In this document: positions 1 to 46,804 of the stretch, piece after piece
Position numbering within the stretch: position 1 is the stretch's first letter
Layout of the letters: each line of letters opens with the position of its first letter
Origin: Planctomycetota bacterium
GTDB lineage: Bacteria > Planctomycetota > B15-G4 > JADJEK01
DNA length: 46,804 bases
Reading direction: 5' to 3'
Assembly (NCBI GenBank): GCA_044225365.1
Contig: JBGAIQ010000045.1
Coordinates: 1 to 46,804, forward strand
Program-made: the position numbers and the translations under genes
The notes under the pieces: model-generated
Told to the model about the DNA's origin: nothing
What the model saw: the letters and a program-made list of their open reading frames with translations, nothing else
Databases searched by the model: none

Positions 1-2
1 GC

Positions 3-98
3 GTCGCGATCGGCTACGCGGTCGACCGGATGCGCGACCTCGTCCGCAGGGCGATCCTCGCAAGGCTCTGCCTGGCCGCTGGCCCCGACCCGGTGTAG
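3..98 (+). CDS. 3' end of a partial ORF running in from the window edge (…VAIGYAVDRMRDLVRRAILARLCLAAGPDPV*)
   Basis: Open frame from 3 to TAG at 96-98 with mostly G/C-ending codons; too short to assign a function. Confidence 0.3.
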   Translation, partial: VAIGYAVDRMRDLVRRAILARLCLAAGPDPV

Positions 99-102
99 CC
101 GT

Positions 103-1440
103 TCAGTGGGAGTGGGGTTGGGGTTGGGCGGTCGGGTGCAGGTCGCAGGTGAAGGCGGCGAGGGCGAGGGCGACCAGGCTGGCCGCCAGCCACACCAGGT
201 TGGCGTTGCGATTCCCCGAGGGCAGGTGGCGAAGGGCCATCCCGAGCTTGGCGTCTTTGAAGCGCTCCTCGATCTGGGCGCGCATCCGGTGACGGTGCTC
301 CACCGCTTGGGCGTCGTGGGTGGCGGCGGGGGCGTTGGTGAGGATGAAGCTGTAGCCGTAGACGAAGCCGAGCTCGCCGGCCGCCGCCAGGGCGAGTTGA
401 TCCTTGGGGATCGTGCGCCGGCGGCGGGCGCGCGGGTCGGCGGAGACGCTTGCCGTCGGGATGGACACCCGACGCACCACCAACCGCAGCGGCCCGTGCC
501 CCCACTCTTGGGGCGTGTAGGCAACCTCGGCGCACTCGGCCCCGTCCATGTCGGCGCAGGGCCGCCAGGCCGTCGCCGGGACATCGGCGAGCGCCCGCCA
601 GAAGGCAGGCAGGCGCGGCACCGACAGCGAGAACACGGCCCCGGCGCGGCGGATCAGCTTGAGGGTGTCGAGGGCGTAGAACGCCGAGTCCATCCTCACC
701 CACACCGGCCCGCCGCCGGCGGGCACAAGCGCGAGGGCGCGTCGGATGACCGCGCTCGCCGGTCGGCCCTTGGGCACCTGGGCACCCGACAGCAGGTCCC
801 ACGCCAGCGGCCGGCCGCGCTCAGCCCAGGTGACCACCAGCGGCTGATAGGCCCGGCGGCCGTCGCGGGTCCAGCCGGCGCCCCGCTTGTGGCGTCCGTG
901 CACCACCACCGGCAGGGTGTCCACGTCGAGGGTGACCGGCGCGCCCGCCGGGCGATCGAGGGCGACATCAAGACGCCGGCCGGCCTCGGCCAGGCCGGCC
1001 TCGACCGCGCGCAGGTGGCTGGTGCGAAAGGCACCCGCCAGGCGCAGGGCGGTCTGGGGCGCCGGAGCCGCAGGCACGGCGCGAAGGGGCGCGCCCGGCG
1101 CGTCGTTGCGCAGCGCCCGCAGGTGCTCGAAGTAGCTGCCCCCGCAAAGCTGGGCCTCAGCCAACGACACCACCAGCTCGCCCGGGCTGACGCCGCGGGC
1201 GCGCAGCTTGATCGCCGGCGCCCGGCGGACCGCGGCGATCTCGCCGTCGAGGGCCTCGACCAAGCCGACCCGGCGCGCGATCTCACCGGTGACAAGCAGG
1301 CCCGCGAAGGGCGTCAGGTTGGGCTCGTCGGCCACGATCACGACCCGTCCGGGCCCCGCCTCTGCTTCACTCGCAAGGTGTCCTCCCGGTGGTCGTCGAT
1401 GGCGTCTCGCAACCACCACCCTGACCACCGGGGCGGACAT
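103..1440 (-). CDS. IS1380-family DDE transposase; start uncertain, C-terminus apparently truncated
   Basis: N-terminal LTPFAGL motif, DDE motifs TLDVD, VRMDSAF and HRMRAQIEERFKDAK, then LRHLPSG…AN..WL, all typical of IS1380 transposases. Confidence 0.85.
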   Translation of the reverse strand: MSAPVVRVVVARRHRRPPGGHLASEAEAGPGRVVIVADEPNLTPFAGLLVTGEIARRVGLVEALDGEIAAVRRAPAIKLRARGVSPGELVVSLAEAQLCGGSYFEHLRALRNDAPGAPLRAVPAAPAPQTALRLAGAFRTSHLRAVEAGLAEAGRRLDVALDRPAGAPVTLDVDTLPVVVHGRHKRGAGWTRDGRRAYQPLVVTWAERGRPLAWDLLSGAQVPKGRPASAVIRRALALVPAGGGPVWVRMDSAFYALDTLKLIRRAGAVFSLSVPRLPAFWRALADVPATAWRPCADMDGAECAEVAYTPQEWGHGPLRLVVRRVSIPTASVSADPRARRRRTIPKDQLALAAAGELGFVYGYSFILTNAPAATHDAQAVEHRHRMRAQIEERFKDAKLGMALRHLPSGNRNANLVWLAASLVALALAAFTCDLHPTAQPQPHSH

Positions 1441-1534
1441 CACTCCCCACTCGTGAAGCGGGTTCTCGCCCCTCGCGACACCCACCGCGACCGGCGAGCC
1501 GGATCGTCACTCGCCCACTACCGGGTGATGTAGG
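103..1534 (-). mobile_element. IS1380-family insertion sequence, probably truncated
   Basis: Contains the transposase ORF. A candidate left end reads CCTACATCACCCGG on the minus strand from 1534, and IS1380 ends typically begin CC(T). No matching right end was seen. Confidence 0.7.
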
Positions 1535-1898
1535 TCTGACCCGGGGCGCTCGGGGACATGTGGCGGCCGGATGGTTCGGAGCGGGGGCCCGACCGCCGAA
1601 AACCCCCGCGTCTCGGCGCCGAGTGTACCGGAGCGGGCGCAGACGAAGAGCCGATGCGTCGGCGCCGGCAAGGCCCACCTCGCCACCCTCGCGACCGAGC
1701 CTGGAGCCGAGCCCTCTGCTCCGGCGACGCCGCCCTTCCCCGGTTCGACCACGGGAGCCCGAGGCATTGTCCATCGCGGCGCCCGCGTGGTTGGGTCCCG
1801 TCATGGACGCCGGACCAACCGGCGCGGAACGGAGGCCCCATGCCCACGACCGAAACCCTCGGGCTGACCGTCATGTCGGCGCTACGGCGCCGTCGCGA

Positions 1899-4121
1899 TC
1901 ACTGCAGGGTGACTTCGATCCCGTTCGAGAGGATGCTATGGGCCGGCGTGCAGGCCGCGCCGACGCCTGGACTCACGACCAGGAACTGCGCGTCGAACTT
2001 GAGACCGGAGAGCGAAGCACTGTTCGGGATGCCCGCGACGAGCGACGCTTCACCGTTCGCGTCGGCATTGCCCGTCGACAGGAAGAGCCCGTTCGTGGGA
2101 TTCACGACGAGAGCGCAGAGTCCGCACGGCACCGAGATCGTCCCCGTGCCGACGATGAGGAAGGTCGCGGAACCGGCCGGCGCTGCAGTCATGTGGATGC
2201 CGAACGAGGAGTGCCCGATCTTCGCACAGGAGGCGTACGCCAATGCGCCGCAAGGACCGGACAAATAACTGAAGCCGCCGTCCGCCGCACTGAAGCGGTG
2301 CGCGACGATCATCGTTTGGCCGCCGGTCGCCGGTTGCGGCACTTCGCGCACGGTCATCGCGAGGTCGTTGTGCGCGCTGCCGAGGTGCATCACTCCCGCG
2401 GTGGGCGTCGGGATCGGAAGATCGAAGTAGTTCTCGCAGGTCGTCGCGGAGAGCGGGTCGAGCGAGACGACCTTCGCGCGGAACGTGCCGTCGAGCAGCT
2501 CGGATTGCCAGCTTACGAGCGCGGAGCCGTACATCCACGCGACGTCCGGACCGTTCGAGTCGAGGACGCCGACATCGACGCTGATCGTCGTCGCGTCCGG
2601 CTCGTCCTGCCCGGACGCATCCGCGCGCACTCGCACCGCTCGGATGTCGCGGTCGCCGCTGCCGTTCGTGGCTTCGCTCTCGAATGCGACGAGGAAGTTG
2701 TAACCGTCGCCGTCGACCGCGGGATGACTCTCCCACAGTGAGTCGTTCGTGACCGCGATGAAGGAGTCGCCGATGTTCAGGAAGCGATCCACGGTCATGC
2801 CGCGGATCTCCGAATCGCCGCTCGTGAAATCGCGCTTCCAGACGATCATCCGCACGCCGAAGAGATCGTGCGACGAGATGGCGGGCTCGGTGTCGTTGAA
2901 GCCGCTCGTCAGCGTGACGGCCGGCGCGACCACGGGGTTTCCCGAAACCGGCACGTTCACCCGCGCGCCCATGATTCGCAGCTCGCCCGAAGCCGAGTCG
3001 AAGGACTCCCACACGATCGCCGCCGTGTCCTGGTTCTCCTGCGATTCACCCGCGACGTCGGGGAACGCGTTGAAGCCGGAGGAGGGACCGACCGGCAGCT
3101 TGGGCGACATCCCACCGCTCACCATCGAGACTCCTCGACATTGGATCGTGCCGTTCAGGAATCCCGATGCATCGACCCACGCGACGAGCGCCTTGCTCGA
3201 GTTGTTCATGTTGCCGACGCGCGGATTGAGCGCGTTGACGGTCGCATCGATGTCGATCGGCAGGAGGCCGAGCACGGGGTTGCCGATGCCGTCGAGGATC
3301 TGACCGCGGATGTCGTAGTCGCCGCTCGCGAACTGCCGCGACCAAACCACGAGGTAACGGCCCGTCGACTCGTCGAAGGTGACGTCCGGGGACTTCTCGT
3401 CGAAGCCGCTCGCGACGGTGATGTCGCTGCCGACGAGCGGGTCGAGCACGAGCGGATACGCGGCGCGCTCGACGAATTCCGCGGGCAATCGGTATTCGAG
3501 CGTGCTGCCGTCGAAGGTCAGGGACCCAGCGGCCTGCTGACCACGCGCGTCGATCCCGGTCACGTCGCCGATCGTGATCGCACCGAAGCCGGCCGCTTCG
3601 AAGCGAAGCGGAGCGCCACTCTTCGTCATCGCCCGTACGAGATCCGTCGTCACGTGCTGACGCACGACGAGATCGCCCGACCCCGCCGGCTTCGATGCGA
3701 ACACGAAGCTCTGCTCGACACCGTCGACGCGCGCCTCGACGCAAGACCGCACCGTGCCCAGATCCCACTCGGCGATCGGCCCTTCGACCTTGGGAAGCAC
3801 GGACGGAACGCTCGCGATCGATGCCGCGCCCTCGCGGCCCACGGACTCCAACGAAAGATGCAGCGGCCAGGTACGTGGAGCGCTCGAACCGAACGGCGCG
3901 CTGACGGCGAAGCCCGTGGGATCGAACTCGATTCGATAATCGGGGCCGCCGCCGACGACGCGACCGTCGACCTCACCGATTCCGCAACTCAACCGATCGA
4001 CGGGGATCTCCGTCCCCAGCTCGGCGCCGGTGGAAGAGCGCGGTGGCCCCCCAAAGGCCGGGAAGGAAAGGAGCGAGAAGAACGCCGTGGAATACAAGAA
4101 ACGGTCGCGGGACGAACGCAT
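1899..4121 (-). CDS. Secreted hypothetical protein (740 aa) with beta-rich repeats and the shared C-terminal domain
   Basis: GGAGG upstream of the ATG; signal peptide (…LLSFPAFG); YPLVLDP motif; repeated P-x-V-x(n)-LVVW units; ends …LSNGIEVTLQ. Confidence 0.8.
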   Translation of the reverse strand: MRSSRDRFLYSTAFFSLLSFPAFGGPPRSSTGAELGTEIPVDRLSCGIGEVDGRVVGGGPDYRIEFDPTGFAVSAPFGSSAPRTWPLHLSLESVGREGAASIASVPSVLPKVEGPIAEWDLGTVRSCVEARVDGVEQSFVFASKPAGSGDLVVRQHVTTDLVRAMTKSGAPLRFEAAGFGAITIGDVTGIDARGQQAAGSLTFDGSTLEYRLPAEFVERAAYPLVLDPLVGSDITVASGFDEKSPDVTFDESTGRYLVVWSRQFASGDYDIRGQILDGIGNPVLGLLPIDIDATVNALNPRVGNMNNSSKALVAWVDASGFLNGTIQCRGVSMVSGGMSPKLPVGPSSGFNAFPDVAGESQENQDTAAIVWESFDSASGELRIMGARVNVPVSGNPVVAPAVTLTSGFNDTEPAISSHDLFGVRMIVWKRDFTSGDSEIRGMTVDRFLNIGDSFIAVTNDSLWESHPAVDGDGYNFLVAFESEATNGSGDRDIRAVRVRADASGQDEPDATTISVDVGVLDSNGPDVAWMYGSALVSWQSELLDGTFRAKVVSLDPLSATTCENYFDLPIPTPTAGVMHLGSAHNDLAMTVREVPQPATGGQTMIVAHRFSAADGGFSYLSGPCGALAYASCAKIGHSSFGIHMTAAPAGSATFLIVGTGTISVPCGLCALVVNPTNGLFLSTGNADANGEASLVAGIPNSASLSGLKFDAQFLVVSPGVGAACTPAHSILSNGIEVTLQ

Positions 4122-4234
4122 GTCGATCCTCCGGATCTCTGGGAATCGGGAACTTGCGATGGGTTCGCGGACGAGCGTCCGCGTCGCAAGCTCCCGATCC
4201 GGACGGGAGGAACGGCGTCACCGATTTTCTTGGA

Positions 4235-4258
4235 GAGCGACCCTTCGGAGGGTCGCTC
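4235..4258. terminator. GC-rich hairpin just downstream of boxB (terminator or mRNA-stabilising stem)
   Basis: GAGCGACCCT-TCGG-AGGGTCGCTC, a perfect 10-bp stem 9 nt after the boxB stop; no clear U-tract on the minus strand. Confidence 0.5.
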
Positions 4259-4267
4259 CGTCGAAGC

Positions 4268-5686
4268 TCACAGCTTGACGTACTCGAACTCGAACGGCTT
4301 GTTGCCGACGCCCTTCACGGGCGGCGCGATCCAACCCGCGATCTTCCCGACCTCGTGGCACGGCTTCATGATCGAGAGCAGATACTCGCGATCCTTGTCC
4401 GTCATGAACCACGACGGCTTCTGCTTCTCGAAGAGGTCGGCGGCGATCGGATTGCCGTCGCGATCGAACGTGTGGCGCGAGTATTCGCCGACATGGCGGT
4501 GGAAGCGGCGATGCGGCAACGACAGACGCTGCTCGATGCCGGCCTCCTCGAGTTCGCGATTCCACATCCGCAGTGCGCGCTCGCAGTCTTCGACGTAGCC
4601 GTCGCGCAGGCACTCGTTCATCGCCGTGCGGAGCGGGACTTCCTTGTCCTCGAGCTTGCCGTTCTCGCCGACCACGGTGATCTTCTTCACCTGGTCCTTC
4701 GCGGTGTGCTCGGTCTCGCGTGTCTCCTCCCGGAAGCGGCCCTTCAAGCCCGAAGCGAAGTAGTCCGCTGCGTTGCTCGAAACCTCACCGCCGAACAGAT
4801 CGAGCGAATACGTGTACCAGTAGTTGATCGACTTCTGGATGGTTTCGAGGGGGATGCCGCCGAGGCTCGTGAGGTCGCGACCCGGGTGCTGCTTCATGAG
4901 CTGCGCCGTGCGGCGCACGATGCGCTGCAGCCCCGTCTCGCCGACCGAGAGATGATGCGCTTCCTCGGTGAGCATGAAGCGACAGGTGCGCGCGAGCGGA
5001 TCGAATCCGCTCTCCGCGAGCGCGGCGAGCTGGAACTTACCGTCGCGGTCCATGAACATCGTGAACGAGAAGAAGGACAGCCAGTCCGGACACGGATTGT
5101 TGAACGCGTTCAGGATGCGAGGCTTGTCGGCGTCGCCGGCACGACGGCGCAGGAGCTCGTCCGCTTCCTCGCGGCCGTCCTTGCCGAAGTGTTTCTGGAG
5201 CAGGTACACCATCGCCCACAGGTGACGCCCTTCCTCGACGTTCACCTGGAAGAGGTTGCGCATGTCCATGAGCGACGGCGCCGTGCGGCAGAGCCACCGC
5301 TGCTGCTCGACCGATGCGGGTTCGGTATCGGCCTGGTTGACGATGATCCGTCGCAGCATGTTGCGATACTCGCCCGGCACTTCCTGCCACGCAGGCTGGC
5401 CGAGGAAGTCGCCGAACGGGATCTTGCGATCCTTCTCCTGCTCGGAGAGGAACACGCCCCACTTGTAGTCGGGCATGCGCACGTATCCGAACTGCGCCCA
5501 ACCCTCGGCATCGACGGAGATCGCCGTGCGCAGGAAGATGTCCTTGTCCTGGTACTCGACCGGACCGGTCTCCTGCCACCACTTGAGGTACTCGGGCTGC
5601 CATGCGTCGAGCGCACGCTTCAGCTTCTTGTCGGATTTGAGATCGACGTTGTTCGGAATGTTGTCGAGAAGGTCGACGCTCGTCAT
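4268..5686 (-). CDS. boxB: Benzoyl-CoA 2,3-epoxidase diiron subunit BoxB (472 aa)
   Basis: Likely start MTSVDLLDNIPNNV at 5686; motifs LRTAISV, MPDYKWG, ADTEPASVEQQR, VEEGRHLWAM, DRDGKFQL, LTEEAHH; adjacent to boxC. Confidence 0.95.
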   Translation of the reverse strand: MTSVDLLDNIPNNVDLKSDKKLKRALDAWQPEYLKWWQETGPVEYQDKDIFLRTAISVDAEGWAQFGYVRMPDYKWGVFLSEQEKDRKIPFGDFLGQPAWQEVPGEYRNMLRRIIVNQADTEPASVEQQRWLCRTAPSLMDMRNLFQVNVEEGRHLWAMVYLLQKHFGKDGREEADELLRRRAGDADKPRILNAFNNPCPDWLSFFSFTMFMDRDGKFQLAALAESGFDPLARTCRFMLTEEAHHLSVGETGLQRIVRRTAQLMKQHPGRDLTSLGGIPLETIQKSINYWYTYSLDLFGGEVSSNAADYFASGLKGRFREETRETEHTAKDQVKKITVVGENGKLEDKEVPLRTAMNECLRDGYVEDCERALRMWNRELEEAGIEQRLSLPHRRFHRHVGEYSRHTFDRDGNPIAADLFEKQKPSWFMTDKDREYLLSIMKPCHEVGKIAGWIAPPVKGVGNKPFEFEYVKL

Positions 5687-5736
5687 GTTGTGCTCCTGTC
5701 GCGCGAGACGGGCGCGCGGCTGCGCGCCCAGACGTG

Positions 5737-7383
5737 TCAGGTCCGTTTCCAGTCGAACACCGGGCGATCGGGCTTGCCGTACACGGACAAGGCCCCTTGT
5801 TTTCCGGTCGCGTTTGGACGCGTGAAGATCCAGTTCTGCCAGGCTGAGAGACGGCCGAAGACCTTCGTCTCCATGCTCTCGGGGCCCGCGAAGCGAAGAT
5901 TCTGTTCCATGCCCGTGAGCGCGTCGGGTGAGAGGCTCGCGCGCTCCTCGATCGCGATCCGGACCTCGTCCTCCCAGTCGATCGCGTCGGGCGTGAAGGT
6001 GACGAGGCCGAGGTCCTCGGCGTCGGAAGCGTCGATCCCCTCCGCGGTGCCGACCTGCTCCATTGCGGTGCCGACCTTCTCGGGCGCGCCGAGGAAGCGG
6101 CACTGGAGCCGAGTGAGGCCGTGGCTCATCGGCATGGCTCCACCGGACAATTCGTCGATCCAGAGATGCACTGGAGCGTCGTCGTCGTTCAGCATGAAGC
6201 TGCGGTCGGCCGCGATCGCGATCTCGAAGAGGCTGCCCGCGAAGCACGAGCCGGTGTCGACGATCGCGAAGAGCGACTTGCTCGTGTTGTCGAGGCGCCG
6301 CAGCACGCGCGCCATGTGAAGACGCACTTCCTTCACGAGCCAGTCCGAAGCGTGGTCGATGAGCAACCGATCCGCGGCGAGGACCGCTGCCGCGTCCCCG
6401 CGCGTCTTCAGGACGATCACGCCGATCTCGTTGTTCTCGAGTCGAAGCTGCAGCAGCGCGTCGTCGAGCTCGGCGAACGCCCGCATCACCCACGCGGAGT
6501 CGCCCACCTTGCGCAGGTCGTCCGGAGTCTTCGGTTCGGTGCCGCTCGGCGCCTTCATGGTGATCGTCGCGACGCGCGACGCGGAATCCGTCTCGAGCGT
6601 CACGAAGCGATAGTCGCGGCGATTCTCGCCGTCCTGGAATTCGAGCGGCGTGAGCCGCATGCCGGCGCCCGATCGACTCGCTTGCGACTTCGCGACGACG
6701 TCCTTCACGCGAGTCGCGATGCGCTCCTCGAACTTGCTCTTCGGATGCGAGTAGTCGACGAGCCCCCACTTCACGGCCTTCGGTCCGCGCAGTCCTTCGG
6801 CCATCGTCGAGAAGACGTCGGCGAGGTCACGTCGCACCTTTCGCTTGTCGACGAGTCGCGTGAGGCCGCCGGTTCCGGGGAGCACGCCGAGCAGCGGCAC
6901 TTCGGGCAGCGATACCGCAGAGTTGCCGTCCTCGATGAGGTGGATCTCGTCGCAGGTGATCGCGAGCTCGTAGCCGCCTCCGGACGCGGTGCCGTTGAGC
7001 GCCGCGATCGTGCGAATTCCGCTCTCCGCCGCCAGCTCCTCGATGCCGAGGCGCGTTTCGTTCGTGTACTTGCAGAAGTTCACTTTGAACGCGTGCGTGC
7101 TGCTCTGGAGCATGTAGATGTTCGCGCCCGAGCTGAACACGCGGTCGTTGGCCGAGCGGAATACGAGCGCCTTCACTTCGGGGTGCTCGAAGCGAAGCCG
7201 CTGCATCGCGTCGGCGAGCTCGATGTCGACGCCGAGGTCGTAGCTGTTGAGCTTCAACGGATACCCGGGCCGGAAGGGCCGCTCCTCCTGGACATCCATC
7301 GTCATCGTCGCGACGGGTCCGTCGAACGTGAGCTTCCAGTGGATGTAGCGGTCGGGATGCGTCGCGAAGGAGCAGGTTTTCAT
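5737..7383 (-). CDS. boxC: 2,3-epoxybenzoyl-CoA dihydrolase BoxC, crotonase superfamily (548 aa)
   Basis: Motifs YxLKLNSYDLGVDIEL, LRFEHPEV, FSSGANI, FCKYTNETR, GGGYELA, EVPLLGVLPGTGG, FGRLSAWQNWIF; start MKTCSF at 7383. Confidence 0.95.
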   Translation of the reverse strand: MKTCSFATHPDRYIHWKLTFDGPVATMTMDVQEERPFRPGYPLKLNSYDLGVDIELADAMQRLRFEHPEVKALVFRSANDRVFSSGANIYMLQSSTHAFKVNFCKYTNETRLGIEELAAESGIRTIAALNGTASGGGYELAITCDEIHLIEDGNSAVSLPEVPLLGVLPGTGGLTRLVDKRKVRRDLADVFSTMAEGLRGPKAVKWGLVDYSHPKSKFEERIATRVKDVVAKSQASRSGAGMRLTPLEFQDGENRRDYRFVTLETDSASRVATITMKAPSGTEPKTPDDLRKVGDSAWVMRAFAELDDALLQLRLENNEIGVIVLKTRGDAAAVLAADRLLIDHASDWLVKEVRLHMARVLRRLDNTSKSLFAIVDTGSCFAGSLFEIAIAADRSFMLNDDDAPVHLWIDELSGGAMPMSHGLTRLQCRFLGAPEKVGTAMEQVGTAEGIDASDAEDLGLVTFTPDAIDWEDEVRIAIEERASLSPDALTGMEQNLRFAGPESMETKVFGRLSAWQNWIFTRPNATGKQGALSVYGKPDRPVFDWKRT

Positions 7384-7502
7384 GAGGCTATGACGGAGCT
7401 GTGAGGGGAACGGTTGGCGGACAAGAGTCTCGTGGCGTGTCGTCGACCGCTGGCCGATCGGGTGAAGATACTTCCAGGCGGCGGGGTCCACAAGACGCGC
7501 CC

Positions 7503-7516
7503 AGCAATATGTTGCA
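7503..7516. promoter_or_regulatory. Putative BoxR/BzdR operator 1
   Basis: AGCA-ATATGT-TGCA, one mismatch to the TGCA-N6-TGCA box described for BzdR/BoxR, in the AT-rich divergent intergenic region. Confidence 0.65.
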
Positions 7517-7544
7517 TGGTTTTCTCTCACCGCGCATTGTGATA

Positions 7545-7558
7545 TGCACTATATTGCC
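7545..7558. promoter_or_regulatory. Putative BoxR/BzdR operator 2
   Basis: TGCA-CTATAT-TGCC, one mismatch to TGCA-N6-TGCA, just upstream of the regulator ATG at 7571. Confidence 0.65.
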
Positions 7559-7570
7559 GTCCGCGATCCC

Positions 7571-8422
7571 ATGACGGCCACCTCCCCACTCCTCACCCAA
7601 CTCGGTCTCGCGGTTCGAACGCGCCGCGCGGCGCTCGATTGGACGCTCGCCGATCTCGCGACGCGCTCCGGCGTCTCCGTGCGCTTCCTCTCCGATCTCG
7701 AGGCGGGACGCGGCAACATCTCGGTGAACCGACTCGCCCAGGTCGCGGATGCGCTCGGATCGCGTCTCGACCAACTGCTCCACGCCGAGCATTTAGTGGA
7801 CACCACAGCCCGCGCCGAACTCGCCCGCGAGATCGATCTCCTCGCACCGGATCAGGCGCGCGAAGCGCTCGAATGGCTGCGTGCGCGACGCGGCGCCGGC
7901 AAGACGTTCGGCAAGCTCGCGCTCATCGGGCTGCGCGGCGCCGGCAAGACATCACTCGGCCGCGCCGCCGCGCGCAAGCTCCACGTCCCCTTCGTCGAGA
8001 TCGATCGACTCGTCGAGGAAGCGGCCGGCATGCCGCTCTCCGACATCTTCAGCATCCACGGCGAGCCGTACTATCGACGCCTCGAACGCGAGCAGCTTCG
8101 CGCCGCGCTCGCCCGCAAGGGCCGCGCGATCCTCGCGACGGGCGGCGGCATCGTCACCGACCCCGAGAGTTTCGAACTCCTGCGCGCATCGTGCTTCACG
8201 ATCTGGCTCGAGGCCTCGCCGGACGAGCACTGGTCCCGCGTCGTCGCCCAAGGCGACCATCGGCCGATGAAGGGCCGCCAGCAGGCGATGGCCGAGCTGC
8301 GCGCGATCCTGAAGGCGCGCCGCAATCTCTACTCCTCCGCTCACGCTCGAGTCGACACCACCGCACTCGGCTTCGATTCCGCTGCCGATGCGATCGTTCG
8401 CCTCGCGCGGGAGCATGGGTAG
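7571..8422 (+). CDS. boxR: BzdR/BoxR-family regulator (XRE-type HTH plus shikimate-kinase-like benzoyl-CoA sensor)
   Basis: N-terminal HTH (LATRSGVSVRFLSDLEAGRGNIS); P-loop IGLRGAGKTSLG; ATGGGIV and EHWSRVVAQGDHRPM; divergent from boxC. Confidence 0.9.
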   Translation: MTATSPLLTQLGLAVRTRRAALDWTLADLATRSGVSVRFLSDLEAGRGNISVNRLAQVADALGSRLDQLLHAEHLVDTTARAELAREIDLLAPDQAREALEWLRARRGAGKTFGKLALIGLRGAGKTSLGRAAARKLHVPFVEIDRLVEEAAGMPLSDIFSIHGEPYYRRLEREQLRAALARKGRAILATGGGIVTDPESFELLRASCFTIWLEASPDEHWSRVVAQGDHRPMKGRQQAMAELRAILKARRNLYSSAHARVDTTALGFDSAADAIVRLAREHG

Positions 8423-8423
8423 G

Positions 8424-8453
8424 CCTGCGGATCCCCCCTCTTGGATCCCCAGG
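8424..8453. terminator. Hairpin between convergent genes
   Basis: CCTGCGGATCC…GGATCCCCAGG, an 11-bp stem with one mismatch directly after the regulator stop. Confidence 0.45.
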
Positions 8454-8467
8454 TCGGAAGCTGCGCA

Positions 8468-10078
8468 TCATGCTCCGAATTGGATGAGCAACGCTTTCGT
8501 GAACGCGACTCCATGCGCGGCGCCGGTGTCCGCGAGCAGGAACTGCACCGTGACGATTCCGTTGCACAGGTCGATGTCGTTCGGGATGCTGAACGGGATC
8601 GTCGTGCCTTGCGGCATCGCGAACGTCGCGATCGAGAAGACGGGAGCGACGTAGAGGAGACCGCCGTACACGGTCGGAGTCGCGCCCGTGAGCGTACCGA
8701 CGAGACCGATGGCGAACGCCGGATTCGGGCCCATGGTCGCGAGCACCATCGCGCAATCGCTCCCGAGCACGGGCTTCGAGCTCAGCGTGAGCGACGGCAC
8801 GCCGCCGGTCCCCGGGAAACCCGCGCCGAGGTTCGTCCAGTTCGCGGCGTGGCAGCGATCGCGGAGGAAGACGTCGTACGCGCCATTCGTGTCGTTCGGA
8901 ACGACGTTGGTCGCTTCGCTCAGGAAGCAGACGTAGCGGCCATCCGCGGAGATGGTAGCGAGTCCTGAGTTATCGTTCGCGGCGACCGCTCCGTAGGCCC
9001 AGCTCATCAGCTCGATCCCACCATCGCTCATGTCGGCGACGTAGACGTCGAGCATCGCGTTCGAGTCGAAGAACGAGTACGAGTTCGCGCTCGTGATCGT
9101 GATGAAGCGTGCATCGGCGGACATCGACGTGGGGAATTGCAATCCCGCGCCGTGCGCCGCGGTGCCCGGCGTCGCGAGTTCCTTCTTTCCGGTGGACACC
9201 TCGACGCGGTAGACATCGCTGCTGGAATTCTGATCGCTGTCGATCAGGTTGAACGCCGTCGCGAACGCGACGTAGCGACCGTCATCGCTGATCACCGGGC
9301 TCGACGAGAAGACGGGAGATCCGTTCGACGTCGTGCTCACCGTCTTCGTGGTGCCGAGGAGACGATCGCGCACGGCGATCGTCGTGATCGCGCCGTACTG
9401 CTCGAACGCCACGAAGCGCCCGTCGCTCGAGACCGACGAGAAGCCGCCGCCGTTGTTCGAACTGATTCGCTCCGTGGCTCCGCTGACGACATCGTGCAGG
9501 AAGACGTCGGTCTGATCGTTGGTGTCGCCCACCACGAGATTCGTTGCGTAGCTGTAGAACGTGACGAAGCGCCCATCCGCCGAGAACGACGCGTACGCGG
9601 AGATGTCGTTACCGCCCTGGCCGGCACTGTTCACGCTCGCGTGCGTCAGCACACCGGTCTGCAGGTCCTTCACGAAGATGTCGGCGCCCGATCCGTTGGC
9701 GTCGCTCGCCGCCAGGTTCGTCGCCCAGCTCGTGAACGCCACGTAACGGCCGTCACTTGAAAGGAGTGGCTGGAAGCATGGACCGTTGGCCTCGACTCCG
9801 GCCACCGTGACGCTCGCCCGCACGATCTGACCGGTCGCGAGGTCCTTCACGAAGACGTCGGCCGTGCCGTTGTGATCGTTCGGATCGAGATTCGGCGCGT
9901 CGGTGACGAACGCTGCGAATCGACCATCCCGCGAGAGGGAAGGCCAGACGCTCGCGTTGCCGAGTTGCTGGCCGGAGGCGTCGACGCTGACGCGTTTCGT
10001 CGACTGGGCGAGAGCGGGGGAAACGAGGGACGTCAGGGCCAAGCCGACGAGCGCGATCCGGGCAGCAGCGATACGCAT
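8468..10078 (-). CDS. Secreted TolB/PD40-like beta-propeller protein with the shared C-terminal domain
   Basis: AAGGAG RBS; signal peptide ending ALA-Q; repeated S-x-DGR-[FY]-V-x-F…ATNL…D-x-N…DVF-x-x-D units. Confidence 0.85.
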   Translation of the reverse strand: MRIAAARIALVGLALTSLVSPALAQSTKRVSVDASGQQLGNASVWPSLSRDGRFAAFVTDAPNLDPNDHNGTADVFVKDLATGQIVRASVTVAGVEANGPCFQPLLSSDGRYVAFTSWATNLAASDANGSGADIFVKDLQTGVLTHASVNSAGQGGNDISAYASFSADGRFVTFYSYATNLVVGDTNDQTDVFLHDVVSGATERISSNNGGGFSSVSSDGRFVAFEQYGAITTIAVRDRLLGTTKTVSTTSNGSPVFSSSPVISDDGRYVAFATAFNLIDSDQNSSSDVYRVEVSTGKKELATPGTAAHGAGLQFPTSMSADARFITITSANSYSFFDSNAMLDVYVADMSDGGIELMSWAYGAVAANDNSGLATISADGRYVCFLSEATNVVPNDTNGAYDVFLRDRCHAANWTNLGAGFPGTGGVPSLTLSSKPVLGSDCAMVLATMGPNPAFAIGLVGTLTGATPTVYGGLLYVAPVFSIATFAMPQGTTIPFSIPNDIDLCNGIVTVQFLLADTGAAHGVAFTKALLIQFGA

Positions 10079-10267
10079 GATGAATCTCCTTCCTTCGAGT
10101 CGAAGCAAAGTACGTACCCATCATCCCGCGCCGCGGTAACTCGACTCTGGACTTTCACCCCCCTACGCGGAATTCCGGGCGGAAGCCCTCGCTCGTGGGT
10201 CGCGGGAAAGGTGCATCGCTGCGTTTGGCGCACGCGTCACGTCCCGGTTCGATAAGATCCCGCGCCG

Positions 10268-11782
10268 ATGCTGTTCAGCAGTTCGCTGTTCGTCTTCCTC
10301 TTCCTGCCGCTCGTTCTCGCGATCTACTTCGCGTTGAATCCGCCCCTTCGTAACGGGTTCCTCCTCGTTGCGAGTCTCATCTTCTACGGCTGGGGCGAAC
10401 CACTCGCGATCGTCATCATGCTGGTTTCGATCGTCGCGAACTACGGATTCGCGCGCCTCGTCGACGCGGCGAAAGAGACGAGTGACCGGCGCGCTCGCAT
10501 CGTCGTCGCGATCGCGGTCGCTTTCGATCTTACGATCCTCGTCGTCTTCAAGTACGCCGACTGGCTGTGGTCCGTTCTGTCGAGCGTGCTCGTGCGGCTT
10601 GGCTCGATCGCGGAGCCGCTCGGACCGTTGGCATCGCGAATCGCGTCAGACTCGGCGTGGCACGAGCTGCTGGTCGCTTCGAACGGCTCGATTCGGTTGC
10701 CGATCGGGATCTCGTTCTTCACCTTTCACGCGGTGTCGTACGTGGTCGACGTCTACCGGCGCGACGCCAAGGTGCAGAAGAACCCGTTCGATGTCGCACT
10801 CTACGTCACGTTGTTCCCCCAGCTCGTGGCGGGACCGATCGTGCGCTTTCGCGACATCGCGAACCAGATCGAGCGGCGTAGCGTCGGGCTCGCCGACTTC
10901 GCCTACGGCATCCGTCGCTTCATCGTCGGGCTCGGGAAGAAGGCGCTGATCGCCGACACCGTGGGTCAGGTCGCCGACGCGATCTTCGCGCTCCCGGTGG
11001 TGCACGTCCCCACAGCGAGCGCATGGCTCGCCATCGCTTGCTACACCCTTCAGATCTACTTCGACTTCTCCGGCTACTCGGACATGGCGATCGGGCTCGG
11101 GCGGATGTTCGGCTTCCACTTCCTCGAGAACTTCCGTCACCCTTATGCCAGTTCATCGATGACGGAGTTCTGGCGACGCTGGCACATCTCGCTCTCGACG
11201 TGGTTTCGCGACTACCTCTACATCCCGCTCGGCGGGAATCAGCGCGGCCGCGCCCGGACGTATCTCCATCTCACTCTCGTGTTCTTCCTGTGCGGACTCT
11301 GGCACGGCGCGAGTTTCAATTTCGTCGTGTGGGGACTCCTGCATGGCGGATTCCTCGTGATCGAGCGCGCGGGACTCTCGCGTTGGCTCGAGCGGTGGCC
11401 GGGCGTCATTCGCCACGCCTACGTGATGGCGGTCGTCGTGCTCGGCTGGGTGTTCTTTCGTGCCAACGATCTCCCCCACGCCGTCGAATGGCTCGGCGCG
11501 CTCACCTTCACGGGCGCGACGGCAGCAAACGCGGCCGCCTGGCATCCCGGCGTGTTCGTCGATTCGTGGGTGATCGCGATGTTCGTCGCTGGCGTGATCG
11601 GCGCGACGCCGTGGGTGCCGCGCGTGATCGAACGACTGCAACACTGGCGCTCGGAGGGCCGGCTCGCGATGTGGACGGCGGCGCAAATTGGCGCAGCCCT
11701 CGCGCTCTTCCTCACCTTCGTCGCGGCTTCGTTCCAGATCGCGGCCGGGACGTTCCAGCCCTTCATCTACTTCCGGTTCTGA
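10268..11782 (+). CDS. MBOAT-family polysaccharide O-acetyltransferase (AlgI/DltB-like)
   Basis: MLFSSSLFVFLFLP start; LPIGISFFTF, FPQLVAGPIVR, QIYFDFSGYSDMAIG, FWRRWHISLSTWFRDYLYIPLGG, GLWHGA; ends PFIYFRF. Confidence 0.95.
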   Translation: MLFSSSLFVFLFLPLVLAIYFALNPPLRNGFLLVASLIFYGWGEPLAIVIMLVSIVANYGFARLVDAAKETSDRRARIVVAIAVAFDLTILVVFKYADWLWSVLSSVLVRLGSIAEPLGPLASRIASDSAWHELLVASNGSIRLPIGISFFTFHAVSYVVDVYRRDAKVQKNPFDVALYVTLFPQLVAGPIVRFRDIANQIERRSVGLADFAYGIRRFIVGLGKKALIADTVGQVADAIFALPVVHVPTASAWLAIACYTLQIYFDFSGYSDMAIGLGRMFGFHFLENFRHPYASSSMTEFWRRWHISLSTWFRDYLYIPLGGNQRGRARTYLHLTLVFFLCGLWHGASFNFVVWGLLHGGFLVIERAGLSRWLERWPGVIRHAYVMAVVVLGWVFFRANDLPHAVEWLGALTFTGATAANAAAWHPGVFVDSWVIAMFVAGVIGATPWVPRVIERLQHWRSEGRLAMWTAAQIGAALALFLTFVAASFQIAAGTFQPFIYFRF

Positions 11783-13399
11783 ATGGCGACCGAATCCCGC
11801 GACTCCATGGGAATCGAGATCGACGACCGCTTCGCGCGCCGCGGGCGGTCGATCGATCGCGTCGTCTTCTCGCTCTTCATCGTCGCACTCATCGCCCCGT
11901 GGATCGATCATCTCGTGCGCGAGGACGCAGCGCGCGGGCCGTTTCGCGAGCATCGCAATGCGGCGCCGCGACCCGCGGCCGTGAAGAGTCTCGCGGACCT
12001 TCGCGCGTTCCCGCTCGCCTACCAGAGCTACTGGAACGACACCTTCGGCCTGCGCGACGTCCTTCTCCATGGCAACGGAGTCTTGAAGGCGCTGCTCTTC
12101 GGCGTCGCGCCGGGCCCCGATCACGTGATCGGCAAGGATGGGTGGATCTATTGGCGCGGGCGACGCATCCTGGACGTATGGCGCGGTGTCGCCCCGCTCT
12201 CGAACGACGAACTCGAAGCGTGGCGTCTTCGGCTCGAACGGCGGCGCGATCAATGCCGCGCGCTCGGGGCTCGCTACCTCTTCGTGTTCTGCCCCGAGAA
12301 GCCGTCGATCTATCCGGAGCATCTCCCCGATCGATTCGACAAGGTCGGTCCCTCGCGACTCGACCAACTGCTCGAGTACTTGCGTGGTCGAACGGACGTC
12401 GACGTGCTCGACGTGCGCGACGCCTTGATCGCCGCAAAGAGGGGCGACCAGCCCGGCGATGCCGCCTACTACGAACTCGGTACGCATTGGCGATCCCGCG
12501 GCGCCGCCCTCGCCTGCGCCGCGATCGTCGAACACCTAAAGGCCGCGTTCCCACGACTCACGCCTCTGTCACTCGATGTCTTCTCGCCGACGGGCGAGGA
12601 AGGCCCCGGCGACACCGAGGCGCGATCGCTCTATCTCGAGAACGAGTATCCGCAGAAAGACCACACCCTCGCGCCCAAAGTGACCCGCAGCGAAGTCACG
12701 CGACTCGGTGGCTTTCCCCGCGTGCGCAGCTCGCGTATTCCGTCGCAGCCGGATCTCCCGCGCGCCGTCGTCTTCCACGATTCGTTCGGGGCGTACCTCG
12801 AGCGACCCATGTCGGAAGCGTTTTCGCAGCTCACGATGGTATGGAACTACATCTTCGACGAAGACCTCGTGAAGCGCGAGAAGCCCGACGTCGTGATCGA
12901 GATGTTCGCCGAGCGCACGCTCGTCACGCTCGACCCGAAGGACAGCGCGCCGCGCCAGGATCCGACGCAAGCGGCTTTCGCGAGCGCGAGTGACGTACGG
13001 TTCCGCCTCGATGCCGCGAACACCAAGGAACTCGTGCCGATGTATCGCGCGACACTCCGGTCCGCAAAGGACGCGAGCGGCGACGACCTCGTCGAGTTCA
13101 CGGGCCTGGGGAAGCCCGACTCGTTCGTGCTCCCCGAGTTCGATCTCACCGCCGCGCGACTCCACCTGCACATCGACATCACGTCGCCGGCCGCGACACC
13201 GTTCACGGTGTACTACAAGCAGAAGGGCGACGAGAACTACGCCCCCGACCACAAGGTCGCGATCGATCTGACCGAGGGCCGCAACGATCGCTACCTCACG
13301 CTCGACGTGCGCGACCTCGTGGATCGCCTCGTCGTCTGCCCCGGGAACGCGCGAGGCAAGTACCTGCTGCACGCCGTGGAGATCCGCGCGGAGCGTTGA
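11783..13399 (+). CDS. AlgJ/AlgX-like SGNH O-acetyltransferase with an extra C-terminal beta domain
   Basis: N-terminal anchor; D-x-FGLR, VIGKDGWIY, PEK-x-SIYPE-x-LP, THW and HDSF motifs; starts immediately after the MBOAT stop. Confidence 0.85.
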   Translation: MATESRDSMGIEIDDRFARRGRSIDRVVFSLFIVALIAPWIDHLVREDAARGPFREHRNAAPRPAAVKSLADLRAFPLAYQSYWNDTFGLRDVLLHGNGVLKALLFGVAPGPDHVIGKDGWIYWRGRRILDVWRGVAPLSNDELEAWRLRLERRRDQCRALGARYLFVFCPEKPSIYPEHLPDRFDKVGPSRLDQLLEYLRGRTDVDVLDVRDALIAAKRGDQPGDAAYYELGTHWRSRGAALACAAIVEHLKAAFPRLTPLSLDVFSPTGEEGPGDTEARSLYLENEYPQKDHTLAPKVTRSEVTRLGGFPRVRSSRIPSQPDLPRAVVFHDSFGAYLERPMSEAFSQLTMVWNYIFDEDLVKREKPDVVIEMFAERTLVTLDPKDSAPRQDPTQAAFASASDVRFRLDAANTKELVPMYRATLRSAKDASGDDLVEFTGLGKPDSFVLPEFDLTAARLHLHIDITSPAATPFTVYYKQKGDENYAPDHKVAIDLTEGRNDRYLTLDVRDLVDRLVVCPGNARGKYLLHAVEIRAER

Positions 13400-13402
13400 G
13401 AC

Positions 13403-15403
13403 TCACCCGCCGAACGTCACCGTCACCCGATTCGTCTGCGACGTGTGGTATCCGCCGCTCGCGCCGGGATCGTTCGGGAAGATCGCCTGCAGGTGGAGCG
13501 TGAGGCCGCAGAGCGACGTGTCGCTGAGCGGGACCGCGAGCACGAGCGATCCCGTCGGCGCCGTCATCAGCGAGATCGAGGCGAGCGGGCTCACGTAGAG
13601 GTGACCACCGTCGAACGGCTGATCGATCGCGGTGAGACCGAGGAAGAGGATCGCCGGAACCGAGGGGAGCGTCGGCGTCGCGGTCATTGTGAAGGCGCCG
13701 TTCGGGATCGAGGGGAGCGTCGACGACAATGTGGGGACGCCCGCCGCGCCCGCCTTGCCGACGCCGAACTGCGTCGTCGCTGCGAGGTTCGTGCAACCAC
13801 CGGGCGGGCCGGAGATCAGCGTCGCGCGGAGCTGGTACGAGCCCGTGAGGCGATACGAGTGGATCGTGTGGACGCGCACCGCGAAGGTGCCGCTCGAATC
13901 CGCCACGAGGTTCGTGAGTTTCGCGTTGCGGCCGACGCCGCTGGTATCGCTCTGGGCCAGGATCGTGCCGTTCGGGCGAAATACGGTGAGATAAGGATCG
14001 ACGTAGGTCTCGGCGTCCGCGGCGGCATTCGGGTATCTCGTCTCCACCTCGAACGTCGAGCCCGAGGTGAGGACGAAGGAGTAGAAGTCCTGGTCGCCGT
14101 CGCCGGGGCCCGCGAGGAGTCCCGTCGCGGAGTAGAGCGTGCGCGTCGCGCTGAAGGCGCCGGAGAGCGTGATCGGCGTCGCCGTCGCGAGCGTGTTGTT
14201 CGGTTCGGCGGAGTCGTTGGTGAAACGCTGCTTCCACGTCGAGTACGACGTACCGAGCGCGGCGCCTTGGCCGTTGCTGTAGTCGATCGGCGCGAACTGT
14301 CCGTTCCAGAGGGTGCGCAGCGTGCTGTTCGCCGCCGTCTTCAGCGGTCCCGTCATCACGTTCCAGATCATCTTGTCGCCGGTGATGCCGCCCGCGAACG
14401 GGACGCTGCCGTTGAGGCCGTCGTCGTCGATGCCGTCGCCGTCGTTCGTCGCAGTCGTGTCGATGACGTCCCACAAGGAGCAGAAGACCGCGCCTTCGTC
14501 GGCCTCGCCGCCGGTCTGGGCGGCGTAGGGCGAACCGTTCTCGTGGCGCATGCGGAGCTGGATCGAGGCGCCGCCGGTGGACCCGTTCGCGGCGCAATCG
14601 AGGTAGAAGCCGGGATCGGTGACGCCCGTGAATTGGCGAACGGCGCCCGCGAAGTAGGTCGCGAAGCCTTCGCCGAACGAGAGGCGCGGGTCCTGATCGC
14701 TGTCGCCGAAGGTGTGCGAGCCTCCGGGATTGTCGGAGCTCGAATACACGTTGTGCATCATGTGACCGATTTCGTGGAGCGCGACGGTGTCGTCGAAGCC
14801 GTCGTCGTCGGCCATCGTGACGCTCGAGCCGGAGGTGAAGGAGCCGGAGCCACCGGGCCACATCACCTTGAGCGAGGACGTCGGATTGGCGGATCCGAGC
14901 GATTTCACGTATTGCTCTGCGCGGACGAGCATGTCGAGGAGATTGAACGGTCCGCCCTGGTTCGTGCCGGAGAGGACCTTCTGCGCGGTGATCGTGCCGG
15001 CCGCGAGATTCGTTCCGAGATTCCAGCCCGTGAAGACCGCGGAGGATACCGAGTACTCGACGTTGCTCGTGTTCGTGACGCGCAGCGCCTGGCCACCGAA
15101 TTGATTGCTGCGGGAGAAACATCGCACGACGATGTCCGCCGTGCCGGACGCGACGACCGGGATCGAGATGGCGCCGGTCTCCGACGTGAAGCCCGTCGCG
15201 AGCACCTGGTTCGTCGTGTTGTTGATGACCTGCACCGTCGCAAGACGAATCGGCAGGTTCGGCTCGACGCCGGAGAAGCCGTTGAACGTGAAAGCGCGAT
15301 CGACGTACTGGAAGGTGCCCGTCACCGTGAAGTCGGCGCGCGCGGCGGCGGCGAGAGTAGCGAGGCTGGCGAGCAGGAAAACGGAGCGCTTCAGCGGGTT
15401 CAT
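13403..15403 (-). CDS. Secreted zinc metallopeptidase-like protein with a PPC-like domain and the shared C-terminal domain
   Basis: Signal peptide MNPLKRS…ARA; HEIGH followed by EGFATYF (gluzincin-like third ligand); DSAEPNNTLATAT…DQDFYSF…DPYLTVF (PPC-like); ATGA overlap with the upstream gene. Confidence 0.8.
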   Translation of the reverse strand: MNPLKRSVFLLASLATLAAAARADFTVTGTFQYVDRAFTFNGFSGVEPNLPIRLATVQVINNTTNQVLATGFTSETGAISIPVVASGTADIVVRCFSRSNQFGGQALRVTNTSNVEYSVSSAVFTGWNLGTNLAAGTITAQKVLSGTNQGGPFNLLDMLVRAEQYVKSLGSANPTSSLKVMWPGGSGSFTSGSSVTMADDDGFDDTVALHEIGHMMHNVYSSSDNPGGSHTFGDSDQDPRLSFGEGFATYFAGAVRQFTGVTDPGFYLDCAANGSTGGASIQLRMRHENGSPYAAQTGGEADEGAVFCSLWDVIDTTATNDGDGIDDDGLNGSVPFAGGITGDKMIWNVMTGPLKTAANSTLRTLWNGQFAPIDYSNGQGAALGTSYSTWKQRFTNDSAEPNNTLATATPITLSGAFSATRTLYSATGLLAGPGDGDQDFYSFVLTSGSTFEVETRYPNAAADAETYVDPYLTVFRPNGTILAQSDTSGVGRNAKLTNLVADSSGTFAVRVHTIHSYRLTGSYQLRATLISGPPGGCTNLAATTQFGVGKAGAAGVPTLSSTLPSIPNGAFTMTATPTLPSVPAILFLGLTAIDQPFDGGHLYVSPLASISLMTAPTGSLVLAVPLSDTSLCGLTLHLQAIFPNDPGASGGYHTSQTNRVTVTFGG

Positions 15404-15975
15404 CGCGAGGCTCCTTGTCGCGTCGCAGGACAGTCGAGCGATGGAGTGCCGGCGGAGTCGACGAGCGTGACGTTGTCGACGTGCGGCGTGGCGTCCCCCC
15501 ACTCGATCGCGAAGTCGGCGGTATTCGTTTCGACCCCGGTCGGCGTCGTCGCGCCCGAAGCCGTGATCGCCTCGCCCGGGAATCGAAGATGGGCGTGGAG
15601 GATGACGCGACCGCCCGCGCGGTGGCTCGGCAATCGGACACGGCCCGAGCCCACGAACGTCTCCCCGCGCTTCACGTCGAGTGCCGCGACCTTTGCGCCG
15701 GAGAGGACCGTCCCGCCATCGCTGCTCGGATCGATCTCGGTCTCGAGCGCGTCTGCGGCGAGCGTTGGCTTCACTTCGTAGTCGAAGCTGAGGACCCCCG
15801 CCTGCACGCGCGACGCGATCAGCTTGAATTCGATCGGCGCCTGCGGCTTGCAGCCCGGGTCACGATAGATCGCGGAGGCCGCGCGCGCGTCGATCGGCGC
15901 CGGTACGCGCAGCAGCGCCGCGGCCGTGCCCGCGAGCGATAGGACGACGAGTGAGGAAACCGCCAGCTTGCCCAT
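15400..15975 (-). CDS. Secreted hypothetical protein translationally coupled to the metallopeptidase
   Basis: GGAGG RBS, hydrophobic N-terminus; its stop overlaps the next start (ATGA, 15400-15403). Confidence 0.75.
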   Translation of the reverse strand: MGKLAVSSLVVLSLAGTAAALLRVPAPIDARAASAIYRDPGCKPQAPIEFKLIASRVQAGVLSFDYEVKPTLAADALETEIDPSSDGGTVLSGAKVAALDVKRGETFVGSGRVRLPSHRAGGRVILHAHLRFPGEAITASGATTPTGVETNTADFAIEWGDATPHVDNVTLVDSAGTPSLDCPATRQGASR

Positions 15976-16091
15976 GTGAGGACCTCCCGGGTGCGAACGC
16001 AGGAACGCTACCTCGCCGCCCTCAACCGGGCGAACCCGTTCGCGTCCAGGTCGCGAGTCTTGTCGTGCCCTCCCGTCGCGAACTCCAGCCG

Positions 16092-16163
16092 AATCCGGCG
16101 GAATCGGACCGCGTCCGCCGCCGCCGTTCGGCGGAGACGCATCGCAGCCGAAACCGCCGAATT
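16092..16163. repeat. Two inverted copies of a ~40-nt REP-like palindromic unit
   Basis: 16114-16131 is the exact reverse complement of 46739-46756; 16130-16147 (GGCGGAGACGCATCGCAG) matches 46787-46804 at 17 of 18 positions. Confidence 0.65.
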
Positions 16164-16167
16164 CGCC

Positions 16168-17628
16168 TCAGTTGCCCCCGGTCCACTCCGGGTGCGCGGA
16201 CTTGAAATCGGCGACCAGCGACTTCGTCTTCTCGGACATCGCCCGCGCGCCGTCGTCCTCCGACTTCATGCGGTCCTCCGTCGCTTGACGAAGGCGAAGC
16301 AGATCCGTCTTCGACGTGTCCTTCGGCGGATGGTCGAGGATGCCGGGCGTGGCCTTGGCGCGATCGAGCCAGCGCGCCGCGAGGTAGTCCGCCGTCATCG
16401 CGTCGCAGACCAATGCGATCGCGCCCGTCTTTCCGGCATCGAGCTGCTTCCACGCCAGCTCGAGCGCCTTGCTCTGCTTGTCGCTCGCGGCGCGGACCGC
16501 TTTCATCGCCTTTTGCCACGATGGCAGAGGAGCGAACGCGGCCTCCGCGATTCGATAGTGCGCGACCCACGGTCCGTAGGGCAATTTCGGATCGCTCACC
16601 GCGGGATCCGCGAGCAACGCCTTGGCGTGCGCGTCCGCGGCCTGCTCGAGGAATTCGCGCAGCGCTTTCAGCTTCGGCTCGAGCGCCGCCTTCTCGTCGG
16701 GCTTCGCCTTGCCCAGCATCTTCTCGGCGTTCTCCACCGACTCGCGGATCACGCGCAGGTCGGAAGCGTCGCGCGTCAATTGATCGAGCGCGACACCGAC
16801 CGCCTGCGTCGCGCTTGACGTCGAAACCTGATCGAGCCAGTCGAGCATCTCTCCGACTTGCTTCGGCAGCGGCCAATGACCGGTCTTCTCGTTCAGCCCC
16901 TCGACGATCAAGAGCTTCACCTTCTTGTACCCCTCGTCGCGATAGATCTTCTCGGTGCGCGTCGCGCAATCGACGGGCACGACGGCGTCGGCCCGCCCGT
17001 GGAGGATCCCGATCGCGACCTTCTCGCGCGACAGCTTGCTGTGCTTCACCGAGAGCACATTCCCCGCATGGGCGACGATCCCGTCGACGAGCTCGGGGTG
17101 CTCGCCCGCGAACCAGTACGCGAAGAACGCGCCCTGACTGTGCCCGTAGACGTACACCCGCCCGATCGGCAGCTTCTTCTTCAAGAGCTCGATGAGACCC
17201 GCGATCTGGTCACCATCGGTCGGCCCCTGGATGAAGTTGAACGTGCCCCCATCCCCTGGCGTCATTCCCTCCGGCGCGACGATCACGTCGTCCTTCCGCC
17301 AGTCCGAGTTCACGAGAGGGTAGTTGTAGAACGGCCAGCCCTGATTCATGCCCGTCCCATGCAGCATCAACAACAACGTCGCGGGCTTGCTCGCGCTCAG
17401 CGACTTGGGCAGGCGATACCAGAACGGTTTCCCCTGCGGCGATTTCCACTCGAGGCACTCGTTCGCCGGCGCGCTCGCCGACGGCTCGACGAGCTTGGGC
17501 TTCTCGGGCTCGGCGCAAGCGATCGCCGCCACGGCCATCGATCCCTGCCACCCGAGGACCTCCCCTCTCGCAACGACGCCGCTTCCCCAAGCGACGCACA
17601 AGAACACGACGAGCGTGCGCGGATCCAT
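16168..17628 (-). CDS. Secreted alpha/beta hydrolase (esterase/phospholipase-like) with a helical C-terminal region
   Basis: GAGGAG RBS before MDPRTLVV; LHGTG oxyanion motif, GHSQG nucleophile, HGRADAVVP (Asp) and GHWP (His). Confidence 0.85.
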   Translation of the reverse strand: MDPRTLVVFLCVAWGSGVVARGEVLGWQGSMAVAAIACAEPEKPKLVEPSASAPANECLEWKSPQGKPFWYRLPKSLSASKPATLLLMLHGTGMNQGWPFYNYPLVNSDWRKDDVIVAPEGMTPGDGGTFNFIQGPTDGDQIAGLIELLKKKLPIGRVYVYGHSQGAFFAYWFAGEHPELVDGIVAHAGNVLSVKHSKLSREKVAIGILHGRADAVVPVDCATRTEKIYRDEGYKKVKLLIVEGLNEKTGHWPLPKQVGEMLDWLDQVSTSSATQAVGVALDQLTRDASDLRVIRESVENAEKMLGKAKPDEKAALEPKLKALREFLEQAADAHAKALLADPAVSDPKLPYGPWVAHYRIAEAAFAPLPSWQKAMKAVRAASDKQSKALELAWKQLDAGKTGAIALVCDAMTADYLAARWLDRAKATPGILDHPPKDTSKTDLLRLRQATEDRMKSEDDGARAMSEKTKSLVADFKSAHPEWTGGN

Positions 17629-17770
17629 GACCAACTCCTCCTCCGCAACATATGCCACCGACGCCACTGGCGACGTGGTCGCCACGGACGCCTCGAGAAG
17701 CGATCTCAAAGATCGCCGCGGCTGAGACACCGCACCGTCGCCGCGCGTTCCCAAGAATCCTCGCCGACGC

Positions 17771-19915
17771 TCAGCGCCCGACCTCCTTCGTGAATCGACC
17801 GCGGAGGGTCACCGCATGCGTTGCCGCGGCGGGGACGATGATCTCCTTCGGTTCGATTTCGAACCGCAACGACGGCGGACGGTCCGTCAGGTCCCTGAAG
17901 TATGCAGCGACCTCGTAGCGCCCTGGAATGAGCGCCGCTTCGAAGTCTGTACCGCCGGATCGCTCACGGCTCATCGAGAATCCATCCACCTCCGACTCGC
18001 TCGCGCCGCCGGAATCCTTCAACGGCCGCAGGTAGAAGTGGATCTGGAAATAATCCGGCTTCTCGCCGGACACCGCGTCACCCAATTCGAAGGGATCGAC
18101 GTGGATCGTGACCCGAGTCCGACTCGGCGCGAAATCCCGCAATGCCACGATTCGATGCTCGTTCGCTGCGATGAGAATCGGCTGCGGGACGAGCTCGTAC
18201 GACTGGATCACGCCCCCCAAATCTCGCTCGCTCCAGCTCTGCGCGTAGAGCCGGTACTCGCCGGGCCAGACACCCGTGATCCGAAACCGCCCGAGAGAGT
18301 CGGACCTGCAAACGAGCGGGAATAGCGTCGTGAAATCCGGAAATGGGTCGGGCAGACCCATCCCTATGGAGAGCTGGATCCTCGCGCCGGACACCGGTTC
18401 GCCGCGAGCATCACGAAGCGTGCCCTCGACGATGCCGCCGACCTCCAGGACGATCTCGAGATCGTCCAGTCCGACGGCGCCGACCTCGCGCGTATCCTCG
18501 TGCGAAAGGAAGCCCTGGGCACCCGCCCAGATCGTCACTTCACGTGGACGATCGATCCAGGCTTCGAAGCGACCGCTGTTTCCCTCCCCCGAGGTCTCTC
18601 GAGGCGTCATCGTCATGAACCGCACATCACCGTCCTTCGAGTCGATCGAGACTTGGTACGACTCGAGCGGAAGTCGGGGATCCGGAGAAAGGACCCTGCC
18701 GCGGATCCGCACGGGCATCTCCCCCTTCACGAGACGCAGGAGCGCCGAATCGTCTCCCGTCCGCGCCGATCCCACGACAGCGAAGCCCGAGTCCGCACGC
18801 TCGGCTCGCAGCTTCCATTCTCCGGGTGTCAGTCCGATGATCGAGAACTCGCCATTCGAGTCGGTCGTTCCCGATGGGGCGACGAGGACGAATCGATCCG
18901 CGATCTCGGGAATCGCCTGTCGCTCGTTCGCGGGGGCCCCTGCGCGGAGAAGTACACCGTCGGACGCACGAACCGTATATCCGACGAGAGGCTGATCGAA
19001 TTCGTCGACGACACGGCCGTGAATCGTTCCACGCGATTCGAGGACGATCTCGATCTTCCCCGTTGGCGGTACCGCGCGCCGAACCGCGACGAATCCATCG
19101 GCATGGAGGATGAGCGGCGCGCCGATCTCGACGGGCCCGAATCGAAAGTGCCCCTCGGAATCACACCGAGTCGAACGAGGATCCCCGTTGAGCCCTTCGA
19201 CGATCGTCGTCGCGATCGGCCGTTTCTCCGCATCCGTGACGACTCCGCTGACGACGATGCCATCCTCCAGCTTCAACGAGCCGAGATCGAAAGGCGATGC
19301 CGATGCGGTCGCTGGAATCTCGAATTGGCGCAACGGCGCGAACCGAGGGTGCTGGACCGAGAGATCTGCGGAATCGAAGGACGGTCGGTCGATCGTGAAT
19401 TCGCCATCATCGTTCGTGACCGCATTCGCTTCGATTCGTCCTGGCCCCATCGGGTCGTTCGTACGGATTCGGACGGATGCTCCCGCAACGACTCCTCCGC
19501 GCGAATCGACTACGCGACCTCGAACGCTCGGTGCTTCGACGAACCAACACGTTGGCGCGCTCGCTCGCGTCGTCGATCGCGGCAACCTCACGTCGAAGTA
19601 GCCTTTCACGTGGACTCGAAGCGCAGCCGCATCGACCGCCGTCGTCGCAACGAAATGGAAGAGGCCGTCGCTCTCTCGCGAGCACTCCGTTTCTCTCGCC
19701 GGGGAATGTGGATCCACGGACCGAACGATCACGGAATCGATCGGCGCCTGCGTGCGGAAGCTCCTCGCATCGAACCACGCCTCGACGCCATCCGCCGCGG
19801 AGGCCCCCGACTGGATCGAAACGAGCGCGATCACCGTGATCACACAAGATTGCAACGCGTGGATGATTGCGTGACGTAGCCGCGACTCGATTCTTGGGAT
19901 CCCGTCGATCGACAT
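17771..19915 (-). CDS. Exported protein with carboxypeptidase-regulatory-like (transthyretin-like) repeats
   Basis: Repeated G-x-V-x-D-x-x-G-x-P…A-x-V…T-x-x-x-G-x-F units; N-terminal hydrophobic segment ending ASAA; start uncertain. Confidence 0.75.
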   Translation of the reverse strand: MSIDGIPRIESRLRHAIIHALQSCVITVIALVSIQSGASAADGVEAWFDARSFRTQAPIDSVIVRSVDPHSPARETECSRESDGLFHFVATTAVDAAALRVHVKGYFDVRLPRSTTRASAPTCWFVEAPSVRGRVVDSRGGVVAGASVRIRTNDPMGPGRIEANAVTNDDGEFTIDRPSFDSADLSVQHPRFAPLRQFEIPATASASPFDLGSLKLEDGIVVSGVVTDAEKRPIATTIVEGLNGDPRSTRCDSEGHFRFGPVEIGAPLILHADGFVAVRRAVPPTGKIEIVLESRGTIHGRVVDEFDQPLVGYTVRASDGVLLRAGAPANERQAIPEIADRFVLVAPSGTTDSNGEFSIIGLTPGEWKLRAERADSGFAVVGSARTGDDSALLRLVKGEMPVRIRGRVLSPDPRLPLESYQVSIDSKDGDVRFMTMTPRETSGEGNSGRFEAWIDRPREVTIWAGAQGFLSHEDTREVGAVGLDDLEIVLEVGGIVEGTLRDARGEPVSGARIQLSIGMGLPDPFPDFTTLFPLVCRSDSLGRFRITGVWPGEYRLYAQSWSERDLGGVIQSYELVPQPILIAANEHRIVALRDFAPSRTRVTIHVDPFELGDAVSGEKPDYFQIHFYLRPLKDSGGASESEVDGFSMSRERSGGTDFEAALIPGRYEVAAYFRDLTDRPPSLRFEIEPKEIIVPAAATHAVTLRGRFTKEVGR

Positions 19916-19961
19916 CGAATCAGCACCTCTCGAGGTCTTCCGCGGTCCACCGCGGCCGTCC

Positions 19962-22265
19962 TCACTTCGCCTCGAAATGACCCCGCACGTCGAACGCGCA
20001 CGCCTCGCGCTCGGGCACGTCGATCGTCGCCGGGTCGACGACCCTCTTGGCACGAAAGGACCGCTGCCCGCTCCCGTGGAATTCGACCGCGTCGACGACC
20101 CATTCGTAGCGACCCGGGGCGACGTCCGGGAGGTCGATCCGACCGCCTTTCGACCCCATCACGAAATGGTGGGACTCGACGCGATCGCTCCCGACTCTTA
20201 GCAGAGTGAGTCTCAGCTCGCATTCGCGAGGCGGCGCGAGACCACCCTCTCGATCCCACGGCGCGATCGCGAGCGTCACCTGCGAGCGCAACGCGGCGCT
20301 GTCGGTGAGATCGATGCGGCGCGCCTCGAAATCGGTGAGCGTCGTTTGCTGCGGCATCACTACGAGCTCGCTGTCGATCCAGCGCGCTCCGGAGTACCGA
20401 CCCCGCCACGCCTTGATGCCGTAATTCCCCGCCCCGAGCCCGCCGATTCGGTAGTGGCCTGTGCGATCGGTCCTTCCGATCCCACGATCCTCGCGTGCGG
20501 CGCTCGGACCGCTCGCCTCGAAGCCGATGTCGACGCCTTCGAGCGGGCGCCCGTGCGGATCGCGCAGGAATCCCTCGACGACCGCGCCTTCGTCGAGCAG
20601 GACGTCGAAACCGTCGCGACCGAGCGCAGGCACGACGCAATCCTCCGAGACCGCCTTCTTGAATCCGTCGCCTTGGCATTCGATCGCGATCGTTCGCGGG
20701 CGGTCGATCCATACTTCGAAAGCGCCGGTGGCCGCATCGAGGACCCGTCCCTGGCGGATCACCGGGTCGCTCGCGCCTTCTCTCTCGGCCGCAGGCAGGA
20801 CGGCGGCGATGCGAAACTCGGGAACGGGTCGTCCGTCGATCCGCGAGAGCGCTCTACCACGCACTCGCACGGGGGATTCGCCGGGCCGCGCCCGCAGGAC
20901 GATCTCGGCGTCGGCCGTGGAACCCTCGCCTTCGATCCCGAAGCCGCGGCTCTCGCTCCTCGCGCGCAAGCGCCAGATCCCGGGGACGACCCCGTCGATG
21001 ACGAACGATCCGTCCTTGCTGCTCGTCACTCTCGACCGCGGCTTCATCTCGCCATCGGCAAACTGCGCCTGCGATTCCGAAAGACCGATCGCGCGCGACC
21101 GCTCGCGCGCTTCCACCGCGAATCCTTCGAGCGGCAAGCCCGCTTCGTCCAGCACTCGACCACGGAGCACGCCGAGCGGAACGAGAGCGAACTCGATCCC
21201 CTGCGACGCCGCCGATGCGGAAACGAGGAGCAGCTTCTGCGGAACGAACCCGTCCACCGCGGCGATGAGTTCGCTACCGTCCTGCACCGGTCCGAACTCG
21301 AAAGCACCCGTGGCGTCCGTCGCAGTCGATCGCGGATCCGTCCGACTACGAATGCGCGCGCCCGCGATGGGACGACCGAGGACTCGCGGAACGGCGGTCG
21401 CGTCGGTGCACGCCACGACCCGTCCCCGAACCACGTATCCACGCTCCAATACGATGTCGGCGACGGAACGCGGCTCCGAGCCGAGGAACTGCGCGTACTC
21501 GCCGTCGCAGACTCCCGGCGCGAACCCATCGCGCGAGGCGACGATCCGCTGGCGCTGCCACGGCCGTACCTCGATCGCATAGCGTCCGTTCGGATCCGTG
21601 AGGATGGGATCCGCTTCGACATCGCCGGAGTTCGGCGGGTAGATCTCGATGCGTGCACTCTCGATCGGCGAACCCTGGGCATCGACGACCCGCCCGCGGA
21701 TCTCGACGAGTCGCCGCAATACGACCCGTTCCGGAAGCTCCGCCGTGCCGCCCGCGGGCACGCTGCCGATCGTGAAGTGCGCGGCCAGGACGTGCGAGAA
21801 GCTTCCGTCGCGACGCAGAGGCGCATGAAACCATCCCGACGGACCGCGCGCGACCGATAGGAATCGTGTCGTGCTTCCGCGCGGCGTCACTTCGACGCGG
21901 ACGATCGGCAGCCGTTCGCCGCTCTCCTCGTCGAAGACGTCGAAGTAGCTCGGGATCCCGTCGTAGGCAGTCGAATCGAAGTCGACGGGCAGGTTCGCCT
22001 CGGATGTCGTCGGCGCCGCATTCACGGGTTCTTGCGGCCGCGCATCGTTCGTGTCCGTGAGCGTGCGAACGATCGAACCATCCGGCGAAGCGACGGCATT
22101 CGCCGCCTCAGCGGGTGTGCTCGGGCGAAGATTCTGAGGAGAGTCGACCGGACCGCGCGTCCACAACAGCATGCCGACCGCGACCACGAGGCCGATCGCG
22201 GCGACGCCGACCAGCGATCGGTCGCGGTTGCCTCGCGGTTTCGAAACGCGGGGTCGATCGTTCAT
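19962..22265 (-). CDS. Membrane-anchored protein with carboxypeptidase-regulatory-like repeats
   Basis: Start MNDRPRV, one transmembrane helix (LVGVAAIGLVVAVGMLLW), repeated GRVVD-x-x-G-x-PI units; resembles the adjacent 17771-19915 gene. Confidence 0.8.
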   Translation of the reverse strand: MNDRPRVSKPRGNRDRSLVGVAAIGLVVAVGMLLWTRGPVDSPQNLRPSTPAEAANAVASPDGSIVRTLTDTNDARPQEPVNAAPTTSEANLPVDFDSTAYDGIPSYFDVFDEESGERLPIVRVEVTPRGSTTRFLSVARGPSGWFHAPLRRDGSFSHVLAAHFTIGSVPAGGTAELPERVVLRRLVEIRGRVVDAQGSPIESARIEIYPPNSGDVEADPILTDPNGRYAIEVRPWQRQRIVASRDGFAPGVCDGEYAQFLGSEPRSVADIVLERGYVVRGRVVACTDATAVPRVLGRPIAGARIRSRTDPRSTATDATGAFEFGPVQDGSELIAAVDGFVPQKLLLVSASAASQGIEFALVPLGVLRGRVLDEAGLPLEGFAVEARERSRAIGLSESQAQFADGEMKPRSRVTSSKDGSFVIDGVVPGIWRLRARSESRGFGIEGEGSTADAEIVLRARPGESPVRVRGRALSRIDGRPVPEFRIAAVLPAAEREGASDPVIRQGRVLDAATGAFEVWIDRPRTIAIECQGDGFKKAVSEDCVVPALGRDGFDVLLDEGAVVEGFLRDPHGRPLEGVDIGFEASGPSAAREDRGIGRTDRTGHYRIGGLGAGNYGIKAWRGRYSGARWIDSELVVMPQQTTLTDFEARRIDLTDSAALRSQVTLAIAPWDREGGLAPPRECELRLTLLRVGSDRVESHHFVMGSKGGRIDLPDVAPGRYEWVVDAVEFHGSGQRSFRAKRVVDPATIDVPEREACAFDVRGHFEAK

Positions 22266-22361
22266 CCTGCGAGCGCTCCGTTGCGAACCGCGTGAGTTCG
22301 CAGATCGCACCGTTGTTATTGAGGATTGGAACCGGCGCCGCCGATCGCGACAATCCCCCCC

Positions 22362-23318
22362 ATGCGAAGTGTCTGCCTCTGGGGTTCTGCCGAGCACGCG
22401 ACCGCCGACGACGAAGCACGCCTTCTGGAAGCGATCGGGGCGATCGGCTGTATCGCGACGGCGCTGCCGCGTGACGCCGCGCCGCCGGAATCGGCGCACG
22501 CGATCGTCATCAACACCAAGCGTGCGGTCTCGAAGCAGGATCTCGCGGCGATGCCGTCGCTGCGGCTCGTCGTCACCACCACGTCCGGCTACGACCACAT
22601 CGACCTTTCGGCGTGTGCGGCGCGCGGCGTGCGCGTGGCGCGCTGCGCGCTCGCGCGGCGCGACGCGGTCGTGGAGACCAGCGTCGCGATGGCGCTCGGC
22701 CTGCTGCGTCGCCTGCCCGAACTTCTGCGCGACGCCGAAGCCGGCCGCTGGGTGCGCAAGGAAGTGAACGCGCGGCGCATGCCCTCGCTCCTCGGAGCGG
22801 CAGGTCGCACGATCGGGGTCGTCGGCATGGGCGTGATCGGGCGCCACGCGCGGGATGTGTGGCAGGGTTTCGGCAACCCCGTCGTCGCGTGCGATCCCGC
22901 CGTTCCCGGCCTCGCCCCGCTCGACGACGTGCTCGCCCGTGCCGACGTCCTCACCCTGCATTGCTCGCTCACTCGCAGTTCGCATCGCTTGCTCGATGCC
23001 GCGCGCATCGCGAAGCTGAAGCCGGGCGCCATCGTGATCAACACCGCGCGCGGCGAATGCATCGATCTGCCCGCGCTGCTCGCGGCGAAGCACCTCGGCG
23101 GCATCGGCCTCGACGTCTTCGAACCCGAACCTCCCGGCGATCTCGCGGCGATCGCGCGACACGACAACGTCTTCGTCACGCCGCACTCGGCCGGTTATTG
23201 CGACGACCTCTCCGCGCGGATCGAACGCGAGGTGGTGGTCACGCTCGGTGCGTTCGTGCGCGGCGAAGCGATTCCCAACGAGGTCACAGCGCTCGCGGAC
23301 GGCCTGCCTGTCACTTGA
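22362..23318 (+). CDS. D-isomer-specific 2-hydroxyacid dehydrogenase family protein
   Basis: SGYDHID, GVVGMGVIG (Rossmann fold), INTARG, LDVFEPEP and TPHSAG, which supply the Arg/Glu/His catalytic set. Confidence 0.9.
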   Translation: MRSVCLWGSAEHATADDEARLLEAIGAIGCIATALPRDAAPPESAHAIVINTKRAVSKQDLAAMPSLRLVVTTTSGYDHIDLSACAARGVRVARCALARRDAVVETSVAMALGLLRRLPELLRDAEAGRWVRKEVNARRMPSLLGAAGRTIGVVGMGVIGRHARDVWQGFGNPVVACDPAVPGLAPLDDVLARADVLTLHCSLTRSSHRLLDAARIAKLKPGAIVINTARGECIDLPALLAAKHLGGIGLDVFEPEPPGDLAAIARHDNVFVTPHSAGYCDDLSARIEREVVVTLGAFVRGEAIPNEVTALADGLPVT

Positions 23319-24015
23319 TCGGCGCCGGGAAGTCCTCGCCGACCGCCTCGGTCCGCTCGCCGCGGATCGCGAGGTTCTTGAACATCCCCGTGTCGTCGAA
23401 GCTGCCGACGCCGATGCGGCCGGCGGAGATCGTCGTGTCGACGGCTTCGAGGATCGCGTGCTCCATGTCGTCGAAGAATACGCGGATCGATCCCGTCGTC
23501 GCATTGCGCACGATGCGAACGTGGTGCCACGCCCCGTTTCCCCACGTCACCCCGGTCGACTGCGGCGGCAGCAGATTACGCCGCGCCGCGTGATCGACGA
23601 GGAACACATTGTGCGCGTTGGCGTCTGGCGTCGACGCAAGGTGAACGTAGTAGAAGCGCTCCCGCGACTCGAAGCCGAAGAAGAAGCAGAGATCGCGATG
23701 GGCGTACTCGGGCCCCGTCTGCTTCACGTCGACGTCGAGCTGGAAGTCGCGGAAGGTCGCGCCGCGAACGAGCGCGATGGAATGGGGTGAGCGGAACGGC
23801 GGCTCGTACTTGCTGTCGCGCACGAGCTCCAGCGCCGCGTCCGCGTTCGCCACTCGCCACGCCGCGGGCTCCGTGAACGAGAACGAGGTCTCGGCCGTCG
23901 GCACCGCGAGCAGCGGGGATTCCGCCGGCGGCGCGGACCCGCAGGCCGCGAACGCAAGCAGGGTCACGAGGCCGAGGCCGGCGGAGGGACGCCCACCGAT
24001 GCATCGTCCGAACAT
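23311..24015 (-). CDS. Putative lipoprotein with a ConA/LamG-like (DUF1080-like) domain
   Basis: Lipobox-like LAFAA-C; FRDFQLDVDVK, FYYVH, WHHVRI and GRIGVGSFDD motifs. Confidence 0.75.
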   Translation of the reverse strand: MFGRCIGGRPSAGLGLVTLLAFAACGSAPPAESPLLAVPTAETSFSFTEPAAWRVANADAALELVRDSKYEPPFRSPHSIALVRGATFRDFQLDVDVKQTGPEYAHRDLCFFFGFESRERFYYVHLASTPDANAHNVFLVDHAARRNLLPPQSTGVTWGNGAWHHVRIVRNATTGSIRVFFDDMEHAILEAVDTTISAGRIGVGSFDDTGMFKNLAIRGERTEAVGEDFPAPIK

Positions 24016-24061
24016 GGCTCGAATCCTCCGTTTCGGTTCGGGAGCGCCAACGGCCGATAGT

Positions 24062-24099
24062 TTGCAGCGGTCGCGAAGCCGTGCTACATTTCGCGACCG
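24062..24099 (+). promoter_or_regulatory. Putative sigma70 promoter of the ABC operon with an overlapping inverted repeat
   Basis: TTGCAG-N17-TACATT with an extended -10 TG; a perfect inverted repeat CGGTCGCGAA-N12-TTCGCGACCG (24068-24099) straddles the -10 element. Confidence 0.5.
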
Positions 24100-24173
24100 G
24101 TCAGCGGACGGGATCCCGGCGCAGGATCCTCGTCCTTCTTTCGGTTCGCGACAATCAGAATCGGGAATCTCGA

Positions 24174-25334
24174 ATGAGCCAATCATTTCGTCTCGTGGCG
24201 GCGTTTGCGACGTTCCTCGTGGGGATCACGGTATTGAACGGAAGCCTGAACCAGCGGTGGTTCGAGCACCGCGAACGAGCGAAGATGACGGTCGGCTATC
24301 TGCCCGTCACCTGACACCTCACGTGTCCAGTCACCAGTTGGGTGACTCAACATTCTGAATCGGGAACCGACTTCGTGTCGAAGCGGTTCACGGGCTTTCC
24401 GGCGATCGTCGACGCGATCAACGCGCGCGACCTCGATGCGACGTTCATGCTCGCACCGCTCGCGATGGTGCTGGCGCGCGAGGGCTCGCGACCGGTTCGC
24501 ATCGTCCACCTCGGCCACCGCGACGGAACGGCGCTCGTGGTCCCCAAGGATTCGCCCTACAAGACGTTTGCCGACCTGCGCGGGAAGAAGATCGCGATCC
24601 CGCATCGCTACTCCAACCAGCGGATCCTCATCGAGAAGCTGAAGGATCAATTCGGATTCACGGACAACGACGTCACGCTCATCGACTACGCGCCGCCGGA
24701 GATGCCCGCCGCCTTGAAGGCAGGGTCGTTCGACGCATTCATCGTCGGTGAGCCCAACTGCGCAAAGGCGGAGCTCGGTGGTTACGGGCGGGTGATGTAC
24801 CTCACGAAGGACATCTGGCCCAACTTCATCTCGTGCGTGCTCGTCGTCGCAAAGGACGCGATCGACTCCAAGCCGGGGCTCGTCCAAGAGCTCGTCACAG
24901 GGATCACGTCGAGCGGTTACTGGATCGATCAGGGACCACAGGACAAGATGCTCGAGGGCATCTACCTCGATGACGATCCCGCCCTACCCAAGGATCAGAT
25001 CGGGTTGAAGGATCCCTTCGAGCGGCAGAAGATCATCGTCATGAAGAAGGACTTCGGCCTTTCGACGCGCATGCAGGCCGCGCAGATCGGTGGCCTCTTC
25101 TACGGCCAGCCGCCCGACCTGTTGAAGTACGTGCTCTCGTCGCCTCCCGACCGTGTTCGCTACGTCGATTTGATGCTGGCGAAGAAGGATTTCGAGGAGA
25201 TCCAGAAATACGCCGAGCGCCTCAAGTTCTTCTCGAAGCGCCCGGTGACCGAAGCGGATCCCTTCCGCTTCGAGGACTACACCGACGATCGATTCGAGAA
25301 GGGCAGCATGCGCGCGATGCCCTATCGGAATTGA
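24174..25334 (+). CDS. NitT/TauT (CmpA/NrtA/SsuA-like) ABC substrate-binding protein; probable selenoprotein (386 aa, U47)
   Basis: Track ORFs 24081-24314 and 24342-25334 are in the same frame, separated only by TGA 24312-24314. The joined protein has an N-terminal anchor, MTVGYLPVT-U-HLTCPV, then LDATFMLAPL, GHRDG, DLRGKKIAIP and GEP. A SECIS-like hairpin follows the TGA. Confidence 0.85.
24323..24353 (+). promoter_or_regulatory. Putative bacterial SECIS element
   Basis: Upper stem AGTCACC (24329-24335) pairs with GGTGACT (24341-24347); loop AGTTG has G then U at positions 2-3 and begins 21 nt after the UGA; lower stem GTGT/ACAT. Confidence 0.75.
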
Positions 25335-25348
25335 CGAGGATTCGAACG

Positions 25349-26143
25349 ATGCGCTTACGCACCTGGCTCTTGGGAATCGTCGGCATCGCGATCACGCTCG
25401 CGGCCTGGCAGATCGCGACGTGGGGCAACGGGATCAACGACATCCCAGGCCCGTGGCTGTCCTTCAAAGGCCTGATGGAAATCGCCCGCGCTGGCGTGCT
25501 GTGGCAGAACTGCGTGGCGTCGATCTTCCGCGTCGCGTGGGGATTCTGCCTCGCGGCGGGTGTCGGCATCCCGCTCGGCGTCGCCATGGGCTGGTGGCTC
25601 GGAACGCGGGAAGGCGCGAATCCAGTCGTCCAGATCCTGCGTCCGGTCTCTCCGATCGCCTGGTTGCCGTTCGCGACGGTGATGTTCGGCGGCAAGGACG
25701 TGGTCCTGGGCGGCCGCACGCTCTTCGAATCGTCGGACCTCGCTGCAATCTTCCTGATCTTCCTCGCGTCGCTCTTCCCCATCGTGACCGCGACGACGTC
25801 GGCGGTGCGATCGATCGACCAGAAGTTCCTGCGCTCAGCGGCGAATTTCGGAATCGAAGGCGCAGAGTTGTTTCGCCGAGTGATCCTGCCTGCGGCAATG
25901 CCACAGATCCTCACTGGCCTGCGTCTCGCTCTCGGAATCGCATGGGTCGTGATCGTCGCCGCCGAAATGAACGGCGTACAGCACGGTCTCGGCTACCAGG
26001 TGAACGACTCGCGCAACAACCTCCGCTTCGACTACGTCGCAGCGGCGATGATCGTGATCGGATTCACCGGCTTGATCCTCGACACGCTCATGACGCGACT
26101 CGAGAACGCCTCGCTCTCGCGCCGGGGGATGACCCGCAAATGA
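25349..26143 (+). CDS. NitT/TauT-family ABC transporter permease
   Basis: GAGGA RBS; LRPVSPIAWLP, EAA-like loop (SAANFG…LFRRVILPAAMPQILTGLR), AAEM…GLGY. Confidence 0.92.
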   Translation: MRLRTWLLGIVGIAITLAAWQIATWGNGINDIPGPWLSFKGLMEIARAGVLWQNCVASIFRVAWGFCLAAGVGIPLGVAMGWWLGTREGANPVVQILRPVSPIAWLPFATVMFGGKDVVLGGRTLFESSDLAAIFLIFLASLFPIVTATTSAVRSIDQKFLRSAANFGIEGAELFRRVILPAAMPQILTGLRLALGIAWVVIVAAEMNGVQHGLGYQVNDSRNNLRFDYVAAAMIVIGFTGLILDTLMTRLENASLSRRGMTRK

Positions 26144-26895
26144 ACGCCAAGATCCGCATTCGCAAAGCGAGCAAGACGTTCGCCACGAAGAAGGGCGACG
26201 TGCATGTGCTCGACGGCGTCGACCTCGAAGTGCGAGAAGGCGAGTTCCTCGCGATCGTCGGCCCCTCGGGCTGCGGGAAGTCGACGCTCCTGAACTGCAT
26301 GGCTGCGTTCGAGCACATCTCGAAGGGATCCATCCAGATCGACGGCGAAGAGGTCGAGAAACCGTCGAAGAAGCGCGTCTTCGTGTTCCAGGAGACGGGG
26401 ATCTTTCCTTGGTTCTCGGTGTGGGACAACATCGGCTTCGGGCTCGGCAAGAAGATGCCGTTCGACGAGAAGCACGCGATCGTGATGAAATACATCAAGC
26501 TCGTCGGCCTCGACGGGTTCGAGAAGGCGTATCCCTCGGAGCTGTCGGGCGGCATGAAGCAGCGCGTCGAGTTCGCGCGCGCGCTCGCGGTCGATCCCGA
26601 CGTGCTCTACCTCGATGAGCCGTTCGGCGCGCTCGACGCGTTCACGCGCATCGAGATGCGGCGCGAGATCGTGCGGATCTGGCAGGAGACGAAGAAGACC
26701 TGCATCCTCGTCACCCACGACGTGGAGGAGGCTCTCGAACTCTCCGACCGCGTGGCGGTGATGACGAAGCGTCCCGCGACGATCCACTCGGTGATCGACA
26801 ATCCACTACCGCGCCCGCGCGACACGGACCATGCCGATCTGCGTGCCATGAAGCATCAGATCTGGCAGATCCTCGGCGTCGAACGCCGCAAGTAA
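26140..26895 (+). CDS. NitT/TauT-family ABC transporter ATP-binding protein
   Basis: ATGA overlap with the permease; Walker A GPSGCGKST, signature LSGGMKQR, Walker B LYLDEPFGALD, VTHDVEEA. Confidence 0.95.
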   Translation: MNAKIRIRKASKTFATKKGDVHVLDGVDLEVREGEFLAIVGPSGCGKSTLLNCMAAFEHISKGSIQIDGEEVEKPSKKRVFVFQETGIFPWFSVWDNIGFGLGKKMPFDEKHAIVMKYIKLVGLDGFEKAYPSELSGGMKQRVEFARALAVDPDVLYLDEPFGALDAFTRIEMRREIVRIWQETKKTCILVTHDVEEALELSDRVAVMTKRPATIHSVIDNPLPRPRDTDHADLRAMKHQIWQILGVERRK

Positions 26896-27012
26896 CGCTT
26901 CGACGCACGAATCGTCCGCCACGGCCGTTTCCTGCGTTGGCGTGCGCCTGTTTCCGCGTTCCTCATCGGAGCCCGGACGCGCGTACTCCATTCATGGGAA
27001 GCGAGAAGAACC

Positions 27013-28311
27013 GTGCCTTCAGTCCATCGCATCGATCGGGACTACGACGGCGAAACATCGCGTCGCAAGCTCGCGAATCTCGCCTTTCTCGAGTCCGACA
27101 TCACCCTGCGAAGCACGACGTTTCGCGGCATGCCGGACGTCGTGCATCTGCTCACGACCGAGGTGTGCAATCTGAAATGCATCATGTGCCCGCGCAGCGA
27201 ACGACTCGGGACCCGAAGACTCGGACGCGGCGTTCTCGCGCGGACCCTCGATGAGCTATTCCCGACCGCGCGAAAGGCCATCGTGTCACCCTTCCACGGG
27301 GAACCGCTCGTTTCGGACTTCGACCTCGTCCTCGAGAAGGCGCGCGAATACGGAGTGAAGCTCGACATCGTCACGAACGGAGTGCTGCTCACCTCCGATC
27401 GATACCGGGACGCCGCGGCGACGCTCGACTGCGTCAACGTGTCGGTCGATTCGCACGTGCCCGAGATCTACGAGCGCATCCGCGATGGCGCCCGCTTCGA
27501 GCGCCTCGAATCGAACCTGCGTGCGATCCGCGAGGCTCGCCGGCGCGCGGCGGACGGCGTGACCCTCACCCTCTCCGCCGTGGTGATGCGCTCGACGCTG
27601 CCCCATCTCGATGGATTCATCGACTTCGCGGCGGAGCACGGCGCGGACGGAGTGGTGCTCCAGCCCCTGCGCCAGTTCCAGAAGCGCCTTCCGGAGGAGG
27701 ATCCGCTCGGCGAGGCCGTGCCGGCCCTGCCGCCCGCACGCGAAGCCGCGTGTCCGCGAGCGGGCGCGCGCGACTCGGCCGCAGCGCGCGCGTTGCGCGC
27801 TCGCTTGCTCGGCCTCGGCGAACGCGCGCGGGCTCGCGGGATCAATCTCTACTTCGGCGATTTCTCATTGCCCGCGATCGAGTCCAGACCGGTGAGGCGC
27901 AAGGTGGAGAACACCGTCGATTCGCTCGAGGCCTGTTGGTTCGTGATGCGGAACTTCGCGCTGTTCTTCACGGGGGACGTCTACCCCTGCTGCTACCCCA
28001 CCGATCACGTCCTCGGCAACGTGATGCGCGATGCACCCGCTTCGATCTGGAACGGTCGCCGCGCGATGGCTCTGCGTCGCGCGCACTTCGAGCGAACGGG
28101 AACCGCCTTCTGCAACGGCTGCCTCCACGCCCCGTACCTGCCGGCTCGAAAGGCGGGGATCGCGGGATCCCTGCTCCGCCAGTCCCGACTCGCCGCGGCC
28201 CACGTCGTTGGGATCGTGAGCCGAAGGATCGGTTCGGCGCGGCCAGAACCGGAACGGCCGGACTCGCCCACCTACGCGATGCCGCAGCGTCCCGTCACCG
28301 AATCACATTGA
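27013..28311 (+). CDS. Radical SAM protein with a SPASM/twitch-like domain
   Basis: CNLKCIMC (CxxxCxxC), HGEP, VTNG, VSVDS; C-terminal C…GDVYPCC…LGN…IWNG…C-x-x-C. Confidence 0.9.
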   Translation: MPSVHRIDRDYDGETSRRKLANLAFLESDITLRSTTFRGMPDVVHLLTTEVCNLKCIMCPRSERLGTRRLGRGVLARTLDELFPTARKAIVSPFHGEPLVSDFDLVLEKAREYGVKLDIVTNGVLLTSDRYRDAAATLDCVNVSVDSHVPEIYERIRDGARFERLESNLRAIREARRRAADGVTLTLSAVVMRSTLPHLDGFIDFAAEHGADGVVLQPLRQFQKRLPEEDPLGEAVPALPPAREAACPRAGARDSAAARALRARLLGLGERARARGINLYFGDFSLPAIESRPVRRKVENTVDSLEACWFVMRNFALFFTGDVYPCCYPTDHVLGNVMRDAPASIWNGRRAMALRRAHFERTGTAFCNGCLHAPYLPARKAGIAGSLLRQSRLAAAHVVGIVSRRIGSARPEPERPDSPTYAMPQRPVTESH

Positions 28312-30817
28312 TCTCGCCGGCCTTCAACTGGATGGGTCGCCGCGTTTCCTTGCCCATCCCGTCGTAGAACACGATCCACTCCGCGGCATCGGAGACCGTG
28401 ATGACCTCGCTGCCGCCCTCGAAGATCTTCCCGCGCTCGAACGACGTAACGGACTGGCGCTCGTGCCGGTACATCTTGAGGGGGTGCTGCATCGCGTCGA
28501 GCATCGTGAATTCCGTCATCGTCTTGTCGACGAGATCGAGACGCACCTCACGGCTGAGGCTCACGGTGAGTACGAGCGGCGCGACGGAATCGCGCGGTGG
28601 GAGCGGGAACACGTTCGAATCGAGCATGTCCGTGCGGTCGACGCGCAGCTTCACATCCCGTGACGGCACGTCGACGAGCTCGAAGCGACCCTCATCATCG
28701 GTCACGGCGGACGAACCCAGGGCGGAGTCGCAGAAGCGCATGCCGTTCGCGTCCTTCGCTGCCAGGATCATGACCTCGACGTAGACCGTCGCACCGACGA
28801 CCGGCGCGCCGTGGCGATCGACGATCCGGCCCGGCAGCTTCTCGCGAAGCTCCCCTTTCGGGAAGCGGATGACGACATCCTTGCGGCCCGCGTGCACCAC
28901 TCCGCCCTCGACGATCCACGCGCGATGTGGATCGATCGCGAGCAGCTCGTAGTCGCGATCGAGGAGTCCCTCGAGACGGAATCGACCGTGATCGTCCGCG
29001 GTGGCCTCGATCCGCAGCATCCCGCCACCCCTCACGACGTTCTCCGCGATCCAGAATCCTTGTTCGGACGATGCGAGGGGCGTGGCTTCCGCGAGCCACA
29101 CGCGCGCCTTCTCGAGCGGCTTGCCTTCTTGATCGAGCACGATGCCCGACATCGACAACGGTTCCTCGGCGATGCGCAGTTCGACGAATTCCGGCCATGG
29201 CGCAGCCGCGGGGCCAGGATGATCCATCCGTACCGGCAAGAACCCCTTGGTCGCGGCCATGAGCTGCTCGGGCGGCGATTTCAGGTCGTATTCGAAGTGG
29301 AAATGGCCTTCGGCATCGGAGGACGTGGGCACACCGTCGAGGCCGAGCCGCACGTCGGGGAGGGGCTCGCCGAGCTTTCCGCGCACGATGCCGTCGAGCT
29401 TGCCGCGTTCGAGGAGCGTGTGCTTCAGCACGAACCTAAGGTCCCGCGCCGGGAATTCGTCGATCGTTCGCGACGCACTCGAGAATCCGGCCGCGAGAGC
29501 CTCGATCGTGATTCCTTTCGTCGCCGGCACGTGGTCGATCGTGAACGTGCCGTCCGTCGCGGCCTCCTCGAGGAAGCCCTTCACGCGGGTGCGCGCGGCA
29601 TCGGTTCCGAGTGCGACGTAGATGCGATCGTCGAAGGTCAGACGCAGTCCAGCACCGCCGATCGGACGCGAGTCCTCGTCGACGACGACGCCCGAAATCT
29701 TCGCCGCGGGCGCGCCGAGCACGATCAGCGGGGTCGAGCTCGCGGTCTCGCCGACGTAGAACTCGGGATCGCCGATCAACGCGTAGCCCGCGTCCTTGCA
29801 CGCGACGTTGAACTCGCCTTCGCCGACCCGAAACACGAAGCGACCAGCAGGATCGGACGTTGCCGTCGCGGATCCGATCGCGTTGTCCATCGGACCCGAG
29901 GAACTCGTCGCCGTGAGCACGACGCCGGGAATCGGTGCGCCACTCGGATCGAGGAAGCGCCCCGCCTGCTCGTAGACGACGGACGTCGGGGTACTCGGCG
30001 GATCGGCGGGTGTCGCCGGGGCCTCCATCGCCGTCCGCTCCACCTCCGGAGCCACGAGGGCGGGCTTCTCGTCGCTCACGACGGCGGGCGCGCGAGCATT
30101 CTCCTGCCCCTTCGAGGTTCCTCCGATCGGCTCCGTATGCCCCGAGTTCGTCTTCCAGAGGACGGCTGCGACCAGAGCGAGCACGGCGACGCTGGCGATC
30201 GAGAACGCTTTCACGGTGAGGACTCCAAAGACGGCGGCGATCGGCGGGATGCTGGTAGAGCAAAGCGGCACGAGCGAAGCGAGCCATGCTGCGCGATCGC
30301 CTCGTTCCGTGGCATCGAGTTCTCGTCTCAGGTGCGCGAGAGCGCGGGCGAGACGCGAGTCGATCGTCTTCACGGGGACTTCGAGCCGCGCCGCGATCTT
30401 TCGCGGCGGCAAGTCTTCGAAGAACCGCAGGAGGATGACTTCGCGATGCGCGGGGTCGAGGCGCTTCACGGCATTCATCAGGACGAGCTGCGCCTCGAAC
30501 TTCGCTGCCGTCTGCGCGAGAGGATCGGTCGCTTCCATGTTCGATCGAGCTGCGGTCGCGATCTCGCGCGCTCTGCGTCGAAGCTCCTTGCGATGCTCCT
30601 GACGCGCCTCGTTCCGCAGCACGCTCCTCAGCCACGCGCGGATCGAGGCCGCCGCGCCACTCCTGGGCGGATGCTCGATCGCGCGAACGAACGTCGATTG
30701 CGCGAGATCGTCGGCGAGATGCGCGTCCTTCACGAGGATGCGCGCGAGGGATCGCACGGCGTCGCGGTGCTCGAGCAGCGCTTCGGGGCGCAGGGGATCT
30801 TCGTCCATGTTCAGCAT
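28295..30817 (-). CDS. ECF sigma factor fused to a transmembrane helix and carboxypeptidase-regulatory-like repeats
   Basis: AAGGAGG RBS (start 30817 or 30808); sigma2 ADDLAQSTF…AWL, sigma4 [12 protein letters not shown]…[19 protein letters not shown]; one transmembrane helix; G-x-V-x-D repeats. Confidence 0.88.
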
Positions 30818-30968
30818 CGTCCTCCTTGCATGCCGCCGTTCCGAGATTCCCCTCACGAAAATCCTGTCGGAGAGCCGCCTCGACGGGGAAGCGGCGTTCG
30901 TGTCAACTATCGAGTGGCGCCTGCCCATCCGCGCCTCCGACCTCGTTCGTATCGACACCAAGAGCGCA

Positions 30969-33440
30969 ATGAACCACGTCGCACGGCCTTCCCCGCCGCG
31001 CCCGCCTTCTTCCGTCTCGCACCTCGTCCCCGCGATCCTCGTGACGGTCGTCTCGGCGATCACGCCGACTGCGTTCTCTCAAGGGTGCGCCCCAGATTCC
31101 CTGCCGTTGTCGAAGGCGCCAATCGTGGCGCTCGACCCTTCCACGGTCGCGCTCGGCTCGTTCGACGCTTCGACCGTGTTGCAAACGGCTCTCGGCGGCG
31201 GGTCCATCAAAGTCACGGTCGCGCTCGGCGTCGCGGGCGGCGGCATCTTCGGGACCAAGGCGCTCTCGATTCCGACCGGCAACGCCGTCGCGATCTACCC
31301 GAGCACCGGATTCCCGCTCCCGCACGGCACGATCGAGATGTGGGTGAAGCCCGTGAAGTCGCCGCATCGCGTCGATCTCTTCAGCTTGCGCGGCGCGGCG
31401 TCGCTCGACGGCGACGGCAAGTCCGACCTCGTGTTCGGCGAGACGACGCCGAGTCCGACTCCCGCGAACTCGACGCTGCTATTCGAGGATTCCTCGCCGC
31501 TCGGATTCTCGCTCTCGACGGTCACGACGATGGCGCCGCGCGGCATCGCTGCAGGCGATCTGAACGGCGACGGGATTCCGGACCTCGTCATCGCGAACAA
31601 CGCAGCGAACACGCTACAGAGTCCGCTCACGCCTGCCGTGCCCGGTGAAGTCCACCTGTTCTTCGGTCCATTGAATTCGGGCGCGCCGCTCACGACCCCG
31701 AACGAGGTGCTCGAGGTCGATCGCGCGCAGGGGCTCGTGCTCGCCGATTTCGACCTCGACGGATTCCTCGACATCATCGCGGGTTCCTATTCGCCCGAGA
31801 CCGACCCGTTGTGGGGCTTCTCCAACGACGGGGCCGGCAACTTCCAACGCATGAAGCTCCAGCTCGGACTCGCGCCCGTCGAAGGCGTCGCCGCGGCGGA
31901 CGTCGATCTCGACGGCATCCTCGACGTCCTGTACGCGAGCCTCGACACCGTGAAGAAGAGCCGGGTGTGCATCGGGCGCCTCTCCGCGCTCGGCAAGTAC
32001 GAGCTCGGCGGACTGGGCAGCAAGTTCTACGACCTGAATTCCCCCGCGCTCGGAGCGTCGCTCGGCGACGTCGATGGCGACGGCTGGCCGGACGCGGTGC
32101 TCGCCCGCACTCTCGACGGCGAAGGCTCGATCGCGATCCATCGCAATCACGGCGACAGCGCACCGGGGGTGTTCGATGCAGCCGCGAACATCGTGCTGCC
32201 CACGACGCGACCCTTCACGCTGAACGCGACGCGCGACGTGAACCAAGATGGCGCGCTCGACATCGTGGTTGCGAACTGGCGCGATGGAATCGTGACGACG
32301 CCGACGTCGGAGGTCCTCTTCGGCCCGTTCTCGTCCGGCAATGTGACGAAGCAGTCGTTCGCCGTGGACGACGCCGTGAGCTTCGCCCTTGGCGACATCG
32401 ACGGGAATGGAACGAGTGATCTCGTCTTCCATTCGGCGAGCGCGACGAAGTCTCCGATCTTCCTGCTCGATTGGAACGGTGCCCCGCTCGGCGGAACCTT
32501 GGGTCAGGGTATCGCATCGCCGAGCGGCACGTTGCCGAGCCAGCCGACGATCGGCAATCCGAGCGGCGAAGGCGCCGGAATGATGGTCGCGTTCGGCGGG
32601 ACGTCAGCGTACGGCAGCGTGCACGTCTTCCCGAACTCGTTCGAGCTGTTCAAGGAGAACGGAGCGCTCGTCTTCGAGATCGTCGATTCGACGGGCAGCC
32701 GGCATCGCGCCAGCGTGACCTTCCCGCCGACGAACGACGCGTACGCCGTGAACGGCTTCCATCACGTCCAGGCCGAGTGGGACGCCGCGGCCGGCGTCGT
32801 CGAACTTCGCGTGGGGCATCCCACGCTCGGAACGAAGGACACGAAGACCGGACCCGCATTCGCGATCACGGGCGTGCAATCGGCGATGCGCCTCGGCTCG
32901 GATCCCGACAATCAATCGCGCGCGGCCGGTTGGCGGATCGACGACTTCCGCATCTCGTCCCTGCGGCGCAGCGAACTCGACTTCGATCAGGACGGAATCG
33001 ACGACGACTTCGACACCTGTCGCTTCATCCCGAATCCCGGGCAGCAGGATTCCGACGGCGATGGGATCGGCGACGCGTGCGAATACTGTCAACAGAGCCT
33101 TGGCTACCAGGGCCCCGGCGTGCTCACCCTCTCGGTCTGCGGGTCCCCGCTCGCGCTCGGCGCGACGGCCGCGATGCGCTTGAAGTGCGGGGAGCCGTTC
33201 GGCGCGTTCGTTCTCGTGCTCGGCGGCACGGCGCAGCTCACGCCGCTGTTCGGCGGCACCCTGATTCCGGGCGCGCCCGCGAACCTGAAACAGGCGTCGT
33301 TCGACGCGAGTGGCGGCTTCGCGTACGCCTTCAGCGCGACGCTCTCTGGCATCGACGTGTACGCCCAGGCGATCGGCGAGGACTCGAGTCAAGCGCTTGG
33401 CGTCGCACTCTCGAACGCGGTGAAGCTCCACTTCCCGTGA
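30969..33440 (+). CDS. Secreted FG-GAP/VCBS repeat protein with a LamG-like domain, thrombospondin type-3-like repeats and the shared C-terminal domain
   Basis: About seven D-x-[ND]-x-DG-x-x-D repeats; LamG motifs [13 protein letters not shown] and IDDFRIS; DQDGIDD…C…[16 protein letters not shown]. Confidence 0.85.
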
Positions 33441-33458
33441 CGGCCGAGCTCCTCACAA

Positions 33459-33515
33459 GGACCGCCGGGCTCCCTCCCGGCTCCGAATGGATGCCGGGCT
33501 AGAGCCCGGCGGTCC
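33459..33515. terminator. Strong hairpin between convergent genes (bidirectional terminator or REP-like element)
   Basis: Perfect 14-bp inverted repeat GGACCGCCGGGCTC/GAGCCCGGCGGTCC with an inner CCCGGC/GCCGGG stem. Confidence 0.6.
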
Positions 33516-33521
33516 GAGGAT

Positions 33522-34145
33522 TCACGGATCGCCCTTACGAGCGAAGGACCGCAGCAGGGCGCGCACCAAAAACCCCAGGACGACGCCCAGGATCAAAGGG
33601 AATCCTCGCTGGACCATGAGGCCGCCGAGGAGCGTCGAATCGACGAGCCGGACGCGCAACGGGCGAACGGCGAGGGCGGGAAGGGCTGCGTACGCGAGAA
33701 TCGAATACGGATAGAGAAAGTGACGGAAGAGCGCGACGAGGGCGGGACCATCGCGACTCTCGATGCGGATCCAATCTGGCGTCGCTCTTGGAGAATCCTT
33801 CACCCAGAACCGTTCCGACGGTTCCGCGAACCACATCGGGTCGATCTCGGCGATCACCGATCCGTCGTATTCGAAGACGGCGCGTTCGACGTGCAAGTCG
33901 GGCATGGCGTCGTACTCGAGATCCATCTCGAGCTGGACGATTCGATCGGGCATCGCACTCAGACCCCAGATCTCGTATTCGAACCGATACTCGGTGTACG
34001 CCGTGCGATTGCCGCGCAGTTCGTCGACGCGCACCCACGCGCGCCAGAGTAGGACCCACCCGATCGCGAACACCGCGACGAACGCGAGCGTCGCTATCCA
34101 TCCGCGAAGAGTGGGACACCAGTTTGGGAGGTTGACTCGATCCAT
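33522..34145 (-). CDS. Hypothetical membrane protein (207 aa)
   Basis: One N-terminal and two C-terminal hydrophobic segments; fills the gap; no recognisable motif. Confidence 0.55.
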   Translation of the reverse strand: MDRVNLPNWCPTLRGWIATLAFVAVFAIGWVLLWRAWVRVDELRGNRTAYTEYRFEYEIWGLSAMPDRIVQLEMDLEYDAMPDLHVERAVFEYDGSVIAEIDPMWFAEPSERFWVKDSPRATPDWIRIESRDGPALVALFRHFLYPYSILAYAALPALAVRPLRVRLVDSTLLGGLMVQRGFPLILGVVLGFLVRALLRSFARKGDP

Positions 34146-34264
34146 GACTCGTCAACGAATGAAATCACGCGCACCCCGTTTCCACCGTCACGGCGACGTC
34201 ACGCGCAACCACTCCGCACCGATTCCACCCTTCACTCTTCTCTTTTACCCCCCAAACGCGCGGG

Positions 34265-34350
34265 CCGTGATCGGTCCGGGGTCGCGGGGGCCAGGCGACT
34301 TGGGGTTGGGGCCCCACGGAGCCTGGCCCCGCGACCCGGACCGTCCGCGG
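34265..34350. repeat. Long imperfect inverted repeat (~85-nt hairpin)
   Basis: 34272-34296 pairs with 34321-34343 (23 bp, two unpaired G); inner TGGGG/CCCCA stem. Confidence 0.7.
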
Positions 34351-34500
34351 CGTCATCCAACCTGCCCGCCGCAGGCGATCCCGCCGTGCGGCACGCACCC
34401 CACGCGGGCGACCGCCCCACCGGCTCTCCGCGGAAGGAGATTGGAAATGGCGGCCCGCGCGGCCCGAGCGCACGGCCCTCGCGGCCGGAGCGAACGCCAA

Positions 34501-36153
34501 TCAGCCCGAATTGTAGATGCGCAGCTTCCCGGCACTCGCCTCGCGCGTGAACTTGTAGAAGTGCCAGTGCGTGACGCAACGGTTCATGAACTGCGTGAAG
34601 CCGATCACGCCGGGGCGCAGCTTGAGATTGCGCGTGAAGAACTGCTTCGCGTAGACGCCGCCGACCGAGAACAGCGAGCCGTCGCGCAGCAACGCGAAGA
34701 ACAGCTTCCACCACAGGAGGATTCCGTACACCGCGGTCGGGATCAGCTTGCCCTCGCTCGCCTTCTTCGAGATCGCCTTGCGGCGCTCGTCGTACTGCGG
34801 AAGCCGGTAGACCTGGAAGTAGCGATCGAGAAACGCCTCGGGCGAGTACAGCCGCGACACCAGCTTCCAGTAACCGTCGCGCAGTTCCTCGCGCGTCATC
34901 TGCTTCGGCACGATGTTGGTGTTCGGATCGTTGTCGACGAGGCGACCTTCCTTCTGGAGGCGGAGGAACAGCGGCGTCTTCGGAATCGCGGTGAGCATGC
35001 CGACCATCGCGAGCAGGACGCCGTTGCGCTGGATGAAGTCGTACTGCTCTTCGAAGATCGCGGCGTCGTCGTTGTCGAAGCCGACGATGAACCCGGCGTG
35101 GATGTCGAGTCCCGCGCTCTGCACCCGCGCGAGCTTGTCGTCGAGCGAGTCGCCACGCGTGTTCTGCAGCTTCTTGGTCTCGAGCAGCGACTCGCGGCGC
35201 GGGGTCTCGATGCCGATGAACACGTTTCGGAAGTTCGCGCGATAGAGGAGGTCGAGCAGTTCGTCGTCATCCGCGAGGTTGATGCTCGCTTCGGTCGAGA
35301 GCCGCAGCGGATAGCCGTTCTTCTCCTGCCACGGAATGATGAGATTCAGCAGCTCCTTCGCGGCGACCTTGTTCCCGATGAAGTTGTCGTCGACGATGAA
35401 GACCGAGAAGAACCCGGCCTTCTTCATGTCTTCGAGTTCCTCGATCACCTGCTGCGGACGCTTCATGCGCGGCTTCCGGCCGAAGGTCACGATGATGTCG
35501 CAGAACTCACAGGCGAACGGGCAACCGCGCGAGAACTGCAGCGCGCCGGACGCGTAGCGCGGGACCTTCAGGAGGTCGTACCGCGGCCGCGGTACCTTCG
35601 TCATGTCGGTCGGCTCGTCCTGCTTGTACTCCTTCTTGTACTCGCGTCCGGCGGCGAAGTCGGAGAGGAAGCCCGGCCAGGTCGTCTCGGCTTCGCCGGA
35701 GAACAGCACGTCGCAGAGGCCGTCGAAGAACGGTTCGTCGACCGAGGCGTAGGGTCCGCCGACGACGGTGAAGATCTCCATCGCCTTCAGTTGCTTCAGG
35801 ATCTCGACCATCCGCTTCTTCTGGACGGTCATGCCCGTGACGCCGACGATGTCGTACTTGCGAAGCGCTTCGAAATCGATCGGCTCGACGTTCTCGTCGA
35901 CGATCGTGACGTGGTGGCCGGCCGAGAGACCCGCGAGCGTCGGCAGCGCGCCGTTGATCATCGTGCTGCGACGATCGCCGGGATAGAGCGGCAGAGCGTA
36001 GTCGAAGCCCCAATACGACGGCTCGAACTTGGGATTGATGAGACAGATCGACAAGGTGCGCGCGGGCTTCTCGTCCGTTGCATCGGGGACGGAAACGGGC
36101 GAAGTGACCGCTCGCTTCTCGGTCGGATTCGCGGGCTCTGTCAGCGTCGTCAT
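34501..36153 (-). CDS. Cobalamin-binding radical SAM protein (class B methylase-like, DUF4070-type C-terminus)
   Basis: B12-binding domain (IVDENVE, VGVTGM, VVGGPYAS); SRGCPFACEFC, VDDNFIGN, IGIET, GFIVGFDND. Confidence 0.9.
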   Translation of the reverse strand: MTTLTEPANPTEKRAVTSPVSVPDATDEKPARTLSICLINPKFEPSYWGFDYALPLYPGDRRSTMINGALPTLAGLSAGHHVTIVDENVEPIDFEALRKYDIVGVTGMTVQKKRMVEILKQLKAMEIFTVVGGPYASVDEPFFDGLCDVLFSGEAETTWPGFLSDFAAGREYKKEYKQDEPTDMTKVPRPRYDLLKVPRYASGALQFSRGCPFACEFCDIIVTFGRKPRMKRPQQVIEELEDMKKAGFFSVFIVDDNFIGNKVAAKELLNLIIPWQEKNGYPLRLSTEASINLADDDELLDLLYRANFRNVFIGIETPRRESLLETKKLQNTRGDSLDDKLARVQSAGLDIHAGFIVGFDNDDAAIFEEQYDFIQRNGVLLAMVGMLTAIPKTPLFLRLQKEGRLVDNDPNTNIVPKQMTREELRDGYWKLVSRLYSPEAFLDRYFQVYRLPQYDERRKAISKKASEGKLIPTAVYGILLWWKLFFALLRDGSLFSVGGVYAKQFFTRNLKLRPGVIGFTQFMNRCVTHWHFYKFTREASAGKLRIYNSG

Positions 36154-36189
36154 CGCAATCTCCGGTTCGCGGTCGCTGGACTCATTCGA

Positions 36190-36705
36190 TCATTCCTCGC
36201 CCGATTTGCGCGCTTCGAATCCCATCACCGCGAGCTTTCCCGCACGGCCGGACTTCACCGCGACGATCCCTTCGCGCGCGAGATGCTCGGCCTGGCGGAC
36301 CACGCCCGGCGGGAACTTCTCGGGCAATCGACCCTTCCTGTCCACGACGCGCCAGTACGGCGCGACCGGACGCTGGCCGAGCGCGATCGCCTCCTCGGCG
36401 GCGCCCGCGATGATGTTGAGGAAGATGCCCGTCACGAGCGGGCAGGTCTTCGCCGCCTTGTGCCGGCGCGCGAGCCCGTCGCGGATCTCGTCCGGCGTGA
36501 TGAGTTCGCCCTTCTTCGTCTTCTGGATCTGTTCGGCGACGAGCAGCGGCGTCGGGATCAGCATCGTCCTTCCGTCGCGCGGGTCGCGAGTCTTCGAGGG
36601 CTTTTGATCGGGGCGCAGCTTCTCCATGAAGGAACGCTTCGAGCGGGCCAAGCCGGCCGGCGCCCGATCCGCCTTCGTCGCTTTCTTCGTCATGCGCTTG
36701 CCCAT
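36190..36705 (-). CDS. MGMT/ATL-like DNA-binding protein
   Basis: PYWRVV…G-x-L…Q…L-x-x-EG resembles the alkyltransferase C-terminal domain (PCHRV/PWHRV); start uncertain (36705 or 36693). Confidence 0.7.
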   Translation of the reverse strand: MGKRMTKKATKADRAPAGLARSKRSFMEKLRPDQKPSKTRDPRDGRTMLIPTPLLVAEQIQKTKKGELITPDEIRDGLARRHKAAKTCPLVTGIFLNIIAGAAEEAIALGQRPVAPYWRVVDRKGRLPEKFPPGVVRQAEHLAREGIVAVKSGRAGKLAVMGFEARKSGEE

Positions 36706-36778
36706 ACCAGCGATCATAGCGGCATGCGAGGCTCGAACGGAATCGGGATCGGCGCCAACGGTGCGGGGTCCTCGCGAC

Positions 36779-39700
36779 ATGAGAGACACGATGAGCGACT
36801 TCCCCAACTACCTCGACGCCGACCTCCGCGACCACGATCGCTTCGTGCGAAAGCTCGCGGCGCGCCTCGTCGCCAAGGACGACGCCGACGACGTCGCGCA
36901 GGACGCGTGGCTCGTCCTGCTCTCGCGGGCGAAACCCGGCGAGGCCTCGCTGCGCGGCTGGCTCACGGGCATCGTGCGGACGCTCGCTCGCGCAAACGCG
37001 CGCGAGAACTCCGCCAGGGCGCAGCGGACGCCTTCCGCGCTTCCTGACGCCGAGCCGCCCGCGAACGATGGGCGAACTCCCGAAAACCTCGTCGCCAAGA
37101 CCGAGCTCGAGCAGAGGCTGCTCGCCGCGGTGCTCGCGCTCCCCGAGCCGCGCCGCTCGATCGTGCTGCTGCGCTTCCGTGAGGACCTCACGTCGGCGCA
37201 GATCGGCGCCAAGCTCGGCCTGCCCGAAGGCACGGTGCGCTGGCACCTGAAGGCCGCGCTCGAGGAGCTGCGGCTGCGCCTCGACGCGGAGCACGGGGGA
37301 AGGCGCGACGCATGGGCGCCCGTCGTCCGCTCGCTCTTCGGGTTCGACGCGTCGACCTCACTCACGTCCACCTTGGGAGTCACTCTCGCCGTGAACTCGA
37401 AATTGGTCACCTCCATCGTGATCGCCGCGGCGGTCGTCCTTGCGTTCGTTCTCTCGTCACGCGTCGAGGACACGCGGGCGGACTCCGCGATCTCGGCGGT
37501 GAGCGAGGCGCCCGGCCTTCCCGCTCCAGGCGATGCGATCGCCATCGATCGCACTTCGATCGAGCCCCCGTCGACTCCCGCGTCCCTCGCCAAAGGACGA
37601 TTGCACATCGTCGGACGCTGCGTCGATTCCCGAGGGTCGGCGATCGCGGGAGTCGCGATCGCGCTCGGGAACTTCGATCGGAGCGCCGGCGGATGGAACG
37701 AAGGTGTTCGGGAGCCCCAAACGAGCGGCGAAGACGGACGATTCGCGTGCGATGCAGCTTTCGTCGACGGCAGACCGCGAGAGCAGTGGCTGCGATTCAC
37801 GCGGCGTGATCGGGTTCCCCGCATCGTTTCGACCCTCGATCCTCATGGCGACCAAGTCGATCTCGGCGATGTCGAACTCGAACTCGGCGCCGTCGTCGGC
37901 GGAACCGTCGTCGATGGTGCGGGCAAGCCCGTCGCGGGCGCTAGCGTCGTCGCGGACGGGAAGGAGGTCCCTCGAGAGTACTGGCCCATCATGGGAGTTC
38001 TCGACAGCGAGTCTCCGAGCACGACGACCGACTCGGCCGGTTCCTTCCACTTCGAGGGGCTCGCGCCAGGGATCGTCTTCGTCGTGGCGGGCGCGGATGA
38101 TTGCTTCTTCCGCTGGTCCGAGCCGTTGCCGCTCGCTCCAGGCGACGAGTTGCGAAACGTCGAGATCGTGCTCGAAAACCTCGGTGACAACCGGATCGAG
38201 GGAGTTTGCCTCGATGCGACGGGAGCGCCGATTCCGCGCGCCCGGTTGACCGCGAGTTGGTCGACCCGACCCGGAAGCAGCAGCTCTCATTCGGTGGTGG
38301 CCGACGCCCATGGCCACTTCGTCGATCGCATCGTCGATCCGGTGCCTCACTCCTACTCGCTCCAGCGCGACGAGCAGATCGTGATCGCGAAGGACGTCGC
38401 GCCCGGCACGCGAAACGTTGTGCTCTCACTCGAGGCGCGACCCATGATGGTCCTGCACGTGCGCGACGCTGAGAGGGGAAAGCCCGTCGCCGAGTTCCGC
38501 GCATCGCTCAGTCAGGAACTCTTTCACGGGTCGTGGACCGGGGGCAGCGTGAAACCGGATCCGACGGTCCCGGGCGACGCCCGCTTCGCGCGGCCGACGC
38601 TCCCTTGGCGTCTCTCCATCGAGGCCGCCGGATACCGTTACCTGATGCTCGGGCCTTTCGAGCCCGATGAAACCGCGCCGGAGATCGTGGCCGATCTCGT
38701 CGTCGACGAGACCGTCGTGCCGTCCGCCCAAGTGGCCACGATCCACGGAATCGTACATGGCCCGACGGGACCCTTGCCGCGCGCGCGCATCGGTTCGTTT
38801 CCGACCACCGCGTACGAGATGGCCGGATTCACGGTGCGCGCGATCGTCGCGGGATCCGCAACCCCCGGGGCATGGGGAGCATCCGGGCCGAGCGGCGGTC
38901 CGATCGAGACCGACGAAGCGGGCCGGTTCGAGCTCTCGCCGAAGAACGACGGGAAGCCCTTCCTGTTGATTGCGGAAGCCGAGGGATTCGGTAGCGCCAC
39001 GGCCGGCCCCTTCGGACCCGGCATGGAACCGGCGCCCGACCCGCTCGTCATGACGCTGCCGCTTCCTGGATCGATCGAGGGCCGCGTCGAATCCGACTCC
39101 GGGACTCGGACCGCGGGAATCGTCGTGGCCGCGTCCGGCGAACTCGGCAAACCGCGCTTCACGCGGACGGACTCTCGAGGCGCGTATCGATTCGACGGAC
39201 TCACTCCCGGCCCATGGCAGGTCGAGTTGCGCCCGCAAAGCGGCGAGGCCGCACGCCTCGATCGTTATGCGAGCCTTCCCGCGAACACCAGGATCCCCTC
39301 GAACTGCGTCGTCGTTGCGGGGCAGAGCACGCGCTTCGATCTCGCGCTGCGCGAATCTTCACCGCCGAGGATCTCTGGTCGCGTGGCGGCATCGACGATC
39401 GCGCGATCCGCGCGCACGGTCCTTGCGTTCCGTGAGAAGGACCGTGCGGCCGTGCTGAGCCGCTTCGCGTCGAGGAAGTATTTGAACCTCTCCGAATGGG
39501 ATTCCCAGGCGACTGCCCAAGTCCTTCCCGACGGGACCTACCGTCTCGACGTCGATCGACCCGCCATCTACCGGATCGTCCTGATCGACAAAGGTGTCGG
39601 GGGACGCGGATCGTCGCGAATCGAGGTGCTCCGCGACGTGACGGCGGGAACGAACGCCGTGGATTTCGGAACGGCTTTCGGCCGCATCGAAGGTCGGATC

Positions 39701-39913
39701 GAAGATCGATCCAATTCGCGCGCCGTCGCCGATCGGGTCGTCGAGTGGCGCGTGCTACTGTCGCCGACCGTGCTCGCGACGGGAACGAGCCGCGCCCAGG
39801 CGGACGGTCGCTTTGCCCTCGAATCGGTCCCCGAAGGCGCCGTCGAGGTCAGCATTCTCGATACCTGGCAGACGATCGACGTCCGCGCGGGCGCCACCGC
39901 GACGCTGCCGTGA
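36779..39913 (+). CDS. ECF sigma factor fused to a transmembrane helix and carboxypeptidase-regulatory-like repeats
   Basis: sigma2 ADDVAQDAW…LRGWL, sigma4 RRSIVLLRFREDL…LGLPEGTVRWHL; transmembrane IVIAAAVVLAFVL; repeats; start 36779 or 36791. Confidence 0.88.
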   Translation: MRDTMSDFPNYLDADLRDHDRFVRKLAARLVAKDDADDVAQDAWLVLLSRAKPGEASLRGWLTGIVRTLARANARENSARAQRTPSALPDAEPPANDGRTPENLVAKTELEQRLLAAVLALPEPRRSIVLLRFREDLTSAQIGAKLGLPEGTVRWHLKAALEELRLRLDAEHGGRRDAWAPVVRSLFGFDASTSLTSTLGVTLAVNSKLVTSIVIAAAVVLAFVLSSRVEDTRADSAISAVSEAPGLPAPGDAIAIDRTSIEPPSTPASLAKGRLHIVGRCVDSRGSAIAGVAIALGNFDRSAGGWNEGVREPQTSGEDGRFACDAAFVDGRPREQWLRFTRRDRVPRIVSTLDPHGDQVDLGDVELELGAVVGGTVVDGAGKPVAGASVVADGKEVPREYWPIMGVLDSESPSTTTDSAGSFHFEGLAPGIVFVVAGADDCFFRWSEPLPLAPGDELRNVEIVLENLGDNRIEGVCLDATGAPIPRARLTASWSTRPGSSSSHSVVADAHGHFVDRIVDPVPHSYSLQRDEQIVIAKDVAPGTRNVVLSLEARPMMVLHVRDAERGKPVAEFRASLSQELFHGSWTGGSVKPDPTVPGDARFARPTLPWRLSIEAAGYRYLMLGPFEPDETAPEIVADLVVDETVVPSAQVATIHGIVHGPTGPLPRARIGSFPTTAYEMAGFTVRAIVAGSATPGAWGASGPSGGPIETDEAGRFELSPKNDGKPFLLIAEAEGFGSATAGPFGPGMEPAPDPLVMTLPLPGSIEGRVESDSGTRTAGIVVAASGELGKPRFTRTDSRGAYRFDGLTPGPWQVELRPQSGEAARLDRYASLPANTRIPSNCVVVAGQSTRFDLALRESSPPRISGRVAASTIARSARTVLAFREKDRAAVLSRFASRKYLNLSEWDSQATAQVLPDGTYRLDVDRPAIYRIVLIDKGVGGRGSSRIEVLRDVTAGTNAVDFGTAFGRIEGRIEDRSNSRAVADRVVEWRVLLSPTVLATGTSRAQADGRFALESVPEGAVEVSILDTWQTIDVRAGATATLP

Positions 39914-39962
39914 TCTCGAAGTCCGGAGAATATCGACCAACGCAAAGCGCGTCGGCGGGAAC

Positions 39963-42900
39963 ATGGGGACGATGGAACCCATGCACGACGCCGCCGGAGA
40001 GGATCTGCGAGCCCATGACCGCTTCGTCCGGCGACTCGCGCAACGCCTGGTGACGAACGCGGACGATGCGGACGACGTCGCGCAAGACGCGTGGGTCGTC
40101 GCGTTGACTCGCGAGTGGCCGAAGACGGCCGCGTTCGGAGCGTGGCTCGCCGGGATCGCGCGCAACGTGTCATGGCATCGGCATCGAGATCGGGCCAGGG
40201 CCGCCGCACGCGCCCATGGATTGGGCGAAGACTGCGAGGTTATCGACTCGAACTCGCCTCTCGATCTCGTGGCCCGCATCGAACTCGAGCGACGACTTCT
40301 CGATCGCGTTCTCGCGCTCTCCGAGCCGCGCCGCTCCATCGTGCTGCTGCGTCTTCGCGAGGACCTCACGTCGGCGCAGGTGGGCGCCAAGTTGGGCTTG
40401 CCCGAAGGCACGGTGCGCTGGCACCTGAAGGCCGCGCTCGAGGAACTGCGGGCGCGCCTCGACGCGGAGCACGAGGGGAAGCGGCATGCCTGGTGGCCGG
40501 GGCTCCTCGAGATCGCGACGCGGGCGGCGGGTCCCGAGCAAATCGGGCGCCTTCTGCCGCCGACACATGCTCAGCCGTGGGTCCTGCGTCTCCTCTCGAA
40601 GTCATTCCAAGGACTGCTCGCAATGAAGATCCAAGGCTCGATCGCGGCTCTCGCAATGGCGACGATCGTCGCTGTCGCATTCATCGAATTGGAATCGGGC
40701 GAGACCGAGAGCGCGAGGCGGGCGGAGTCGCGGAGCGCGAGCCCCACCGCCGCGCCGCTCTTGCAGGACGATGCGGCCGCAACGGTCGATCGCACCCGCG
40801 AGGGCGCGACGCCCGCGACGACGGCGAGCGCGACGATCCCCGCCCTCACGATCGTGGGGCGCTGCGTCGACGAACTCGGTGCGCCGCTCCCGGACGTCGC
40901 CGTCCTGCTCGGATTCGCGGAGAGCGAGCCTTCGATCGCGGAGCACGCGAGCGTCGATCCGACGACGACGGGCGCGGATGGCAGATTCCGAATGGGAGTC
41001 GATCCCCCGGCAGGCGCGCCCGCCGCGCAGGTCGTGCGTTTCGCCAAGGACGGCCGGATCCCGCGCATCCTCTCGACCTTCGAGCCCATCGGCGAGAGCG
41101 TCGACCTCGGCGACATCGTGCTCGAGCCCGGTCTCTCGATCGAAGGACGGGTCGTCGATGACCACGGTCGACCGGTCGCGGGCGCGACGATCTCTACCTC
41201 CACGGAATTCGAATTCAGCCCATTCTCGCGAGAGACCGACGGGCTCGAGCTCAGCGCCATCACGACGCAAACCGATGAGGGCGGTCGCTTCCGGCTCGAG
41301 GGGCTCTCACCCGGTTGGGTTCTCGTCGTCGCCAACGCGCGCGACTACGTGATCACGCCCTCGGCGCCGATCGGTCTCGAGAAGAATCGGCCCGTGCATG
41401 GCGTCGAGATCGTGCTTCCTTCGCTCGGCGAGCGGCGGATCGAAGGGCGCTGCCTCGACGAGCTCGGCAATCCGGTTCCGCATGCAAATCTGTCCGACAG
41501 CTTCCACGTCGGGAACGCGGGCGGCTCGCGGGGAATCGAGACCGACCCCGATGGACGCTTCCACATCCGAACGCTCGAACCCGTGCCCCATCTCTTGACG
41601 TTCGAGCATGAAGGCCAGGTCGTCAGCGCCGCGGACGTGATGCCGGGGACGCTCGACGTCGTGTTGCAGATCGCGCCCGCCCCGCGCGCGCAGCTCCGGG
41701 TGCGCGACCGTGCGAGCGGCGAACCGATCGAAGCGTTCGAAGCCGAAGTCTGGCAGTTCGTGGCGGAGGGCCTGGGTTCGAGTGTTTCCGTTCCTGGATC
41801 GAATCATCCCGGCGGCAAGGCGAGTTTCGTGCGTCCGAGCGCGCGATGCCGCGTCGAGGTACGAGCGCCCGGCTATCTCGACGGCGCTTCTCCGGAGTTC
41901 GAGCCGGACGTGATCCCCAGTGAGATCGTGATGGATCTCGCGCCCGCCGCGCCCATCCGCGGAATCGTGCAGGCGAACGGCGTCGCGGTCGCTGACGCCC
42001 GCGTCGTGTTGCTCGACGCCAGCGGTTCCATGGAGGAACTCGGATTCGTCATTCGCGCCGCGATCCCGTACGGAGGCGAATCGTCGGCGATCACGTCGGC
42101 GGATGGCCGTTTCGCGATCCGTGGCATGGGACTTGGGCCGCGGATCTTCGTGCGCGCCGAAGCGAAGGGCTACGCCGCCACGCAGGTCGGGCCGTTCGAA
42201 TGGCCAACTGGGATTCTCCCCGATCCGATCGTCGTCGATCTCTCTCGTGGAGGTTCGATCGAGGGCGAAGTAAGGGTCGCCAAGGATCGCTCGCGGACCG
42301 GCATCGCCGTCGCGGCTTCGAACGGATTTGGGAAGCCGCTGCTGACGCGGACCGATGCGCGCGGCGCGTTTCACTTCGTAAATCTGACGCCGGGTCCATG
42401 GGAGGTGGAGCTTCGCACCGAGGAGCCCGATCCGCGGTTCCTGGGCCGGCGCATCGGATCGCCATCGAATGCGCCCATTCCGTCGAACTGCACGGTGGTC
42501 GCCGACGCAACGACTCGCATCGACCTCACCATGGACGAGACCGGCGCCCGAATCTCCGGCCGCGTCGTCTCGAAGGCCGCGCTCGCGCCCGGATTCGTCG
42601 TGACCGCCTACCCTATCGTGGACCGTGAGGTGTTCGCGGCGCGATCCAAATCGCATTCCGCGAAGGATCCCGAATGGGTGGAAGGCGCGATCCGCGCGCC
42701 CGTGCTCCCCGATGGCTCGTTCGACCTCGATGTCCGATCGATGACGTGCTGTCGACTCGTCCTCTCCGACGAGATCCGATCGTTCTCTCCGACCGTGAGG
42801 ATCGAGGCTCTCGTCGATCTCGCGCCGGGACGAAACCGCTTCGACTTCGAGGCGCGATTCGGTCGCATCGAGATACCTGCGGCGGCGAAGGCCGACGCGA

Positions 42901-43094
42901 AGGCCGTCGGCAGCGACCGGGTGGAATGGTGGAAAGGATCGTCCCTGACGTGCTTCGCAGCGGGCGAAGGCTACCGCCGCGCCGATGGCGGCCTCACACT
43001 CGAGTTCGTTCCCGAGGGCGCGGTGGACGTGCGGATCGACGGAGTCTGGACCACGGTGAACGTCCGCGAGGGCGAGACCACGCGGATCGACTGA
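39963..43094 (+). CDS. ECF sigma factor fusion, tandem paralog of 36779-39913
   Basis: Same architecture and colinear motifs (IVGRCVD, DLGD-x-x-LE, GKP-x-x-TRTD, LTPGPW-x-VELR, IPSNC, VPEGAV). Confidence 0.88.
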   Translation: MGTMEPMHDAAGEDLRAHDRFVRRLAQRLVTNADDADDVAQDAWVVALTREWPKTAAFGAWLAGIARNVSWHRHRDRARAAARAHGLGEDCEVIDSNSPLDLVARIELERRLLDRVLALSEPRRSIVLLRLREDLTSAQVGAKLGLPEGTVRWHLKAALEELRARLDAEHEGKRHAWWPGLLEIATRAAGPEQIGRLLPPTHAQPWVLRLLSKSFQGLLAMKIQGSIAALAMATIVAVAFIELESGETESARRAESRSASPTAAPLLQDDAAATVDRTREGATPATTASATIPALTIVGRCVDELGAPLPDVAVLLGFAESEPSIAEHASVDPTTTGADGRFRMGVDPPAGAPAAQVVRFAKDGRIPRILSTFEPIGESVDLGDIVLEPGLSIEGRVVDDHGRPVAGATISTSTEFEFSPFSRETDGLELSAITTQTDEGGRFRLEGLSPGWVLVVANARDYVITPSAPIGLEKNRPVHGVEIVLPSLGERRIEGRCLDELGNPVPHANLSDSFHVGNAGGSRGIETDPDGRFHIRTLEPVPHLLTFEHEGQVVSAADVMPGTLDVVLQIAPAPRAQLRVRDRASGEPIEAFEAEVWQFVAEGLGSSVSVPGSNHPGGKASFVRPSARCRVEVRAPGYLDGASPEFEPDVIPSEIVMDLAPAAPIRGIVQANGVAVADARVVLLDASGSMEELGFVIRAAIPYGGESSAITSADGRFAIRGMGLGPRIFVRAEAKGYAATQVGPFEWPTGILPDPIVVDLSRGGSIEGEVRVAKDRSRTGIAVAASNGFGKPLLTRTDARGAFHFVNLTPGPWEVELRTEEPDPRFLGRRIGSPSNAPIPSNCTVVADATTRIDLTMDETGARISGRVVSKAALAPGFVVTAYPIVDREVFAARSKSHSAKDPEWVEGAIRAPVLPDGSFDLDVRSMTCCRLVLSDEIRSFSPTVRIEALVDLAPGRNRFDFEARFGRIEIPAAAKADAKAVGSDRVEWWKGSSLTCFAAGEGYRRADGGLTLEFVPEGAVDVRIDGVWTTVNVREGETTRID

Positions 43095-43166
43095 CGCCCC
43101 GCCGTCTGCGGGAACGCCCACCGCGTGGACAATGTTTTTTCCGGGTGATGCGGTACGCTCTCGTCG

Positions 43167-44099
43167 ATGCCACGCGTCATCCTCCTCGGCCCTCAACAAC
43201 CGATCCCCAGCCTCATCACGGCGGTCGATTCGCTCGGCATTCGCGGGCGCATCGCGGCGATCACGGCGGGATGGGAAGAACGCGAACTCGAAGACGACGA
43301 GCTGCGCGCCCATTTGCGCGGTCAGTCGTTCAACTTGCGGCTGTGGGAGCGCACCGAGGAGATCTTCGACCGCGATCCGGAATTGCTCGCGGGACTGCGG
43401 GTGCGCAAGGAACGCATCGCCCGACTGCAAGAGGTCTATCGGATGCGCCTCGGCCACGCGCAGGAAGCCGTGCGCGAGTTGCTCTCCGCGAAGGGCTTCG
43501 CCGAGGACCTCGAGCCCGAGCAGGACGATGCGGTCGAAACCGTGCGCCGCCTCGACGCGCATCAGGTCGCGCGCGTCAACGAAGTGAACCACTGGTTCGA
43601 CGAACGCTATCGACCGGCGGAACGCGATGACATCGTGCGCCATCGGACGGAGATCAAGCGGCTCGTCGATCAGGCCGAAGCGATCGCGATCGCGGGCGGA
43701 CACGTCGGAGTGCTCGTCACGCGCCTGCGTCTATTCGATATCGCCGCGCTCGCGAAGACCAAGCTCGTGATCGCGTGGTCCGCGGGCACGATGGCGATCG
43801 CCGAGCGCATCGTCCTGTTCCACGATTCGCCGCCGCAGGGCCAGGGCAAGGCCGAGGTGTTCGAGCCCGGCCTTGGTCTCTATCCGGGGCTCGTTCCCCT
43901 CCCCCATGCGCGGAAGCGACTTCGCCTGGACGATCCGCTGCGCGTGATGCGCCTCGTGCGGCGCTTCGAACCCGCGATCTGCGTACCGCTCGATCCGTTC
44001 GACCGTATCGACTACGACGGTGAGCGATTCCACTTCAGCCCGCGCACGCGACAGCTCGAGCGCGATGGTCGCGTCACTCTCGTGGGAGCGGGCTCATGA
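43167..44099 (+). CDS. Class I glutamine-amidotransferase-like / peptidase S51-like protein
   Basis: [18 protein letters not shown] nucleophile elbow, LPHAR; ATGA overlap with the next gene. Confidence 0.75.
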
Positions 44100-45256
44100 C
44101 GGCGACGAAGCTGCACGCGACGAACGCCGAACTCGAGGCGCTGCTCGCCGCGCCGCCTCTCTCGCGCGAAACGGTCGAGCGATTCCTCGCCGGCAAGAAG
44201 TTCCCCCTCGTCGACGGCGATATCGTCACCTTCGTCTTCCACGGTCGCGCCGATCGAATCGCGTTGCGACACTGGATCTTCGGGTTGCAGTCCTCGCAGA
44301 CGTTCTCGCGAGTGCCCGACTCCGACTTCTGGTTCTACGAACTGAAGCTGCCGGAGAAGTCGCGCGTCGAATACAAGATCGAAATCGAGCGCGGCGGCGC
44401 GACGAGCCTCATCACCGATCCGTTCAACCCGAACGTCGCGCACGATCCGTACGGCACGAATTCGGTCTGCTTCGGCCTGGGCTACGAGCACCCGGAGTGG
44501 ACGAACTTCGACGCCGAGGCGCGGCGCGGGAGTCTCGAGACGCTCGTGGTCAAGAGCGCGGCCCTCGGCGACGATCGCGTTTCGCGCATCTATCTCCCGG
44601 CGCGATTCCGCAGGCGTGCGCGCTACCCGCTCGTCGTGGCGCACGACGGCGACGACTACCTGCGATTCTCGGCGATGCAGACGGTGCTCGACAACCTGAT
44701 CCATCGGCTCGAGATCCCGCCGATGATCGTGGCGTTCACCAATCCGTCGAATCGGCTCGTCGAATACGCCCATCACGAACCGCACGCGCGATACCTCGTC
44801 GAGGAATTGCTGCCCGTGCTCGACAAGAAGTTCCCATTGATCGAGAGGGCGAATGGACGCGCGCTGCTCGGCGCGAGCTTCGGCGCCGTCTCCGCACTGT
44901 CGACGGCGTGGCGCTATCCCGGAAGGTTCGGAAACCTCTTCCTGCAGAGCGGCTCGTTCGGCTTCTACGACATCGGCGGCCATCATCGGGGGCCGCTCTT
45001 CGATCCCGTCGTCGCCTTCATCAACGAGTTCCGCAAGAACCCGGGACGACCGGCCGATCGCGCATTCGTGACGTGCGGCGTGTACGAGAGCCTCATCTAC
45101 GAGAACCGCTCGATCATTCCGATCTTCCAGTCGACGGGAATGGACGTGCGCTTCCAGGAAGCGCGCGACGGCCACAACTGGGAGAACTGGCGCGATCGCA
45201 TGCGCGACGGGTTGTCCTGGCTGTTCCCCGGCCCTTTGTGGTTCGTCTACGAATGA
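44096..45256 (+). CDS. Enterochelin esterase-like alpha/beta hydrolase
   Basis: N-terminal Ig-like domain (VTFVF…RVEYK…DPFNP), IYLP, HDG, GASFG nucleophile, [10 protein letters not shown]. Confidence 0.85.
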
Positions 45257-46287
45257 AGCGCACGGTCACGATCTACACCGATGGCGGATGCGATCCGAAT
45301 CCCGGGCCCGGAGGCTACGGCGCCGTGCTGCTCGAGGACGGGGTTCCATCGCGTGAGCTCTGGGGCGGCGAGCCGGAAACCACGAACAACCGCATGGAGA
45401 TGACGGCGGCCGTCGAGGCGCTGAAAGCGTTGCCCGAAGGCTGTCGCGTCCACTTGTGGACCGACTCGCAGTACTTGAAGAACGGCATCACGAAGTGGCT
45501 CGCCGACTGGCGCGCGCGCGGCTGGGTCACGAAGTCGAAGGAGCCGGTGAAGAACCAGGACCTGTGGGAAGCGCTCGATCTCGAGATCTCGAAGCACGAG
45601 GTCTCCTGGCACTGGACGCGCGGCCATTCCGGCAACCGCTGGAACGAGCACGCCGACATGCTCGCGACGCGCGGCACGTCGGAAGCGCGGCGCACGAAGC
45701 GATCGTTCCGGAAGGGTTCGAGCGTCGACGACACCGGCGGCACGACGCTCGCCGCGATGGCGAGCCCCTCCTCCCCCGGGGACGCGGGCGAGCCCGATCC
45801 GGAGCCGATCGCATCGCCCTCGCCGGCTAAGGAAGACGCCGACGGGATCCACATCTACACGGGCATCTCGTTCTCCGGGGGAACGAAGCGCGGCGCGATC
45901 GCCGTGCGCATGCGCTTTCGCGGGATCGAGAAGACGTTCACGCGCGGCTACGCCGCCGAGAGCGCGAATCCGATCCATCTCCATTCGGCGATCGACGCCC
46001 TGAAAGCGCTGAAGCGACCCTCGAAGGTGCATCTCTACACGGTCTCCGATTACGTCGTGCTCGGCGTCACGCAGTGGATCAAGGGTTGGCGGGCACGCGG
46101 CTGGGTGACGAAGGGCGAGGGCGCCGTGAAGAACCGAAGGCTGTGGGAAGAGCTCGATCAGCTCAGCAAGCAGCACGAGATCCATTGGCACGTGGTCGGC
46201 AAGGACGCCGAAGTGCCGCCGGACCTGTTGCAGATGAAGCAGCTCGCGCACGATTCTCGCAGCGACGAACCCGCACCGAGCCCTTGA
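45253..46287 (+). CDS. rnhA: Ribonuclease HI followed by a second, degenerate RNase H domain (344 aa)
   Basis: [46 protein letters not shown]; then a Pro/Ser linker and a second copy (…GW…[11 protein letters not shown]…HEIHWH). Confidence 0.88.
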
Positions 46288-46388
46288 GGGCGTCGATCGC
46301 GAACGATCGATGATTCGCAGAATCCTGGAACTTCGAACGCAATCGCGTTTCCTCGCTCCGTCGTTTCGTCGCACTCGTGGAGGCTCGC

Positions 46389-46733
46389 ATGCGTCGACCT
46401 TTGGCGGTTCTCGTGCTCGCGTTCGGAATCGGGATGCACCTGGCGCTCGCCGATTCGATTCCCATGCTCGCCCCGAAGCGGCCGCCCCAGCAACCTCCCG
46501 AGAAATCCATGGTCGCGGGGGCCGATGTGCCGCCCGAGCCGCGAGCGAAACCGACCGAGCCGAAACCGGAATCGCCCGCGAAGCCGCCCGCGCCGGATCC
46601 CTACGCCTCCGGTTCGACGGACCTCCTGCACGACAAGAAACTGCTCGGCGGCATCCTGCTCGTGATCGGCGTGTACCTAGCAATGCGCGTCTACCGTCGC
46701 CCCCCACCCCCGACGAGCGATTCGACCCCATGA
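46389..46733 (+). CDS. Small Pro-rich exported membrane protein
   Basis: GGAGG RBS; signal peptide ending ALA; Pro/Lys/Glu linker; C-terminal transmembrane helix followed by RVYRR. Confidence 0.65.
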   Translation: MRRPLAVLVLAFGIGMHLALADSIPMLAPKRPPQQPPEKSMVAGADVPPEPRAKPTEPKPESPAKPPAPDPYASGSTDLLHDKKLLGGILLVIGVYLAMRVYRRPPPPTSDSTP

Positions 46734-46738
46734 TCGGC

Positions 46739-46804
46739 CCGAACGGCGGCGGCGGATCGCAGCCGCCGCCGCCGAATTGCGAAACCGGCGGAGACGGATC
46801 GCAG
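46739..46804 (+). repeat. REP-like units: one complete copy and one cut by the window edge
   Basis: 12-bp perfect stem CGGCGGCGGCGG/CCGCCGCCGCCG (46744-46774); shares sequence with 16092-16163. Confidence 0.65.

Follow-up and report, generated by a model that had tools for sequence, protein, structure and literature searches.

The window analysed here is the whole of a 46,804-nucleotide stretch from a Planctomycetota bacterium (assembly GCA_044225365.1, contig JBGAIQ010000045.1, positions 1 to 46,804 of the forward strand). It carries on the + strand a three-gene cassette for the binding protein, permease and ATPase of an ABC importer. The first of these genes is a single reading frame from ATG 24174 to a stop codon at 25332–25334 that is interrupted solely by a TGA at 24312–24314. 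If that TGA is translated as selenocysteine (Sec, U), the product has 386 residues, with MTVGYLPVT-U47-HLTC51PVTSW at the interruption. The features referred to below are as follows.

24174..25334, + strand: complete substrate-binding protein gene, predicted to contain Sec; 386 residues plus a TGA stop
24180..24251, + strand: N-terminal hydrophobic helix, residues 3–26 (DSSP on the AlphaFold2 model), read as a signal anchor
24312..24314, + strand: UGA codon, read as selenocysteine U47 from the aligned homolog Cys and from codon counts
24315..24326, + strand: codons of H48-L-T-C51 at the start of helix 1, invariant columns
24329..24347, + strand: SECIS-like hairpin with a 7-bp stem (24329–24335/24341–24347) and the loop AGUUG (24336–24340)
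24516..24518, + strand: codon of H115 (motif LGHRDGT), candidate site residue, invariant in the 36-homolog alignment
24834..24836, + strand: codon of C221 (motif FISCV), candidate site residue, invariant in the 36-homolog alignment
25332..25334, + strand: true stop codon, likewise TGA, from the frame reading
25331..26143, + strand: ABC permease subunit (Pfam BPD_transp_1, 1.1e-21), with its likely start at ATG 25349
26140..26895, + strand: ABC ATPase subunit (Pfam ABC_tran, 3.4e-33), the ATG of which overlaps the permease stop (ATGA)

A mechanical ORF list divides the first frame into two pieces, 24081..24314 (77 aa) and 24342..25334 (330 aa). An earlier sequence-only reading of this DNA had placed the membrane-anchor ORF (ATG 24174) and the binding-protein ORF in one frame broken by the TGA, and rereading the sequence gave the identical result. 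It had also predicted that standard gene callers would shorten the gene; in the public protein collection the product is indeed present just as a 319-aa piece, rather than the 386 residues of the joined frame. The Pfam model NMT1_2 (PF13379) matches residues 33–253 and spans the TGA, with E 9.3e-29 and 101.4 bits against a cut-off of 24.7. An AlphaFold2 model (mean pLDDT 92.3, pTM 0.87) has an N-terminal helix at residues 3–26, strand 1 at 37–42 and helix 1 at 50–59; the N-terminal helix and strand 1 lie before the TGA, so the downstream piece lacks both the putative anchor and the first strand. Upstream of codon 47 and in its frame, a hydrophobic stretch is encoded by 42 of the 47 TGA genes described below and by 32 of the 34 Cys genes, and some aligned homologs have what seem to be lipoprotein-type leaders. 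The protein belongs to the NMT1/NitT-TauT class of substrate-binding proteins and is probably anchored in the membrane; positions 24174–25334 would be one gene for the extracytoplasmic component of a NitT/TauT-type ABC importer.

The cassette is stable and its surroundings are not shared. Among the best 80 loci of the family (see below) the permease gene adjoins the binding-protein gene in 78 and the ATPase gene is there in 77, and all-against-all clustering of the 4995 ORFs of these loci found nothing common beyond the cassette and antisense shadows. The commonest non-cassette neighbours in the best 80 loci are Fpg (8), a Ser/Thr kinase (7) and a Fer4/NrfD protein (5). A radical SAM/SPASM gene at 27013–28311 was considered as a partner and set aside as a local coincidence, with one weak match in the best 80 loci. 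Rfam riboswitch and leader models gave no match at E up to 1 in positions 23000–25500, nor was there any Rfam match at gathering score in 11 loci, and a scan for promoters and terminators found nothing above shuffled expectation. Neither a riboswitch (Rfam in 11 loci and 23000–25500) nor a conserved accessory gene (best 80 loci) thus offers a clue to the ligand.

Codon 47 and its decoding

A protein search gave 2848 matches at E up to 1e-10. The best 120 of the 2848, which were examined, include full-length proteins of ~375–415 aa and forms of ~300–345 aa at 80–86% query coverage. The alignment used here comprises the 36 full-length homologs from the best 120, the other 84 (mostly at 80–86% coverage) being left out. 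Position 47 is Cys in 36/36 of these, within an invariant P44-V-T-C-H-L-T-C-P52.

At the DNA level, scanning each species by a single genome gave at least 585 relatives, and the best 80 of these loci were kept. Codon 47 among the best 80 of at least 585 loci is TGA in 46, TGC in 18 and TGT in 16, and the 12 residues upstream and HLTCP downstream of it are conserved in all 80. One of the two scan patterns was able to find Cys forms only, so the share of TGA is not inflated. Of 301 genomes sampled evenly across the phylum, 24 have the family, with 26 matches; 19 of these matches have one TGA and 7 have none, TGA being counted here per match irrespective of codon position. A quick IQ-TREE maximum-likelihood tree was built from 79 rows, without two short ones; on it the Sec/Cys label changes at least eight times, and five of these changes are forced by well-supported branches. 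Such repeated switching is as expected if this is a true Sec/Cys family, in which Sec47 would stand in for an otherwise invariant Cys.

The SECIS-like hairpin starts 14 nt past the UGA and was compared between 47 TGA genes (46 of the best 80 loci and the gene under study) and the remaining 34 Cys genes. The sequence able to fold into the hairpin, a 17-mer, or a compensated variant of it is present in 44/47 TGA genes vs 0/34 Cys genes. The encoded peptide VTSWVT occurs in 42/47 TGA forms vs 9/34 Cys forms, and its codons differ as well: where TGA genes encode it, Thr is ACC in 42/42 and Ser is AGT in 42/42, and the two Val codons are complementary in every case (GTC/GTG in 39, GTG/GTC in 3), whereas among Cys genes encoding the same peptide ACC and AGT are each used in 1/9. 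Stem positions pair in 94.7% of 301 cells of the TGA set, with four pairs altered on both sides and 0/500 shuffles as high, and in 64.1% of 231 cells of the Cys set, with 354/500 shuffles as high; the related genomes are kin, so these shuffle counts and a Fisher p of 0.015 overstate independence. Slid controls in the TGA set pair at 22–52%. The canonical hairpin is missing in three of the 47 TGA genes: L078, L080 (different hairpin) and L032 (one mismatch). The single-sequence fold of 70 nt is unremarkable (z −1.06, with 30/200 shuffles folding at least as well), and Rfam, bacterial SECIS models included, gave no match at E up to 1. The comparative hairpin signal is strong and lends independent support to Sec, and the SECIS seems to freeze the peptide VTSWVT. 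Decoding of the UGA as Sec would be guided by this hairpin.

The host genome (6.53 Mb, 94% complete) has matches above curated cut-offs for selA (486.6 bits), selB (346.5 bits) and selD (361.5 bits, with an in-frame TGA of its own), as well as a tRNA-Sec with the anticodon TCA. By hand tally over the best 80 loci, selA is present in 40/46 genomes with the TGA form and in 21/34 with the Cys form. The six TGA-form genomes lacking a selA match are metagenome bins of 3.1–4.8 Mb and of unstated completeness, and every Pirellulaceae isolate that lacks selA has the Cys form.

Could the TGA simply be a real stop, arising by nonsense mutation, assembly error or decay to a pseudogene, with the ORF from GTG 24342 acting alone or being non-functional? 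Gene callers annotate the locus in just this way, and their 319-aa product has many relatives of 320–340 aa. Against this, TGA is found at the same codon in more than half of the best 80 loci with the protein conserved on both sides of it, the SECIS-like hairpin is confined to them, and the piece left to function would have neither the putative anchor nor strand 1. Contigs from four runs in three studies span 24312–24314, and the codon is untouched among the 40 differences listed (34 others lie outside that list); the runs listed as carrying this DNA include no RNA run. A real stop is thus highly improbable. We give just as little credence to readthrough of the UGA as another residue (Trp or Cys) or to a changed genetic code: the gene itself ends in TGA, which indicates that TGA is not reassigned genome-wide, homologs have only Cys and never Trp at this position, and the genome has the full Sec machinery. 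The main claim of the sequence-only reading, a hidden NitT/TauT-type selenoprotein with a U-x-x-x-C motif, withstood every test that had been named for refuting it: position 47 is Cys or TGA and never Trp, Arg or variable (36 homologs, best 80 loci), the TGA is supported beyond this one assembly, and selA, selB, selC and selD are all in the genome. From these patterns the in-frame TGA is very probably a selenocysteine codon and the mark of a widespread protein family, whose genes are cut short by gene callers.

The protein fold and a candidate ligand site

The best solved relative of the protein is 3UN6 from S. aureus, both by profile (E 2.1e-38) and by fold (TM 0.88, target-normalised; rmsd 2.8). 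The top fold matches are 3UN6, CmpC/NrtC domains, SsuA, TauA and NrtA, and 4NMY, 2X26 and DszB structures are also among the matches. Strand 1 and helix 1 are joined by the loop that contains Sec47, where residues 41–50 are the least confident of the model (mean pLDDT 75); the sequence-only reading places the loop after strand 1 along the ligand cleft of this fold.

Other conserved residues suggest what Sec47 might work with. C51 is present in 81/81 sequences (the best 80 loci and the gene under study), and H115 and C221 have counterparts in 3UN6, in which His aligns with position 47, GHHEGN lies opposite GHRDGT, and CCVLV, with its second Cys at C221, lies opposite SCVLV. When 1.84 billion representatives were searched with a profile, 215 proteins matched at E up to 1e-30, and 149 listed superfamily representatives were added to the alignment, 80 of them with letters at columns 47, 115 and 221. 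Of these 80 listed representatives, 60 combine C, D or H at position 47 with H115 and C221, 6 lack all three, and 14 are mixed; one subfamily keeps C47-H48 and has Ser at 221. For 3UN6-like binding proteins encoded near clade B CODH, the consulted portion of PMC13592312 describes a modelled metal with two Cys and one or two His.

The sequence-only reading had proposed that U47 and C51 make a selenol/thiol site for a soft metal, a metalloid or a chalcogen species; the alignments point to a site in which H115 and C221 would also take part. In the mechanism that we favour, Sec47, H115 and C221, possibly with H48/C51, would supply the selenolate, thiolate and histidine groups of a site that binds a metal ion (zinc-like, as in 3UN6) or a soft ligand, and via that site a small substrate would be captured and then handed to the permease and ATPase. 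The joint explanation, that is, a Sec-decoded UGA, its hairpin, a NitT/TauT-type binding protein, a candidate site at Sec47 and substrate handover, is in our judgement likely to be right. That these residues make up a metal-centre site in the cleft is a more tentative proposal from the alignments, and we put its chances at a little below even. Slightly less probable again is that Sec47 is a first-shell metal ligand and that the protein belongs to a larger group of 'metallo-binding-proteins' with C/U, D or H at this position; within that reading the group would include 3UN6 and perhaps the transporters adjacent to clade B CO dehydrogenase.

Two other accounts of the site compete with this mechanism. 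Redox selenoproteins typically have a resolving Cys close to the Sec, and DszB, an enzyme with the binding-protein fold whose structures are among the model's fold matches, has its nucleophilic Cys early in the chain. U47 and C51 might in the same way be a redox-active selenylsulfide pair for covalent capture or processing of a thiol, persulfide or chalcogen, with no metal involved; the presence of C51 in every sequence, at the start of helix 50–59, would fit such a role. Most Sec motifs are UxxC or CxxU according to the part of the 2026 review PMC13188914 that bears on them, which favours a pair of this kind in general, but the spacing here is UxxxC. Sister subfamilies, moreover, have C47 without C51 (CNLTLP, CHLLLP) and retain H115 and C221, and in the nearest solved structure a His takes the place of Sec and there is a bound zinc, which could be a crystallisation artefact. 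We regard the selenylsulfide pair as unlikely, though still a serious rival.

The other account makes a soft metal cation (Zn, Ni, Cu, Cd or Hg) the cargo itself and the cassette a metal importer. The known cargoes of NitT/TauT permeases are anions and small organic molecules, and in 76 aligned sequences of the permease no column keeps Cys or His at 60% or more, which argues against bare soft-metal transport. A candidate site rich in Cys, Sec and His, and the zinc with which 3UN6 was deposited, are what would be expected of an importer of this kind. Sec in binding proteins is also tied to metals by the SAO precedent, as set out in sections of the preprint 10.1101/2022.07.06.499078; there, however, the permease SaoP has Sec at its gate. 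For the clade B CODH-associated transporters, a passage of PMC6344411 suggested that they import nickel, and nickel is argued against for related transporters in a passage of PMC13592312. Together the 3UN6 alignment, the co-variation of the site residues and the permease without conserved Cys or His favour a site for capture of a metal or soft ligand over bare import of a soft metal, and we consider the latter distinctly unlikely.

Relation to known transport systems

None of the curated NCBIfam cut-offs for SaoB, SaoX, SsuA, TauA, NrtA or CmpA is reached by the protein. Its closest selenoprotein precedents are in the clostridial SAO locus. The sequence-only reading had pointed to SaoB (NF040727) as a Sec-containing ABC binding protein with a CU dipeptide, which agrees with the pertinent sections of the preprint (10.1101/2022.07.06.499078). 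By that partial account SaoB resembles the protein here in being an ABC binding protein with Sec in a predicted pocket and in being shortened by gene callers, and its relationship to other ABC binding proteins is only remote. It differs in having CU rather than U-H-L-T-C, and its model, searched to E 0.01, does not match the protein here. Sec is found at the gate of SaoP, the permease that partners SaoB, as noted above, and the permease here is without conserved Cys; the latter scores 127.4 against 295 with the SaoP model, and the ATPase 236.7 against 360 with that of SaoA.

SaoX (NF040735), an additional substrate-binding lipoprotein encoded in the SAO locus, is the closer precedent, since its model matches at 39.7 bits and that of SaoB not at all. 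SaoX is extracytoplasmic, like the protein here, and is likened in the relevant part of the preprint to ABC binding proteins of the 4NMY/2X26 type, both of which are also fold matches of our model. Conserved Cys residues of SaoX, including a CC pair, converge in the cleft by the same partial account (10.1101/2022.07.06.499078). It is occasionally a selenoprotein, with rare Sec in a UxP motif (table of PMC13188914), whereas here Sec would be the majority form (46/80 best loci) in a U-H-L-T-C-P motif. The 39.7 bits are moreover far from the SaoX cut-off of 300, and the SAO locus has nine genes and is found only in anaerobes, in contrast to the three-gene cassette without a conserved accessory gene described here.

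3UN6, the S. aureus ligand-binding component of an ABC importer, solved with zinc, shares the motifs PHRYS, GH..G and C-V-L-V; it differs in its His at the Sec/Cys position and its lack of C51, is 22% identical, and is not a selenoprotein. The NitT/TauT binding proteins adjacent to clade B CODH, a link first made in PMC6344411, are 3UN6-like by the descriptions excerpted from that paper and from PMC13592312; among the conserved neighbours in our best 80 loci there is no CODH gene. NrtA, CmpA, SsuA and TauA have the same superfamily, fold, and permease and ATPase type. The protein nonetheless scores 96.7 with SsuA_fam, against a cut-off of 163.5, and 36.2 and 35.4 with the TauA models, against 304 and 490, and the NrtA/CmpA-like domain of CmpC has no Cys at any of the Cys columns of the family.

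Novelty and significance

Sec-containing binding proteins are already known, and the family described here differs from them in motif, gene context, lineage and prevalence. Table 1 of PMC13188914 (2026, 119 selenoprotein families), which includes SaoB, SaoX, SaoP and a Sec form of BtuF, has no NMT1/NitT-TauT family with UxxxC. There is no specific model for the family in NCBIfam release 20, and a search of the main texts of the open literature did not find it as a selenoprotein, the SAO preprint being the sole relevant match.

The practical consequence is that hundreds of genes are likely mis-annotated, given at least 585 relatives and a TGA in over half of the best 80. Named records of carriers of the TGA form are N-terminally shortened proteins of 324–332 aa with generic ABC binding-protein names. 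Transporter subunits with Sec would occur not only in the SAO locus, restricted to anaerobes, but also in Planctomycetota, Acidobacteriota and Myxococcota, and the carriers include cultured strains, in which the Sec prediction is directly testable. Engelhardtia mirabilis Pla133 (locus L017), Rohdeia mirabilis Pla163 (L068) and Paraliomyxa miuraensis (L033) are cultured carriers of the TGA form, and Rhodopirellula has the Cys form.

The family is also tied to 3UN6 and, putatively, to the clade B CODH-associated transporters, and its eight or more switches between Sec and Cys are a natural experiment on what selenium contributes at a ligand-capture site. If the metal-ligand reading of Sec47 is true, the selenolate would tune the extracytoplasmic capture of a small C1, N or S species. 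Selenium would then be used in a way unlike that of any characterised selenoenzyme, and cultured planctomycetes and a myxobacterium are among the lineages concerned.

SelD and Sec/Cys variation among the loci

The genome of the window (G000) carries the selenium genes selA and selD as neighbours (loci L001 and L010).

G000:C90:85984-88375, selA and selD

The selD reading frame is interrupted by a TGA (..SSCAG-U-AAKLPPGD..), and an 8-bp hairpin with the loop GUGAA lies about 20 nt to the 3′ side of this codon; SelD of this genome is thus a selenoprotein too. Two TGA-bearing binding-protein genes lack the canonical SECIS-like hairpin, those at loci L078 (6166-6210) and L080 (2851-2895); an alternative 6-bp hairpin with the loop GUG is present in L080, no obvious hairpin was found in L078, and L077, the sister of L078, has Cys at the Sec position.

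In genome G037 the binding-protein cassette occurs both as a Cys copy and as a TGA copy (L048 and L061). TGA copies also occur in bins labelled Pseudohongiellaceae and Glaciecola (L063 and L086), and because these are sister, with high support, to the planctomycete copies L062 and L079, their placement suggests either horizontal transfer or a binning error.

Genes and elements flanking the ABC cassette

The following features of the window surround the binding-protein, permease and ATPase genes.

17771-20053, minus strand, large CarboxypepD_reg protein, upstream
19962-23504, minus strand, large CarboxypepD_reg protein, upstream
24110-24130, plus strand, intergenic terminator-like hairpin with a T-rich tail, just upstream of the binding-protein start codon
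27013-28311, plus strand, radical SAM/SPASM gene, directly 3′ of the cassette
28295-31063, minus strand, 922-aa frame with ECF sigma-70 regions 2 and 4 and CarboxypepD_reg repeats

Terminator-like sites are not in excess in this region (4, versus 2.8 expected from shuffles). The radical SAM/SPASM gene matches TIGR04311 best among the NCBIfam models, but its 77.3 bits fall short of that model's cut-off of 400; the gene is absent from the corresponding site in related loci (one weak match in 80). In the 922-aa frame, a putative fusion, the sigma-70 regions occupy residues 98-246.

Relatives within larger proteins

Six relatives (P0150, P0158, P0175, P0182, P0202 and P0246) are fused within proteins of 640-1416 aa. 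Their motif at the Sec position is of the D-H or H type in all except P0150, which has T-N. The binding-protein module may have a further role as a sensor domain.
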